DNA from: an uncultured Spirochaetales bacterium
GTDB lineage: Bacteria > Spirochaetota > Spirochaetia > CAZAKE01
NCBI GenBank assembly: GCA_964485495.1
Contig: CAZAKE010000004.1
Location: 4,190 to 68,189, forward strand
DNA: 64,000 bases
Direction: 5' to 3'
In this document: piece after piece, positions 1 through 64,000 of the stretch
How positions within the stretch are numbered: position 1 is the stretch's first letter
How the letters are laid out: each line of letters begins with the position of its first letter
Notes under the pieces: model-generated
What the model saw: the letters and a program-made list of their open reading frames with translations, nothing else
The model's database searches: none
Told to the model about the DNA's origin: nothing
Translations under genes and position numbers: made by a program

Positions 1-857
1 CGATGCCTATCATGGGCTCTCCGAGATCGGTGGAAACTTCCGCCAACTTCTCCGGGTCGTCGTAGTAGGTCACGGCCTGCACGATGGCCTTCGCCCGTTT
101 CGCCGGGTCTCCGGATTTGAATATGCCGGAGCCGACGAAGATCGATTCGGCGCCGAGTTGCATCATGAGGGATGCGTCGGCCGGAGTCGCGACACCGCCG
201 GCGGAGAAGTTCGGCACGGGAAGTTTTCCGGTCCGGGCGACCTCGAGTACCAGGTCATAGGGGGCTCCGAGGTCTTTGGCTCTGGACATCAGCTCCTCTT
301 CGGGCAGTGCGCCGAGTTCCCGGATACCGTCCATGACGGTGCGCATATGCCGTACCGCTTCGATAATGTCTCCGGTACCGGCCTCGCCCTTGGTCCGGAT
401 CATGGCGGCGCCTTCGCCGATCCTCCGTAGGGCCTCGCCCAGGTCCCTGCAGCCGCATACGAATGGGACCTTGAATAGCCCCTTATTCACGTGGAAGCGG
501 TCATCGGCAGGAGTAAGCACTTCACTCTCGTCGATGAAATCGACTCCCAACGCCTCGAGGATCTGAGCCTCGGCGAAATGGCCGATCCGACATTTCGCCA
601 TCACGGGAATACTCACGGATTCCTGGATCGCCGAGATAATCTTGGGGTCCGACATTCGGGCGACACCCCCGTCGGCGCGGATATCTGCGGGGACACGCTC
701 GAGTGCCATGACAGCGACCGCGCCGGCATCTTCGGCGATCGTCGCATGTTCGGGTGTCACCACGTCCATGATGACACCGCCTTTTAACATCTCGGCCAAT
801 CCGACCTTGGTACGCCAGGTGGATTCCTGCCGTTGTGACCATAAACTCGTATTCATA
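1..857 (-). CDS. pdxS: Pyridoxal 5'-phosphate synthase lyase subunit PdxS; the C-terminal end runs off the left edge of the window
   Basis: Translating the reverse complement gives [68 protein letters not shown]...[33 protein letters not shown]...[15 protein letters not shown]...[12 protein letters not shown]...[44 protein letters not shown]. These are SNZ/PdxS hallmark motifs and align closely with Bacillus PdxS. The ORF is missing from the six-frame track because it has no stop inside the window. ATG is at 857 on the - strand. Confidence 0.85.
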
Positions 858-959
858 CCGAATAAAAGTATGTGGAACGACGCGGAAAGTCAAGTACGTT
901 CCCGCAATTCGAATTCGTGCACTTCCTTAATTCGATTCGTTCATGATACCATTTATTAC

Positions 960-1676
960 ATGAGTGATAATGCGCGGAGGCCGACTCCGAACGACGGTAT
1001 CTCGGAACGATATGAACGGCTGAAGAGCAGGGTGGCGGCGTCGGCGGCACGGGCCGGCAGAAATGCCGATGAAGTTCGGATCATGGCCGTTACCAAGACG
1101 CATCCGGTTGAGACGCTCAAGGCTGCGATCGATACGGGGATACGGCTGTTCGGAGAGAATAGGGCCGACGAATTGTTGGGTAAATTCGAACGAAAGACCG
1201 AAGGGGTAGAGATCCATATGATCGGGCACCTGCAGCGCAACAAGGCCCGGATGATTGCCCACGTTGCCGATTGCGTTCAATCTATCGACAAGTATTCAAC
1301 GGCGGCCGCATTGGAGAAGGCGTGTTCGGAAAACGGGCATACGATGCCCATTCTCCTCGAGTACAACACGTCGGGCGAGGCGAGTAAGTATGGGTTTTCT
1401 TCAATAGAAGCCTCTCTCGAAGATATCGAACGGATATGCGCGTTACGGTATGTCGAGATCAAGGGCGTGATGACCATCGCTCCGTTTACCGATGATACCA
1501 AACCGATCCGGGAATCATTTCGTGCGCTCCGCGGGATATACGAGGTACTCGAGGAACGATTCTCGCTTGGAATGGATACGATCTCAATGGGAATGACGAA
1601 TGACTTCGAGATAGCGGTCGAAGAGGGGAGTACCCTCATCAGAGTAGGATCCTTCCTCTTCGGTCCCAGGAGTTGA
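960..1676 (+). CDS. yggS: PLP-binding homeostasis protein, YggS/UPF0001 family (alanine-racemase N-terminal fold)
   Basis: This is the C-terminal 239 residues of track ORF 642..1676. MSDNARRP...RIMAVTKTHPVETLKAAIDTGIRLFGENRADEL...IHMIGHLQRNKAR...GVMTIAPF matches the YggS pattern (AVSKT, FGENR, IGHLQSNK). The in-frame upstream extension is low-complexity and lies antisense to pdxS. Confidence 0.75.
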   Translation: MSDNARRPTPNDGISERYERLKSRVAASAARAGRNADEVRIMAVTKTHPVETLKAAIDTGIRLFGENRADELLGKFERKTEGVEIHMIGHLQRNKARMIAHVADCVQSIDKYSTAAALEKACSENGHTMPILLEYNTSGEASKYGFSSIEASLEDIERICALRYVEIKGVMTIAPFTDDTKPIRESFRALRGIYEVLEERFSLGMDTISMGMTNDFEIAVEEGSTLIRVGSFLFGPRS

Positions 1677-1684
1677 ACGGGTAC

Positions 1685-2113
1685 ATGACGCGGACGCATC
1701 TTTTTTTAATATTTATTCCTGCATGTATGATTTTCTGCATGCCGCTATCGGCAAAAGAACTGCGCGACCTCCCCGAGGCGGAGCCGTACGGTGAGAACGA
1801 GTTCCCGGAATGGCTCAGCGGCATTCGAAGAGCGGAGATAATCGCCGTCGGCGTTTTCCCCTTTGCTTTTTTTGCCTCGAGACTCACCTATGGAATCATC
1901 AGGTATGGGGTGAACGACTTTCAGCAGGAGTACATACCCGAATTAGTGAATCCTGGTCCTGCGGTGCCGTTGGAGCGAGCGGAGAAGATCGGAGTCGTCC
2001 TTGCAGGCGTCGGCCTTTCGTTATCGGTCGCGCTGATCGATTTTATCATACTCTCGGTACGGGAGAAACGCGCAGAGAGCGATGAGAACACCCCGGTGGT
2101 CGGATCGGAATGA
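1685..2113 (+). CDS. Hypothetical small membrane protein with a signal or TM segment and two further TM segments
   Basis: Track ORF 1673..2113; TTG at 1673 or ATG at 1685. The protein has a hydrophobic N-terminus (LFLIFIPACMIFCMPL) and later hydrophobic helices (IIAVGVFPFAFFA, VVLAGVGLSLSVALIDFIIL). Its start overlaps the yggS stop, suggesting it may be translationally coupled to yggS. Confidence 0.45.
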   Translation: MTRTHLFLIFIPACMIFCMPLSAKELRDLPEAEPYGENEFPEWLSGIRRAEIIAVGVFPFAFFASRLTYGIIRYGVNDFQQEYIPELVNPGPAVPLERAEKIGVVLAGVGLSLSVALIDFIILSVREKRAESDENTPVVGSE

Positions 2114-3042
2114 AGGCGGTGTCACTCACGGTGACCGAGGTTGGGTCGGATGGGATCAGGCTCGATACGTACGTCACCGACCATGGTGACGGACTCACGA
2201 GAAGTCAACTCAAGGCACGCGCACGACAGATATGCGTGAACGGCGCTGAAGCGAAGCTCTCGAAACGGGTCTTCACCGGTGATCGAATCGAGATAGAGTA
2301 CGCAGAACAGGTATCGGCCGACCTGGAATCGGTCGCCATGGACCTCGATATCATATTCGAGAATCGGGATGTTATCGTGGTGAATAAGCCGCAAGGATTG
2401 GTCGTGCATCCTGCCGCCGGGAATCCGACGGGAACCTTGGTGAACGGGTTGATACATCACTGTGAATCGCTGCGGCGTGAGTTTTCCGGCGAGTTGGATG
2501 ACGAGAGGCCTCGGCCGGGAATCGTTCACCGGCTTGATAAGGACACATCGGGGGTCATCATCGTCGCGAAGCATCCCTACGCTCGGGATTTCCTGGCATC
2601 ACAATTCAGGAGACGCAAGACGAGAAAGACCTATCTCGCAATCACGCGGGGTATCCCGATTCCACCGGTAGGTGAGATCCGGGGGTGGATCGATCGTGAC
2701 CGCAGAGACCGGAAGAAGTTCACTGTTACGGAAGGGCATGGGAAGCGTGCGGTTACCGGATACAGGATGATCCGCAGGAAAGACGGGCATGCATTGGTGG
2801 AGTTGCATCCGGTCACCGGTAGAACCCATCAGCTCAGGGTCCACATGCGCTCGATACAAACACCGATCCTGGGAGACCCGACCTATTCGAACCACGATCC
2901 GGCGTACCCGGATGCCGCACTGATGTTGCATGCCTACAGACTTTCGATACGCATTCCCGGTGAGGAAACGGCACGTACCTTTCGAGCTCCCATTCCCGAT
3001 CGAATGAAGCACATTCTGCGGTCGTGGCGCAAAAAAGAGTGA
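2110..3042 (+). CDS. rluD: RluA-family 23S rRNA pseudouridine synthase (RluD-like)
   Basis: It carries the catalytic motif HRLDKDTSGVIIVAK and an N-terminal S4-like segment, and its 310-residue length fits RluD. It overlaps the upstream stop by 4 nt. Confidence 0.75.
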   Translation: MKAVSLTVTEVGSDGIRLDTYVTDHGDGLTRSQLKARARQICVNGAEAKLSKRVFTGDRIEIEYAEQVSADLESVAMDLDIIFENRDVIVVNKPQGLVVHPAAGNPTGTLVNGLIHHCESLRREFSGELDDERPRPGIVHRLDKDTSGVIIVAKHPYARDFLASQFRRRKTRKTYLAITRGIPIPPVGEIRGWIDRDRRDRKKFTVTEGHGKRAVTGYRMIRRKDGHALVELHPVTGRTHQLRVHMRSIQTPILGDPTYSNHDPAYPDAALMLHAYRLSIRIPGEETARTFRAPIPDRMKHILRSWRKKE

Positions 3043-3099
3043 CAACCGCCGATCGAACTACCGGGCGTACCGGTGTAGCGGTGCCGGCGCGCTCGCACG

Positions 3100-3711
3100 C
3101 TACGGTGAGAAGGGGATGTATTTTTTCTTCGGCTCGGGGAAGGAGTACTCTCGATTGAGATCCGGATTGTACCTCATCTCCGCCTCGAGGGTACTCGGTG
3201 GGCCGTGTCCGGGAAAGACGAGATGCCCCGGGCCGAGAGAGAAGAGCCGTTCCTTGATTGAATCCGCCAGGAGTGCCTGGGCATATATGTGGGGGGTCTT
3301 GCCGATGCGTCCAGCTTCCAGGCAGTCCCCGGTAAACAGCATCATGCCGATCTTGTAAACGGCGGAATCGCTGGAGTGGCCGGGCAACCCGATGACTCTC
3401 ACCGGGAACCCGGAGGCCGAAAACTCTTCACCGTCTACCACCTTGTGGCAGTCATGTTCGCAGACCGTCCGGGACATCCCGTAGAGCATTGCGTCGTACA
3501 CCTTGAGTATCGTCCTGACACCGCGTACGTGTGCCTCATGGGCGTGGGTGATCAAAATCGAGGAGATCGTATACCCGTTGGACTCGATGAGCTGCAGCAG
3601 CGGCACATCCAGCTTTCCCGGGTCTATGAGGATGGCCTCACCGCCTTCCTCCGGACCGATGAGATAGGTGTTCGAGAACCCTTCCACCGAAAAATGAAAA
3701 AAAACCTTCAT
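3100..3711 (-). CDS. MBL-fold metallo-hydrolase
   Basis: The 203-residue product has a His-rich metal motif ILITHAHEAHVRG and later H/D residues (GLPGHSSDS, FPGHGP), typical of the metallo-beta-lactamase / glyoxalase-II fold. Confidence 0.6.
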   Translation of the reverse strand: MKVFFHFSVEGFSNTYLIGPEEGGEAILIDPGKLDVPLLQLIESNGYTISSILITHAHEAHVRGVRTILKVYDAMLYGMSRTVCEHDCHKVVDGEEFSASGFPVRVIGLPGHSSDSAVYKIGMMLFTGDCLEAGRIGKTPHIYAQALLADSIKERLFSLGPGHLVFPGHGPPSTLEAEMRYNPDLNREYSFPEPKKKYIPFSP

Positions 3712-3715
3712 CGTA

Positions 3716-4294
3716 CTAAAAAATCGCCTCTTCGTAGTTTGAGTACTTGAAACTCACGTCGTTGCGAACCGATTGCGAGAAGTTTACCCGCTTCAGATTG
3801 CAGTCGATATAGCTGGTCTTCTCGAGATGTGCCGAGATAAAATGTGAATAATAGAGGTCTGAGTCGTTGAAGGTAGACCCCCGGGACTGAACTCCGTTGA
3901 AGTTGGTGTGCAGGATGTCGGAACCGGAAAAATCGCACCCATGAAAGGTGCTCCCGGCAAAAACTGCGTATTTCATGTCCGAATTCCGGAATGTACAACC
4001 CTCGAAATGCGCATCGTCGAAGAAGCATAACCTGAGATAGACCGAGTCGAAATCGACGTTTACGAAGGCGCATCTGCTGAAACTGCACACATGGTAAATA
4101 TGGCGTGTTACCGAAAGGTTCGAGAATGTCACATGATTCAAGCAGAGGTCTTTACTGCTCTCTTCGCCGATGAGTAGATTCACCGCATATGCGTAGGCCG
4201 CATCCGTGTCTCCGGCGTGTTCGAAGCAGGTTTTCCTACCGCTCATAGCGGGTTTTTCGCACCCATCGACGGAACAGGGGACAATAATGAACAT
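3716..4294 (-). CDS. Pentapeptide-repeat protein (McbG/Qnr-like) with an N-terminal Cys/His cluster
   Basis: Tandem A(D/N)LxX-type pentapeptides run through most of the protein (CSFSRCAFVNVDFDSVYLRLCFFDDAHFEGCTFRNSDMKYAVFAGSTFHGCDFSGSDILHTNFNGVQSRGSTFNDSDL...). The N-terminus is CSVDGCEKPAMSGRKTCFEH. In Treponema pallidum, a pentapeptide (mcbG-like) gene also lies next to murI, as far as I recall. Confidence 0.7.
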   Translation of the reverse strand: MFIIVPCSVDGCEKPAMSGRKTCFEHAGDTDAAYAYAVNLLIGEESSKDLCLNHVTFSNLSVTRHIYHVCSFSRCAFVNVDFDSVYLRLCFFDDAHFEGCTFRNSDMKYAVFAGSTFHGCDFSGSDILHTNFNGVQSRGSTFNDSDLYYSHFISAHLEKTSYIDCNLKRVNFSQSVRNDVSFKYSNYEEAIF

Positions 4295-4456
4295 CTCTCG
4301 GCACTCCTCCCCCTTCGGAACTCATGGACGACTACTCCCGTGTTCGAATGCGGGATCCGTATGTATTCAACTCTAACTATCCGATAGCGATTGTCAAGCT
4401 GTTCGTGAGATGAATCTTCCGTTGCGAACAATCGGAAAAGAGTATACAATTCCGCC

Positions 4457-4738
4457 ATGCGATGTCACTTCTGTGGGGCCGATAGCGGTGATGGGAAGAT
4501 CTACAGAAACTCACTGTGCGAATCCTGCGGCAGGGAGCTCAAGATCTGCCGGAATTGCCGCTTTTACGAACCGGGTGCTCAATGGGATTGCAGAGAGACC
4601 ATCAATGAGCCGGTCCGCGACAAGGAAGCGGCGAATTTCTGTGATTATTTCGTTCCGTCCGATGATTCCCCCGGCGGCACGGTGGATCCGAAAAAGAACA
4701 ATGCTCGAGAAAACTTCGAAAACCTCTTCGGCACATGA
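4457..4738 (+). CDS. Small Cys-rich zinc-ribbon protein of unknown function
   Basis: The 93-residue product has eight Cys arranged as CxxC-x14-CxxC-x6-CxxC-x10-C-x16-C. The alternative frame 4410..4757, which is the N-terminal extension of the murI ORF, translates to low-complexity sequence, so this frame is preferred. It ends 20 nt before the murI ATG. Confidence 0.5.
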   Translation: MRCHFCGADSGDGKIYRNSLCESCGRELKICRNCRFYEPGAQWDCRETINEPVRDKEAANFCDYFVPSDDSPGGTVDPKKNNARENFENLFGT

Positions 4739-4757
4739 TACCTCCGATCCGCCGGTA

Positions 4758-5651
4758 ATGGTCGATAAACCGGTCGTGTTCTACGATTCCGGAGTCGGCG
4801 GACTCCCATATCTGGCATGGGTTCGCGGAAGACTGCCGGGTGCATCGTTCGTCTATGTCGCCGATACTGTTAATTTCCCACTCGGTGAGAAGCCGATAGA
4901 AGAAGTCAAACGACGCGTCGTCGAGACGATCGAGCGGATCATAGGACTCTTCGATCCCGTGCTAATCGTCATCGCCTGCAACACCGCCAGCGTCACCACC
5001 CTCTCGACTCTGCGATCGAAGTTTCCCGTTCCCTTCGTCGGGGTAGTGCCGGCCATCAAGCCGGCAGCGACCAACTCCGTTTACCGCCGAATCGGGCTCC
5101 TCGCGACCTCCCGGACCGTCGCCGATCTCTACACCGAGAACCTGATCGAGATGTTTGCCGCCGGCTGTACCGTCGTCAGGCAGGCCGAGGGTCATCTGGT
5201 TGAGTTCGTGGAATGTAGGTATCTGCACTCTTCGCTCGATGAACGGATGCGGATCATCACTCCCCTGGCTAAACATTTCAAAGAGGAGAGAGTCGATTCC
5301 GTGGTACTCGGATGTACGCATTTCCTGTTTTTGAAAGAAGAATTGGCACGGGCTCTCGGGCCGGAGATACGGATCATAGATTCGGTGGAGGGTGTCGGTC
5401 GGCAAACCATCCGCCTACTACGGGATTGGTATACAGAATCCCGTACGCGGTACTGTCGCCGCGCCGGCAAGCAACCGGATCACACGGCTACGATATCGAT
5501 CGGTCGATTCTTCCACACCGGACCGATTTGCGAGGACCGAAATGACCTCAATGCATTTGCAGAGCGATTCGGTCTCGAATATGCCGGAATTCCTGCAGGA
5601 TCGGCCGCTCCTATTCTCCGAAGAGAGCGGCTGCGGAGACACCACACATGA
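4758..5651 (+). CDS. murI: Glutamate racemase
   Basis: This is the internal start of track ORF 4410..5651. MVDKPVVFYDSGVGGLPYL...IVIACNTAS...VLGCTHF contains the two catalytic Cys motifs of MurI. The C-terminal ~70 residues are atypical. Confidence 0.75.
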   Translation: MVDKPVVFYDSGVGGLPYLAWVRGRLPGASFVYVADTVNFPLGEKPIEEVKRRVVETIERIIGLFDPVLIVIACNTASVTTLSTLRSKFPVPFVGVVPAIKPAATNSVYRRIGLLATSRTVADLYTENLIEMFAAGCTVVRQAEGHLVEFVECRYLHSSLDERMRIITPLAKHFKEERVDSVVLGCTHFLFLKEELARALGPEIRIIDSVEGVGRQTIRLLRDWYTESRTRYCRRAGKQPDHTATISIGRFFHTGPICEDRNDLNAFAERFGLEYAGIPAGSAAPILRRERLRRHHT

Positions 5652-6583
5652 CGACAGCTGTGGGAACGGTCTACTATGGGATCAATAACATCTATACCGT
5701 TCGAATGGATGATCATTCCGATCAGGAACTCGAATGTCGTATAAAGGGGAAGGTCCTGGAGATCGAGGGAGATGCATATAATCCGATCGCCCCGGGCGAC
5801 CGGGTGGAGATCGAGACCGCTCCGGACCTCCCCGGACGGGGTATGATCCTGCGAAGGCTCGATCGTAGGAACGCCTTCAGACGGTGGAACCGGAAGCGCA
5901 ACGCGCCGCAGACCGTTTGCGTAAACGTGGATCGGATTGTATGTGTGACGACGCCGCGGAACCCGCCCTTTCGCCCCAGGTTCATCGATCGGGTGTTGGT
6001 TTCGGCGGCTCCCGATATTCCGGTTCATCTATTGGTGAATAAGGTCGATCTCGAATTGGACCAATCCACCGGAGAACGGCTGGAGGATTACCTTCGAATT
6101 GGGTATTCATACGATTTCTGTTCGGCACGTACGGGTGAGGGGATCGAGAGCCTTCGGACCCTGCTTTCCGGACGGAGGACCGCATTCGTCGGACAATCGG
6201 GGGTCGGAAAGTCGTCGGTACTGAATCGACTCTATCCGGAACTCGGTCTTCGGGAGGGGGAAATATCTCTGAAACATGATCGGGGCCGCCACACGACTAA
6301 CTATGCCGTGATGATCGATGTCGAAGGTGCCACCATTATCGATACCCCGGGCATCCGGGAGATCGAGGTGTGTGGCATCGAACCGGAGGACCTGTGGTCA
6401 TATTTTCCGGAGATCGCCGAACTCTCGACGGGGTGTGCCTTCTCGCAGTGTCTGCATATGGGCGAACCGGATTGTGCGGTACGGTCCGGCCTAAAGCAGG
6501 GGAGAATTCATCCCGACCGGTATGAGAGTTATGCACGATTATTGGAAGATCTCAGGAGCAGGAATGAATACGCATACATGTGA
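5648..6583 (+). CDS. rsgA: Ribosome small-subunit-dependent GTPase A
   Basis: It has the circularly permuted GTPase layout: LLVNKVDL precedes AFVGQSGVGKSSVLNRL, and the C-terminal Zn knuckle CAFSQCLHMGEPDCAV is present. It overlaps the murI stop. Confidence 0.8.
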   Translation: MTTAVGTVYYGINNIYTVRMDDHSDQELECRIKGKVLEIEGDAYNPIAPGDRVEIETAPDLPGRGMILRRLDRRNAFRRWNRKRNAPQTVCVNVDRIVCVTTPRNPPFRPRFIDRVLVSAAPDIPVHLLVNKVDLELDQSTGERLEDYLRIGYSYDFCSARTGEGIESLRTLLSGRRTAFVGQSGVGKSSVLNRLYPELGLREGEISLKHDRGRHTTNYAVMIDVEGATIIDTPGIREIEVCGIEPEDLWSYFPEIAELSTGCAFSQCLHMGEPDCAVRSGLKQGRIHPDRYESYARLLEDLRSRNEYAYM

Positions 6584-8972
6584 GATCCTCCAGTTCGAAC
6601 GTATTCTCCAAGAACTCGCGGATCGGACCATGAGTGAGGACGGCCGGCGGACTCTGGCCGATTTTGGTTTCCTCACTGAACCGGAGCCCTACAACAGGCA
6701 CATGACCCGTGTCCGATTCTGCCGCACCTTGCTCGAGGGGGAGAGAGATCTTCCGGATACCGATTTCCCCTCCCTCGCCTCCTCGGTCGAAACGCTCGCA
6801 GTGGACGGAACGGTGCTCGAGGGGATGGAGTTGTCAGGCGTCGCCCGGTATATTCGATCGGCCGGCGCGTTACGAAGGTGTATCACCGGAGGCGTCGATG
6901 CAGCGAACCCGTTGAAGGAGGAGACCGACGGACTGCCCGATCTGGACTCTGTCCGTCGCACCATCGAGGGAAAGGTGGAGCCCACGGGCGAGTTGCGGGC
7001 GGAGAAGATTCCCGAACTCGCAACCCTCGCGAGGAAGACCCAGCGGATCCACGGCGATATCCTCTCTACGGCGGAGCGGTATATCCGAGAGAACCGTTCG
7101 ATCCTGCGAACGGATGTCCCGACCCAGAAGGATGGACGAACGGTCCTGCCGCTGAACGCCGATTATCGCGGGCGAATCGACGGCATCGTCCACGATGTCT
7201 CGGGTTCGGGACAAACTCTCTTCATCGAGCCGGCGGAGATACTGCAGAAAAACAACGAACTATCGTTCCTGCAGGGGGAATACCGCAGGGTAGAGACGAA
7301 AATTTTGCGGGAATTGACCGGCGTGGTGAGAGAACACCTGCAGGAGATCCGCAGCATGGTACACATCGTCGGATACCTGGACTCGTTGTTCGCCCGTGCC
7401 CGATTCGCCGCGCGATACGCATGCGTGCCGGTAGAGTGCCCGTCCGACAGGATCGAGCTGAAGGAAGCCCGGCATCCGCTATTGGGCGAGACCTGCGTAC
7501 CGGTGAACATCGGCGTGTCGAAGCAGGTACTGATTATCTCCGGTCCGAACACCGGCGGAAAGACCGTTACCCTGAAGACCGTGGGGCTCCTCGGCTTAAT
7601 GAACCAGTTCGGGATGGAGCTTCCCGTGGCCGAGGGCTCCGCTCTTCCCCTCTTCGACGATATCCGGGTCGAGATCGGCGACGAACAGTCCATCGACACC
7701 TCCCTTTCGACGTATTCGGCACGGATGAGGTCGATAGTGGATATCCTGAACAGCAGTTCCGACAACTCCCTGGTTCTCGTGGATGAGTTGGGCAGCGGAA
7801 CGGATCCCGAGGAGGGGGCTGCGGTGGCCATGGCTATACTCGATCATATCATCGAAACCGGCAGGCGGATCATCGCCACGACCCATCACGGGGTACTGAA
7901 GCAGTATGCATTCGGTCATCCATCCGCCGAAAATAGTGCCGTGGAATTCGATGAGCAGACCCACGCGCCTACCTACCGGCTTATTCCGGGGGTCCCCGGC
8001 GAGAGTCACGCCATCGAAATTGCGGAACGCTATGGAATGCCGGCGCCGATCCTGCGTGCGGCGCGAAAATACGTTCGGCAGGGATTGACGGAGGTTGGGG
8101 CCGTAATCCGCGAGCTTGGCCGCAAGAGCCGGGAGCTCGATGCGAAACTGAAGTCCGTCGGCGAGAGGGAGGAGCGGATCGGTCGGCTGGAGGCGGAGCT
8201 GGAGGAGCGAGAGCGTGATGTGACGGAGCGGGAGTTGGCCCTGAGAAGGGAGGGGTACGCGCTCTCCAAGGAGTTCGTCTCCCAAGGCAGGAAACAACTC
8301 GAGAATCTCATCAGGAAGGTGCAAGAGGAGGCGGGCGACGAAACTCGCCTTCAGAAGTCGACGATCAGAGAGGCCAAGAGTTATCTCGAAACAATTACCG
8401 GGACGCTGGAGAGTGAGCAGGACGCCATAGAGGAGCTGGAAAAGGAGCTGTCGGAACCCATAGAAACGCCGATCGAACCGGGAATGGAGGTGGCCGTCGG
8501 CGAGAACAGGAGAACCGGGACGGTAATCAGGAGGGGGAAGGGAGATGCATGGCTCGTGCGGGTGGGTAGTATGAAACTCGAATTTCCGGAACGGCAGATT
8601 TACCCCGTGGAGGAGGGATCCGGCGGCGGCCGGGGAAACGGAAAATCGGCAGAACACACCGGTACCGCAGGGAAGGTTCGGGTTTCAATCGAGGACGCCG
8701 GGGCCGGATCGAGACCGAAGACGGAGTTGGATGTACGGGGGCTTCGGCTCCATGAGGCCCTCGATCGAGTCGGCAGGCAGATGGATGCCGCCCTGATGCA
8801 TGGGCTGTCCCGTTTTTTTGTCATTCATGGTATGGGTGACGGGATCTTGCAGCAGGGGATCCATGAGTATCTGGGCGAGAATCCCCATGTCTCGGGATAT
8901 GCATTCTCGAGGCCCGAACAAGGCGGAACCGGCCGAACCGTTGTGGATTTGAATTCGGGCGTCGGAGGATGA
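6564..8972 (+). CDS. mutS2: Endonuclease MutS2 (MutS domain plus C-terminal Smr domain)
   Basis: It carries the Walker A motif ISGPNTGGKTVTLKTVGL and LVLVDELGSGTDPEEG, a long coiled-coil linker, and a C-terminal Smr domain (LDVRGLRLHEALDRV...FFVIHGMGDGILQQGIHEYL). I chose the Met at 6564 (MNTHTCEILQFERIL) within track ORF 6522..8972. Confidence 0.8.
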   Translation: MNTHTCEILQFERILQELADRTMSEDGRRTLADFGFLTEPEPYNRHMTRVRFCRTLLEGERDLPDTDFPSLASSVETLAVDGTVLEGMELSGVARYIRSAGALRRCITGGVDAANPLKEETDGLPDLDSVRRTIEGKVEPTGELRAEKIPELATLARKTQRIHGDILSTAERYIRENRSILRTDVPTQKDGRTVLPLNADYRGRIDGIVHDVSGSGQTLFIEPAEILQKNNELSFLQGEYRRVETKILRELTGVVREHLQEIRSMVHIVGYLDSLFARARFAARYACVPVECPSDRIELKEARHPLLGETCVPVNIGVSKQVLIISGPNTGGKTVTLKTVGLLGLMNQFGMELPVAEGSALPLFDDIRVEIGDEQSIDTSLSTYSARMRSIVDILNSSSDNSLVLVDELGSGTDPEEGAAVAMAILDHIIETGRRIIATTHHGVLKQYAFGHPSAENSAVEFDEQTHAPTYRLIPGVPGESHAIEIAERYGMPAPILRAARKYVRQGLTEVGAVIRELGRKSRELDAKLKSVGEREERIGRLEAELEERERDVTERELALRREGYALSKEFVSQGRKQLENLIRKVQEEAGDETRLQKSTIREAKSYLETITGTLESEQDAIEELEKELSEPIETPIEPGMEVAVGENRRTGTVIRRGKGDAWLVRVGSMKLEFPERQIYPVEEGSGGGRGNGKSAEHTGTAGKVRVSIEDAGAGSRPKTELDVRGLRLHEALDRVGRQMDAALMHGLSRFFVIHGMGDGILQQGIHEYLGENPHVSGYAFSRPEQGGTGRTVVDLNSGVGG

Positions 8973-8987
8973 GGGAGATTAGTAGAA

Positions 8988-9239
8988 ATGGGAATTGTCG
9001 ATACATTCTTGTATCTCATCACCAGATGGGAGTTCGTCGCGGTGACGGCCGGACTGCTGTTCATGCTGCCGGTGGTGTTTTCGATCGCCTCCATGGATAA
9101 GAAGTCTTCCAGGCCCTCTGCCGCAAGGCGACCCGTTGGCGGCCGGGTGACCGGATCCCCCGAGCCTACGGCGGGATCGATGGATGATGACGACTCCGCG
9201 GATTCAGATGATGATGTTGGTTTCGATGAAGAAGATTGA
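8988..9239 (+). CDS. Hypothetical small protein with an N-terminal TM helix and a poly-Asp C-terminal tail
   Basis: There is a GGAGG-like RBS upstream. The product has the TM segment FVAVTAGLLFMLPVVFSIA followed by an acidic tail DDDDSADSDDDVGFDEED. Confidence 0.4.
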   Translation: MGIVDTFLYLITRWEFVAVTAGLLFMLPVVFSIASMDKKSSRPSAARRPVGGRVTGSPEPTAGSMDDDDSADSDDDVGFDEED

Positions 9240-9667
9240 GCACCCGCGGCATACGGGGGGAGGCGGCTATGTATCATCCGAAACTCGTTCAGTGGGAACG
9301 ACGGCTCAAGAAGATGTTCGATCGCATAGACGATTATCTCGAAGATACATACGGTTCCCGGTATCCTCTCCACCCGAATAGGCCGGAACGGGGCACGACG
9401 GCGAGTAAAGAGCACGATGGGCTATTCAACGTCGGTGCCACGTTCTCGGCGGGATACGGCTCGAAGTTTGGCCGTGGGTATGTGATAGAGGTCGACATGG
9501 TGACGCTGGCACACATACCCGACAGGATCGAGGAGGAGATCATGCAGGAGGTACTGCAGATGGTTGATCGGCTTCTCGCGGAACACTTTCCAGAGCGGGA
9601 GTTGCATGTCGATAGAGACAGAAACGCCCTGAAGATCTATGGAGAGTTCTCCCTCGGATCCGTGTAG
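9236..9667 (+). CDS. Hypothetical protein
   Basis: The 143-residue ORF (alternative start at the MYHPK Met, ~9269) has no motif I recognise. It sits directly upstream of the V-ATPase operon and may be co-transcribed with it. Confidence 0.4.
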   Translation: MSTRGIRGEAAMYHPKLVQWERRLKKMFDRIDDYLEDTYGSRYPLHPNRPERGTTASKEHDGLFNVGATFSAGYGSKFGRGYVIEVDMVTLAHIPDRIEEEIMQEVLQMVDRLLAEHFPERELHVDRDRNALKIYGEFSLGSV

Positions 9668-9716
9668 AGGAAGATGATATACAAACGCTCCGAAATCCGG
9701 CTAATAGAGAGTATAG

Positions 9717-10208
9717 ATGCCGAATACAGACCGTGCAAAATTCTCTGGATATTTCCTTGCATTCGCTTCGATTGCAACCTACAATTATGTGGAAGCGCAG
9801 GGGATACGAAAAGGTCGTTCCCCGGGAGCAGGGGTGAAGAACAGACTGAGAACCTATATAAAATTTTTGAAAGTCGAACTCGAGGACCTCGAGGACGATC
9901 TTCTGATGATTCAGGAGATACACAATCGGCGTCATGACAGTCATGAGATTACACCCTATGTCTTCATGGAAAATATGTCTCTATTGAAAAAAGAGTTTGA
10001 GGGAATCAGACGGATGGTCGAGGAACTCGACTCAATCGATACCGAAACCATCACGACTATCCAGTCGCTCCGTGATCATATCGACGCACGAATCACGGAG
10101 TGGACCCGGGATGCGAGTCTGCCTGAGGCGGTCCGGGTCTTTATTCGTCGTCGACTCGATAAGATCGATACGTATATGCTGGATATCGAGCAGGAACAAC
10201 CCGAGTAG
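9717..10208 (+). CDS. Hypothetical coiled-coil protein upstream of V-ATPase subunit E; a possible peripheral-stalk-like accessory subunit
   Basis: The 163-residue ORF lies in a locally AT-richer stretch. Its charged, helical composition (LKVELEDLEDDLLMIQEIH..., KKEFEGIRRMVEELDSIDTE...) resembles G/H-type stalk subunits, but this is inference only and the start codon is uncertain. Confidence 0.35.
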   Translation: MPNTDRAKFSGYFLAFASIATYNYVEAQGIRKGRSPGAGVKNRLRTYIKFLKVELEDLEDDLLMIQEIHNRRHDSHEITPYVFMENMSLLKKEFEGIRRMVEELDSIDTETITTIQSLRDHIDARITEWTRDASLPEAVRVFIRRRLDKIDTYMLDIEQEQPE

Positions 10209-10351
10209 CGAATTGTGAATCGCGCATCGTATCGGCATCCGGTACAAATGTGCGGCTCACATCGAGATCTCCTTGATCTTCCGGTACTCGTCGGTTAGTA
10301 TGTGCGGGCTTCTGAGTGACCGCGAAAATGAGTTCCGTGTGAGAGGAAAGT

Positions 10352-10966
10352 ATGGATACCCAACTGCAAGAATTAATCGAACGAATCAAGACCGAAGGGG
10401 TCAAGGACGCACAGGATAAGGCGGACGAGATCATCGAGAATGCGAGGCACAAGGCCAACGACATTGTGGCCGCAGCCCATGAGGAAGCCTCGAAGATCCA
10501 GGCGGATGCAAAGCGGGAAGCCGCCACGATGCAGAGTGCAGGACAGGCGGCCCTCAAGCAGGCGGGGCGAGATCTCATTCTCGCGGTACGGGCGCAGCTG
10601 ACCGCCGTCTTCGACTCAGTCCTAAAAAATCAAGTCGCCGGCGCAATGACGGGCGAGGGGCTGCGACAGGCGATCGTGGTTCTCATGCAGGCGTGGGCCG
10701 GGGGTGAGGCTACCGACCTGGATGTGCTCCTTCCGAAGGCTGAATTCGATCGGCTCGAGGGGGAGTTACGGGCACAGCTCGCAGAGACTCTCGCCGGTGG
10801 AGTCGAGATCAAGCCGATCGACGATGTCGATGCCGGTTTTCGCATTAGCCGAAAGGATGGCTCGGCATACTATAACTTCACGGCCGACGGCATCGCCGAA
10901 GTATTGTCGGAATTCCTGAATCCTCGACTCTCCGAGATTCTCAAGGATGCGGCCAAAGAGGCATAG
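10352..10966 (+). CDS. atpE: V-type ATP synthase subunit E
   Basis: MDTQLQELIERIKTEGVKDAQDKADEIIENARHKANDIVAAAHEEASKIQADAKREA... is the classic subunit E N-terminal helix, and the 204-residue length fits. Confidence 0.75.
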   Translation: MDTQLQELIERIKTEGVKDAQDKADEIIENARHKANDIVAAAHEEASKIQADAKREAATMQSAGQAALKQAGRDLILAVRAQLTAVFDSVLKNQVAGAMTGEGLRQAIVVLMQAWAGGEATDLDVLLPKAEFDRLEGELRAQLAETLAGGVEIKPIDDVDAGFRISRKDGSAYYNFTADGIAEVLSEFLNPRLSEILKDAAKEA

Positions 10967-11016
10967 AAAGCGGCATAGCAGGCGAGATATAGAAAGAGGC
11001 ATAGAAGGAGCAAGCG

Positions 11017-11682
11017 TTGTATTATTTCACCGTCGCGAGCCTTCCGTTTCTAACCTACGACGGGGACCCCCCCATCGACCTCGAGCGGTTTTACGAGGCG
11101 TGCAGGACTTTCCTGAAACCGACGGATTTCTCGCTTCTCCGTGCGGCAACCCTCTCCCCTGAGGCGGTTGGGGAATCGATGGGTGGCCGCGAGGCGGAAG
11201 CAACATCATCGTCGGAATCTGATCTACGGGATTCGGAAACGGCGCTATCCGCGGAGGTTGCCGTATCTCTCGGTGTGCGCGAGAAGACCCGTTCCGGTGT
11301 ACTCGCAGAGTGGCGACGATGGGATTCTGCTGTGCGAAACGAATTGGTGAAGCTGCGGGCGCCTGATCGAGGGTGGCCGCCGGAAGATTCATTGCGAGAG
11401 ATCGAGTATCTCCCGGAAGCCTTCGAAACGGCCCGCGAAGTCTTCTCGCAGGGCTCGCCTGCAGATGCCGAGGACGCACTCGGGAGAGCACGATGGTCGA
11501 TCTTGGATCGGTTGGAAGTTGGCCACTATTTTGATATCGATACACTCGTCATCTATCATCTGCGGCTGCAACTGTTAGAACGGAAGGCTCGCATGAACGA
11601 CGAGACCGGTCGTGAGGAGTATGAACGAAGCTATCACGAGGTCCGGCGACAATTGACGGGTCAATCCAGGCTGGAGTTATAA
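11017..11682 (+). CDS. Hypothetical protein conserved between V-ATPase E and A genes in spirochaetes
   Basis: The 221-residue ORF occupies the same position as the uncharacterised gene between the E and A subunits in Treponema and Borrelia V-ATPase operons, as I recall them. I see no recognisable motif. Confidence 0.5.
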   Translation: MYYFTVASLPFLTYDGDPPIDLERFYEACRTFLKPTDFSLLRAATLSPEAVGESMGGREAEATSSSESDLRDSETALSAEVAVSLGVREKTRSGVLAEWRRWDSAVRNELVKLRAPDRGWPPEDSLREIEYLPEAFETAREVFSQGSPADAEDALGRARWSILDRLEVGHYFDIDTLVIYHLRLQLLERKARMNDETGREEYERSYHEVRRQLTGQSRLEL

Positions 11683-11685
11683 TTG

Positions 11686-13446
11686 ATGGAAACTACAGGT
11701 AAAGTCATCGGCGTCAACGGGAACATGGTGACCGTGGTGTTCGAGCAGGACGTGTCACTCAACGAAGTCGGATACGTCATCGTCGGAGATCAGCGATTGA
11801 AATCCGAGGTAATCCGGGTGCGAGGAAACCGGGCCGAGTTGCAGGTCTTCGAATTGACCCGTGGAATCGGTATCGGGGATCCTGTCGAGTTTTCCCAGGA
11901 GCTGTTGGCGGTGGAACTCGGACCGGGACTTCTCGGACAGGTATACGACGGGCTGCAGAACCCTCTCCCGAAACTGGCCGAGCAGTGCGGGTTCTTTCTC
12001 CAGCGCGGCATTTACCTCGAAGCCCTGGAGAAGGACCGGAAGTGGGCGTTTACCCCCGCGGTCAACGTTGGGGACAAGGTAGCCCGGGCCGACACCCTCG
12101 GTACCGTACCCGAAGGCATCTTCAAGCACCGCATCATGGTGCCGTTCAATTTCTACGGATCATATGAGGTAATCTCCGTCGTCGATGCCGGCGAGTATGC
12201 GGTGGACGACGAGATCGCCGTCTTGAAAGACGCCCGTGGCAACACCCGACCGGTGACGATGTCCTTCCAGTGGCCGGTAAAACGTGCGATCGATGCCTAT
12301 ACGGAGCGCCTCAAGCCGACCGACTCGATGGTGACCAAGGTACGGATCATCGACACCTTTCTTCCCATTTCCCGGGGGGGGACCTATTGTATTCCCGGGC
12401 CATTCGGCGCCGGGAAGACTGTCCTACAGCAGGTAACGAGCCGAAATGCAGAGGTAGACATCGTGATCATCGCGGCCTGCGGCGAACGTGCCGGAGAGGT
12501 CGTGGAAACGCTGCAGGAGTTCCCGGAACTCCTCGATCCGCGCACCGGTCGGACGTTGATGGAGCGAACCATCATCATCTGTAATACGAGCTCGATGCCG
12601 GTGGCCGCCCGAGAGGCGTCCGTATATACGGCGGTAACCCTGGCCGAGTACTACCGGCAGATGGGTCTGCACGTCCTTCTCCTGGCCGACTCTACGTCCC
12701 GATGGGCGCAGGCCATGCGTGAGATGTCCGGCCGTCTCGAGGAGATCCCCGGAGAGGAAGCCTTCCCGGCGTATCTGGAGTCGGTCATCGCCTCATTTTA
12801 CGAGCGGGCCGGTGTCGTGCGGCTGAAGGATGGTAACACCGGGTCGGTCACCATCGGCGGAACGGTGAGTCCCGCCGGCGGCAACTTCGAAGAGCCGGTC
12901 ACCCAGGCTACCCTCAAGGTGGTCGGCGCCTTCCACGGATTGTCCCGTGAGCGTTCCGACGCGAGAAAATACCCCGCAATCGATCCTCTCGAGAGTTGGA
13001 GTAAATATCCGGGGGTAGTCGACGAGGAACGTACGGATTACGCCCGGGACATCCTGTTCCGTGGCGACGAGGTAGCCCAGATGATGAAGGTCGTAGGCGA
13101 GGAGGGTACCTCGCTGGATGACTATCTGCTCTACCTGAAGAGCGATTTTGTCGATGCCGCGTACCTGCAGCAGAACTCGTTCGATCCGGTGGATGCTTCG
13201 GTGAGCGTGGAGAGACAGCGGTACATATTCGACATAATGTACGACATTCTGAAGGCCGATCTGGACCTGAACAGCAAGGAAGAAGCCCGAACCTGGTTCA
13301 ATCAGCTCCGGCAACGGTTCATCGATTATAACGGCTCCGAGTGGGAGTCACAGGATTTCACCCGGCTCGAAGGCGAGATCAAGACAATGCTCCAGGAGAA
13401 AACAGAAAAGGCGGAAGGGGAGAGACATGCGGAAAGTGTACAGTAA
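11686..13446 (+). CDS. atpA: V-type ATP synthase catalytic subunit A
   Basis: It has the Walker A motif GPFGAGKTV and the typical A-subunit non-homologous insert. ATG at 11686 (the track lists TTG at 11683). Confidence 0.9.
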
Positions 13447-14794
13447 GATAGAAGCCATTTCCGGAAACGTCATAACCGTTTCCGCCGAAGATATCAAATA
13501 CGGCGACCTGGCTCAGGTCACATCGTCCCATGGGAGTTCTCTGGCCGAGGTCATACGCCTGAATGAGGACAAGGTTTCGCTGCAGGTCTTCTCCGGCGGC
13601 CGAGGAATTTCGACCGGCGACGAGGTTCGCTTCCTGGGGCACCCGATGCAGGTATCGTTTACGGACAATCTGTTGGGACGAATCTTCGACGGCAGCGGCC
13701 GGCCCCGTGACAACGGCCCGACGCTGGAGGAAAACCTGATCGAGATCGGCGGACCCTCGGTAAATCCTGCCCAGCGAATCATACCGAGAAACATGATCCG
13801 AACCGGTATTCCCATGATAGACGTGTTTAACACGCTCGTAGAGTCGCAGAAACTCCCGATCTTCTCGGTCTCGGGCGAACCATACAACGAGCTGCTTGCC
13901 CGTATCGCCATGCAGGCCGAGGTGGATCTGATCATTCTCGGCGGAATGGGACTGAAGTACGACGACTACCTCTTTTTCAGGGATACCCTGGAGGAGGGCG
14001 GCGCCATGAGCCGCACGATCTTCTTCGTCCACACGGCGGCCGACCCGGTGGTCGAATGTCTCTTGGTACCGGACATCTCTCTGGCCGTGGCGGAGGGGTT
14101 CGCTTTGCAGAACAAGAAGGTGCTCGTGTTGCTGACGGACATGACCAACTTCGCCGACGCCATGAAGGAGATCGCCATAACCATGGAGCAGGTGCCGTCG
14201 AACCGGGGATACCCGGGAGACCTCTACAGTCAGCTGGCGGCACGGTATGAGAAGGCCGTCGATTTCGAGGGGGCCGGCTCCATCACCATCCTGGCGGTGA
14301 CGACGATGCCGGGAGATGACGTTACACATCCCATCCCTGACAACACCGGGTACATTACCGAGGGCCAATATTATCTCAGGAACGGGCGAATCGAGCCGTT
14401 CGGAAGCCTCTCCCGTCTCAAGCAGCAGGTAAACAAGGATACCCGCGACGATCACCGGGCCCTGATGGACGGCATGATCAAGCTCTATGCCGCCTCCAAG
14501 GAATCGGTTGAGAAGAAGTCGATGGGATTCAGGATGACCGATTGGGATCAGAAGCTCCTGAAATACGGCGAGATCTTTGAGTCCGACCTGATGGCCCTCT
14601 CGGTAAATATCCCCCTCGAGCAGGCCCTCGACAAGGGGTGGGAGATCCTCGCCGAATGCTTTACGCCGGATGAAACCGGGTTGCGAACCGAGCTGATACG
14701 GCAATTCTGGCCGAAGAAAGAAGATGTCGACAACAATGAAGCCGATAGTACGGAGACGAAAACCGAAGCCGTGGCCGTAGAGACGGCGGAATGA
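13427..14794 (+). CDS. atpB: V-type ATP synthase subunit B
   Basis: The product is homologous to the A/B family without a canonical P-loop ([10 protein letters not shown]...), is 455 residues long, and follows atpA with a 20-nt overlap. Confidence 0.9.
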
Positions 14795-14829
14795 TGGGTG
14801 ACCTGACGGCACGGCGGGAGTAGGGGCGG

Positions 14830-15426
14830 ATGGCCAAGATCAAACTCACGAAGAATGAGTTGAAGAAGCAGAAGGACTCACTCAAACGCTTCGAGCGGTA
14901 TCTGCCTACCTTGCAGTTGAAGAAACAGCAGCTGCAGATCGTCATCCGGCAGGTAGAGGCTACGGAACGAGAGAGGTCGAGGGAGCGTGATGCGCTGCTC
15001 TCCGATATGGTGAGTTGGATTCGGGTTTTCGGCGATGGACAACCCTTAGAGGAGTGGGTACGAATCCAATCGATTCTGACGGAAGATGGAAACATCGCCG
15101 GTGTCGATATTCCGGTATTCTCAGGGATAACCTTCGAGGAGATCACCTACGATCTGTTTCTCGTGCCGCTATGGGTCGACAAGGGCACGGACTTCCTGAA
15201 GAGGATCATCGCGTTGGATGCAGAAATAGAGGTACTACGGGAACAGCAACGGCTGCTGGCCGATGAACTGCGGACTACCACCCAGCGGGTGAACCTGTTC
15301 GAGAAGGTGAAAATTCCTGAAACCAGAGAGAATATCAGGAAGATCAGGATCTATCTGGGTGATCAGCAGACCGCGGCGGTTGTGCGCGGAAAGATCGCCA
15401 AGAACAAGACGGTGAGGGTTTCATAG
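14830..15426 (+). CDS. atpD: V-type ATP synthase subunit D
   Basis: MAKIKLTKNELKKQKDSLKRFERYLPTLQLKKQQLQ is the characteristic D-subunit N-terminal helix. Confidence 0.85.
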   Translation: MAKIKLTKNELKKQKDSLKRFERYLPTLQLKKQQLQIVIRQVEATERERSRERDALLSDMVSWIRVFGDGQPLEEWVRIQSILTEDGNIAGVDIPVFSGITFEEITYDLFLVPLWVDKGTDFLKRIIALDAEIEVLREQQRLLADELRTTTQRVNLFEKVKIPETRENIRKIRIYLGDQQTAAVVRGKIAKNKTVRVS

Positions 15427-15429
15427 ACC

Positions 15430-17250
15430 ATGATTGTGAAGATGAAGAAGGTCTCGGTGATCGTACTCGATTTGTTTCGGGTTGAGGCCCTGGAAAAACT
15501 CGCCGAGGCCGGTGTTCTACACGTTGAGAACGAACCCGGGAAGAGTGACGCTCTCTCGCAACTGGTCGAGAAGCGTGACCTCATCCAACGGGCTATGGTC
15601 CAGCTGCCGGTGCCCGAAGATGAAGTGGGCGAAAAACCGAAGGCCGGCGATACGGCTACGGCCTTGGAGCTGTCAAAGCACGTATTGAAGCGGGTTGAGG
15701 ATTTCAGGGATCTCAGAGAGCGGATGGAAAAGGCGGAACGCGAGCAGGAGCGTCTGCGGCCATGGGGAGAATTCGATCCGAAGGATATCGACTACCTTCG
15801 TCGCCATGGAGTAGAAGTGTCCCTGTACGAGATACCGCTGCGGTCCTTTCAGGAGCATGATGGTTCCGGCTCGATCTTCGTCGTGAACAGGACCAAAACC
15901 ACCGTCTACGCGATGGTGGTGGAAATGTGCCGCGACCAAATTCCGGAGGATTGGCATGAGCTGCAGCTGCCGGAGAAAGGCTTACAGGAGATAATCTCGG
16001 AGATCACGGCGTTGGAGACGAGTCGTAACGAGATCCGCGTCGAATTCGAGAAGCTTGCGCGGGAGACGGTGAGTCTCGAGGCGGCAATGCGTGAGATAGG
16101 CTCGAATATCGAATTCGAAGCTGTCCGTTCCGGATGCGGACTCGACGGGCCCCTTGCATATCTCACCGGATATGTTCCCGAGGGGACGGTGGATAGAGTG
16201 ACGGCTCTCGCCCAAGAACACGGGTGGGGCGTTCTCGTCAGAGAGCCCGAGAGCACGGACCGAGTGCCGACACTCGTGCGTAATCCCAAGAGCATTCGTA
16301 TCATACAACCGGTATTCGACCTGCTGGGAACCGTACCCGGATATCATGAGAACGACATCAGCCTTCCGTTTCTCGTTTTCTTTGGATTCTTCTTCGCCAT
16401 GATCATAGGTGACGCCGGGTATGGAGTCGTCCTGCTCATAGGGTCATTGATCGGCGTACTGAAGAGCCGGAAGAGCGGAACCTCTCCGACACTCATTTTG
16501 ATGCTGGTCCTGAGTCTGTGTACCCTCGTGTGGGGGGCACTGACCGGTACCTGGTTCGGATCCGAGGCTATCGGTGAAAGCGCTCCGTTCAAGTATCTCG
16601 TCGTCGACGGAATCGGAAGCTTTCGGGAGGGCAGCTCCGAAACGGTGAAGTTGCTCTGTTTCATCGTCGGAACGATCCAGCTCAGCATCGCCCATATCTG
16701 GAACTTCCTGAAGGAGATCAGGAATACGCCGAAGATACGGGCGTTCGCGCAACTCGGATGGTTATCGGCGGTACTCGGGCTGTTTTATCTCGTTCTCAAT
16801 CTCGTGCTGGATCCGGTTGCATATCCGATACCCGCATATGCGATGTATATGATGGGAATCGGCATCGGCGCCGTCATCGTCTTTTCGAATCAGGAGGGGA
16901 ATTTCTTCAAAGGGGTCGCGAAGGGATTCGCCGGCTTCATCACGACCTTCCTGGACGGAATCAGCGCTTTTTCGGATATCATCTCGTATATCAGGCTCTT
17001 CGCCGTAGGTCTGGCCTCGGTGGAGATAGCCAAGAGTTTCAACGCAATGGCCGGTAACCTCGGAGATGGTGTAGTCGCCATCGTCGGAGGGATATTGATC
17101 CTTGTTTTCGGGCACACACTGAATCTCGCCATGGGCGCCCTGTCGGTGATCGTGCACGGCGTGCGATTGAATATGTTGGAGTTTTCATCCCATCTCGGGA
17201 TGGAGTGGACGGGAATACATTTCAGACCGTTTGGTAGAACAAATTCCTAA
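15430..17250 (+). CDS. atpI: V-type ATP synthase subunit I (a-subunit)
   Basis: The 606-residue product has a hydrophilic N-terminal half and a multi-TM C-terminal half with a conserved Arg-containing helix region. Confidence 0.85.
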   Translation: MIVKMKKVSVIVLDLFRVEALEKLAEAGVLHVENEPGKSDALSQLVEKRDLIQRAMVQLPVPEDEVGEKPKAGDTATALELSKHVLKRVEDFRDLRERMEKAEREQERLRPWGEFDPKDIDYLRRHGVEVSLYEIPLRSFQEHDGSGSIFVVNRTKTTVYAMVVEMCRDQIPEDWHELQLPEKGLQEIISEITALETSRNEIRVEFEKLARETVSLEAAMREIGSNIEFEAVRSGCGLDGPLAYLTGYVPEGTVDRVTALAQEHGWGVLVREPESTDRVPTLVRNPKSIRIIQPVFDLLGTVPGYHENDISLPFLVFFGFFFAMIIGDAGYGVVLLIGSLIGVLKSRKSGTSPTLILMLVLSLCTLVWGALTGTWFGSEAIGESAPFKYLVVDGIGSFREGSSETVKLLCFIVGTIQLSIAHIWNFLKEIRNTPKIRAFAQLGWLSAVLGLFYLVLNLVLDPVAYPIPAYAMYMMGIGIGAVIVFSNQEGNFFKGVAKGFAGFITTFLDGISAFSDIISYIRLFAVGLASVEIAKSFNAMAGNLGDGVVAIVGGILILVFGHTLNLAMGALSVIVHGVRLNMLEFSSHLGMEWTGIHFRPFGRTNS

Positions 17251-17264
17251 ACGAGGAGTAGAGG

Positions 17265-17696
17265 ATGAATTTTGGAATGATCGGAATAGGGGCCGCACTC
17301 GCACTCGCGGCTATCGGCTCGGCCATCGGAGCAGGTTCCGCCGGTATGGCGGCGGTAGGAGCGTGGAAGAAGTGTTTCGCCCAGAACAAGCCGGCGCCGT
17401 TTATGCTCGTTGCGTTCGTGGGTGCTCCGCTGACACAGACAATCTACGGGTATATTCTTATGAATACCCTGCGTGGTGCGGCGGATACCGTTGACGCCTG
17501 GATGCTGCTCGGTGCGGGTGTTCTCGGTGGAATCGCCATGGGTTTTTCCGCCATGTTTCAGGGAAAGGCGGCAGCCTGTGCTTCCGATGCCCTGGCGGAA
17601 ACCGGGCAAGGCTTCGGTAACTACATCATGGTCCTGGGACTCATCGAGACGGTTGCGTTGTTTGTGATGGTGTTCCTCATGACCGCAATCGGGTAG
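17265..17696 (+). CDS. atpK: V-type ATP synthase proteolipid subunit K (c-subunit)
   Basis: The 143-residue product is Gly/Ala-rich with four TM helices, and a conserved Glu sits in the last helix (GLIETVALF). Confidence 0.85.
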   Translation: MNFGMIGIGAALALAAIGSAIGAGSAGMAAVGAWKKCFAQNKPAPFMLVAFVGAPLTQTIYGYILMNTLRGAADTVDAWMLLGAGVLGGIAMGFSAMFQGKAAACASDALAETGQGFGNYIMVLGLIETVALFVMVFLMTAIG

Positions 17697-17739
17697 TTCC
17701 TCGCGATTACACCGGTAATCGGCAGACTCAGTATTCTTC

Positions 17740-17773
17740 GGCGAAGACGGTACCGTTCGGACCGCTCTTCGCC
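17740..17773 (+). terminator. Possible stem-loop / weak intrinsic terminator after the V-ATPase operon
   Basis: Inverted repeat GGCGAAGA...TCTTCGCC with an 18-nt loop. No clean T-run follows, so this is weak. Confidence 0.3.
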
Positions 17774-17822
17774 GATCTGATTTCATGGTCGATTACGGTT
17801 CGTCGGATCGGCGAAGATCCAT

Positions 17823-18980
17823 TTGAATTACAGGAAGCGGATGGGCAAAGACTCCACTGAGACGTCCGGCACATATCAACCGGTAGGAAACTCCTCTCCT
17901 ATCACCACTCCCCGTCGTAGTACCGGACGTGTCGAGGTCGGCGGAGTCGGGATAGGCGGCGATTCGGCGATATCGGTCCAGACCATGTGGAAGTCGCCGC
18001 TGTCCGAAGGTCCCGGCCCCGATAAAGCCCGCATCGCAACAGTCGATACACTCATCGCCGCGATCACGCGTCTACAGGGACTCGGGTGTGATATCATCCG
18101 ATTTGCGGTTCCGGATGAACCATCTGCCGCCGTCATATCGGAACTCGCTTCGAGATCACCGATCCCAATCGTGGCGGACATCCATTTCGATTTTCGGCTG
18201 GCTCTTGCCTGTATCAGAGGCGGGGTTCACAAGATACGAATCAACCCGGGCAATATCGGCACTCCATGGAAGGCCGAAGAGGTAATCCGTGCGGCGAAGG
18301 ATCACGACACTCCTCTCCGTGTAGGCGTAAACGGAGGCTCCCTGCCGGCGTCCATGCGTGGGATGCCGCTGCCTGAGGCGATGGTGGCCGCGGCTGAATC
18401 GGAGCTCGAGCTGACGGAGAAGCACGATCTGCGGAACGTCATCGTGTCTCTCAAGGCCTCCGACATGGAGGCCACGATCGAGGCGAACCGGATCTTTTCG
18501 GGAACCCATGACTATCCCCTGCATCTTGGACTGACCGAGGCGGGACCTCCGATACAGGGTATCGTGCGCAGCACCCTGGTGTTGGGCCGATTGCTCGAGG
18601 CGGGAATAGGAGATACGGTGCGGGTATCCCTCTCCGGAAGCGCCGAGAACGAGGTGAGTGCCGCTGTCGAGTTGTTGAAGAGTCTACGCCTTCGACAGAA
18701 GGGAGTTTCCGTGATATCCTGTCCGAGATGCGGAAGAGCGACCTTCGACGTACACGGCTTTCTTGAGAAACACGGCACGGCCATCTACTCCGTAGACAAG
18801 GAGCTGACGGTGGCCGTCATGGGGTGTGCGGTGAACGGGCCCGAAGAGGCGAAGAGGGCCGATCTCGGTATCACGGGAACGGGGACCCGGGTCCTCATCT
18901 TCAGAGACGGCACAGTCCTGCGAGATGTAGAACCGTCGGAGGCGGGAGAGGCCTTCATTCAGGAGTTGGAAAAAGCATGA
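17823..18980 (+). CDS. ispG: 4-hydroxy-3-methylbut-2-enyl diphosphate synthase IspG (GcpE)
   Basis: RVEVGGVGIGGDSAISVQTM matches the IspG N-terminal motif, and the C-terminal Cys cluster SCPRCGR...MGCAVNGPEEAKRADLGITG binds the 4Fe-4S cluster. An alternative start lies at 17841. Confidence 0.85.
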   Translation: MNYRKRMGKDSTETSGTYQPVGNSSPITTPRRSTGRVEVGGVGIGGDSAISVQTMWKSPLSEGPGPDKARIATVDTLIAAITRLQGLGCDIIRFAVPDEPSAAVISELASRSPIPIVADIHFDFRLALACIRGGVHKIRINPGNIGTPWKAEEVIRAAKDHDTPLRVGVNGGSLPASMRGMPLPEAMVAAAESELELTEKHDLRNVIVSLKASDMEATIEANRIFSGTHDYPLHLGLTEAGPPIQGIVRSTLVLGRLLEAGIGDTVRVSLSGSAENEVSAAVELLKSLRLRQKGVSVISCPRCGRATFDVHGFLEKHGTAIYSVDKELTVAVMGCAVNGPEEAKRADLGITGTGTRVLIFRDGTVLRDVEPSEAGEAFIQELEKA

Positions 18981-20071
18981 ACCCTTGGTTTGCGGGATAT
19001 TCTACGAACCGTCGGATTCCGATCCCGGTCATCGTATGGTTCGTCATTGTTTTCCAGCTCACAGTCCTGCATCTGAGTGCGCAGGAGTCCCAAGACTTGC
19101 AATCGTCCTCGTTCTCAACCCAGGCAGGCGTGGAGGAACCATCCTCTGCCAATACTGCTGCTCCCGACACGGAAACCGCGGTTGTCTATCCGGAGCGGGT
19201 GCGGTCCTGGGTCCTGCTCGAAGAGGCCAAACGATCGGCAGTAGATGGAGAATACGGCGAAGCCCTCCGGGTCTTCAGAGAGATAGAGGCGCGAGGCGCA
19301 TATATCCCCGAAGTCAAACTGTGGCAAGGATATATCTATCGGGCGGAGGGCGAGTTCGACCTGGCCGAACGGTACTATCGCGAGGCCCTCGAAAACAACC
19401 GTTCTTTGTACGTTTCGGAGGACATCTTCACCATCCGATACGAACTTGCAGGGCTGTACGAGCAGCGATATATGCTGCGTGAGTACGAGGAGACGCTGCT
19501 GACGATACTGGAATCGGACGAGACATTCTCGAGTGAGAATTCCGACGATCTCTATGAGGCGATGAAACGTACCCTGCTGGATCGCGGATTCCAGAAGTGG
19601 ATTGAGCTGTACAGGCTGCGTGATGCCGCGGTACTCGAGGCACACGATCGCCTGGCACGGAGGTATTATGCATCTATGCAAGCCGTCCTGGCGATGCCCC
19701 ATGCCATGTCGGCATTCCTGACCAGGGTCTCCATCCTCATCGATGCGTTGATCGAACTGGATCCGGAGTGGGAATTTACGACCATCGAGGGGCTATTGGA
19801 TGATACGGTCCGATGGGATCATCTCCTGGAGTACATCGAACGCTCGGGGTTCTTCGAAAGCCTCTATGTGTTCGGCTGTGTACTCCACCAGGCCGGAATC
19901 GAGTCCGGACCGGAGGGACCGGCCGATGCCGACAGGTATCAAGCCAGAGCCGGTGATGCGTGGAACATCATCAACGCCGATGGTGCAACGGCGTCGACGG
20001 TGTCGGACAGACTCAGGAAGCTGGCGAATGGGCAACTCATCGACCCATTCTACGATCCGCATATCAGATAG
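18977..20071 (+). CDS. Hypothetical secreted TPR-like protein
   Basis: The internal Met overlaps the ispG stop (ATGA). The product has a signal peptide ([23 protein letters not shown]) and TPR-like helices ([24 protein letters not shown]). Confidence 0.5.
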
Positions 20072-20075
20072 TCTC

Positions 20076-22892
20076 ATGGACAAGATCATCATCAAAGGCG
20101 CCAGGGAACACAACCTGAAGAACATCGACGTGGAGATTCCCAGGGATAGACTCACCATCATATCGGGGTTGAGCGGGTCCGGGAAATCGTCTCTCGCCTT
20201 CGACACAATCTTCGCGGAAGGACAGCGTAGATACGTTGAGAGCCTTTCCGCCTATGCACGGCAGTTCCTCGGACGTCTGGACAAGCCTGACATAGACTAT
20301 ATCGAGGGGCTCTCACCGGCCATTTCGATAGAACAAAAGACGACTCACAGGAACCCACGTTCCACCGTCGGGACCGTAACGGAAGTCTACGATTACCTGC
20401 GCCTTTTGTACGCCCGGGCCGGAACCCCGCACTGCCCGAGTTGCGGCAGGGTCATCCGTGAGCAGGCGATCGATCAGATTATCGGCGCGGTACTCGCCTT
20501 TCCTAAGGGTTCCAGGATCATGGTCCTGGCCCCGGTAGTGCAGGACCGGAAGGGGGCCCACACGCGGATCTTCACCGACGCCGTAAAGGCCGGGTTCGTC
20601 CGGTGCAGGATCGATGGGGAGATCATCCCCCTCGATCCGGTTCCGGAACTCGACAAGAACAAACGGCACACCGTCGATCTGGTGATCGATCGCATACGGC
20701 TCTCCTCAGACTCGAGGAAACGCATCTCGGAGTCCCTGGAAACCGCCCTGCAGGTTGCGGACGGGCAGGTAACGGTCTTTCTCGCCGATGAGAATCGAGA
20801 GGAGTTCTTCTCCCAGAAGAGCGCGTGTCCGGAGTGCGGCATCAGCATGCCCGAGCTGCAGCCGCGGCTCTTCTCATTCAACAACCCTCACGGTGCCTGC
20901 CCGGAGTGTTCCGGCTTGGGAATGACCATGGAGTTCGATCCGGAGCGTATCATTCCGGACCCATCCAAGTCGTTCAACCAGGGGGGGGTGGCCACCGCCA
21001 ATCCCGAGGCCGCGTGGCATCGAAGCATCTTCAAATCGGTGGCCGAACACTTCGGCTTCGACCTGGATACGCCACTCGGCGCGTTGCCCGAAGACGTATA
21101 TCGGGCTCTCCTCTACGGAACAGACGAAAAGATCGAATTCAAGTATATCAACAAGAAGAAGACCGGAAAGTTCGAGTATACTTCCAGTTACAAGGGAATC
21201 CTCGCAGACCTGAAACGCCGATACATAGAATCCACCTCGGAAGGGGTGAAGGCGTGGCTGGAGGAGTTCATGCGCCGTGCTCCGTGTACCGCCTGTGGCG
21301 GTACACGACTCAGGCCGGAGAGTCTGGCCGTGACCGTGGGGGGGCGGGACATTCACTCCGTTACCGTGATGTCGGTCTCGGATGCCGTCGAATTCTTCGA
21401 TACCGTCGAACTCACCAGGACCGAGTCGGAGATCGCATTCCAAATCCTGAAAGAGATCAAGGCCCGACTCACATTCATGCGGGACGTCGGCTTGGACTAT
21501 CTCACCCTCGAACGGCAGGCCTCCACCCTTTCGGGTGGAGAGGCGCAGAGAATACGGCTCGCGACTCAGATCGGATCGCAACTCGTCGGGGTCCTCTATA
21601 TCCTCGATGAACCGACCATAGGGCTTCACCAGCGAGATAACACACGGCTGATCGACACGCTCATCAAGCTGAGGGATATCGGGAATACCCTGATCATCGT
21701 AGAACACGATGAACAGATGCTCCGAAGCGCCGATCACATCATCGACCTGGGCCCCGGAGCGGGTGTACACGGGGGGCATATCATCGCCCAGGGTACACTC
21801 GACGAAATAATCGCGTCACCGGAGAGCCTCACGGGGAGATATCTCCGCGGCGACTTGCAGATGGATGACCAAGGCCGGCGACGGCAGGGGAACGGAAAGA
21901 CGATTACCGTATTCGGTGCATGCGAGCACAATCTCAAGAATATCGATGTCTCCATCCCACTGGGGTGTCTGTGCGTGATTACCGGCGTATCCGGGTCAGG
22001 GAAGTCCACCCTCTTGGGCGATATTCTCTACCCCGCGCTGATGAACAGGGTATCCCGGGGCAGACGGACCGAAGGCAAATACTCTAGAATCGAGGGCGTC
22101 GAACATATCGACAAGGTCATCAACATCGATCAGGATCCCATCGGCAGGACCCCGAGGTCAAATCCGGCCACGTACGTAGGCCTGTTCGGTCCTATCCGGA
22201 ACCTCTTCGCGGCGCTTCCCGAGGCGAAGGCCCGAGGCTACAAGGCCGGACGGTTCTCCTTCAACGTCAAGGGCGGGCGGTGCGAAAACTGCAAGGGTGA
22301 AGGCACCCTCAAGATCGAGATGCATTTTCTGCCTGACGTATACATCACCTGCGACACCTGCAGGGGGAAGCGGTTCAATCGGGAGACGCTGGATATCAGA
22401 TACAAGGGCTGCAACATCCACGACGTATTGGAAATGACCGTAGAAGAGGCCACGGAGTTCTTCGAAAACGTGCCCACGGTGAAGAATAAACTCGACACTC
22501 TCATGGCGGTAGGCCTCGATTATATCAAACTCGGTCAATCCGCCCTCACGCTTTCCGGTGGTGAGGCTCAGCGAGTGAAACTCTCCCTCGAGCTGTCCAA
22601 GCGGAGCACCGGCAAGACGGTATTTCTTCTGGATGAGCCTACCACAGGGCTACATTTCGCGGACGTGAAACGACTGATGGATGTCCTTCAACTTCTAACC
22701 GACAAGGGAAACACGGTTATCCTGATAGAGCACAATCTCGACGTCATCAGACTGTCCGACTATGTGATAGACCTCGGTCCCGAAGGGGGGGACAGAGGCG
22801 GACGGCTCGTTATCACCGGATCCCCCGAGGATGTAGCCGACTGTCCCGCGTCGTATACCGGTGAGTTCTTGAGGACGGTCCTGAAGGGATGA
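20076..22892 (+). CDS. uvrA: Excinuclease ABC subunit UvrA
   Basis: [53 protein letters not shown] opens the protein. It has two ABC modules (the second P-loop is [10 protein letters not shown]), Zn-finger Cys pairs, and is 938 residues long. The upstream in-frame extension of track ORF 19800.. has no stop but is not part of the gene. Confidence 0.95.
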
Positions 22893-25800
22893 GGAGACGT
22901 AAATCCTGGTGTTGTCTGGGCCTGCTCTTCTTCGTCGTGACCGGCGTGGTCCCACAGGATTCCTCCCGGCCGGACTCCTCCGCGAGTGATATCTCGCCGA
23001 CGGATTCCTCCGCAGCCTCCGAAGAGGATACGACCTCCCCGGCGCGACAAGAAGAGTCGGCTGCGGCAGAGGCTGAAGACGCTTCCGCAGATCCCGCCGG
23101 AGTCGAAGACTCTCTTCTCAAAAATACCCTCGCGGCCGACATCGATACGGCCGGCTATTACGAGCTCCTCGCCTGGTGTCGGCAGTTAGGGCTGCCGGAA
23201 ACGGGCACGCGGGATGCGTTGATGCAGCGGCTTCGAGGATATTTCGGAGTCGGACCGAGTTCGGTCGGCAGCGTAAAAAAGGAACCGGGCGGCAGGACCA
23301 TCACGATACACTCCGCGAATCGCCTCGAGTATTTTACCCTCGAGACCATCGATCAGGAGTATATTCGGATCTCGGACGGCGTGTCCCTGGAAATTCGAGA
23401 CGGTGAGAGCGGGACCGTTCACACAATCCGAGCCGATACGATCCTGTTCAACCAGGAGGAGAAAACCATCACCGCTCGGGGTAACATCGAATATTCGATG
23501 AAGGAGGGGAGCAATACCGACGTATTCACGGGTGAAACCCTCACCTTCAATGCGGACACCTGGGAGGGGGTCTTCCTGCAAGGATCCTCCCAACAGGACC
23601 AGACCATCGATGGTCGGAAACTCCGTTTCACATTCTCAGGCGAGAGCATACAGCGGTTTGCCGATGATTCCCTGATCTTATCCGACGGGATCATCACCTC
23701 CTGTGACGACGGCGTCGCTCCACACTATCGGATACGAGCTCGGAAAATCTGGATCCTCGGCCCCGGGGAGTGGGCCGTTCTCGGTGCCGTGTTGTACGTG
23801 GGAGAGGTGCCCGTCTTCTATCTGCCTGCGTTCTTCAGGCCCGGCGACGAATTCGTGTTCCACCCCTCCTTCGGCTTTCGCGATTCCGACGGTTTTTTCC
23901 TGCAGACCACCACCTACCTGCTCGGGCAGAAGCAGGAATCCGACGAAAGCGTACTCTCATTCCTGCAGATTGCGGACCTCAATGCCGATGATCTCACAAC
24001 CGAACTGGACGGATTATTCCTGCGCAAGACCGATGAGGTGAGTGGTGACGAGCGGACGCGAATACAGTATTATCGCAGGACCAAGAGTTATCTGCGAATC
24101 ATGTTCGACGCATACACCCGTCTCGGCTTCTTCACGGGTGTCGAAGGAGATTTTTCCGATCTTGACCTCCTGAAATCACTCTATTTCTACCTCGGAATCG
24201 GAAGGAGTAGGGAGATCATTAGTACGGCCGACGGATACACGACACAACTTTCACTGCCGGACGGCACCTACGGCAGCATCTGGCACGATTCCGGATTTTT
24301 CGGTATCGACACGCTTCTTCCGTTCCGGTATGGAACGGATCTGGATGTGGCCTTGAAGAACAACTGGTTTTCTTTGGACCTGGAGCTGCCCTTCTACTCA
24401 GACAAATACTTTTTGCGGGATTTCGCTGAGAGACAGGAGAGCGTACAATGGTTCGAACTCTTCGGGATCTCGGGAACCGGAACCTCCACGCCACGTACGA
24501 TCTCCACGCAAAAATGGCTCCTGGACGGCGATATCCGGATTCCGACCTCGGCATCGGTCGTTCGGCCCTATATCGGTTCGCTCATGTTGGATGAAGTCGC
24601 ACTCTCACTGTATTGGCGCTCCAAGAGCGACAATCACCCGGAATATGGCTATTCGCGGTCCTTTTTTTATCCCGATAGCTACAAGCTGCCGGTCATCTCC
24701 GGACGGATGAGCGGCAGTCTCCTCGGCGGTCGCCGGCAGAGAATAGAACGAGAGCGGCGGGAAGCCTTACTCGATTCAAAAGTCGACTTTCGTGCACCCT
24801 GGGATGCAGACGCAGATGAAGATGAAACCGCGTCGACGAAGCAGGCGGGGCTGCGGGAGCCGGAATTCCTCTCGAATGTCCCGTTGAAGCGGTTTACCGT
24901 GACTACTCCTGTATCGCAGAGCCTGACCTATTCTCTGAGTCCGGATTTTCAGATCGATAACAAGACCGATTCAAACACCTGGGAGACCCCCGAAGAGATA
25001 GATTTCTCCAGGCTGTACTCAGTACTGGATTTCAAGGGAACCGGGAACATCAAGTACACCATTACGCTTTTCGAGGGAATATTCCAATCGTCGGATTCGA
25101 TTACTATCCTCGGCAGTTATAAGAAACACCTCTCCGACGAGGCGGAGGACGTTACCGGGTGGGACCAATTCATGCGGCAGGACCGACTCGCCACCTACAT
25201 GAAACTCTCAAACGCATTCACGGCAACCCTGAGGCCGTTGAAACTCATCGAACCCTTCTCCGGAGTAACCGTCACGTACAGCCTGACCACCGATTTCTTC
25301 AAGATAGACTACGACGACGATGAGGAGGATTTCATGCCTACAACCATCGAATGGGAGGAGGATTTCATCACCAAACATTCGGTGGGCCTCAACGTGCCGT
25401 TCAAGATCCTCGACAATTCTCAGCGGATCACATTCGACGCCGTCCTTCCCCCTATGGACAAGCAGTTCGTCACCTCTCTGTCGGTCAACACCGGCCCCCT
25501 CAACCAGTACTTCAAGGTCGATGTACGGGAACTCGACGAGGACGACCCGGCCGATTACGAGTGGGACTTGAAGCCGATTACCTGGCGTGGGAGGCTTACA
25601 TTCATTCCCGGTAACTATGCGGAGCAACAGTTGACCTATGATTACCGGGAGGACGACGATGAGGGGCTATTTACGAAGGGAAGCACGAAGATCTACACCA
25701 GTCTCCTGGACAACTCGATATCGTTCAGCCAAACCCTGACCTACGATCTGGAGGACCTGAAACCCCTCGAGAGCACTACCGTGCTACGACTCTGGGTGCT

Positions 25801-26428
25801 CGATGCGACCTTTCAGGCGAGGGAGGCGCATCCGTTCGAATTCGATCCCGAGGAGGGGTGGTTGACCCTCCCCGAGACGGGTTTTTTCCCCTATCGTATC
25901 TCGGCCGGACTGAAACTGGACTATGCGTCTCAGCCGCTCTGGAAGAACAGGATTCAGTGGGCCGGAGACATGCAGGCGAGCTGGAACATGAATCTCCTCA
26001 AGTATACGGATACCGCATTTATCTTCAAGTTGGGATTTGACCTGAATATCTACAAATTCTTGCGGATAAAATTCAGCTCCACCTCCGAAAACAAGGCCGT
26101 CTACCGATACATTCCTAGCCTCTCAGAAGGGGTGCAGAAGGACCCGTTGAACCCGTTCGTCGACCTCTTGAAATCCTTCAATTTTTTCGATAGGCAGGAC
26201 CGGATCGAATCAAAGTTCAACATCCAACGACTGGGAATAACCGTCGCGCACCGCCTGCATGACTGGGATCTGAATATCACATACGAGGGAAAACCCGAGT
26301 TGGAGGTGCTGGATGACGGGTCCAGGCGGTATGAATGGACGCCTCGGGTCAGTTTCATCGTATCCTGGGATCCGATTCCCGAGATCGAGAGCACGGTGCG
26401 GGTCATCGATGATGAGATGAGCTTCTAG
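22889..26428 (+). CDS. lptD: LptD/OstA-like outer-membrane protein with an N-terminal Rho_N/SAP-like motif and an acidic Ser/Asp-rich linker
   Basis: It has a signal peptide, a helix-extended-helix motif YYELLAWCRQLGLPETGTRDALMQRLRGYF, an OstA/LptA-like beta-jellyroll (TIHSANRLEYFTLE...ITARGNIEYSMKEG...), and a large C-terminal beta-barrel region. Its ATG overlaps the uvrA stop (ATGA). uvrA and an lptD-like gene are also adjacent in T. pallidum, as I recall. Confidence 0.6.
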   Translation: MRRRKSWCCLGLLFFVVTGVVPQDSSRPDSSASDISPTDSSAASEEDTTSPARQEESAAAEAEDASADPAGVEDSLLKNTLAADIDTAGYYELLAWCRQLGLPETGTRDALMQRLRGYFGVGPSSVGSVKKEPGGRTITIHSANRLEYFTLETIDQEYIRISDGVSLEIRDGESGTVHTIRADTILFNQEEKTITARGNIEYSMKEGSNTDVFTGETLTFNADTWEGVFLQGSSQQDQTIDGRKLRFTFSGESIQRFADDSLILSDGIITSCDDGVAPHYRIRARKIWILGPGEWAVLGAVLYVGEVPVFYLPAFFRPGDEFVFHPSFGFRDSDGFFLQTTTYLLGQKQESDESVLSFLQIADLNADDLTTELDGLFLRKTDEVSGDERTRIQYYRRTKSYLRIMFDAYTRLGFFTGVEGDFSDLDLLKSLYFYLGIGRSREIISTADGYTTQLSLPDGTYGSIWHDSGFFGIDTLLPFRYGTDLDVALKNNWFSLDLELPFYSDKYFLRDFAERQESVQWFELFGISGTGTSTPRTISTQKWLLDGDIRIPTSASVVRPYIGSLMLDEVALSLYWRSKSDNHPEYGYSRSFFYPDSYKLPVISGRMSGSLLGGRRQRIERERREALLDSKVDFRAPWDADADEDETASTKQAGLREPEFLSNVPLKRFTVTTPVSQSLTYSLSPDFQIDNKTDSNTWETPEEIDFSRLYSVLDFKGTGNIKYTITLFEGIFQSSDSITILGSYKKHLSDEAEDVTGWDQFMRQDRLATYMKLSNAFTATLRPLKLIEPFSGVTVTYSLTTDFFKIDYDDDEEDFMPTTIEWEEDFITKHSVGLNVPFKILDNSQRITFDAVLPPMDKQFVTSLSVNTGPLNQYFKVDVRELDEDDPADYEWDLKPITWRGRLTFIPGNYAEQQLTYDYREDDDEGLFTKGSTKIYTSLLDNSISFSQTLTYDLEDLKPLESTTVLRLWVLDATFQAREAHPFEFDPEEGWLTLPETGFFPYRISAGLKLDYASQPLWKNRIQWAGDMQASWNMNLLKYTDTAFIFKLGFDLNIYKFLRIKFSSTSENKAVYRYIPSLSEGVQKDPLNPFVDLLKSFNFFDRQDRIESKFNIQRLGITVAHRLHDWDLNITYEGKPELEVLDDGSRRYEWTPRVSFIVSWDPIPEIESTVRVIDDEMSF

Positions 26429-26436
26429 TTTGGCAG

Positions 26437-26466
26437 TTGACGTACCCGATAATAGGCCGATACAAT
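26437..26466 (+). promoter_or_regulatory. Candidate sigma70-type promoter for the phoH operon
   Basis: TTGACG (26437-26442), 18-nt spacer, TACAAT (26461-26466), about 24 nt upstream of the phoH start. Confidence 0.35.
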
Positions 26467-26489
26467 CACGGTGGATAGAGGAATAAATA

Positions 26490-27443
26490 TTGAGTAGAAG
26501 CTTGACCGTTGTCTTGGAGGACCAGGGGACCGCCTACGAGATTTGCGGAGTTCATGATACGAATCTCAGGAAGATAGAAGAGCAGGTTGACGCCCGGGTA
26601 TTCTGCCATGGAAACCAGCTCTATTTGGAGTCGGAGGATGCGGCAAAACAAAAACTTTTTCTGCAGATAATCGAAGAGTTGAAGAGTCATCTGCGGCAGG
26701 GGCACTCCCCGGATCCGACCCTGATACAGGCCATCCACGCTTCGATTACCGAAGGGCGGCCCGAAGACGTGGATGCACTGCATTCGAATTCGATAGATAT
26801 TCCGGGTGGTATCAAGGTATTCCCCCGAGGTCACCGTCAGGCCCAGTACATTCGGGGGATGGATGAGCATGACATCTCATTCTCCGTCGGTCCTGCGGGT
26901 ACCGGAAAGACCTACCTGGCGGTCGCACATGCTTTATCGGAGATTCTGCGGCATAATAAGCGGCGGCTCATCCTCACACGACCGGTCGTCGAGGCGGGAG
27001 AGAGCCTGGGATTCCTGCCCGGAGATCTGACCCAGAAGATCAGCCCCTACCTTCGTCCGTTATATGATGCTATGGACAGTCTCATCGATTTCGAGGTAGT
27101 TTCTCGCCTGGAAGAGAATAGGGTGATAGAGATCGCCCCCCTTGCATATATGCGCGGACGATCGTTGAAGGACAGCTATATCATACTCGATGAAGCCCAG
27201 AATACCACAAAAGAGCAGATGAAGATGTTTCTGACCCGCATCGGCGAACGATCCAAGGCGGTGATAACCGGCGACGCCACGCAGATAGACCTTCCGGCGA
27301 AGGCGCGTTCCGGTTTACTTCATGTGATGAAGGTCCTCAAGCCCATCAGCGAAATTCACTTCACCTATTTCGATGCGAGAGATGTCGTGCGGCATCCCCT
27401 CGTACAGAAGATAATTACGGCATATGAATCGGAAAGCGACTAA
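26490..27443 (+). CDS. phoH: PhoH-like ATPase (YbeZ)
   Basis: It has the Walker A motif FSVGPAGTGKTYLAVA and the Walker B motif IILDEAQN. The start is TTG. Confidence 0.85.
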   Translation: MSRSLTVVLEDQGTAYEICGVHDTNLRKIEEQVDARVFCHGNQLYLESEDAAKQKLFLQIIEELKSHLRQGHSPDPTLIQAIHASITEGRPEDVDALHSNSIDIPGGIKVFPRGHRQAQYIRGMDEHDISFSVGPAGTGKTYLAVAHALSEILRHNKRRLILTRPVVEAGESLGFLPGDLTQKISPYLRPLYDAMDSLIDFEVVSRLEENRVIEIAPLAYMRGRSLKDSYIILDEAQNTTKEQMKMFLTRIGERSKAVITGDATQIDLPAKARSGLLHVMKVLKPISEIHFTYFDARDVVRHPLVQKIITAYESESD

Positions 27444-29655
27444 AATTCCCCGCATCCATCGGTTTATACCGTTTCTCCGTGGAAATACTCCTACGAGAAC
27501 CCGAACGATTCTCCTCTTTATCGGGTTTTTTGTTGCATATCTCGGTATCGTCTATCTGAATCGGGTCGGATTGTTTTCTACCGTCAACCTCACAGAGTAT
27601 GAGGTAGGGAAAGTCGCAGAGCGTGATCTGGTTGTCGACCATGATGTCTACTACATCGATACGGATGCCACCCGTACGAGGCGTGAAGCAGAGGCACGGC
27701 TGGTGAATCCGGTATTCACCATTGACTCGGAGATCACCGCCGAGGTGCTTTCCGTCTTCGAACGGTTTCAAGAAGATGTCACGAATGTGTTGAATGAGGG
27801 CGGATCCGTCGCCGATCTTCGCAGAGAGCAGGAGACGGCCTGGCTCGATCTCTTCGAACGCTCGGAACTGGAATACCTTCTCGATAGGGCCGATCTTCCC
27901 GAGATTCTCGCCTCCACCGAGAAGGTCCTGGAGACGGTGCAACAGAATGGTGTGATCCGTCTCCCCGGCGACGATACGATCATGAAGACGGGTGCCGTCA
28001 CCCTCCTTCGAAGAGTCGGAGACCGCGAATACGAGACGGAGACCTCGTTGCAGGACCTTCCGGACAAGGACCATATCACCGCCCAAGCGGAACGAGCCGC
28101 CGTAGCCCAGAAGGTACCCGGGAATCAGGTTCCTCCGGTCGCATTGATCGTGAAGCGGTTGTCACGAGAAAATGCCTTCTATGATGCCGATGAAACGGCC
28201 CATCGAGAGGAGATGGCGATGGGAGCGTTGGAGCCGGTCGTCAGGACCCTACAGAAGGACGAGACCATCGTGAAAGAGGGTTTCGTGATCACCGAAGAGG
28301 ACATGGTGAAAGTCCGTGCCCTCGGTGATATGAAGGCGGTTGTCGACTTTTCGGTATTGGCGGGGACGGCGATACTGCTCTTGTTCCTCTTTATTCTCTC
28401 CGCATTCCTGTTGAATCCTCCGGTCATCAAGAAACAACTCGACTCGGGGTTGCAGTATCTCCTCCTCGGTATGTCGTTCCTCTACGCAGTCATGGCCGCT
28501 GTGATACACGGCCTTCAGATACTCCCGGCGGAAATACCATTCTCGGTGCTCTTGCCGACATCGTTACTTGCAATGTTGGTATCCATATTGGCCGGCAGGC
28601 GTGTAGGAACATTCTTCGTGTTTCTCCTTGCCGTTTCGCTGTTTCTCGTGGATAGGGGATCACCCTATCCGTTTCTTTTCGCACTCTTTACTGCGATGGT
28701 TGGTTCGGTCATCGTGTCGGAGGCCGAGAAGCGGATCGACCTGGTGAGGGGGAGTTTTATCCTATCCGGTTTGAGCGGTCTATGCGTGATTCCTCTGGGA
28801 CTGTTCGGAAATCTGGGGGTTTCGGAACTCGCGAGTGGGATCGGGTGGGGGGTTGCAAACGGGTTCCTCTGCGGGATTCTCAACCTCGGGCTCCTACCGT
28901 TTTTCGAACACATGCTGAATGCCTCGACACCGTTCCGATTGATGGAGTTATCTGATCTGAATACTCCTCTCTTCAAGCGGATGATTACATTGGCACCGGG
29001 TACCTACGGACATTGCATCAGCGTCGCCAACTTGGCGGAGTCTGCTGCCAGAGAGATCGGCGCGAATCCACTCCTGTCACGGGTCGGGGCCTACTATCAC
29101 GACATCGGAAAGATAGATCAAGCGGAATACTTCATCGAAAATCAGACAGAAGGCAATAAACACGATGAACTGAAACCGAGTCTCTCCGCGGCGGTGATCA
29201 AGTCGCATGTAAAGATGGGACTTGAAAAGGGAAAGGAACTCGGGCTGCCGAAGGAAGTCCTGGAAATAATCACGCAACATCACGGCAGCGGGTTGATCAG
29301 CTATTTTTACGTTCAAGCCTTGAAAAAACAGGGAAACACGCGTATAAATCCAGAGGATTTCTCCTATACGGGATCGCCACCGATGTCACGTGAAGCGGCA
29401 GTTGTCATGCTTGCCGATACGGTCGAGGCCGCCTCGCGTACGCTCAACAAACCGACAGTGGCGAAATTGGAGAAATTCGTGTGGGAAGCGATCATGGAAA
29501 AGGTAACCTCGGGACAATTGAGTAAGTGTGACCTGACTTTTAGAGATCTCGAGATGATAAAGAAAACATTCGTACAAATCCTCGCCGGACAATTTCATTC
29601 GAGGATAGAGTACCCCGACGCGAAGGATAACGGCCGAAAGGCCCAGGGACGATGA
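27424..29655 (+). CDS. 7TM receptor with an intracellular HD hydrolase domain (7TMR-HD, YqfF-like)
   Basis: It has a long N-terminal extracytoplasmic region, seven TM helices in the middle, and a C-terminal HD domain (HCISVANLAESAAREIG...YYHDIGK). It lies in the conserved phoH-7TMHD-ybeY arrangement. Confidence 0.8.
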   Translation: MNRKATKIPRIHRFIPFLRGNTPTRTRTILLFIGFFVAYLGIVYLNRVGLFSTVNLTEYEVGKVAERDLVVDHDVYYIDTDATRTRREAEARLVNPVFTIDSEITAEVLSVFERFQEDVTNVLNEGGSVADLRREQETAWLDLFERSELEYLLDRADLPEILASTEKVLETVQQNGVIRLPGDDTIMKTGAVTLLRRVGDREYETETSLQDLPDKDHITAQAERAAVAQKVPGNQVPPVALIVKRLSRENAFYDADETAHREEMAMGALEPVVRTLQKDETIVKEGFVITEEDMVKVRALGDMKAVVDFSVLAGTAILLLFLFILSAFLLNPPVIKKQLDSGLQYLLLGMSFLYAVMAAVIHGLQILPAEIPFSVLLPTSLLAMLVSILAGRRVGTFFVFLLAVSLFLVDRGSPYPFLFALFTAMVGSVIVSEAEKRIDLVRGSFILSGLSGLCVIPLGLFGNLGVSELASGIGWGVANGFLCGILNLGLLPFFEHMLNASTPFRLMELSDLNTPLFKRMITLAPGTYGHCISVANLAESAAREIGANPLLSRVGAYYHDIGKIDQAEYFIENQTEGNKHDELKPSLSAAVIKSHVKMGLEKGKELGLPKEVLEIITQHHGSGLISYFYVQALKKQGNTRINPEDFSYTGSPPMSREAAVVMLADTVEAASRTLNKPTVAKLEKFVWEAIMEKVTSGQLSKCDLTFRDLEMIKKTFVQILAGQFHSRIEYPDAKDNGRKAQGR

Positions 29656-30107
29656 ACGAGGCAGATATCAGCTTTTCCGAAGTAGAGGAACCTCCGTCTT
29701 GGTCGAACCGCTATAGGGATTTCTGCATTTCGGTCATGGAATCTATCGGATTCCACGGTACCGGTGTTTCAATCCTCTTCTGTTCCGATGAATTCATCCG
29801 ATACCTCAACCGTTCCTACCGTCATAAAGACGAAGTCACCGACGTGCTCTCGTTTCAACAAACCGGCAGCGAGATCCCCGGTACGATGGGAAAGTATGCC
29901 GGTGATATCGCCATCTCGCTCGATACCGTCAAACGACATGCGGACGAGTTCGGCGTCGAATATGAAGAAGAGTTGAAGCGGGTCACTATTCATGCATTCC
30001 TTCACCTGAACGGCTTCACCCATACCGGCACCGATCCGGGTGAACCGATGTTGCTCCGGCAAGAACAGATCATCAACCAATTCGATGGAGAGAGGATATT
30101 TCAATGA
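29652..30107 (+). CDS. ybeY: Endoribonuclease YbeY
   Basis: IHAFLHLNGFTH is the H-x3-H-x5-H zinc motif, and the 151-residue length fits. Confidence 0.9.
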   Translation: MNEADISFSEVEEPPSWSNRYRDFCISVMESIGFHGTGVSILFCSDEFIRYLNRSYRHKDEVTDVLSFQQTGSEIPGTMGKYAGDIAISLDTVKRHADEFGVEYEEELKRVTIHAFLHLNGFTHTGTDPGEPMLLRQEQIINQFDGERIFQ

Positions 30108-30883
30108 CGCTCGGGTTTATTCAGAAATTTTTCACGGGAAGGGGCGGGGCCGACGACAGGCACATAGACAAACTGAACGGCCAGGAAAAGGACATGATTC
30201 GCGGCATCGTGCAATTGGCCGAGACATCGGTCAAGGAGGTTCTCGTGCCCAGAATCGATGTGGTATTCTTATCCGCGAATACACCCTTAAACGAGATGCT
30301 GGAAACAATCACCTCCTGCGGTCACTCGCGGGTTCCTGTATTCGAAGATACCATCGACAACGTCATCGGAATACTCTATGTGAAGGATCTGTTGAAGTTC
30401 ATGCAAAAAAACGAAGAGATAAACCTCAAAGAGATTATTCGAACTCCCTATTTCGTACCGGAGAGCAAGCATCTGGATATGTTATTGAAGGAATTTCAAC
30501 GCAGACGAGTTCACATCGCCGTCGCCGTCGACGAATACGGGGGCGTCTCCGGAATTGTCTGTCTGGAGGATATAATCGAGGAGATAGTCGGTGATATCCA
30601 GGATGAATTCGATAACGAGGTCGAGGACATCCTCGAGATCGGTGACGGGGTGTATCTGTGTGATGCCCGGGTCGGCATCGCCGACCTGAATGAACAGATC
30701 GGGCTGACGTTACCCGAGGAGGAGTTCGATACTTTGGGTGGATTCGTCTTCGATCTATTCGGCAAAATTCCGGTGAAGTTCGAGAAAGTCATGAATCAGG
30801 AGACAGATTTCATCATCCAGGATATGGATGGACACAAGATTAAGACCGTGAAACTGGTGCAGAAAGGGGTACGAAGTGCCTGA
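30104..30883 (+). CDS. corC: CBS-pair plus CorC/HlyC domain protein (YbeX/TlyC-like)
   Basis: It has two CBS motifs and a C-terminal transporter-associated domain, and lacks the DUF21 TM region. It is 259 residues long. Confidence 0.75.
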   Translation: MTLGFIQKFFTGRGGADDRHIDKLNGQEKDMIRGIVQLAETSVKEVLVPRIDVVFLSANTPLNEMLETITSCGHSRVPVFEDTIDNVIGILYVKDLLKFMQKNEEINLKEIIRTPYFVPESKHLDMLLKEFQRRRVHIAVAVDEYGGVSGIVCLEDIIEEIVGDIQDEFDNEVEDILEIGDGVYLCDARVGIADLNEQIGLTLPEEEFDTLGGFVFDLFGKIPVKFEKVMNQETDFIIQDMDGHKIKTVKLVQKGVRSA

Positions 30884-32933
30884 TCGATCTGCCGGAACTC
30901 TTCGACTCGTATTTGTATTCTTCTTTTCCGTGTGTTTCCTGCATATTTCTGCGGTTTACGCCACAGAAAACGCAATCGAATCCTACGAACAGGGGAAACG
31001 AGCACAGGTGTCCGGCGAGATCTACCGTGCAATAGAATATTATAAGGTCGCAGTGGAGCAGAATCCGGCGTATCTCGAGGCCTTGGCCGGGTTGGCCTCG
31101 GCGTATTTCACCCTCGGCGAGTATGCCGTAGCGCTGGAATATGTGCAGAAAGCGCTACAACTTGGGAGGGGCAGGGCGAGTCTCTGGAACATGACAGGAA
31201 GAATACTACTCGGTCTCGGTCGTCCCGATGACGCGGAGAAGGCGTATCGTGATGCTCTCAAGCTCGAGCCGAATAACATTGATGCCAATTTCGGGCTTGC
31301 CGAGATCGATATCGCCCGGGGACGGATGAAGAATGCCGTGAACAAGTACGAACAAGCCCTACAGATGTCACCGGACAACCGACGCGCCCTGTTGTCGCTG
31401 GTGATGCTGTACGGTGAAGTCGGAGATTACGAAGCTGCCGGGGAGTATATCGACAGGGCCCTCTACTACCACTCAGAGAAGCCCCAAGTGCGCTATTTGG
31501 CTGCGCAATACTATCTCGAGGTAGGTGATCTGGCTTCGGCCGAAGACCACGCCTCGATGGCGGTTCGTCAAGATCCGGAGTCTGTTGAAGCAATCCTCCT
31601 GCTGAGCCAGATCTACATCGCCAAGGGGAACCATGCACCGGCCGCGGAACTCGTTGCACGAGTCCTCGCCACCCATTCAGACGACCACCTTCTATGGTAT
31701 GCGTTGGGGAGTGCGTATGGTGCTACCGGACGTTCCGAAGATGCCCTCGATGCATTCGAGGCGGCTGTCTCGATTAGAGACGACGACGAGATATCCCGTC
31801 TCGCTCTCGAGTATACCGCAATCGATGGGTTCTCATCGGAATCACCGAGACGAACCGCGTATGCTCAGTATCGGTTCGATCGGGGTAAGGAGTTTTTGGA
31901 AAAAAACTATCTCGGCAGAGCGCGGCAAGAGCTGCGGCGGGGGTTGTTGATCTCCCCGCATGCTACGGGTGGCCGCATCCTGTATTCGGAACTCTTGGAC
32001 CGTCTCGGATTTCCACAGAAGGCGCTGAGTATGCTGCAGATCGCGGCGGATGAGATCCGAGACACATCGAAAAATCCCAAGCAGAGAATCGATGAGGCAA
32101 CGGCGGTCGTCGGCATCGAACCGGAGAGTCTGGAAACATGGGTATCGGACAGGATCGAGATCGCAGAGAGTATGTTGCAGGACGGGGTATCCTTTGCGTG
32201 GGACATCGATCAATATACCATCGAAAGACATCGCTTCTCCCTGTTAGTCTGTTACTCCATCCATCCGGGAGATATGATCCATGTAGGCGCGGAGGGGATC
32301 GTATCGAGACTCTATCGGGAGGCACTGCTCGGATACGAGCAGATAGTTGTCGATAAACCGATCAGGGTCGATTCATATGCGGAGGCATTCCGTCTCGCAC
32401 GGGAAACCGACGTTGATTACTTCGTGATCTTTCGCTGTGTAGAAGACCCCCGCAGCGTAACCCTCTTGAGTTCCGTATACAGCGCACAATCGGGGGCGCT
32501 ACTCGACAGATTTTCAGCTTACCGAACAGGGAATGAGAGAGTTGCCACTGCTATCGGAACCATCACCGGATCATTGGCGGAGCGGCTTCCTACGATCGGC
32601 ATCCTGTTGGATCGTAAATTCGATTCGGCGATCGTCAGCCTGGGGAGGATCGACGAGCTCGAGCCGGAGAGTGAATACGCAGTCGTGAGGCCTGAGGGGG
32701 TCAGCCTGCATTCAGGGGAGATCGCCGTGGTGATGGATCCCGACGACAGGGTCGGCACCTTCACGCCGGACACCATGGACGAGATGGTCAGTCGGGGGAC
32801 ACTGGAGAAAAACGGCTTTTTCGACATGATGAACCAGGGTGACTACGTGGTAGAAATTCCGGAGGAGGAGCCTGAATCAGGACAGGAGGAGACCTTCGGG
32901 TACATGTATCGCCGATTTTTGGATATTCAATGA
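30876..32933 (+). CDS. Secreted TPR-repeat protein
   Basis: It has a signal peptide and at least nine TPR units (AYFTLGEYAVALEYVQKALQLG..., AYRDALKLEPNNIDANF...). Confidence 0.65.
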   Translation: MPDRSAGTLRLVFVFFFSVCFLHISAVYATENAIESYEQGKRAQVSGEIYRAIEYYKVAVEQNPAYLEALAGLASAYFTLGEYAVALEYVQKALQLGRGRASLWNMTGRILLGLGRPDDAEKAYRDALKLEPNNIDANFGLAEIDIARGRMKNAVNKYEQALQMSPDNRRALLSLVMLYGEVGDYEAAGEYIDRALYYHSEKPQVRYLAAQYYLEVGDLASAEDHASMAVRQDPESVEAILLLSQIYIAKGNHAPAAELVARVLATHSDDHLLWYALGSAYGATGRSEDALDAFEAAVSIRDDDEISRLALEYTAIDGFSSESPRRTAYAQYRFDRGKEFLEKNYLGRARQELRRGLLISPHATGGRILYSELLDRLGFPQKALSMLQIAADEIRDTSKNPKQRIDEATAVVGIEPESLETWVSDRIEIAESMLQDGVSFAWDIDQYTIERHRFSLLVCYSIHPGDMIHVGAEGIVSRLYREALLGYEQIVVDKPIRVDSYAEAFRLARETDVDYFVIFRCVEDPRSVTLLSSVYSAQSGALLDRFSAYRTGNERVATAIGTITGSLAERLPTIGILLDRKFDSAIVSLGRIDELEPESEYAVVRPEGVSLHSGEIAVVMDPDDRVGTFTPDTMDEMVSRGTLEKNGFFDMMNQGDYVVEIPEEEPESGQEETFGYMYRRFLDIQ

Positions 32934-32974
32934 ACCCGGCCTGGATCTTCGACTTGGCCGGCTTTACGGTTTCA

Positions 32975-33003
32975 TTGACACGGTCGTCGATTTTCATTTA
33001 TAT
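32975..33003 (+). promoter_or_regulatory. Candidate sigma70-type promoter upstream of pgk
   Basis: TTGACA (32975-32980), 17-nt spacer, TTATAT (32998-33003), in an AT-rich intergenic region. Confidence 0.35.
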
Positions 33004-33122
33004 TCCATGTATATTTCATGCGATACGCGGTTGAGTACGAAAAATTGTCTTATCGAGTTTTTTAGAAGATCGTCCGTTCGGCACAACGACTCTGGCGATA
33101 TTGAATCGGAGGAAGGAAGCAG

Positions 33123-34316
33123 ATGGCATTGAAGACACTAAAGAGCATTTCCCTCGACGGGAAACGAGTATTGGTTCGAGTAGATTTTAACGTTCCCTTG
33201 AAGGATGCAGGTGGGAAATGGACCATTACCGATGATACCCGTATCCAGGCGGCAATTCCGACGCTCAAATATATCTTGGAACAACCCGGAACGTCACTGG
33301 TCGTCATGAGCCATCTCGGAAGGCCGAAGGGGCAGAAAAAGCCCGAGTTCAGCCTTTCACCGATTGCTTCCAGACTCGGCGAGCTTCTCGGTGTATCCGT
33401 CATCATGGCGGATGACTGTATAGGAGGGTCTGTGTCGACGGCCGTCTCGAACCTTACGGCAGGCGAGGTCATTCTCTTAGAGAATGTGAGGTTTCATCCT
33501 GGAGAAGAGAAGAACGATGCCGATTTCGCCAAGCGACTGGCCGCAAACGGAGATATATATGTGAACGATGCCTTCGGTACCGCTCATCGTGCACACGCAT
33601 CAACCGAGGGCGTGACTGCGTATCTGCCGGCCGTAGCAGGCTTCCTGATCGAGAAGGAGGTCAAATTCCTCGGCGGCGTACTCGAGAATCCCGAGAAACC
33701 CTTCGTGGCGATCATCGGAGGAGCAAAGGTTTCTACCAAGATCGCGGTATTGGAGTCCCTGCTGCCGAAATGCAGTACCCTGATCATCGGCGGCGGTATG
33801 GCCTATACCTTTCTAAAGGCACAGGGTCATTCAATCGGCAAGTCGCTCTTGGAGGAAGAATTCCTCTCGACCGCCGAGAATCTGCTCAGTTCCGCGGAAA
33901 AACAGGGCGTTGAGATCATACTGCCACAGGATCACGTGGCGGCCGGGGAGTTTTCTGAAGATGCCGCACCCGAGAAAATCGATTCGGAGAATATCCCGGA
34001 TGGATTAATCGGGATGGATATCGGAGACGCGACTCTCGCGGCGGTTCGGGATCGAATCCTGAATGCGAAGACTGTGGTCTGGAACGGGCCGATGGGTGTT
34101 TTCGAATTCGACGCCTTCGCTGCGGGTACATCGGCCGTCGCAAAATACGTGGCCGAGTGTAAGGGCACTACCGTGGTCGGTGGCGGCGATTCGGTAGCCG
34201 CGGTAAACAAGTTCGGTCTGGCCGAACGCATCGATCATGTATCGACAGGCGGAGGAGCTTCGCTGGAATTTCTCGAGGGGAAGTCGCTGCCGGGTATCGT
34301 GGCCCTCCAGGAGTAG
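33123..34316 (+). CDS. pgk: Phosphoglycerate kinase
   Basis: The 397-residue product has the N-terminal RVDFNVPL motif, the GGGASLE motif near the C-terminus, and the [10 protein letters not shown] motif. Confidence 0.95.
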
Positions 34317-34407
34317 CATGTCGCTCCCGTCACGGGACATCGGAACCGGTAGCTGATTACTTCCGGTCCGGCACGGTACTATCGATCTCTATATGACGAT
34401 ACAATGA

Positions 34408-35181
34408 ATGCATAGGGGGATTCACGTTTTGAGACGAATTTTTATTGCAGGTAATTGGAAGATGAATAAGACTCCGTCGGAGGCTCGAGCACTCGCGCAG
34501 GGCTTGGTGTCCGAGCTAAAGGGAGTAGAGCATAGGCTGATGGTGGCGCCTTCATTTACGGCAATACCGGCCGTGGCGGAAGTCGTCCGCGGTACCAATA
34601 TCCTTCTCGGTGCGCAGAATATGTCTTCCGTGGAGGAGGGAGCGCATACCGGAGAGACATCGATCTTGATGCTGAAGGATCTGGGGGTACAGGTGGTGAT
34701 ACTCGGACACTCGGAACGCCGACAGATCTATGGTGAGAGTGACGAATTCATCAACGAGAAGGTGCGGCTGGCCCTCAATCACGGCCTCGAAGTTATCCTG
34801 TGTGTCGGTGAGACGCTCGAGCAGCGTGAAGCCGGTGACGCGGAGCAGGTGGTCGACAATCAAACGAGAAAGGGCCTCGCGGAGGTATCGAAAGCGGATA
34901 TGAGTCGCATCACCATCGCGTACGAACCCGTATGGGCAATCGGCACGGGGAAAACCGCCACACCCCAGGACGCCGACACGATTCATAGCACCATTCGGAA
35001 GGTTCTTCTTGACATCTATGATGCGGAGATATCCGATGCCGCTGTCATTCAATACGGCGGATCGGTAAAACCGGCGAACGCGAAAGACCTCATGAACATG
35101 AAGAATATCGACGGCGCGTTGGTCGGTGGTGCTTCGCTTTCTGTCGAACAATTTGGACCGATCGCGAAATTCGACCGGTAG
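34408..35181 (+). CDS. tpiA: Triosephosphate isomerase
   Basis: It has IAGNWKMNKT, the catalytic VILGHSERR / CVGE, and AYEPVWAIGTG. The likely true start is TTG at 34429 (MRRIFIAGNWKMN), 8 nt after a GGGGGA RBS, in the same frame as the ATG at 34408. Confidence 0.9.
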   Translation: MHRGIHVLRRIFIAGNWKMNKTPSEARALAQGLVSELKGVEHRLMVAPSFTAIPAVAEVVRGTNILLGAQNMSSVEEGAHTGETSILMLKDLGVQVVILGHSERRQIYGESDEFINEKVRLALNHGLEVILCVGETLEQREAGDAEQVVDNQTRKGLAEVSKADMSRITIAYEPVWAIGTGKTATPQDADTIHSTIRKVLLDIYDAEISDAAVIQYGGSVKPANAKDLMNMKNIDGALVGGASLSVEQFGPIAKFDR

Positions 35182-35342
35182 AATCTGAAAAGATGGGGTT
35201 CGTAGTAGAGCACTTCGGTGTTCGTCGACCGAAAGGATACCCATTATTGCACACCGACCACTGTTACCTCATCGTGTGTCGGTGAAATCCACAAAGAGCG
35301 AGAGAGAGTAGAGAGAGTAAGGGAATAGTTACTGTTTTTTTA

Positions 35343-35672
35343 TTGGTGATATTTGTACTCACTTGTATATTTCTGGTAGTAGTCGTTCTACTGCAGGATG
35401 AACAGGGCGAGGGGCTCGGAGGTATTTTCGGCGGTGGAAGTGCTACCCCTTTCGGTAGCCGTTCCGGAAACATCTTGACGAAATTCACGTCGATACTCGG
35501 CGCAATATTCATCGTATGCGCCTTCGGATTAGCATGGATCAACAAGACCTCCGAGGAGGGGGACGTTATCGGTGCGGCCAGGCGGAGTGGTAATGCTGCG
35601 CAGGAGAACTCCGATTGGTGGAACGCTCCCGATCAGGAAGAGTCCGAGCAGGAAACCGTAGATTCGGAATAA
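35343..35672 (+). CDS. secG: Preprotein translocase subunit SecG
   Basis: The product has two TM helices flanking a Gly-rich loop (LGGIFGGGSATPFGSRSGN). TTG start. It lies in the conserved pgk-tpi-secG order. Confidence 0.75.
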   Translation: MVIFVLTCIFLVVVVLLQDEQGEGLGGIFGGGSATPFGSRSGNILTKFTSILGAIFIVCAFGLAWINKTSEEGDVIGAARRSGNAAQENSDWWNAPDQEESEQETVDSE

Positions 35673-35752
35673 TCGGCATATCGGACGAAATGAGTCGTTT
35701 CCGGATACGAATATTTCATGAAAAGAACGGGTTCATGCAAGCGGGGTTGTAA

Positions 35753-36163
35753 ATGAGAGTTGCTGTTATTTTCTTCGCGGGATTGAAACGAGATAAGCTG
35801 GTTGAGATATCTCGTGCCCTCGCCAAGGGACTCGAATCACAAGGACACCATGTGGACTTGATAGACGGAGATAGAGACGTCAATACCAAGTTAACGATCT
35901 ATGGATATATTGCCGTCGGAACCTCCGCCGTGTCGTTCATCGGCGGGAAGATACCCGAAAAGGTTCCTTCATTTATCGCGAATTCCGGAATAGTCTCGGG
36001 AAAACGAAGTTTCGCATATGTCGCGAAGGCGGGAATCCGAATCGTCAAGACAATGTCAAAACTCATGCAGACCATGGAGCATGAAGGGATGTATTTGAAA
36101 TATTCGGAAGTGCTCTCCTCGCCGGAAGAGGCTGAGGCCATCGGCAAACGCCTCCATAGTTGA
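35753..36163 (+). CDS. Hypothetical protein
   Basis: The 136-residue ORF has no motif I recognise; it may have a flavodoxin-like alpha/beta pattern. Confidence 0.4.
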   Translation: MRVAVIFFAGLKRDKLVEISRALAKGLESQGHHVDLIDGDRDVNTKLTIYGYIAVGTSAVSFIGGKIPEKVPSFIANSGIVSGKRSFAYVAKAGIRIVKTMSKLMQTMEHEGMYLKYSEVLSSPEEAEAIGKRLHS

Positions 36164-36241
36164 ATCTATAGAAGCGAGGTCGACGGCTCAAGCAGTATGC
36201 TCGTGTTATATACATAATGGAATGGGGAATAGGGGAAATAA

Positions 36242-37303
36242 GTGAAGATACGATATAGTTTGATTCTCGCGTTTATCATAATCGTGGTCGTGCCCGGTTT
36301 TGCCCAGCTCATCGATCAACCCGTCGCAACCGTCGATTTGGTGCGAATGGAGCCAATCACAGCAAAACAGCTCGATAATAAATTGGAATCCGTCAGGACC
36401 TTGAGTATGCAGGCCGGACTCTCTCCCGGAGTAATCGACAGAAAGCAGGTCCTCGAATCGATGATCGCGGAGATTCTTCTACGGCAAGGCGCCGAGCGGA
36501 AGAAGATTAATGTGTCGGCCGAGGAGGTAAATAACGTCGTCACGACGTTGAAGCGGAACGCGGAGGCACAGGTCGGGAGAGAACTGACGCAGATAGAATT
36601 CCGTAGTCTGGTTACCCAGCAGACCGGCATGACCTGGGATCAATATACGGCACAACTCAGATCGGAACTGATAAAGCAGCAGTATGTCGCCGTAGAGAAG
36701 CGGTCCGTTCTCGATGCGGTAAAGAATCCTACCGACAGGGAGATCGAGAAGAGATATTTCGAGAATGCGAATAAATTTACCAATCCTGAATATGTACGCT
36801 TCAGCCAGGTGTACATCAGCACAGTGAATTTGGCCGCCTCCGAGAAGAGCAGAGCCAGAGAGAACGCCGAAAAGATTTTCTCGAGGTACCGAAACGGCGA
36901 GATGAGTTTTTCGGAGCTGGTCGAGCAGTATTCCGAGGATGCTTCCTCGAAATACAAGCAGGGCGATGCGGGGTATGTCGGCCGTGATAATCAACAGGTG
37001 GCCCAATTATTTGGTGAGTCATTCTTCGATACTCTCTTCGATGCGGAGGTCGGAGCGGTAGAAGGAGTCTATGAGTCACGGGTCGGTTTCCACATCATCA
37101 AAATCACCGAACACGAGTATCCTAAGATACTCAAGCTGGAGGATCCCGTATCACCCACCAATTCCATGACGGTACGCGAATATATTCGTGCCGGAATTCT
37201 GCAGGAACGGCAACAGGAAGCTCTTCAACGGGCATTAGAGGAGCTCATCGGCGAGTTAAAGAAAGAGGCAGAGATCCGGATATTCGATGAAAGTCTTCAG
37301 TGA
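36242..37303 (+). CDS. SurA/PrsA-like periplasmic peptidyl-prolyl isomerase (parvulin domain)
   Basis: It has a signal peptide (LILAFIIIVVVPGFAQ), a chaperone-like N-terminal domain, and a C-terminal parvulin motif (GVYESRVGFHIIKI). Confidence 0.6.
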   Translation: MKIRYSLILAFIIIVVVPGFAQLIDQPVATVDLVRMEPITAKQLDNKLESVRTLSMQAGLSPGVIDRKQVLESMIAEILLRQGAERKKINVSAEEVNNVVTTLKRNAEAQVGRELTQIEFRSLVTQQTGMTWDQYTAQLRSELIKQQYVAVEKRSVLDAVKNPTDREIEKRYFENANKFTNPEYVRFSQVYISTVNLAASEKSRARENAEKIFSRYRNGEMSFSELVEQYSEDASSKYKQGDAGYVGRDNQQVAQLFGESFFDTLFDAEVGAVEGVYESRVGFHIIKITEHEYPKILKLEDPVSPTNSMTVREYIRAGILQERQQEALQRALEELIGELKKEAEIRIFDESLQ

Positions 37304-37322
37304 TAGTACATGAGTTACCGTA

Positions 37323-37742
37323 ATGGGCTCTCGACGGAAAGGTAGAATACTTGCTTTTCAGGCGGTGTTCGGATGGGACTTTGCAGCCACACCGCTAAAA
37401 GAGCTACTCGAATTCGACTGGCTGGATGAGGATCGAAAAAGTAAATTCGACTCTGAAACCCTCACATTCGCCCGCTTACTCGTTCAAGGCACGCTCGAAA
37501 ATCTCTCCGAAGTCGACGACGCGATTACAAATCAGTTGAAGAATTGGGATTTCAATCGACTCTCCCGAGTCGATCTGGCAATCATGCGCATGAGTGTCTA
37601 TGCGCTTCTCTATCAGTCGGATATCCCTGCCTCCGTAACCATCGATGAGGCGGTAGATATCGGCAAGGAATTCGGAACAGACGATTCCTACAAATTTATC
37701 AACGGAGTGTTGGATGGTATCAGGCGGGCTAGAGAGGCATGA
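37323..37742 (+). CDS. nusB: Transcription antitermination factor NusB
   Basis: MGSRRKGRILAFQAVFGWDF is the NusB N-terminal signature, and the product is 139 residues long. Confidence 0.85.
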   Translation: MGSRRKGRILAFQAVFGWDFAATPLKELLEFDWLDEDRKSKFDSETLTFARLLVQGTLENLSEVDDAITNQLKNWDFNRLSRVDLAIMRMSVYALLYQSDIPASVTIDEAVDIGKEFGTDDSYKFINGVLDGIRRAREA

Positions 37743-39391
37743 ACGGTCGGAACAGAACGATCCTGTTGATTGCGACGACGCTCCTGCTCCTATCGATACT
37801 AGTTGTTCTCGTAGTACTCGATCTTCCTTTCGGTCCGGAGAAGCAGGCCGGACGATTGCTGGAATTAATAGAACAGGCTGATGAAGCCATCTCACGTGGA
37901 TATTACGAGCAGGCGGCGACGATACTCGAGAGGGCGTCTGAGACGGCAAATTCGAGTGTTGAGTGGCTCCGTATCTTGAAACGGGCACACACACTTGCTA
38001 CGACCACAGGGTCATATGAAGGCTTTGCAGGTATCGCATCAAAAGCCCGGAAGGCATTTCCCAATCGACAGGATATCGCCGCTTGCGCCGTATATGGGAT
38101 GATGCGTACCGGAATGGTACATGAGGCGACCATTCTCGAGGCGGTGGAAAAACTTGGGCAGGATTTCGACTCTCTTACGGCCGAAGTGTATCTACTGCGA
38201 GGTGTCGGTCGGGATATCGTAGAAAATATGGACGGATATTTCGGGGATTTTGTGCAGACGGTCCAGCAGCGGGATCCGGACGATCTGTCGCGACTGGCCG
38301 GATTTGAAAACGATCCGCGGCTGTTTCTCGATGCCGCACTGCTGCTGATGCTCGATGGCGAGAGGGAGCGAGCCAACTCACTCTCATCCCGGCGAGAAGT
38401 CGAGACGGAATTTCCTGAAGCGGCGATGACGATAGCCTACGACTCCGGAGATGTCGGACGGGCAACAGATATCTATCGCAGCGTGTATTGGTATCGAACT
38501 GATATTCCGCCGGATATTCGTTTATTCGGATCGGATATATTTCTTGACGCCGGACTTAGCGAGACCGCGAAAGAGAATTATCGTGAATTCCTTTCAAAAT
38601 TTCCCGATCACTCATGGATCCCATACTATAACCTGTCTCTCCTGCATCAAGGAACCCAAGAAGAGGTCGATGTTGTGCGCGAGGGACTGAAGCGGTTTCC
38701 TGGAAATGAACTATTATCGGTGAGGTACGCCGTTATCACCTCCAAAAACGGTGACGACAGACAGGCGGCCATGAGAATTCTGGAAGAATTGAGAGATCAT
38801 GGAAGCTTCGGACAGGCTGCAGCACTCGAGGTTCTACGATTGACGAAAAGTGAACTTTCGAGGAAGCGGTTCGAGGCGGAGTTATGGCGAATGTTCAACT
38901 CAGAGGACGTCATCGAGGATACGGTAGTATATCTATTATGGTATCTCGCCGGGATCGGGGATACTGATTCGATGGAACTTATCCTCAAGCGTTCGGAATC
39001 GATGTATACCAATGCCTGGTGGCAGGATTTCTACGCCGGTGTGATCGATTACAAAGACGGGAAGGTAAAAGGCGCCATCGAAGAATTTCGGGAGGCCGGA
39101 TCCGGCCGCGCGCCGTGGGAGACGGAATATAATCTGGGCCTCGCATATCTTGTATCAGGAGACTATGCTACTGCGGCCCATTTCATGCGTGAGGCACTCG
39201 ACGTTGCGGGAAAGCGCAAGGACGAAGGGATAGAGCCGCAGACCGAGGCGACTATACTCACCGGGCTTGCGATGGTTCTCCTGGAGTCCGGTGACCGAGA
39301 AGGGGCGTTGCGGGAGGTTCGATACGCATTGGAATTGGATCAGACGAACCTTTCGGCGAGTCTGATACTCAAGAGAGCGACTACGAAGTAG
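37739..39391 (+). CDS. Membrane-anchored TPR-repeat protein
   Basis: It has an N-terminal TM anchor (ILLIATTLLLLSILVVLVVL) followed by multiple TPR-like helices. Confidence 0.6.
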   Translation: MNGRNRTILLIATTLLLLSILVVLVVLDLPFGPEKQAGRLLELIEQADEAISRGYYEQAATILERASETANSSVEWLRILKRAHTLATTTGSYEGFAGIASKARKAFPNRQDIAACAVYGMMRTGMVHEATILEAVEKLGQDFDSLTAEVYLLRGVGRDIVENMDGYFGDFVQTVQQRDPDDLSRLAGFENDPRLFLDAALLLMLDGERERANSLSSRREVETEFPEAAMTIAYDSGDVGRATDIYRSVYWYRTDIPPDIRLFGSDIFLDAGLSETAKENYREFLSKFPDHSWIPYYNLSLLHQGTQEEVDVVREGLKRFPGNELLSVRYAVITSKNGDDRQAAMRILEELRDHGSFGQAAALEVLRLTKSELSRKRFEAELWRMFNSEDVIEDTVVYLLWYLAGIGDTDSMELILKRSESMYTNAWWQDFYAGVIDYKDGKVKGAIEEFREAGSGRAPWETEYNLGLAYLVSGDYATAAHFMREALDVAGKRKDEGIEPQTEATILTGLAMVLLESGDREGALREVRYALELDQTNLSASLILKRATTK

Positions 39392-39434
39392 TGTATGACA
39401 TCCAAACATCAAGGTATTAGGAGTGCACGACAGA

Positions 39435-40184
39435 ATGATACAGCTGAAGAATGAACGGGAGTTATCTGGGATTCGAGATGCCTGTAAGATCACGGCTGCA
39501 CTGTTCGATGAGTTACAGGCAAGAATCCATCCTGGTATCACGACGCTACAGTTGGATACCTTTGCACGGGATTACATAGTGAAACGTGGAGGGAGGCCCG
39601 CGTTTTACAAATATCAGGAGTTTCCTGCCAATATCTGCGTGTCCGTGAACGATGAGGTGATACACGGAATTCCCGGTTCTCGTGTTCTTCTCGACGGTGA
39701 CATCGTAGGTATCGATCTCGGTATAGAGTTGGATGGATTCTTCAGCGACGCGGCGAAGACGTTCGCCGTTGGGCGGGTATCGAAGGATGCGGATAGGCTC
39801 ATGCATGTCACACAAGAGTGTCTTCGAGCCGGCATAGATGCCGCCGTATACGGGAACCGTATAAAAGATATCTCCCGTGCGGTGTACGATGTGGCGAAAA
39901 AATCCGGATATGGAGTCGTTCGGGAGTATTGCGGTCACGGGGTCGGGTTTTCACAACATGAAGACCCACAGGTGTCGAATTATGTCGGCAGAGGAGCGAA
40001 TCCGAGATTGAAACCCGGAATGGTGATTGCCATCGAACCGATGATCAATGCGGGTGGTGACGGTATCGTGCTTATGAACGACGATTGGACGGTGAAAACG
40101 GAGGATGGTTCGCTCTCCGCTCATTTCGAACATACGATTGCGATACATCGGGACAATACGGAAATATTAACGCAATCCGATTAG
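39435..40184 (+). CDS. map: Type I methionine aminopeptidase
   Basis: The metal ligands D..D..H..E..E sit in conserved contexts (FDGDIVGIDLG, CGHGVG, EHTIAIH). ATG at 39435, 12 nt after an AGGAG (the track gives GTG at 39423). Confidence 0.9.
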   Translation: MIQLKNERELSGIRDACKITAALFDELQARIHPGITTLQLDTFARDYIVKRGGRPAFYKYQEFPANICVSVNDEVIHGIPGSRVLLDGDIVGIDLGIELDGFFSDAAKTFAVGRVSKDADRLMHVTQECLRAGIDAAVYGNRIKDISRAVYDVAKKSGYGVVREYCGHGVGFSQHEDPQVSNYVGRGANPRLKPGMVIAIEPMINAGGDGIVLMNDDWTVKTEDGSLSAHFEHTIAIHRDNTEILTQSD

Positions 40185-40201
40185 CTTCGGAGTTCGTTTT
40201 C

Positions 40202-40223
40202 TGTTACACTACTGTTACACTAT
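40202..40223 (+). repeat. Perfect 11-bp tandem direct repeat CTGTTACACTA x2 upstream of htrA
   Basis: Read directly from the sequence: 40202-40212 is identical to 40213-40223, about 115 nt upstream of the htrA ATG. Confidence 0.9.
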
Positions 40224-40337
40224 GGAGATAGGCATTTACATCAAATAACTGTATGATTGTCATTTATCATCCTTCACTGAGATCGTTCATGGGTGTGGGT
40301 GGATTTGTGCTTCGGCCGGATTAGGAAGGTACTGCGG

Positions 40338-41750
40338 ATGAAATGGAAGGGTTTGATTCTTCTCATGGGGTTGGTTCTCGCGTGTGTCGGATGTGCGGGA
40401 CGAAGTCCCGACGGTTCCGCCGCCCAGGGGCTGAATGCGCTTCAGGAGACACAGCATGCCTTCCGAGCCATCTCAGGAGATGTCTTGCCCAGTGTCGTCG
40501 AGGTAAATGTTGCAGAGATAACGCGGCAACCGGTTCCTGAATCACGCGGTTGGCCGTGGAATTTCATGTTCCCTGATTCCGAAAACGGTGAGGGCGAGCG
40601 GGAATTTCGTACCCAGGGGCTCGGGTCGGGATTTATCATCGGACGGGATAGCGATACATACCTGGTTGTCACGAACAATCATGTAGTCGGTAACGCCGAC
40701 GAGATTTCGATCAGGTCGTATGATGATAAATATTTTCCGGCTATCTGCATCGGAAAAGACGAGCGATCGGATTTGGCGCTATTAACCTTCGAGTCTCCCG
40801 AGAGGAATTTCGAAGTTGCCCATATTGGTGATTCCGATACGTTGATGGTCGGCGACTGGGTGCTTGCTTTCGGAAGTCCGCTGAGCTTGGAGTTTTCCGT
40901 TACCGCCGGGATCGTCAGCGCCTTACACCGGAGTGGGCCAACCGCTATCTCCGACTATATCCAGACCGACGCAGCCATCAACCAGGGAAACTCCGGAGGT
41001 CCTCTCGTGAATCTCGATGGATCGGTGGTAGGTGTGAATACATGGATTACGACACCTACGGGGGGAAATGTCGGACTGGGATTCGCTATTCCGATCAACA
41101 ATGTCGTCAGAGTGGTCGATGATCTACGGGAATTCGGGAAGGTTCGGTACGGATGGCTGGGTGTTAGTATCAAGGATCCCTACGATCCTCTACAAACGGC
41201 AATGGGTTTGGAAGGCCTTCGCGGCGCCATGGTTTTTCATGTATATCGTGAATCACCGGCCGCCGAAGGAGGAGTCAAGCCTGGTGATTTCATTCTTGCG
41301 GTGAACGGCAGAGATGTAGGCGACGCCGATAGGCTCATAATGCTCGTGGGAACCCTGATGCCGGAGCGTAAGGCCGATTTTGTGATCCTCCGAAAGGGTG
41401 AGCGTATCAGGCTAACCGTAGAGATGGGTGTACGCGAAGACAATACGATCATCGCCGATCGCAGCTCCTCCCTGTGGCCGGGATTCGAGGTCATACCATT
41501 ATCTGAAGAGATTCGCAGCAGACTCGAAATTGACCCGAAAATCGAGGGTTTGGCGGTCGTTCAGGTCATCGACCGAACCGGCGTAGACGAAGCAGGATTG
41601 CGGCAACTCGATGTTATTCAAGCGATAAACGAGAAGGCGGTGACCGGTGTTGTCGATTTCTACACATTGATGAACGATCCGGAGATCGGTACCTACTCTC
41701 TGTCGGTTCTGCGGAATGGTTCCACTATGACTATACACGTCACGAAGTAA
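40338..41750 (+). CDS. htrA: HtrA/DegP-family periplasmic serine protease with PDZ domains
   Basis: It has a lipoprotein-like signal (LVLACVGCAG) and the catalytic triad contexts NNHVVG, DLALL and GNSGGPL, followed by two PDZ-like regions. I chose the Met at 40338, which has a GGAAGG RBS. Confidence 0.9.
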   Translation: MKWKGLILLMGLVLACVGCAGRSPDGSAAQGLNALQETQHAFRAISGDVLPSVVEVNVAEITRQPVPESRGWPWNFMFPDSENGEGEREFRTQGLGSGFIIGRDSDTYLVVTNNHVVGNADEISIRSYDDKYFPAICIGKDERSDLALLTFESPERNFEVAHIGDSDTLMVGDWVLAFGSPLSLEFSVTAGIVSALHRSGPTAISDYIQTDAAINQGNSGGPLVNLDGSVVGVNTWITTPTGGNVGLGFAIPINNVVRVVDDLREFGKVRYGWLGVSIKDPYDPLQTAMGLEGLRGAMVFHVYRESPAAEGGVKPGDFILAVNGRDVGDADRLIMLVGTLMPERKADFVILRKGERIRLTVEMGVREDNTIIADRSSSLWPGFEVIPLSEEIRSRLEIDPKIEGLAVVQVIDRTGVDEAGLRQLDVIQAINEKAVTGVVDFYTLMNDPEIGTYSLSVLRNGSTMTIHVTK

Positions 41751-41771
41751 CCGGGGTGAGGGAGGATCGGC

Positions 41772-42380
41772 GTGAGAAAGGATTTCCTACCATACGATGC
41801 AGTTCGCAACAACGCGTTACTCTTAGCCGACAAGATACACCGTGATGGGTTCATTCCGGATGTGATCTATGTTTCTCTCCGGGGGGGGGCGTATATCGGT
41901 AACGTCATCAGCGAATATTTCAAGATTGTGCGCAGGCCGAACCGTCCTGTTTTCTATGCAGCAGTAGTAGCCCGTTCATACACCGACATCCGACAGCAAG
42001 ACAGGGTCATGGTGGATGGGTGGACGTATGATCCGGAATTCCTGAGACAGGGTGACAAAATACTTCTTTTAGATGACATCTTCGATTCCGGAAAGACAAT
42101 CAACCATCTCGCAGAGGTTATCATCGATAAGGGTATTCCCAGGAAGGACCTGAAGATTGCGGTGCATGATTATAAGGAATTCACCTATTTGGAGGAGAAG
42201 CTTCCCATAACACCGGACTATTACTGTCGAAAACACGTGATCGATACGCCGGATGCCGATGTCTGGATTCATTATATGAGCCATGAACTGGTAGGGCTTT
42301 CTCGGGAAGAGATGGAACAGTTTTACTTCAAGAATTATCCGGAATTGCATCAGGTTTTCGATAACGGGTTGATTCGGTAA
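41772..42380 (+). CDS. Type I phosphoribosyltransferase, xanthine-guanine PRTase-like
   Basis: The PRPP-binding motif ILLLDDIFDSGKTINHL and the N-terminal region VSLRGGAYIG resemble Gpt. GTG start with a GGGAGG RBS. A G9 homopolymer lies inside the gene at 41881-41889. Confidence 0.6.
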   Translation: MRKDFLPYDAVRNNALLLADKIHRDGFIPDVIYVSLRGGAYIGNVISEYFKIVRRPNRPVFYAAVVARSYTDIRQQDRVMVDGWTYDPEFLRQGDKILLLDDIFDSGKTINHLAEVIIDKGIPRKDLKIAVHDYKEFTYLEEKLPITPDYYCRKHVIDTPDADVWIHYMSHELVGLSREEMEQFYFKNYPELHQVFDNGLIR

Positions 42381-42467
42381 CTCCTCTACGCGCAGTTTCC
42401 GGAAGAGCGAGATCGTTCTTGGTTGGACCGGTGAACGCGCATCGATCTTATTGACGGTGGGTGTTAG

Positions 42468-45400
42468 ATGATTTGGCAGCAAAAAAGTGGATCACTCGGG
42501 AGGATCGATCCCTCTACCGTTACCCTTATTCTTTTGTTTCTATGTCTCCTGAATTGCATGCGTCTATTCTCACAGGAAATTGTAAAAACAACCGTCGACT
42601 CGGGTACATATAGCCACAATCTGCAGATACTGTTCGAGATCCCTGTTTCCGATTCGGCCGAACGTGGGAAGACATCGGTGTTTTATACCGTAAACGATGC
42701 AATCGATGCACCTGTCTTGTATGAGGCCCCCCTGTACTTGAGTGCGCTTACGGGGGAGAGACGCGTATACGACTTGAAGTACTTCAGCGTTTGTGATGGG
42801 GTGAAATCGTCGATCGTTTCGAAACGGTATATCATCGATAAGGATCTTCCTGCTGTTCCTGAAGTATCGGTGACTGCGGACAGATCCGGAGCGGTGGTTC
42901 AATTCGCGGAACATGAGGATTCGATCGTATACTTCATCGAAAGAACCGAGACGAGGTGGGATGGGGTTCCGTTCTCGATCCGTAACTCAGAACTCCCGGT
43001 AACTTTGCGGTATTTCGCTGAGGATGCCGCAGGTAATAGGACACGCGTGTATACGAGAGTTCTAGAATCTTTGGTCGAGACGAAGAAGGATACCCATCTC
43101 GAGATTCTCAGTCCGGTAACGGGAACATTCGGAAATACGCAAGTATTGTATATACGACATCGAGGGCTCTCCTCGATTCGATATACCCTTGACGGCACCG
43201 ATCCTGAGTCCGCAGGCAATGAATATGACGGTCCGTTTTTGATCGACCGTACCGGGACCGTTACTGTTCGGATCTCTGCCGAGAGTGGTGTCGCGACGAA
43301 CACGACGGATACTGTAAAGAAGGAAGTTCGGTATACAGTCATCGACGGGCAAGATGAGTTTGAACGCATCTCAAACGGGATCGTGACGGGTGATGTCGAG
43401 TTACGGTTTCCTCGACCTGGAGGGGTATATACTCTCGAAGACAGAGCCCCGAAGAGTTGGGACTCGGTCTATACCGATCCGATTCGAGTTCCTGCGATAC
43501 CTGGAACCGTGAAATCCACCGTCGTACGATACCGACCACTCACCGGTGAAGGTGTCTCTCAGATAGAGTACAGATACATTCTTATAATGGACAACCGGCG
43601 CCCGCCGGACCCGGTTATCAGCTTGAGTAGGAAAATACCGGTATCTGCCCCTCTGACAGCAGAGATCGCCTGTGCGCCGTATGCCGTGATTCGCTATACG
43701 TTGGATGGATCGACTCCCGACGCTCGCTCCACCAAATATGACCATCCCATTCGGATCGAGCTGCCGGACACAGTTTCGACCGGATCGTTGATACTCAAGG
43801 CGAAGGCGTTTGCAGACAGTGGGTTGAGCAGCGAGGAATCATCCCGGCTCATCACATTTGATCGTGAGGCACCCTCCGCGCCACGGCTCGATACAATAAC
43901 CGTTGCGAATGGGGAGTGTTCGGTCGCGTTTCATACCGATGAAGATAGCGACCTGCTGTATGAATTATCACTAGACGGTACCGAACCGGTGGAACCGTCT
44001 CTCGGCTCACCGGAGTTTTCGAATCCTTTGACGGTCACGTTGCCGTACGGTATGCAGGCAGACCTGCGACTCAAGGTTGCGGCAATTGATGATGCAGGCA
44101 ACATAGCTATCTTAGACGAGGAGGTTTTCGCGACTATCGATCGAATACCGCCTTCGGCGCCGGTGATTCGGTTTGATCAAAATATGATCACCATGACCTC
44201 TGATGAAGGAACGATTCATTATACGTCGTCAGACGATCTCGCCGAACTCGGAACTCCGTCGGTCGATTCAACGCGTTATCAGGATCCGGTTCCCGTCGAT
44301 GTAGCGCCGGGAGGTAAGAGAACAGTTTACGTCAGTGCGATCTGTGTGGACCGCTCCGGCAACAGCAGTCGGATTGAAGGGCCACTGACCTTCACCAACG
44401 ATCAGACGATCCCGGAGATGCCTACATATACCGGCGTCCGAGATGGAGCATCGATCAACGCCGAGACGACACACCTCATATTGGGTACTCATCCTGACTC
44501 CGTACGGGTCGCGTTTAGCACCTCTATGGATGGAAGTGAACCGCCGGATCCCGATACGACCGGCCCGTTTATTGACGAACCCCTCACTTTTCGAGGAGAG
44601 CCCGACAGTCGCGTGGAATACATCCTCAAGGTAATACCGGTGAATGTGGTCTCGGGAGTCAGCGGACCAATGAAACGGATCTCCTTCGTGCTCGATCTCG
44701 AGCTTCCTGAGTTACCGGTTCTTTCCGATTTTACCGACGGGGCGTTATACAACGGTCAAGTTGATATCACCGTGACCCCTTCGGATGTAGATGATACCGT
44801 ATATATCGTACGACTTCCGGATTTGGATGTTTCCCTCGAACACAGCGATGTTTCGGCCCAGGAACAAACGAAGCAAACCGTACCGGATCCATTTACCGGT
44901 GTTCCTGTGCGCGGTGTGTATTCACTGGATGTACCAACCGGAGTCGAAAAGGTCGTCAGTTTTTCAATCGGTGTCAGGGATACGGCGGGAAACACCAGTG
45001 TAGATCCGAAAATCTATACATGTACGATCGATCGCAGACCCCCGGATCCACCGGTAGCGGAACTATCTACGGATGCGCGCGTGTCGACGGAAAAGGTCCT
45101 GGTATCGTTCGTCGATGGCGAAGGCTCGATACAGTATGAGATAGGTGTCGGCGGTGCGCCCCCGGCTCATCCGAATTTCCGCTCTGAACGCTTCTCCGAT
45201 GAATTGGTATTCACGGGAGAAGCAGGTGAATTGACCGTGTATATTCTCACTGCGGTGCGGATAGATACCGCCGGTAATGTGAGCTCTCCATGGACGCACA
45301 AGTTCGCAGTAGACAGAGTAGCAGAAACCGACAACCATCCGAGTTCTCCCAAGATCATCAGTAACGGGAAGGAAATCCGCATCGAGGGAGGTGGCGAAAT

Positions 45401-48400
45401 CCGGTATGAGACGACATCGGACGGCACGGAACCGGCTATCCCAAACCTCGCTTCTCCGGTTTACTCTGCACCGATACCCCTTCCGGAAACCGGTGTCATG
45501 AAGATACGGGCGATACGCGTCGGTGAATCCGGCCAACTCTCTGCCGCTACCGATACGGCCGTCATCTATTCCGATCCTCCTCAACCAATTCTCCCATACT
45601 TCGAGGGTATAGTAGACGGAGGTGTATATGGCGAAGACGGGGCACTGCTGCGACTGTATCCGGTCGATGATTCTGTTGTCGTCTCATATTCTCTCGTAGA
45701 GATCGAAGAAAACGGAGATACGGGAGATACGGGAGATACGGGAGATTCCATGCCCGGTAGACTACCCGTCGTAGAAGACAGGATACGAGTGCCGGGTGTC
45801 GCTGATGCCGAGATCGAATATTTTCTTCGTATCGCTGCGATTCATGAAAACTCCGGTTCGGTGGGAGAGGAGAAGACATTCCGTTTTACGGTGGATCGAA
45901 GACGGCCGGATATTCCGAAATTTTCCGCGCTGCCGACTCGAATGAGAACTGGTATGCCTGTGATGCTGTCTGCCGACATGGTCGATTCCGAGGGCCGTGT
46001 GTTTGTGTCCATGACTGATGACGGATCCTTCCCTGAGACGCCCTTCTCCGGCATGGTTCTTTCCTCCTCACTCAACCTTCGGGGGACAGAGGGGCGGACC
46101 GTGATATATCGTATCCGACTCGGAGTTGAAGACACGGCGGGGAACCGAACCGGAAACCCTGATCCATATACGGTGATCGTCGACAGAGAGAAGCCGGCCG
46201 TTCCCAGCATACTGGGAATCCATGGTGATTCGATATTTGATGCTCCCGTAGAGCTCCGCATTCTTCCGGGGGAATCGGGCGAAGTCACGGGACCAGTGGC
46301 TGACCCCGAATCAGTATCAATCTATTTCGAACTCTCAGAAGGCGAAACTGTGCCCAAGTGTCCCTCGCGAGACTCCATTCCATATACCGGCCTGGTACGT
46401 TTGTCAGGAACCGACGGCGAGAGAACCGTATATTTCATCCGGGCCGTTGCCGTTGACGAATCCGGAAACGTCGGAGAACCGACCAAAGCATACCGTATAG
46501 TAGTCGATCGACGAAGAGTCTCATCGCCGGAAACACCGAATATCGCGTTCGAGAGTGATCGCATCTCCATCTCATGGCGCACCTTACCGGATAGACAAAT
46601 TTTCTTTCGAATGGAGGGGAAGGGTGCCGGCAAATACGAGGAATACGGTAAGCCATTGGTGATACCGTCGTCCGCAGCAGAGGGAATCAAGCTGTACTAC
46701 TATGCTCGATTCGATGGTGGCGCACGGAGTCCGGTTCAGGAGATCCATTTGCCGTCACCGTCACCTGAGATTGAATTTGTGAAGGGGCCGATGGACTTCC
46801 TCGTAGTCAACGAGGCAATTTCGATTGCAAAGACACTACCGACGGCGATCGTTCGGTTCGAGGTAAGTACTGGTACTCTTCCTCCCGACTCAGTCGATCG
46901 GTTTTCTCCGCTTCTGCCGGATACCAAGAAATTCGATGTCGCCCCCGGCGAGACCACGTCGTTTTCGGTGCGATGCGCCATCTTTTCTCAATCCCAGAAG
47001 GTGGCGGAACGGCTGTTTCAATTCGAGATCGATAAGACTCCGCCGCCTCTCCCGGTTGTCGCGGGTGTCGAAGACGGATCCTACTATAGAAACGACCGTG
47101 AAATCCAACTCACGACCGGAGAGGGAGATATCTACTATTCGCTGCAGCGATACGAGGACGGCGTGTATTCGGATGGAGATGTGTTCAGGAGGTACGAAGA
47201 ACCACTTCTTCTTCGTGCCGATCAAAAGGGGATAGACGGGTATCGGTTGAGTGCCTACTCCGTTGATGAAGTCGGCAACAGGTCGAAAGACGTAGCGGAA
47301 TGGAGTTTCTTTTTCGACAAGGAGATCGTATATGCCTCTCCGTACGGAAACGATTATTTCGAGGGAACGCGAACTCGTCCTGTACGAACCCTCGGCGCCG
47401 CTATAAAGATAGCCGGGAATACCGAGAGAAATACCATATTTCTCGGAACCGGCGATTACGATATCGAAAGGCCGATCCAACCGGATGCGGCGATATCAAT
47501 AGTCGGAGGTCTCGACTCGGATGACTGGTTGAATTCGGGAGAAGGGTATAGCAGAATTCGACCCGGAAAATATTTTCCTACGGGCAAGAGCATGTTTCAG
47601 GTGCAGGACACGCGTCTTGGACTGAATGGAATCATCATAGATGATACGACGAACCGTTCTCCGATCGTGATCGATGGGGTAAACGCAGATATCTTACTTA
47701 CCCGATCTACGATTTCGAAGGGATACCTCTGGCAGGGGATGATGATCGCGCCGGCGGAAGGCAGACTGACTCTTATCGATTGTGAATTCGACGGTGGAGT
47801 ATCTAAGTCCGGGTCTATATTGAATTGTAGCGGCGGAGTGGTAGAGATAGAGTCATGCGGTTTTACCGGAAATACGGCCGAAACCGAGTTTATTCCCCTC
47901 GTATTCTCCAGTATGCGATCGGTCTCCATCAGTAATTCGACGGTGGATCCTGGTTCCGGATCAAGTACTACCGGCGTCCGTTTCTCCGGTGGAAATTTCG
48001 AAGCCGTCAACAGTACCTTCAACGCCGGAGTCGGAAAACTGCATGCGACGGCGGTAATCATAGAATCCGGCACGTTCACGGCGGAGGAGAGTACGTTCCT
48101 CACCAATTCTCGTTCCCGTTTATCTTCCTGCCTGAACGTTTCAAACAGTAATACAACGCTGACCGACTGTAAATTCGTTACCGGTGCGGAGCGAGGAGCG
48201 ATCGCGCTTCAGAGCAGATCCGGAGAACTCAACATATCGTCCTGTAGGTTTGAAGGGACCTCGGCCGAGGAGTTCCTCTACTTGATAAAGATCGACGGGT
48301 CAAAGATGCTGATAGAAAACAGCGTCTTGATCGGCGGCCGGACACCTGGTGATTTTATCGGCATCGATTGCAGTGGTGGAGCGGTCAAGATTTTTGGAAA

Positions 48401-48869
48401 TACGATGTTCCTGGGATTCGGCGATCATCTCGCATATGGAATAACCGGTTCCGGATTCGAGTGGCTGGATATCATAAATAACATTATTCTCGGACGTACA
48501 TCCGGAAGCGATTTCGGCGTCGCCGTGCGTGCAAAGGATGCTAGAATCGTGTCCAATGACTTCTTCGGCTGGGAGGCGGTGTTGGATTCCGACGGTGAAC
48601 GGTTGGAAACCGTCGATGATTTGAATCTGTCGGACGGCAATCCCTTCGGTGGCATTCACCACGATAACATCACCGAGCAGTTTCGAATGACCTTTTCGGG
48701 TGAAGCGCCGGCGGATATCCACCTATCACCGAACTCACGATGTATCAATGGGGGATTCGATGTGTCCGCGATCGGAGGAAGTTCCGTTGATATGGAGGGC
48801 CAGCGCAGGCCGAATCCCGATATCGGTATCCGACCGAACTATGATATCGGGGCCGATGAGTATTACTGA
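42468..48869 (+). CDS. Giant (2133 aa) surface protein with many chitobiase/beta-hexosaminidase C-terminal-like (CHB_HEX_C / Fn3-like) modules and a C-terminal right-handed beta-helix domain
   Basis: It has an N-terminal signal anchor. The motif [IV]xYT(L)DG(S/T)xP...Y..P recurs at least ten times (IRYTLDGTDPESAGNEYDGPF, IRYTLDGSTPDARSTKYDHPI, LYELSLDGTEP, IRYETTSDGTEP...). The C-terminal ~600 residues have beta-helix-like periodic G/N/T/S-rich repeats (NSTVD.., NSTFNAGVG.., IINNIILG..). Confidence 0.75.
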   Translation: MIWQQKSGSLGRIDPSTVTLILLFLCLLNCMRLFSQEIVKTTVDSGTYSHNLQILFEIPVSDSAERGKTSVFYTVNDAIDAPVLYEAPLYLSALTGERRVYDLKYFSVCDGVKSSIVSKRYIIDKDLPAVPEVSVTADRSGAVVQFAEHEDSIVYFIERTETRWDGVPFSIRNSELPVTLRYFAEDAAGNRTRVYTRVLESLVETKKDTHLEILSPVTGTFGNTQVLYIRHRGLSSIRYTLDGTDPESAGNEYDGPFLIDRTGTVTVRISAESGVATNTTDTVKKEVRYTVIDGQDEFERISNGIVTGDVELRFPRPGGVYTLEDRAPKSWDSVYTDPIRVPAIPGTVKSTVVRYRPLTGEGVSQIEYRYILIMDNRRPPDPVISLSRKIPVSAPLTAEIACAPYAVIRYTLDGSTPDARSTKYDHPIRIELPDTVSTGSLILKAKAFADSGLSSEESSRLITFDREAPSAPRLDTITVANGECSVAFHTDEDSDLLYELSLDGTEPVEPSLGSPEFSNPLTVTLPYGMQADLRLKVAAIDDAGNIAILDEEVFATIDRIPPSAPVIRFDQNMITMTSDEGTIHYTSSDDLAELGTPSVDSTRYQDPVPVDVAPGGKRTVYVSAICVDRSGNSSRIEGPLTFTNDQTIPEMPTYTGVRDGASINAETTHLILGTHPDSVRVAFSTSMDGSEPPDPDTTGPFIDEPLTFRGEPDSRVEYILKVIPVNVVSGVSGPMKRISFVLDLELPELPVLSDFTDGALYNGQVDITVTPSDVDDTVYIVRLPDLDVSLEHSDVSAQEQTKQTVPDPFTGVPVRGVYSLDVPTGVEKVVSFSIGVRDTAGNTSVDPKIYTCTIDRRPPDPPVAELSTDARVSTEKVLVSFVDGEGSIQYEIGVGGAPPAHPNFRSERFSDELVFTGEAGELTVYILTAVRIDTAGNVSSPWTHKFAVDRVAETDNHPSSPKIISNGKEIRIEGGGEIRYETTSDGTEPAIPNLASPVYSAPIPLPETGVMKIRAIRVGESGQLSAATDTAVIYSDPPQPILPYFEGIVDGGVYGEDGALLRLYPVDDSVVVSYSLVEIEENGDTGDTGDTGDSMPGRLPVVEDRIRVPGVADAEIEYFLRIAAIHENSGSVGEEKTFRFTVDRRRPDIPKFSALPTRMRTGMPVMLSADMVDSEGRVFVSMTDDGSFPETPFSGMVLSSSLNLRGTEGRTVIYRIRLGVEDTAGNRTGNPDPYTVIVDREKPAVPSILGIHGDSIFDAPVELRILPGESGEVTGPVADPESVSIYFELSEGETVPKCPSRDSIPYTGLVRLSGTDGERTVYFIRAVAVDESGNVGEPTKAYRIVVDRRRVSSPETPNIAFESDRISISWRTLPDRQIFFRMEGKGAGKYEEYGKPLVIPSSAAEGIKLYYYARFDGGARSPVQEIHLPSPSPEIEFVKGPMDFLVVNEAISIAKTLPTAIVRFEVSTGTLPPDSVDRFSPLLPDTKKFDVAPGETTSFSVRCAIFSQSQKVAERLFQFEIDKTPPPLPVVAGVEDGSYYRNDREIQLTTGEGDIYYSLQRYEDGVYSDGDVFRRYEEPLLLRADQKGIDGYRLSAYSVDEVGNRSKDVAEWSFFFDKEIVYASPYGNDYFEGTRTRPVRTLGAAIKIAGNTERNTIFLGTGDYDIERPIQPDAAISIVGGLDSDDWLNSGEGYSRIRPGKYFPTGKSMFQVQDTRLGLNGIIIDDTTNRSPIVIDGVNADILLTRSTISKGYLWQGMMIAPAEGRLTLIDCEFDGGVSKSGSILNCSGGVVEIESCGFTGNTAETEFIPLVFSSMRSVSISNSTVDPGSGSSTTGVRFSGGNFEAVNSTFNAGVGKLHATAVIIESGTFTAEESTFLTNSRSRLSSCLNVSNSNTTLTDCKFVTGAERGAIALQSRSGELNISSCRFEGTSAEEFLYLIKIDGSKMLIENSVLIGGRTPGDFIGIDCSGGAVKIFGNTMFLGFGDHLAYGITGSGFEWLDIINNIILGRTSGSDFGVAVRAKDARIVSNDFFGWEAVLDSDGERLETVDDLNLSDGNPFGGIHHDNITEQFRMTFSGEAPADIHLSPNSRCINGGFDVSAIGGSSVDMEGQRRPNPDIGIRPNYDIGADEYY
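45714..45746 (+). repeat. In-frame 9-bp tandem repeat (GGAGATACG, about 3.7 copies) encoding (GDT)n within the giant protein
   Basis: Read directly from the sequence: ggagatacg ggagatacg ggagatacg ggagat. Confidence 0.9.
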
Positions 48870-48938
48870 CCGGATATGGTCCCTTTGGCAGGTAGAGAAC
48901 GCCTGTTTTTATGATGCCATTCTCGTTACGAGAGCTGT

Positions 48939-50114
48939 TTACTCACGATTCCATTCACGTGTATCACTCTCGGTGTCGAGGATATTCGACCAGAGACCGT
49001 ATCCGGCGGTCATCGCAAAGACGACCGAATCGAATTGCAGGCTGCCCGTGTCGGGATACGCATAGAAACCGCGAACCACACAGGTGCTGAGTTCGAGACT
49101 CAAGTAGTTCTCGTTGGTAGAGAGCTCCGGAGCCTGAAAATCCGTCACTGCCGTGACGGTCACCGGGTTCGTGCTGTTGTCCATTGAGAACTCCTTCTCA
49201 TAGTATCCGCCCTTAGATCCGAGGAGAACGACAGCGCGGGTCACATCAACGGAGTAATCGGTGTAGTAATCGGTGAAATCACCGAGGTTCTCCCCGAGAT
49301 TCTGTACCGGCGCACCGTTCCAGGAACCGTCGGGCGATTCGTACACGGTTCCTTCGCGCGTCGACAGGAAGAGGCAGGAAATCGCTTGTGAGTAGTGTAT
49401 ACCGGTGAAGCCGGTAGTGGCAGGATACGATGCCGGCTCGGTAAAATCGGTTCCCGCCGTCAGTTCGGTACCGGTGGCACTCAATAGGGAGCTGCCGGAG
49501 ATCAGCCAATATGTGTCGTTTTCCTCATCGTAGGCCATATCGGCCGGAAAGGGATGGTCATCAAGGACCAAGGAGAAAACGGTGCCGTCGTCGCTGACGT
49601 AGAGATCGTATTTCGGCGATGAGTCGGCGGTATCGTCTACAATGAGAAAGAGGTAGTCGCCTGCCGTCATCAGACCAACTCCGCCATCCTGGGATATGGC
49701 CATCCAGTCGGAGCCGTTCCGCACATACGCAGCGTATCCGGGATTATTACTGCTTCCTGCGACCGGAGCATAACAGGCATAGAGATTTCCGTCGAAGTAG
49801 GCGACATCCAACGCCTGATATACGTCGTCTTCCGTAGAAGCGGCCGGTGCGGTGAGCTCACTCCAGATCGTATTGCCTGGTTCGAATTCCGAGACGGATA
49901 CGGAGAAAATCTTGCCGGCACCGACATAGAATGTATTGTTGCCCTGTGCAAATCCGGAAATGGTCGAATCATCGGGTAAATTATTGTTGACGGTGGGGGT
50001 TTCCTTCTCGATACTGTAGAAAATTCCGACGCCGTCCTTGTTGCACGATGTGTACAGACTAAAAACTGCAACAGCCGTAATAATGCAATAGAATAATTCG
50101 AGGTGTTTCCTCAT
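48939..50114 (-). CDS. Hypothetical lipoprotein
   Basis: The internal Met (MRKHLELFYCIITAVAVFSLYTSCNKDG) gives a signal peptide plus a Cys lipobox. I set the start at 50114 so that the gene does not overlap the downstream OMP gene. Confidence 0.55.
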   Translation of the reverse strand: MRKHLELFYCIITAVAVFSLYTSCNKDGVGIFYSIEKETPTVNNNLPDDSTISGFAQGNNTFYVGAGKIFSVSVSEFEPGNTIWSELTAPAASTEDDVYQALDVAYFDGNLYACYAPVAGSSNNPGYAAYVRNGSDWMAISQDGGVGLMTAGDYLFLIVDDTADSSPKYDLYVSDDGTVFSLVLDDHPFPADMAYDEENDTYWLISGSSLLSATGTELTAGTDFTEPASYPATTGFTGIHYSQAISCLFLSTREGTVYESPDGSWNGAPVQNLGENLGDFTDYYTDYSVDVTRAVVLLGSKGGYYEKEFSMDNSTNPVTVTAVTDFQAPELSTNENYLSLELSTCVVRGFYAYPDTGSLQFDSVVFAMTAGYGLWSNILDTESDTREWNRE

Positions 50115-50160
50115 GGTATATAACCTGCCTAATCTGTGTCTTTCAAATCGTGAGATACGA

Positions 50161-50817
50161 TTAAAAGTAGTAGTGAGCGGACACGGTAATGTCCATGAAA
50201 TTTCCGAACCTGGTCTGTTCCTTCGGAGGTTGCTCTCCGAAATAGATCTCGGGAACCCACCAATATTGAACCTTGCCGCCGATCGCCCATTCGGGAGTGA
50301 TGTGGCCGTAAAACCCAACTCCGGGCTTCAAGATCATACCCACGTAGAGGTATTCATCGATCTTGGTGAAATTTAGGCCGTACCCTACGTGGATCGGAAC
50401 CTCGAAGGGATAAAATCGAAACGTGTAGGCGAAGTTCGCTATCAGCGGTATCATGAATAGGGTCCGGTTCGGTGTGAATGCGAACATTCCTCCAAGCTCT
50501 ATCCCTACGGTAAGGTTCGGGTGGAGAAATGCATACCAACCGAGCGCGGCCGTCCCGCCGACCGTGAGATGATCCTTGGTAGGGGCGTATTCCCAATCGT
50601 TTGACTGGAAAAACAACGGCAGGAAGACCCCGGCGTTCAAGGTGAAAATCTGATCGCCTAAGTCATAGGCGGGGATGAACTTCTCCTCTTTCTCTACCTC
50701 CGGCTTCTCCTCATCGGGTACGGCAGGAGAGTTCGACTCCTGAGCAAAGACGAACTGTATAGAAATCAGCAGAAAGCCAAATAGAAGTGTACGTTTATGT
50801 AAGTATTTCAACATCAT
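50161..50817 (-). CDS. Small outer-membrane beta-barrel protein
   Basis: It has a signal peptide (LLFGFLLISIQFVFAQE), alternating aromatic/hydrophobic beta-strand patterns, and a C-terminal ...HYYF with a terminal Phe. Confidence 0.55.
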   Translation of the reverse strand: MMLKYLHKRTLLFGFLLISIQFVFAQESNSPAVPDEEKPEVEKEEKFIPAYDLGDQIFTLNAGVFLPLFFQSNDWEYAPTKDHLTVGGTAALGWYAFLHPNLTVGIELGGMFAFTPNRTLFMIPLIANFAYTFRFYPFEVPIHVGYGLNFTKIDEYLYVGMILKPGVGFYGHITPEWAIGGKVQYWWVPEIYFGEQPPKEQTRFGNFMDITVSAHYYF

Positions 50818-51052
50818 ACCTCAAGCTTCGAATTGGTCGTATACTATCACCAGAATCTCGGTTTATTCAAGGAGAACAGTCCGGTATCGATTCTCATCCG
50901 ACGACACGAATATATCACATGACGGTAAAAAACACGACCGGAGTGAGGGTGAAACGGATTCGAAACGCACGTTGCAGAGAATGGTTCGGTCGTGATAGGG
51001 TTGATCCCAATATTTGTGCTGTATCTGTGCTACATTGGAGGAGTGACCTCGG

Positions 51053-51736
51053 ATGCATCAACTGAATCGTGTCAGAACCGTAACGGACAACGTATCGCTC
51101 AGGACGGCGTTGATCAGCGTATGGGACAAGTCGGGATTGGATATTTTGGTCGGTTCGCTCTACAAGTTTTGTCCCGATGTCACGGTCTACTCCACCGGAG
51201 GTACCTACGAGACGATTCGAGAGATTTCTGAATCCGGCTCAGCGATATCGTTGAAGCAGGTCTCGGAGTACACAGGCCAACCCGAGATGCAGGGCGGATT
51301 GGTCAAGACGCTCGATTATTCGATCTATCTCGGGCTCCTGAGTGAGTCGGATAATCCCGACCATGCGGAGGATCTGCGAAGAACCGGTGTCGTGCCGATC
51401 GATCTCGTCGTTTGCAATCTCTATCCCTTCTCCGAAATAATCGCCGGCGAGGATGCGGACCTTGAAGATGCGAGAGCCCATATCGACATAGGGGGACCCT
51501 GCATGTTGCGAGCCGCTGCGAAGAATTACCTTCGGGTGCTTGCAGTGTGTGATCCCGAAGATTATGCCGAGATCGGTCGGCTGTTGGAGGTTGGTCGAGG
51601 AACAATTCCCCTGGACACACGGATAACCTATGCCCGGAAGGTATTCAAGAGGACGAGTGAATACGACACGGCGATACACCGGTATTTCGAGGGTATTTCG
51701 TTCGATAATCCTGCGGGAGTGTATGATGCCGAATGA
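51053..51736 (+). CDS. Stand-alone MGS-like / IMP cyclohydrolase domain protein (PurH N-terminal domain homolog without the AICAR transformylase domain)
   Basis: ALISVWDKSGL, YSTGGTYETI, EYTGQPEMQGGLVKTL, VVCNLYPF and IDIGGPCMLRAAAKN align by eye with the PurH N-terminal motifs (ALLSVSDK, STGGTA, DYTGFPEMMDGRVKTL, VVVNLYPF, IDIGGPTMVRSAAKN). The ORF ends where miaB begins. Confidence 0.6.
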   Translation: MHQLNRVRTVTDNVSLRTALISVWDKSGLDILVGSLYKFCPDVTVYSTGGTYETIREISESGSAISLKQVSEYTGQPEMQGGLVKTLDYSIYLGLLSESDNPDHAEDLRRTGVVPIDLVVCNLYPFSEIIAGEDADLEDARAHIDIGGPCMLRAAAKNYLRVLAVCDPEDYAEIGRLLEVGRGTIPLDTRITYARKVFKRTSEYDTAIHRYFEGISFDNPAGVYDAE

Positions 51737-53123
51737 TCCCGACGGGAATGACGACAGGAGGACCGACGGTCCTATACCGAACGATAGAAAAAAATTTTGG
51801 ATCGATACATACGGCTGTCAGATGAATATGGCTGAGTCGGCGTCAATGGAATCGAGTCTGATCGGAGCCGGCTGGTGCAGGGCTGAAGGCCCTCAAGATG
51901 CAGACCTCGTGGTCCTCCATACCTGTGCCGTTCGGGAAAGCGCGGAACGGCGAGTTCGCGGCAGGCTCGGAGAACTCGGCCGAATCAAGAAGACAAACGA
52001 ATTTACTCTGGTACTCTCCGGGTGTATGGCGGAGAAACTGAAAATGAACCATGAGCCGGTAGATCGGTGTATCGATTATCTCATCGGGCCGATGGATCGA
52101 GGTGCATTCGTCGACGCGCTTTGTGCCGTTTCTGAAACAAAGCGTACTGCCGAATTCACTGTCCCGAGCTCGGAAGCGTCAGATAGACCCGAAAATGTGT
52201 ATCGGTTCGAGGAACGCTATTCTCTTCAAGATTCAATACAGTCATTTGTCCCAATCATGCACGGATGTAACAACTTCTGCTCCTACTGTATCATACCCTA
52301 CGTTCGCGGACCTGAGATCTCCCGTCCCTTCGATGCCGTCCTGCGCGAAGTCGTTTCCCTCAGTGCATCTGGTAGTAGGGAGATCACCTTCTTAGGACAA
52401 AACGTCAATTCGTATTCTCACGATGGTGTTGATTTTCCGCTTGTACTCGAGAAGATCTCGCAGGTCCTGCCTGAGGACGTATGGATACGTTTTCTCAGCC
52501 CTCATCCGAAAGACTTTTCAGAGAGACTCATCGACGTGATGTCGTTGTCCGCGAATATCTGTAACCACGTACATCTACCGGTGCAGCATGGCTCGGATCG
52601 TATTCTCGCAGCCATGAATAGAAAGTATGATCGAGCCCGGTTTATGGCTATTGTTCAATCGTTGAGACGAGCCATGCCCGGAATAGCCGTCTCGACCGAT
52701 ATTCTTATCGGGTTTCCAGGTGAATCGGAGGCGGACTTCGAGGCGACTCTCTCTCTTGTCGAGGAGGTCGAATTCGAAGACGCATTCACGTATTACTATA
52801 ATCGACGCAAAGGAACGGCTGCGGATACAATGCCTGATCATGTTCCACACAAGCTCAAACTCGAGCGTATCGATCGACTCATCCGGCTCCAGCGGGCAAT
52901 CGCTCATAAGAAGAAACTTCGTGCATTGGGCCAGGAACGGATTGCCTATGTCGAAGGACATTCCAGGCGGGACCCGGGAGAGATCTTGTGTCGAACCGAT
53001 AAAAATGAGATGGTGGTGGTGCGTGGAGGAAATTCGACGTCCGGTTCACTCCTGAGAATCAGATTATCGGATGTATCCGGAAGCACATTTCGTGGGGAGG
53101 TACTCACATGCCATGGAGATTGA
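51723..53123 (+). CDS. miaB: MiaB/RimO-family radical-SAM methylthiotransferase
   Basis: It has an MTTase N-terminal domain (FWIDTYGCQMN), the radical-SAM CxxxCxxC motif (GCNNFCSYCIIP), and a C-terminal TRAM-like region. I chose the internal Met at 51723. Confidence 0.8.
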   Translation: MMPNDPDGNDDRRTDGPIPNDRKKFWIDTYGCQMNMAESASMESSLIGAGWCRAEGPQDADLVVLHTCAVRESAERRVRGRLGELGRIKKTNEFTLVLSGCMAEKLKMNHEPVDRCIDYLIGPMDRGAFVDALCAVSETKRTAEFTVPSSEASDRPENVYRFEERYSLQDSIQSFVPIMHGCNNFCSYCIIPYVRGPEISRPFDAVLREVVSLSASGSREITFLGQNVNSYSHDGVDFPLVLEKISQVLPEDVWIRFLSPHPKDFSERLIDVMSLSANICNHVHLPVQHGSDRILAAMNRKYDRARFMAIVQSLRRAMPGIAVSTDILIGFPGESEADFEATLSLVEEVEFEDAFTYYYNRRKGTAADTMPDHVPHKLKLERIDRLIRLQRAIAHKKKLRALGQERIAYVEGHSRRDPGEILCRTDKNEMVVVRGGNSTSGSLLRIRLSDVSGSTFRGEVLTCHGD

Positions 53124-53509
53124 TCTCGTTTTTATTGTCCCTGATAATCATTACGGTTTTTATCGCGTTCAACCTCGACAACGTATCCGATATCTCATTC
53201 GGTTTTACGGTCCTTACCGAGGTACCGATCTTCGTTAGTCTTTTGGTTGCGTTTCTGGCCGGGGCCCTCGTGATGCTCCCCGCTGCGATCGGAAGAAGAG
53301 GATCGAGCCATGGGTCGGATGAGCCGTCAAGTAAGAAGAAAGCCCTGCCGAAAAGATCACAAGAGGGTACAGTTGGAGACGATAAACAGGCTGCGGATAC
53401 CGGAAATCCCGGCAAGGGTTCCGGCAAACCGGCATCCGATGGGCAAGATACCGGTAAAAGTGACAGGAGCGGAGAGAAGAAAGGGAAGAAAAGACGAAAG
53501 TTATTCTGA
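53108..53509 (+). CDS. Small membrane protein with a Lys-rich tail (LapA/YciS-like)
   Basis: It has two TM helices followed by a basic low-complexity tail (KKGKKRRK). It overlaps the miaB stop. Confidence 0.45.
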   Translation: MPWRLISFLLSLIIITVFIAFNLDNVSDISFGFTVLTEVPIFVSLLVAFLAGALVMLPAAIGRRGSSHGSDEPSSKKKALPKRSQEGTVGDDKQAADTGNPGKGSGKPASDGQDTGKSDRSGEKKGKKRRKLF

Positions 53510-53537
53510 GCGACGCCGACTGGATACCGTCTGCCGG

Positions 53538-54680
53538 ATGACCGAGTATAGAGTGGCGCAGGTGATACTATGCCTCGTTTTCCTCGTACTATCGGGAGCC
53601 GTTTCTGTGTATGCCGAAGTGCTCGATGAAGCCGACGCGCACTATACTGCCGGCAGATACGATGAGGCATTCTCGGCATACAGCAGATGGCTTGCCGGTC
53701 ATTGTGGCACTGAGAATGCGCAACAGAAGAATTCGGGGCTGATCTACTCGGTTGAGTTTGTACGCGTGCTTCGCAGAGCGGCCACTCTCGCCGATTCTTA
53801 CCAGGCAGCCCTAACGATGCTATCGGACAATATCGATCGTGCAACGACTGCAGATCAGGCAACGATCCTGATAGATATGGCCCGGATCGAGGAGGCGGCG
53901 GGTCGATACGAGGAAGCCCAGCGCCACTTCGAGCGTGCGGCGTTTCTGATACCCGGCAAGCAGATTTACGAAGCTCTTCTCGATTCCGGAAGGCTGCTGT
54001 TGGAATTCGGGCAGTATGCGAAAGCCGATGCACATGCACGCGCCGTAATATCAGGCGCCGACGATTTCGGCCTTCGGTTACGGGGAAACCTCATCCTGTC
54101 GCGGATACGGGCCGCCCGTGGTGAATACGAGGCCGCGTTCGTAATTGTTACTGCCTATCCAATTGAAAAGCTACCGGCGGAGGGGCTATTATGGCTCTAC
54201 CGGCTTTCCATGTATCTATCGCACAATGAAACTGCGGATGCTGCGATGGCTCGTATCTCATCCGCCTATCCACACTCTCCCGAGTACGGACTCATCAGTC
54301 CCCTTGTTATTTCCCGAATAGTAGAGAAACCAACCGCCACATCGATACTTGGCTTGCTGCCTCAGACCGAGGATCCTGTTGAAATTATTGAAGAAGAATC
54401 TGGGGAAACCACTACTTCGGATCATGAATCAGACGGCTATACGGTTCAACCTGCCGGCATGCTCTATGTACAAACCGGTTCATTCGTCGACAAGGAGAAC
54501 GCGGAGTATTTTGCCGCCGATTTGAATGCAGTAGGATTCGAGACTTTGATACTCGAGGCATTGGTCAAAGGCCGCAGGTACTTCCGGGTGGTTGTTCCGG
54601 TTCTGACCAGTGAATTAGACAGGACGATACTGCTGCTAAAGGAGGAAGGATACGAGGGGTATCCACTGTATTCGGAGTAA
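53538..54680 (+). CDS. TPR-like protein with a C-terminal SPOR domain
   Basis: It has a signal/TM anchor and TPR-like helices. The C-terminus (GMLYVQTGSFVDKENAEYFAADLNAVGFETLILEALVKGRRYFRVVV) resembles a SPOR peptidoglycan-binding domain. Confidence 0.55.
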   Translation: MTEYRVAQVILCLVFLVLSGAVSVYAEVLDEADAHYTAGRYDEAFSAYSRWLAGHCGTENAQQKNSGLIYSVEFVRVLRRAATLADSYQAALTMLSDNIDRATTADQATILIDMARIEEAAGRYEEAQRHFERAAFLIPGKQIYEALLDSGRLLLEFGQYAKADAHARAVISGADDFGLRLRGNLILSRIRAARGEYEAAFVIVTAYPIEKLPAEGLLWLYRLSMYLSHNETADAAMARISSAYPHSPEYGLISPLVISRIVEKPTATSILGLLPQTEDPVEIIEEESGETTTSDHESDGYTVQPAGMLYVQTGSFVDKENAEYFAADLNAVGFETLILEALVKGRRYFRVVVPVLTSELDRTILLLKEEGYEGYPLYSE

Positions 54681-54724
54681 CTCGGCACTTATAAAATGGT
54701 AGCATAGGGTAGTGAGGATGCCGT

Positions 54725-56344
54725 TTACTCCCCGTCTCTTGAATTCGTCGTTTCCGCCGTATCGGTTTGGTCGGATTCTTCCCGGTCTTGGGCTTCAAGG
54801 GTCTCGACCTGTCTGAATCGGAGAAGTTCGCTCGAATTCGGATAGAATCCCTGTACCCGAATTGAGCCCGGAATCAACATCAGTGTTCGAATGATTTCCG
54901 TTTCATGCTCTTCGATCAACAAATCGAATTTATACGTTCTGGAATCGACCGTAACTCCGCTTCGATCTTGTATTCGTAGCTCCAGGATATAATTCCCGAT
55001 CGAGTAAACCGAGAATGTACCGACAACCGTCTCATCATCATGTCGCATGGTAAAGCGAGGGTGATCGAACTGAATGCTACCGCCTGTCTCACCGGTATAA
55101 TACCCGACGAGATTGGGAAGTGTGTCGGGTTGTTCGATTATCGATTCCGAGGAGCGCAGAAGGGATCGCTGCATTGTGCCTGAGAGCCGAAAAAATTGAC
55201 CACTCCACTCCTCGTTGATCGTTCGAACTCCGGTTTGAGAGTTGATCTCATAAATCGTTACTCGGAGTGTATCAAGGGTATCCACTCGTACTGCGGCTTG
55301 TATTCGTATGAACGGCATGAGCTCATTCACACCGTGTATGGAAATGCTGTTTGAGAGATACCTGTACGAGTTTTCCCAGCGGTAGATCTCTTGCACATCG
55401 CCGGAAAAGAGAGTGACCAGGTCATTGACCGGTTCGAAGAGGATGATCATCGTCTTTCCGTCACTCCGAGAAGAGGACCATGGTCCGTCGAGAAATTTTT
55501 CGAATGCATCGGCATCTTGCCTGTAGAGTTCCTTCAACCGCCGATCGGCGATATCCTTTCCGGGGATCAATACCCGTTTTACTTGGATGTACGCTTGCGC
55601 CTGATGTTTCCAGAGGTATGTCGTCTTGATGAGGTCATTGAGGTTCTCAGATTCCGGATCGCGCTCATATGCGATTATCGGAAAACTGATGCCGTTCTTT
55701 CTGTCGGAATGATAGGCCTGCGATCGAGTCGTAACTTCGATTTCGATGGTTCCTTCGATTCGCTCGGAGAAGATACTGGTATATGACAATCCCGATTCCT
55801 GTGAAGATCGCGACCGATGAAAGGCATCGAGAGTTTGTTTTCCGTCTGTACTCAAGCCGGTACAGACTATCTCGATCTCATGGTCACCGACGAGATCTTC
55901 CAGGGTTAGCTGGAACGATCGATACGACATTGCACCCGTTTCATGCTCCCAAGAGATGAAGAACGTATTTAGAATCGAATCGAAGTCTACGACTGCGACA
56001 CGGACAGGAGCGTCGGGTATGCCGCGTGCACGCAGAACGAGTACCTGTTCGTCCGTTTGGTCCAGATCGAGGTTAACCGTGAGTACCTGGAGAAGCAGAT
56101 CTTCAGGGGCGATCTCCACCTTGGGCAGTTGCTCGGAATACTCGTCCTCGTATGCGGAAAGGTCCTTCGTTCCTCCGGCCTTCGGCACGGTTCCGGGAAT
56201 CACGAGCCGCGGAGCTTGTACCGTTTTCTCAGGGGTATCCTCCGGCCCACAACCGATGAGCAGCACTCCACATACAGCCATGAGAAGGCATCTGCCGAGA
56301 CGGAGTCGCGAGTCTGCTTTTATCTGTGGAAAATACTGTGCCAT
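54725..56344 (-). CDS. Hypothetical lipoprotein
   Basis: It has a lipobox signal (LLMAVCGVLLIGCGPED) and is 539 residues long, with no motif I recognise. Confidence 0.5.
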   Translation of the reverse strand: MAQYFPQIKADSRLRLGRCLLMAVCGVLLIGCGPEDTPEKTVQAPRLVIPGTVPKAGGTKDLSAYEDEYSEQLPKVEIAPEDLLLQVLTVNLDLDQTDEQVLVLRARGIPDAPVRVAVVDFDSILNTFFISWEHETGAMSYRSFQLTLEDLVGDHEIEIVCTGLSTDGKQTLDAFHRSRSSQESGLSYTSIFSERIEGTIEIEVTTRSQAYHSDRKNGISFPIIAYERDPESENLNDLIKTTYLWKHQAQAYIQVKRVLIPGKDIADRRLKELYRQDADAFEKFLDGPWSSSRSDGKTMIILFEPVNDLVTLFSGDVQEIYRWENSYRYLSNSISIHGVNELMPFIRIQAAVRVDTLDTLRVTIYEINSQTGVRTINEEWSGQFFRLSGTMQRSLLRSSESIIEQPDTLPNLVGYYTGETGGSIQFDHPRFTMRHDDETVVGTFSVYSIGNYILELRIQDRSGVTVDSRTYKFDLLIEEHETEIIRTLMLIPGSIRVQGFYPNSSELLRFRQVETLEAQDREESDQTDTAETTNSRDGE

Positions 56345-56408
56345 TGTGTTTTTTTCCGGAATCGTAATGACAAGTCTGATCGGAGACCCGACAGCCTCCG
56401 TGAGCCCC

Positions 56409-57398
56409 TCAAAAATACTTTCGAAGCATATCTAACACCTTCGGTTTGATCTCATCAAGTGGGTACTTGCTCTTGAATCCGGCGGCGGTCTTGTGACCAC
56501 CACCACCGAAGAATTGGGCTATCTCGGCGACATTAATATTCCCCTTCGATCGCATGGAACAACGCAGGATCTCCTCCTCGTTTTCCTTGAAGAAGATCGA
56601 TACGAGGATGTCCCCGCTCTTCAATGGTATATTGATGATCGTGTCGGCTTCTTCGTACTGGGCTCCACATTCTGCAATCGTTTCTTTCAACATGGTTTGA
56701 ATGGCGACATGTTGGTCGTACACGAGTTCAAGTGATGCGAGAACTTGAGACTGCAATCTGAGAGAGGAGATCGAATTGCTTTCATACACCTTGGAGTACA
56801 CGAAATTCGGCTTCACTCCTAATGCTACGAGGATATGGGCGATCTCGAAGGTTCTGGCGGATGTTTTCGGATACACGAAACATCCTGTATCATATATGAT
56901 TCCGACGTATAGTGCCTGAGCCGTCTCGAAATCGATCTCGACATCCAGCTCTTCGAAGAGTTCGAATAATACCTCACAGGTTGAGGAGGCGTTCTCTTCG
57001 ATGATGTTCGATCTATCATTATCCTCGCCCTGTTCGTGGTGATCGATTATGAGATACTCCTTTGTGAAGGGAAGGATTCGTTCGGCAATCATTCCGATAT
57101 TGTGTGTATCGTTTGTGTCTAAAATAATCAGTGCCCACTCCGCGAGATTTTCCTTGAATGTAAGAGTGTTGTTACTCTCGAGTTCATCGAGAGTCTTGAT
57201 GATATCGCTCGTATCGAGAAACCGGTACTTATCCGACATTGGATCGGCATTACAGATGAGTGCGTGCTTGCCTAACTTACACAGCGCACAGTACAGGGCA
57301 TATTCGCTACCCAACGCATCGCCGTCGGGTGTTTCATGTGCGGTGATGATGAAATTCGAGTTTCGATCGATAAATCTGGACGCAGCATCCAACCTCAT
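56409..57398 (-). CDS. nrnA: DHH-family phosphoesterase (NrnA-like oligoribonuclease / pAp phosphatase)
   Basis: It has a DHH motif (IIDHHEQ), N-terminal Asp motifs (ITAHETPDGDALGS), and DHHA1 GGGGHKTAAG. Confidence 0.8.
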   Translation of the reverse strand: MRLDAASRFIDRNSNFIITAHETPDGDALGSEYALYCALCKLGKHALICNADPMSDKYRFLDTSDIIKTLDELESNNTLTFKENLAEWALIILDTNDTHNIGMIAERILPFTKEYLIIDHHEQGEDNDRSNIIEENASSTCEVLFELFEELDVEIDFETAQALYVGIIYDTGCFVYPKTSARTFEIAHILVALGVKPNFVYSKVYESNSISSLRLQSQVLASLELVYDQHVAIQTMLKETIAECGAQYEEADTIINIPLKSGDILVSIFFKENEEEILRCSMRSKGNINVAEIAQFFGGGGHKTAAGFKSKYPLDEIKPKVLDMLRKYF

Positions 57399-57418
57399 GC
57401 GTTTCGAACCCAGTCCTG

Positions 57419-58720
57419 TTACACAGTTTCGCTAGTGCCTTCACTGTCCTTACCTCTGTTCCGAGAAAGCAGCAGAAGTATGACAGACACCACTAGAATT
57501 AGAATAAGTGCAATACCGGCAAATATCCAGATTTTATCTATACTTTCTCGAATTTCTAACCGAATCGGGATTCGTGAAGGAGAAAACCGAGCCTCTCCGG
57601 TGTCCGTGAAGGAAAAGACGATCTCGGCGGCATATTCGCCGGGATCGCGAGGGGATTCGATGCGCAGGGGGATCCGCTCCTCTATGGAACCGTCTTTCGG
57701 CACATCGATCGAAACACCCTCGAACAGCACATCTTCAATCCGGCCATCCGCATATTCGATGCCGACACGTTCGATATCGACGGTTACACCGGCATCATAG
57801 CCGAATGATTCCAGTACCACGGTGACTTTCCCGATACCCATAGAGTCGATTTTCAGCACTTCGGGGATAGAAACTAGGTCCACCCTTCCGAGAAATCCGT
57901 CGGTGGCTTCCGAGAGCCGGTCCGACAAGGAATCATCCGAATCCGCGGATTCTACCGGTTGATCGGTACCTGGTCGGTCCGCCACACTCCCTGCTGTTTC
58001 GGCCGACATGGTACCACCATCACCAGATCGTGAGGTCGTGGTGGAATCTTCCGGTGGAGTTACCGCGGCTACTTCCGCGTACGTCGCCGACAGCTCTTCG
58101 GCCATTCTCCGGGCATCGGTGGCTGCGCCGATGCCGAGGATTAGGATTTTCCATCCTTCCCGCTGTATCGATTTCGTATTTGTAAGAAACGCGTGATTGA
58201 AGCTACCGTCTGGTGAATAATACTTGCTGTCCGGTGGCGCTTCCTGGATACCGTCGGTGAGTAGAAGAAGGTATTTTCGCATTTCGGACGCTGTCACCGA
58301 TTTGACGGCCGCATCCAGAGCATCCAGGGCGTTGCCGATATCGGTATAGCGTCCGTCGGCCTCGAGTGAGGCAACCTTCGAGTGTAGAGAACTCCTGTCC
58401 GTCGCGACCCTTTCCGATACCAATCTCACGGCTTTACCGAAGAAGGCGATGATGGTGACCCTATCTCCTTCGATCAGCAGCCGGTCTACCAATGATTCTT
58501 TCACGTATTGCCTGACAGCGGCAATCTCTTCTTCCATAGACAGAGATTTATCTAAAACTATGAAGACATCTATATTCTCATCTCTGGAATCGGCTATCAC
58601 CGGCATGAACGGAACCATGATAAGCAGTGCGATCACGATGATCCGATTTCCACACAATTGGTATCGCGGGACCAATTTCCGGTGAGTCGTACACGAGTGG
58701 TTCCATTTTAGATGTATCAT
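57419..58720 (-). CDS. von Willebrand factor A domain membrane protein (BatA/BatB-like)
   Basis: It has an N-terminal TM helix, a vWA domain with the MIDAS motif DVFIVLDKSLSM, an acidic linker, a beta-rich domain and a C-terminal TM helix. Confidence 0.75.
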   Translation of the reverse strand: MIHLKWNHSCTTHRKLVPRYQLCGNRIIVIALLIMVPFMPVIADSRDENIDVFIVLDKSLSMEEEIAAVRQYVKESLVDRLLIEGDRVTIIAFFGKAVRLVSERVATDRSSLHSKVASLEADGRYTDIGNALDALDAAVKSVTASEMRKYLLLLTDGIQEAPPDSKYYSPDGSFNHAFLTNTKSIQREGWKILILGIGAATDARRMAEELSATYAEVAAVTPPEDSTTTSRSGDGGTMSAETAGSVADRPGTDQPVESADSDDSLSDRLSEATDGFLGRVDLVSIPEVLKIDSMGIGKVTVVLESFGYDAGVTVDIERVGIEYADGRIEDVLFEGVSIDVPKDGSIEERIPLRIESPRDPGEYAAEIVFSFTDTGEARFSPSRIPIRLEIRESIDKIWIFAGIALILILVVSVILLLLSRNRGKDSEGTSETV

Positions 58721-58769
58721 AAGCGATATTGTATCATGTGTTGTAGTGGCGCGTAAGTATAATTCACTG

Positions 58770-58783
58770 AAAAAAAAAAAAAA
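58770..58783 (+). repeat. A14 homopolymer tract in the cfpA upstream region
   Basis: Read directly from the sequence. It lies in a 126-bp AT-rich intergenic region that runs divergently between the vWA gene and cfpA. Confidence 0.9.
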
Positions 58784-58816
58784 CGTCTTTACATTTCCCT
58801 TTGCTTACTGATAATG

Positions 58817-58822
58817 TATAAT
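58817..58822 (+). promoter_or_regulatory. Consensus -10 box TATAAT for the cfpA-like gene
   Basis: TATAAT sits 25 nt upstream of the ATG, and the RBS AAGGAG is at 58835-58840. A second TATAAT lies at 58758-58763. The -35 element is ambiguous; TTTACA at 58788 is 23 nt away. Confidence 0.45.
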
Positions 58823-58846
58823 ACAAATAAATAGAAGGAGAGTGTA

Positions 58847-60892
58847 ATGGCAAGTATAGATCTTCCCAAGAGTCCGATGGTTTTCCATCCGGAGAAGCGG
58901 AGCGCAGTGGGATCGCGCAACTCTCTCGCTCAAGAAAGTCGTGATCAGCAGGCAGAAGTAGATAGGCTTCTTGAGGAAGAAGTCGATAAAGTTATAAATC
59001 ATATCAATACCAAACTCCCCAAAGAAGTCCTTGAGCGAATGGACGTCATGGGAGGATTGAAAGAGAAACTTTACAACTATTTCAACCAAAACTACCAAAA
59101 CATGTTCAATAGGTACATTGTGACCACTGAAGATGAGATGGTGAAGAAGGTCCGTAACTTTATCGACCGCGAGGAGATGAAGGTCCTTACCCGGTATACA
59201 CCGAAAGAGATCGCCGCCCTCTTAGACGAGGTCGGTGGAATGGACAAGTTCAATACCGGTGAGATCGAGAAATCCATCGTCAATATGTATGGACACCTCC
59301 AAGGACATATCCAACGCGGTGTCAACGACCTGGAAAATCTCACGAACTCACTCTTACGACAGAAGACCGATGTCGGTGCATTCATCAGGGGTGAAAACGC
59401 ATACTCCGTTGTGAAGTGTTCTTTTAAGGATAACTTGTTCAAACCGAAGACTGTTTCCGACGTGAAGATGTCGGTGAATATCCTCGATTCCGAGCTTATC
59501 AGCCCGATCTTCCACTACCAGGTCACTGTGGAATACCTCATCAAGGAACTCATCTCAAAGAACATCATAGATGAGATCGAAAAGGACATCGAAAAGCTCA
59601 AGGATCAGCTCATCGATGAGGGCAAAGAGGAGCTAAACGATTCCGAGATCATCTTCCAGAAGATGGATAGGGTCGAGAAGTTTACGAGTGACGACTCTGA
59701 GAATCCCAAGTCGAACAGGTATAAGTACGTTGCGAAACACCTTATGGATCGGATCGAGGGGTTGCGGGCGGAGATCGACCCCGAAACCTTCGATCAGTTG
59801 AACATTAGAGAAAACCTTAAGCAGATCGTCGACATCGAGAACATTCGAAATCGTGGGTACAACACGGCGATAAACTCGATCACCTCGATACTCGACACTT
59901 CCAAGATGGGGTATCAGTACATCGAGAATCTCAAGAATGCCCGTGAGCTCATCATTCGAGAATATGAGGATACCGACCCCAAGGACCTTCCCGACGAAAG
60001 ATATCAGATCAAGTTGAAGTACTACGATAACGCTCAATTGATCGAAGAGCGAAAGGCCTACGACGTGCAGATCAAGTCTTTCGAAGTCGAGGTACAGCAT
60101 CTGTGGGACGTTCTCGAAATGGTGTACGTAGATTCTAAGATGCTCAAGCGTATCACCGACTTCTCGGACCTTTCCAAGATCTACCGGCGGAAGATCAGAC
60201 GCAAGATCAAGGCACTCACCGGTGAGCCGGTATACGAAGATATCGATAAGTCTTGGGATGAGATATCCTTCGTCAAACCGGCGGAGACGCAGGTCGAACA
60301 GATGAACAGGACATATGTCTTTGAGAAAGACAAGCTCAGTAAGAAGATAATACTCATGGAAAGCCGTCTGCAGGAGATGTATGGGTTCCGGTATCCGATT
60401 CAGAGAAGGGTGATGGAAGACCGTCTTGCCTTCCTGCAAAGACAATATCTCTCCTTCGATTATTTGATAAATCCCTATCACATCCAACCGGGTCTCCTGC
60501 TTGATCTCGACATTACATCGATCAAGCGTAAGAAAGCGACACTGGACGGTATGGCCAATGTCTTGAACGAATTCCTCCACGGCGTGTCGAAGGGATTTCA
60601 GGATGCCGCATTTGCATCATTCTCACGGCGTAGGTCGACGGTAAGAGAAGACATCGACATGCATTTCACCACCGATATCGCTCAACTCGAAGAGGAAGAA
60701 GCGGAAGACGGTGGTGGTCAGAGTGCCGGGGCAAACTATCTTGATATGTTGAATGATGACGGTGGATCCGATAAAACCGGCGGTGCTAAGGCTGATTCGG
60801 GTGTGGTCGATCAGGAACCGAAGAGTAAGCGTAGTCGGAAAAGGGGACGGCCGAAGAAATCGTCGAGTGATGATGGACTGACGACTCTATAA
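58847..60892 (+). CDS. cfpA: Cytoplasmic filament protein CfpA-like coiled-coil protein with a basic AT-hook-like C-terminal tail
   Basis: The 681-residue product is coiled-coil-rich and has the C-terminus ...[26 protein letters not shown]. Its size and its position, followed by a ~340-residue unknown gene and then a PPDK-like gene, match the cfpA-unknown-ppdK arrangement in T. pallidum, as I recall it. The identity call is inference from synteny and size, not from alignment. Confidence 0.6.
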
Positions 60893-60909
60893 GAGTACTG
60901 TGTAAATCG

Positions 60910-60944
60910 GAGTACCCTTCCGTCAGGGGGGGTACTCTTTTTTT
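60910..60944 (+). terminator. Rho-independent terminator after the cfpA-like gene
   Basis: Stem GAGTACCC (60910-60917) pairs with GGGTACTC (60930-60937) around an 11-12-nt loop, followed by T7 (60938-60944). Confidence 0.6.
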
Positions 60945-60962
60945 AAATAAGGATGGGACGAG

Positions 60963-61988
60963 ATGAGTAATACAAGCTATGAGTTCGAGGGATTCGCCAC
61001 GAGAGAGAGTTTCAACAAGTCGCTGCAACATTTTCGCGCTGTCTCGGGTATTGTCGCTGATTTCGAAGACGGTCATAACTTGGCGGATATCCTCACGGAA
61101 CTACTCGTCGACAAGGAACTCGAGCAGAATCAGATCCCACCGATTATTAATGCGCTGCTCGTAGATAAATATCACTATCATTACGAATCCATGAACCTCA
61201 CGGAAACAGTAGAAGATTTTTCGTTTCATGAGGAGATACGATCCTGGGACGGTGTCGACCTCGTCCTGGCATACGCCCATCCGGAGTTAGGATATACGGT
61301 TATAAATCCGAAAAATTCAGCTCACTGGGAATCTATTCACGGACTCAAGAAAAACGAGTTGCTTATTATCTTTGCCGGTGCATTCACGGAAACCGGCAAG
61401 GCAAAGCTGTACAACAAAGCCATTGCGGCGATTCGGAGCCTTTTCGAAGGGAAGAAACCGAAATCTATCGATGACCTACTGAAGGGTAATTGTGCATTTC
61501 AACCCTATGCCGACGAAAGCGAGCCGGAGGAAGACGAGCACGTCGAAGAGTCGACGAGTTACCGGCCGGCTTCGGCGGCAGATTCGGGCTCTGAGAAGAA
61601 CACTATTGAGGAGACGGCCCCACCGAAGGCTGTCGAGAAAGAGAGCGGTTCGGCACGAAAGCGGATGACACCGCTATATTCGGTTCCGGTAACGAATGAG
61701 CTGTTTCATAACGGAAACGTCGAAGCGTGGAAGAAGATCATCGCCAGCTATACGAACAAATATCCCGGATTGGAAGTCTACGTTTTCTATGACGGCGAAC
61801 GAATACATGATATCAATTCTCTGTTCAAGTGGGGGAAGGTAAAACACGGTAGCTCGATCCTGTTCGCAGTTGCGGGTGAAAACATCAAAGACGTCGCGAA
61901 GTTGCAGCGGTATCTACGACAAGGGGCGAGTCCGAAGTTCGAAGATTTCCTCAGATTCCCAGTCAATAAGATATTGGCATTGTTTTAG
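60963..61988 (+). CDS. Hypothetical protein between cfpA and the PPDK-like gene
   Basis: The 341-residue product has an acidic/Ser-rich central linker and no motif I recognise. Its position corresponds to the unknown gene between cfpA and ppdK in T. pallidum. Confidence 0.5.
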   Translation: MSNTSYEFEGFATRESFNKSLQHFRAVSGIVADFEDGHNLADILTELLVDKELEQNQIPPIINALLVDKYHYHYESMNLTETVEDFSFHEEIRSWDGVDLVLAYAHPELGYTVINPKNSAHWESIHGLKKNELLIIFAGAFTETGKAKLYNKAIAAIRSLFEGKKPKSIDDLLKGNCAFQPYADESEPEEDEHVEESTSYRPASAADSGSEKNTIEETAPPKAVEKESGSARKRMTPLYSVPVTNELFHNGNVEAWKKIIASYTNKYPGLEVYVFYDGERIHDINSLFKWGKVKHGSSILFAVAGENIKDVAKLQRYLRQGASPKFEDFLRFPVNKILALF

Positions 61989-62038
61989 ATGCATGGGTTT
62001 ACGTTTCGACTCGGTTAAACACGATAAAGGATAGGGAA

Positions 62039-64000
62039 ATGGATAAAAACATACACTTTTTCAGTTCAAAAGAAAGTTCCGTTGATTCCGAAAAAATGGA
62101 AACGTTCGGTCTGCGAGGCAAGCAGGCGATGGAATTCGCGGATTTAAAGCTTCCCATTCTCCCGGGTTTCATCATCGATTCTGCCGTGGCCGCGCACTTA
62201 GAAGATATCTCTCTCAGAAAGTATCTTGAGAAATACTTACAGAAGTGTTCCGAGATAACCGGGAAGAACTACGACGACGAAGAAAATCCGCTGCTGTTGA
62301 AGATCGTCATAAGCCCCAACCTAGCAATCGTACATTATCCGACACTCCACAACTTCGGCTTAACCGAGAAAACAATTACAGGCTTCAACTCATTCGTAGG
62401 TAAGGACTTCGGTTATCATGAAGTGCTCTTTCTGATACATGGGTATCTCGAGATAGAGATGAAAATCGCTGAAATTGAGGGTAAGGTAGATTATGTCGAC
62501 CAGATAGAGAAGATACTCGGTGACTTGAATAAAGACATGGAGGGAATCGAGCAGGACGGCGATCACGATAAATTATTGAAACACTATCTGAATCACGTGC
62601 CGGCTGAGTTTTTTACCGATGCATACTCTCAATTGGAGCTGACGCTGAAACGCATTAGCTACATGCTGGATATCGACGAATTAGACGATGATGACGCCGC
62701 TCTCATCGTTCAGCCTATGGTGTATGGAAATTATGGAAAGGACAGCGCCAGCGGAAGCTTCTTTACACGGAATATCGTAACAGGAGATCGGAAACTGGAG
62801 GGATGGTTCAACAGGAATAAGTTCAACACCATAGATGCGGTGGGACAAGACATCAACAAGATAGGTAAGACGACGCTACAGGAGCTGGAGAAGATTGCTC
62901 GAACCGTCGAAGATCACTTCAAGGAGATCAGGTCGATCCGGTTCAACATAGAAAATAAAACGGTATGGTTGATAGATCAGCGACCGGTGATGACAAAGTC
63001 CACACAGGCCGATATAAAGACGATCCTTGATTTACACGACCGCAAGGTCGTAGACGATTCCTACGCCATAAATTCAGTCAAGCCCATTCAACTGAATGAA
63101 ATTCTCCATCCGATCGTGAATCTCAGCTCTGTGAAGGATCTCGTAACCGTTACCGGAGGCATCGCCGGTGCACCGGGAGCCACAATCGGCAGAATATTCT
63201 TCGGCACGGAAAAGCTACTCGACGCGTATAAGACAGCCCAACAGCAGGGAGAAGACACACGGATGATCCTGTGTATGGATGCAACCTTTGCGGAGGATGT
63301 TAAGGCGATCGAAGTTGCTTCCGGCGTGTTGTCTTCCGAGGGGGGATATTCGGCCCACGCGTCTGTCGTAGCTCGACAGTACGGCAAGGTTTCGTTGGTG
63401 TACAACGATCTAAAAATAGAGAAAACCAAGGCCACCATCGGTAGAGTCGTATTCAAGGAGGGAGACTATATCACGCTCAACGTCCCTCACTACGGCGAAC
63501 CGCAGATCTATAAGGGAAAAGCCGAATTGATCGAGCCGGATCCGTCCACCTCCGGCCTGATCGAATTCATAGAAATCGTGAAGAAGTACGTAACCGAAGA
63601 TTTTCATGTGCGGGTGAATGCGGATACTCCGCGGGACGCCGAGTTGGCATTTAAATTTGGCGCCGAAGGAATCGGATTGTGTCGAACCGAGCACATGTTC
63701 TTCGCCGAAGAACGTATAAATGTATTCAGAGAACTGATCATCTCAGATTCCGGCGAAGACCGAGCATCTGCACTCAAGAAATTGAAAAAGATGCAATTGT
63801 CGGACTTTTATACACTATTCAAGATAATGTCGGGTAAAGAGGTCACCATCCGGTTGCTTGACGCGCCCTTGCATGAATTTTTACCCCATAACGACACAGA
63901 GATGAAAGGTTTCATGGAGTATCTCAAGGGCGCGGGAAAGAAGATAACCAGACCGAAGGTACAGGAGATTTGCGATTCTCTACACGAGTTCAATCCAATG
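62039..64000 (+). CDS. ppdK: Pyruvate phosphate dikinase-like PEP-utilising enzyme; partial, with the C-terminal end running off the right edge of the window
   Basis: The ATG at 62039 has a GGATAGGG RBS. The protein has no stop inside the window, which is why it is absent from the ORF track. It has a nucleotide-binding-region analogue (GLRGKQAMEFADLKLPILPGFIIDSAV, cf. GGKGANLAEM..GLPVPPGFTIT), the phospho-His domain (GGYSAHASVVARQYGKVSLV), and GLCRTEHMFF. The N-terminal region is divergent from canonical PPDK. Confidence 0.75.
   Translation, partial: MDKNIHFFSSKESSVDSEKMETFGLRGKQAMEFADLKLPILPGFIIDSAVAAHLEDISLRKYLEKYLQKCSEITGKNYDDEENPLLLKIVISPNLAIVHYPTLHNFGLTEKTITGFNSFVGKDFGYHEVLFLIHGYLEIEMKIAEIEGKVDYVDQIEKILGDLNKDMEGIEQDGDHDKLLKHYLNHVPAEFFTDAYSQLELTLKRISYMLDIDELDDDDAALIVQPMVYGNYGKDSASGSFFTRNIVTGDRKLEGWFNRNKFNTIDAVGQDINKIGKTTLQELEKIARTVEDHFKEIRSIRFNIENKTVWLIDQRPVMTKSTQADIKTILDLHDRKVVDDSYAINSVKPIQLNEILHPIVNLSSVKDLVTVTGGIAGAPGATIGRIFFGTEKLLDAYKTAQQQGEDTRMILCMDATFAEDVKAIEVASGVLSSEGGYSAHASVVARQYGKVSLVYNDLKIEKTKATIGRVVFKEGDYITLNVPHYGEPQIYKGKAELIEPDPSTSGLIEFIEIVKKYVTEDFHVRVNADTPRDAELAFKFGAEGIGLCRTEHMFFAEERINVFRELIISDSGEDRASALKKLKKMQLSDFYTLFKIMSGKEVTIRLLDAPLHEFLPHNDTEMKGFMEYLKGAGKKITRPKVQEICDSLHEFNPM

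Follow-up and report, generated by a model that had tools for sequence, protein, structure and literature searches.

An AT-hook motif in the C-terminal tail of the spirochete filament protein CfpA, and its possible role as a link to the chromosome

The cytoplasmic filament protein CfpA encoded by an uncultured member of the Spirochaetales ends in a tail that carries a canonical AT-hook core, R-G-R-P with Lys or Arg on both sides, as an initial annotation of this DNA had proposed. The motif in the window (the whole 64-kb stretch of DNA that was analyzed) is real and lies beyond chance. Judged from comparison of the relatives' sequences, the hook is conserved under selection in many of them, with R-G-R as the conserved core and the proline as a clade-specific addition, and this conservation suggests that the filament may hold the chromosome directly. 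The tail module is present in at least several hundred spirochete species.

CfpA has reportedly been known since 1996, and the phenotype of its mutants (condensed chromosomes and failed division) since 2001. Our literature search brought up no paper that relates CfpA to an AT-hook, and in the literature searched no molecular connection between filament and DNA had been proposed for CfpA. Should such a link exist, CfpA would represent a cytoskeletal polymer of bacteria with direct binding to the chromosome, by an intrinsic motif and without an adaptor; we know of no description of this architecture for the ParM, TubZ, bactofilin or DivIVA systems. The conserved R-G-R(P) hook makes the old question of filament and chromosome experimentally simple, and the comparison among relatives sharpens the hypothesis, in that R-G-R and the basic cluster, rather than the proline, become the element to mutate.

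The cfpA gene and the layout of its product

The features of the gene and its surroundings are collected in Table 1. The open reading frame has the 681 residues of the CfpA-like protein first annotated, and it scores 1201.4 bits on the NCBIfam equivalog model NF040882 (cfpA_ASD), whose cut-off is 500, with residues 5-608 aligned to model positions 1-604 of 605 and the C-terminal tail lying outside the model. A precomputed match to PF27473 (CfpA_C) exists for an identical protein (P0001). The interval originally assigned to the tail feature is right to within one base, its start at 60780 being the second base of a codon. The filament had been called treponemal, which does not fit the host: the organism is not a Treponema, and the closest named CfpA is that of Marispirochaeta aestuarii (81%), followed by Sediminispirochaeta. 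The host is described as a free-living spirochete.

Orthology to T. pallidum TP0748 is supported both by sequence identity and by a shared gene neighborhood. Residues 1-399 align with T. pallidum CfpA at 78% identity and without gaps, and the N-terminus matches that of T. pallidum, MASLDLPKSPNVFHPEK. A gene for a VWA-domain protein lies upstream of cfpA, which is followed downstream by a TP0747-like gene and PPDK (compare TP0746, TP0747 and TP0752). The order cfpA, TP0747-like, PPDK is also that of T. pallidum, and it recurs with a PPDK-like gene around a protein of 31% identity, which this gene order confirms as an ortholog. For T. pallidum CfpA, residues 1-399 were taken from supplement 2 of PMC10600179, and the proteomics data published with PMC6248270 and PMC5015957 supplied peptides and gene context.

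The promoter candidate upstream of cfpA is weak evidence, as one such match was found versus 3.3 in shuffled sequence. Two antisense open reading frames on the minus strand (59633..60580 and 60786..61076) were dismissed, as both face a highly conserved frame that codes on the other strand and the second also runs across the terminator and the start of the next gene.

Table 1. Features of cfpA and its flanks, in window coordinates
Feature	Coordinates	Strand	Basis or remarks
cfpA coding sequence	58847..60892	+	ORF; 681 aa, 79.2 kDa, pI 5.4; stop 60890-60892
Conserved CfpA core, residues 1-608	58847..60670	+	family model; AF2 mostly long helices
C-terminal tail, residues 609-681 (73 aa)	60671..60889	+	predicted disorder; pI 4.05 in acidic first half, 11.05 at basic end
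Acidic stretch QLEEEEAED, residues 613-621	60683..60709	+	15-residue windows net -5 to -6
YLDMLN motif, residues 631-636	60737..60754	+	columns 80-92% conserved across 74 sequences
GVVD motif, residues 652-655	60800..60811	+	G652 91%, V-D 74-76% conserved
Basic cluster, residues 659-671 (13 residues, 9 K/R besides Ser, Gly and Pro, net +9)	60821..60859	+	charge profile
AT-hook core R666-G667-R668-P669	60842..60853	+	codons AGG GGA CGG CCG; Pfam PF02178 match near gathering score
Terminal peptide DDGLTTL, residues 675-681	60869..60889	+	consensus G-[LIM]-[KRT]-[EST]-[LIVM], 92% of 254 tails
TP_0747-like neighbor gene (341 aa)	60963..61988	+	Pfam PF27497 TP_0747_N on identical metagenome contig; outside motif
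Sigma-70-like promoter candidate TTTACA-16-GATAAT	58788..58815	+	upstream of cfpA; consensus match alone
Intrinsic terminator	60909..60948	+	3' of cfpA; 13-pair stem, then T-run

From orthology alone we infer that the core would build the cytoplasmic filament, a ribbon under the inner membrane. The protein had been termed a coiled coil, which is not established: set against the central, segmented coiled-coil rod that marks intermediate-filament-like proteins such as crescentin, FilP and Ccrp, an AF2 model of low confidence (mean pLDDT 58.8) gives long helices of 31-46 residues broken by three predicted β-hairpins (residues 186-213, 358-393 and 549-558). Its confidence is low probably because the members of the alignment were all at least 69% identical. 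A PDB sequence search with CfpA returned no match, and Foldseek of the low-confidence model against the PDB returned no fold match (best E 0.14, TM about 0.1). Mean column entropy is 0.57 bits in the core versus 2.14 in the tail.

The tail is hypervariable and rich in G, S, K and D, and its elements nonetheless follow a conserved order: an acidic stretch, YLDMLN, a variable linker, GVVD, the basic cluster and a terminal G-L-K-x-L. In the same low-confidence model pLDDT falls below 50 at residues 593-626 and 637-681; the sole helix predicted in the tail, at 629-636, coincides with YLDMLN, and the segment that bears the hook (637-681) is without secondary structure, the usual setting of AT-hooks. 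Among 254 tails, a YLDMLN-like motif occurs in 95% and GVVD in 76%, and the net charge of the last 30 residues is at least +4 in 244; an acidic stretch is common at the same tail position in the relatives. The terminal peptide is kept in tails that have no hook, such as those of T. primitia (...GEIREI) and T. pallidum (...AIREL). The YLDMLN helix and the terminal peptide are motifs separate from the hook.

The hook among CfpA relatives

The AT-hook consensus is said to go back to Reeves and Nissen (1990), who gave it as R-G-R-P with flanking Lys or Arg. The window protein reads KRGRPKK, within which RGRPKK is exactly the AT-hook consensus core, and the pattern [RK]GRP[RK] occurs once in the six frames of the window, in the cfpA tail. 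The Pfam AT_hook model (PF02178, with SMART SM00384 as its counterpart; gathering score 17.4) gives 18.2 bits in a context of 24 residues, 17.4 in 80 and 16.4 in 40; with full-length CfpA no AT_hook match was reported at E≤0.01, and at that threshold the model matched 8 of 118 forty-residue tails of relatives. The window protein has one hook per chain and some relatives have two (L051 and L066: RRRGRPP...KRGRPRKG).

Motif frequencies were taken from 254 distinct CfpA tails, a biased sample centered on the window protein and T. pallidum, and genome contigs were scanned for the closest 80 of at least 516 species. CfpA as a whole spans more than 500 species and about 2,900 clusters. R-G-R is found in 81% of the tails, G-R-P in 43% and a canonical hook in 33%. 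This last figure corresponds to 80-83 tails versus the 0.3-0.8 expected from composition-preserving shuffles, a contrast that is inflated by relatedness between the sequences. Over 74 aligned sequences the columns of the core are conserved at 92% (R), 78% (G), 86% (R) and 45% (P), and R-G-R forms one of four islands of conservation in a tail that otherwise exceeds 2 bits of entropy. Proline is the commonest residue after RGR (89 of 210 occurrences); the core that is conserved is R-G-R, the proline being specific to certain clades. A possible dependence of the proline on genomic AT-richness was dropped, GC being 0.501 in loci with GRP and 0.487 in those without.

The hook holds a fixed position, 11-16 residues before the C-terminus. 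Across 46 species loci the codons for R-G-R-P comprise the complete synonymous sets (six for Arg, four each for Gly and Pro), so that the peptide has been kept while synonymous sites turned over. The 31%-identical ortholog, which comes from a genome of 32% GC, has KKRGRPKK within an otherwise Lys-dominated tail. Family members of about 45% identity, one of them labelled Deltaproteobacteria, are without the tail module.

For the treponemes, a query composed of T. pallidum residues 1-399 and the C-terminal core of a Treponema MAG retrieved T. pallidum, T. phagedenis, T. pedis and Gracilinema; T. denticola was absent among the 120 matches listed, and T. pedis, its sequenced close relative, stands in for it. 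The CfpA of this group (T. pallidum, T. phagedenis and the T. denticola group) is the characterized filament protein, and as an ortholog it shares with the window protein the layout of the tail, a similar length (678 versus 681 residues) and a basic cluster that precedes a terminal peptide of the I-R-E-L type. It differs in having FMDMVN or FIDMLN in place of YLDMLN, and in a cluster without proline. The T. pallidum tail has GRRGRR and that of T. pedis, ...GRGRRRTKSGIKEI, has GRGRRR, both keeping R-G-R without GRP; in T. phagedenis, ...GKGRRGKKSAIREL, the sequence is GRRGKK, with R-G-K in place of R-G-R and again no GRP. The tail of T. primitia is acidic and without any basic cluster.

The initial annotation had named orthologs lacking any basic tail or GRP core as evidence that would speak against it, and the treponemes go half of that way: the GRP is missing from their tails, but T. 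pallidum, T. phagedenis and T. pedis keep a basic Arg/Gly cluster at the same place, the exception being T. primitia. Since Treponema sensu stricto does without the proline and T. primitia without the cluster, a strict AT-hook is not required for CfpA function.

Tethering to DNA and its alternatives

DNA tethering through many hooks along the CfpA filament is the best-supported reading of the tail, with a likelihood that we would put a little short of even; DNA binding, multivalency and the tie to the mutant phenotype are all steps that we infer. From each subunit of the polymer a single hook would extend on a flexible stretch of about 60 residues. Isolated single AT-hooks bind weakly, and a lone CfpA hook would likewise grip short A/T runs weakly in their minor groove; runs of at least six occur 4.6 times per kb in the 53%-GC DNA of the window and are potential sites. 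Thousands of hooks along a ribbon that spans a very thin cell could then provide a high-avidity, largely sequence-independent attachment of the nucleoid, one that would couple the layout and partition of the chromosome to the filament, and the upstream acidic segment may weaken or control the hook in the manner of the acidic segments of HMGA and CarD. Inactivation of cfpA in T. denticola had been named in the initial annotation as perturbing both nucleoid and division, and PMC3398590, citing Izard 2001, bears this out, describing chromosome condensation and filamentation in the mutant.

Several observations count against tethering. The proline is missing in Treponema sensu stricto, T. phagedenis has R-G-K and T. 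primitia has no basic cluster; the lineage that yielded the mutant phenotype is represented among sequenced close relatives by T. pedis, which is without GRP. The filaments are described as lying at the inner membrane. There is one hook per subunit, and the tails that match Pfam AT_hook at E≤0.01 are few (8/118). The tail module is missing from the family members of about 45% identity.

CfpA filaments might also amount to a built-in chromosome scaffold, an analog of the lamina that would be multivalent and adaptor-free by virtue of one R-G-R(P) per subunit, a proposal drawn from the sequences that we advance only tentatively. The hook concerned is R-G-R, with the proline added in most lineages outside the treponemes. 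If the proposal is true, the condensed chromosomes and filamentation of cfpA mutants would be explained.

A rather unlikely alternative is that the basic cluster and the terminal peptide act as a short linear motif in filament bundling or partner docking, which would resemble the disordered linker and C-terminal peptide of FtsZ. The motif could bind the acidic segment or surface of a neighboring CfpA and so zip 4-6 filaments into a ribbon, or it could bind some other protein, for example the product of the always-adjacent TP0747-like gene. Consistent with such a role, the terminal peptide (92% of tails) is distributed more widely than the hook, persisting in T. primitia and in distant members devoid of a basic cluster; one and the same tail carries an acidic (-6) and a basic (+7) patch, and the core has a pI of 5.6 and is net negative. 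In addition, cfpA adjoins a TP0747-like gene all the way from T. pallidum to the 31%-identical ortholog. Charge complementarity, however, would neither fix the positions of Gly and Pro nor favor R-G-R over mixtures of Lys and Arg, and the tail is docked nowhere in the AF2 monomer, itself a low-confidence model. Bundling or docking would, moreover, be compatible with DNA binding by the hook.

The UniProt text describes the filaments as lying against the inner membrane, and the basic patch could therefore equally face lipid: a polybasic end that binds anionic phospholipids would hold the ribbon at the inner membrane beneath the periplasmic flagella. The net charge of at least +4 in 244/254 tails, irrespective of the exact motif, and the retention of charge rather than proline in the Treponema tails would agree with membrane anchoring. 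We nevertheless regard it as improbable, as the basic cluster is without an amphipathic helix or aromatic or hydrophobic residues, coil is predicted for the segment, acidic or polar residues occupy the extreme terminus, and charge alone fails to explain the specific conservation of R-G-R and the frequent R-G-R-P.

More improbable again is that the tail binds RNA rather than DNA. Extended AT-hooks have been reported as RNA binders; structured RNA can be the preferred partner of these hooks and of clusters rich in Arg and Gly, so that RNA or ribosomes could be what the filament holds; tails of the Treponema type are indeed RG-rich (GRGRRGR) and akin to RG/RGG boxes. The motif in the window, however, is of the compact, canonical DNA type in that GRP is directly flanked by basic residues, and the known mutant phenotype is chromosomal.

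That the motif is a neutral accident of a basic, Gly- and Pro-containing disordered tail is scarcely credible: the tail is compositionally biased and fast-evolving, and the Pfam AT_hook score is borderline, but after shuffling less than one canonical hook would be expected among the 254 tails, versus the 80-83 observed; the motif keeps a fixed distance from the C-terminus, its codons have been exchanged for synonymous ones, and the hook recurs in the 31%-identical ortholog from a 32%-GC genome.

Known DNA-binding systems compared

The AT-hooks of HMGA1 (PF02178) share with the CfpA tail the same core (RGRPKK versus KRGRPKK in CfpA), a disordered region and an acidic segment in the chain. HMGA1 differs in that it is a small chromatin protein with three hooks, whereas CfpA is a polymer-forming cytoskeletal protein with one, a putative DNA binder. 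HMGA-like domains are marked by several hooks (3-4 per domain), of which the window protein has one, and by an acidic segment, which it does possess as QLEEEEAED upstream of the hook.

R-G-R is the triad that inserts into the minor groove in HMGA1, Lsr2 and Bv3F, and its change to AGA abolishes DNA binding (PMC8476142). The likeness of CfpA to Lsr2, Bv3F and H-NS (R-G-R or Q-G-R loops) lies in R-G-R being the family-wide conserved element of the CfpA tails; in those proteins, however, a folded domain bears the triad in one of its loops, whereas in CfpA a disordered tail bears it, and there is no kinship of sequence or fold.

Myxococcus xanthus CarD has an unfolded C-terminal domain in which an acidic segment is followed by RGRP hooks; this domain binds to AT-rich DNA through its minor groove and has a proposed role in nucleoid localization (PMC4374960). 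In the CfpA tail, too, an acidic segment precedes the hook. CarD differs in having four hooks and in being a transcription factor that binds RNA polymerase, whereas CfpA is a filament protein with one hook (two in some relatives). In CfpA, multivalency would come from polymerization. In ELYS an AT-hook attaches a large assembly to chromatin (PMC2267255).

Tethers between cytoskeleton and chromosome that work through adaptors are known in bacteria from ParM-ParR, TubZ-TubR, bactofilin-PadC-ParA and DivIVA-RacA, and lamin tails serve in eukaryotes. CfpA is proposed to reach the same end, the physical coupling of a filament or scaffold to DNA. In the adaptor systems, however, a separate DNA-binding protein makes the link, whereas the CfpA motif would sit in the filament subunit itself.

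The cfpA gene, its product and its neighbors

The product of the window cfpA gene scores 1201 bits against the NCBIfam CfpA equivalog model, for which the cut-off is 500 bits, and the identification made in the initial annotation is thereby upheld. Because the match spans residues 5-608, the family model leaves out the C-terminal 73 residues. The protein had also been described as treponemal, which is wrong; the closest named CfpA proteins are those of Marispirochaeta aestuarii (81%) and Sediminispirochaeta smaragdinae (78%). An identical protein is encoded by a JGI metagenome contig. Conservation across the family is high: residues 1-399 of T. pallidum CfpA, as given in a database file of supplement 2 to PMC10600179, align without gaps to the window protein at 78% identity. 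Relatives are encoded in at least 516 GTDB species, and at 50% identity the whole family is reduced to 229 representatives. The family is hidden by annotation errors: public databases list many of its members under the name "cytochrome C oxidase subunit II", and JGI lists two as "archaellum biogenesis ATPase FlaH".

The gene order VWA-domain protein, cfpA, TP_0747-like and pyruvate phosphate dikinase (PPDK) matches that of T. pallidum TP0752, TP0748, TP0747 and TP0746. The last three genes of this order also occur on a 32%-GC contig (relatives' loci L082 and L083) that encodes a CfpA protein of 31% identity, which this shared order confirms as an orthologue. The TP_0747-like protein readily suggests itself as a candidate CfpA partner. 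Two antisense ORFs are most likely spurious, since the frame on the strand facing them is strongly conserved and the second ORF runs across both the terminator and the beginning of the following gene.

Features of the cfpA region (nucleotide positions in the window; conservation of tail residues is from a 74-sequence alignment)
Feature	Position	Strand	Details
VWA-domain membrane protein gene	57419-58720	-	upstream of cfpA
Promoter-like site	5' of cfpA		basis: sequence pattern
cfpA ORF	58847-60892	+	681 aa
CfpA core	58847-60670	+	
Conserved island YLDMLN	60737-60754	+	Y631-N636, 80-92% conserved
Conserved island GVVD	60800-60811	+	G652-V-V-D655
R-G-R-P	60842-60853	+	R666 92%, G667 78%, R668 86% (conserved island); next P669 45%
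Terminal DDGLTTL	60869-60889	+	conserved island G677-L678...L681
Strong intrinsic terminator	60909-60938 + T-run		3' of cfpA
TP_0747-like gene	60963-61988	+	downstream of cfpA
Antisense ORF (rejected)	59633-60580	-	315 aa, overlaps cfpA
Antisense ORF (rejected)	60786-61076	-	96 aa, overlaps 3' end of cfpA

The AlphaFold2 model of window CfpA, an abundant cytoskeletal protein, is of low confidence (mean pLDDT 58.8) and consists of long helices interrupted by three beta-hairpins. A coiled-coil or intermediate-filament-like character of the core is putative. A PDB sequence search with the core found no match, nor did a Foldseek search of the PDB with the model (best E 0.14).

Anatomy of a predicted disordered tail with an AT-hook motif

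Tails were compared in three sets: 120 close homologues, the best 80 of at least 516 species-representative loci, and 120 homologues centered on T. pallidum. Their common layout is an acidic stretch, YLDMLN (FMDMVN in T. pallidum), a hypervariable Ser/Lys/Ala/Pro linker, GVVD, a basic cluster, and a terminal G-[LIM]-[KRT]-[EST]-[LIVM] peptide. Mean column entropy is 2.14 bits in the tail versus 0.57 in the core (74-sequence alignment), and the conserved tail positions form four short islands. In the AlphaFold2 model, residues 593-626 and 637-681 lack secondary structure, and their pLDDT stays under 50; the sole predicted tail helix is short and covers YLDMLN (residues 629-636). The pI is 4.05 over the acidic first half of the tail and 11.05 at its strongly basic end.

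R-G-R-P occupies residues 666-669 within a 13-residue basic cluster; the coordinates and tail sequence quoted in the initial annotation are correct, and the motif, exact by the textbook pattern and kept in many relatives, is genuine. A six-frame scan of the 64-kb window found [RK]GRP[RK] once, in the CfpA tail. PF02178 (AT_hook) is the sole Pfam family matching the tail, with scores that vary with flank length from 16.4 to 18.2 bits around the gathering score of 17.4. The motif is thus an exact AT-hook by pattern and a borderline one by profile score, and its binding function is predicted. The comparison of relatives gives a better case against chance than the window scan and the profile score.

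Distribution of the hook and of the terminal peptide

Among 254 distinct tails, R-G-R is present in 81%, G-R-P in 43%, canonical [RK]GRP[RK] in 33%, a net charge of at least +4 over the last 30 residues in 96%, and the terminal motif in 92%. Composition-preserving shuffles of these tails predict 0.3-0.8 with a canonical hook, versus 80-83 observed, although such motif counts are not independent events because the sequences are related and the sample is centered on two queries. The residue following R-G-R is most commonly Pro (89), ahead of Arg (47) and Lys (44), and in almost every case 11-16 residues separate the hook from the C-terminus. The RGRP codons of 46 species loci include all six for Arg, all four for Gly and all four for Pro, and the 31%-identical orthologue has KKRGRPKK within an otherwise lysine-dominated tail ending in NLLREI. 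Together, the codon variety and this distant KKRGRPKK argue for selection acting on the hook peptide. Deep-branching orthologues from low-GC (32%) DNA (L083 1330-3204 / P0203, P0283; P0192) keep KKRGRPKK in long Lys/Glu-rich tails that end in LLREI.

Conservation of a GRP-containing basic tail in treponemes had been proposed as a check, and the outcome is divided. An Arg/Gly-rich basic cluster lies at the homologous place in all four species compared, T. pallidum, T. phagedenis (...KKAGTVDSGKGRRGKKSAIREL), T. pedis (...KKGSVDSGRGRRRTKSGIKEI; a sequenced close relative of T. denticola, compared in its place) and Gracilinema caldarium (...AKPAKRGRKSRSAGSDGLKEV), but the GRP core is absent from each; R-G-R is kept in all except T. 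phagedenis, which has R-G-K. Judged by all the tails compared, the canonical AT-hook is typical of Marispirochaeta/Sediminispirochaeta/Spirochaetaceae-type CfpA and scattered others, while the putative family-wide feature is R-G-R within a basic cluster. On the same comparison, the terminal peptide is more universal than either. It is kept in lineages that lack the basic cluster (the T. primitia tail is acidic, yet ends in ...GEIREI), distant members end in ...EIREL, ...LDEL or ...LLREI, and it seems to be a short linear motif in its own right. Family members of ~45% identity and ~620 aa (e.g., proteins P0130/P0276) have short tails that lack the module entirely; one such member is labelled a Deltaproteobacteria MAG, which may mean either that the family is not confined to spirochetes or that the bin is contaminated.

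Variants of the hook region occur among a group of relatives (L035, L050, L051, L066, P0366, P0401). Some have two G-R-P hooks per tail, flanking GVVD, e.g., RRRGRPPAKAKRGRPRKG; in others a permuted K-R-G-R-K-P-K or K-R-G-P-K-P-R replaces K-R-G-R-P-K.

Possible roles of the basic tail

The best reading, which we hold tentatively, is that an array of hooks attaches the CfpA filament to the nucleoid. Each subunit would extend a single hook, carried by a disordered leash of ~60 residues. Binding by a single AT-hook is weak; a polymer reaching from end to end of a very thin cell would present very many of them, and many hooks could provide avid, largely sequence-independent attachment. A/T runs of at least six occur at 4.6 per kb in the 53%-GC window DNA. 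In HMGA1, Lsr2 and Bv3F it is R-G-R that enters the A/T-rich minor groove, and its change to AGA abolishes binding (PMC8476142). The layout of the tail recurs in the C-terminal domain of Myxococcus CarD, which is unfolded and has an acidic segment ahead of RGRP hooks; this domain binds the AT-rich minor groove and has been proposed to mediate nucleoid localization (PMC4374960). Nucleoid attachment would fit the chromosome condensation and filamentation of the T. denticola cfpA mutant, as that phenotype is relayed in PMC3398590 from Izard 2001. The analysis shows the motif, where it sits, the disorder around it and its conservation; binding to DNA, avidity and a connection with the phenotype are inferred. 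The link between filament and nucleoid put forward in the initial annotation is, on balance, partly supported.

HMGA-like domains (HMGA1, CarD) contain three or four hooks whereas window CfpA has one, so its tail is not strictly of that type; Lsr2 and H-NS have folded domains unrelated to it. The bacterial filament-DNA links known to us rely on separate adaptors (ParR, TubR, PadC/ParA, RacA), and a DNA hook within the filament subunit itself would, if true, represent a new kind of arrangement. In the literature searchable in full text, no paper tying CfpA to an AT-hook or DNA binding was found; an earlier mention in the older papers is possible. The observation amounts to a known motif, the AT-hook, on a bacterial cytoskeletal polymer, with a role in DNA binding predicted from the motif itself. 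It offers a cheap and sharp experiment for the 25-year-old cfpA phenotype.

Two other roles would not conflict with DNA binding by the hook and could exist alongside it. A linear motif made up of the basic cluster and the terminal peptide might serve to bundle filaments against acidic patches, or to dock a partner such as the TP0747-like protein, whose gene is always adjacent; acidic and basic patches do lie within one tail, and the terminal peptide persists in evolution beyond the hook, but charge alone leaves the fixed Gly and Pro unexplained, and we regard this as a lesser possibility. Anchoring of the polybasic end to the membrane is unlikely: it would agree with the position of filaments against the inner membrane and with Treponema tails that retain charge but not proline, but the tail contains neither an amphipathic nor a hydrophobic element. 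That an RG-rich or extended hook binds RNA appears more improbable still. Chance origin of the motif is effectively excluded by the shuffles, the column conservation, the KKRGRPKK of the 31%-identical orthologue and the variety of RGRP codons.
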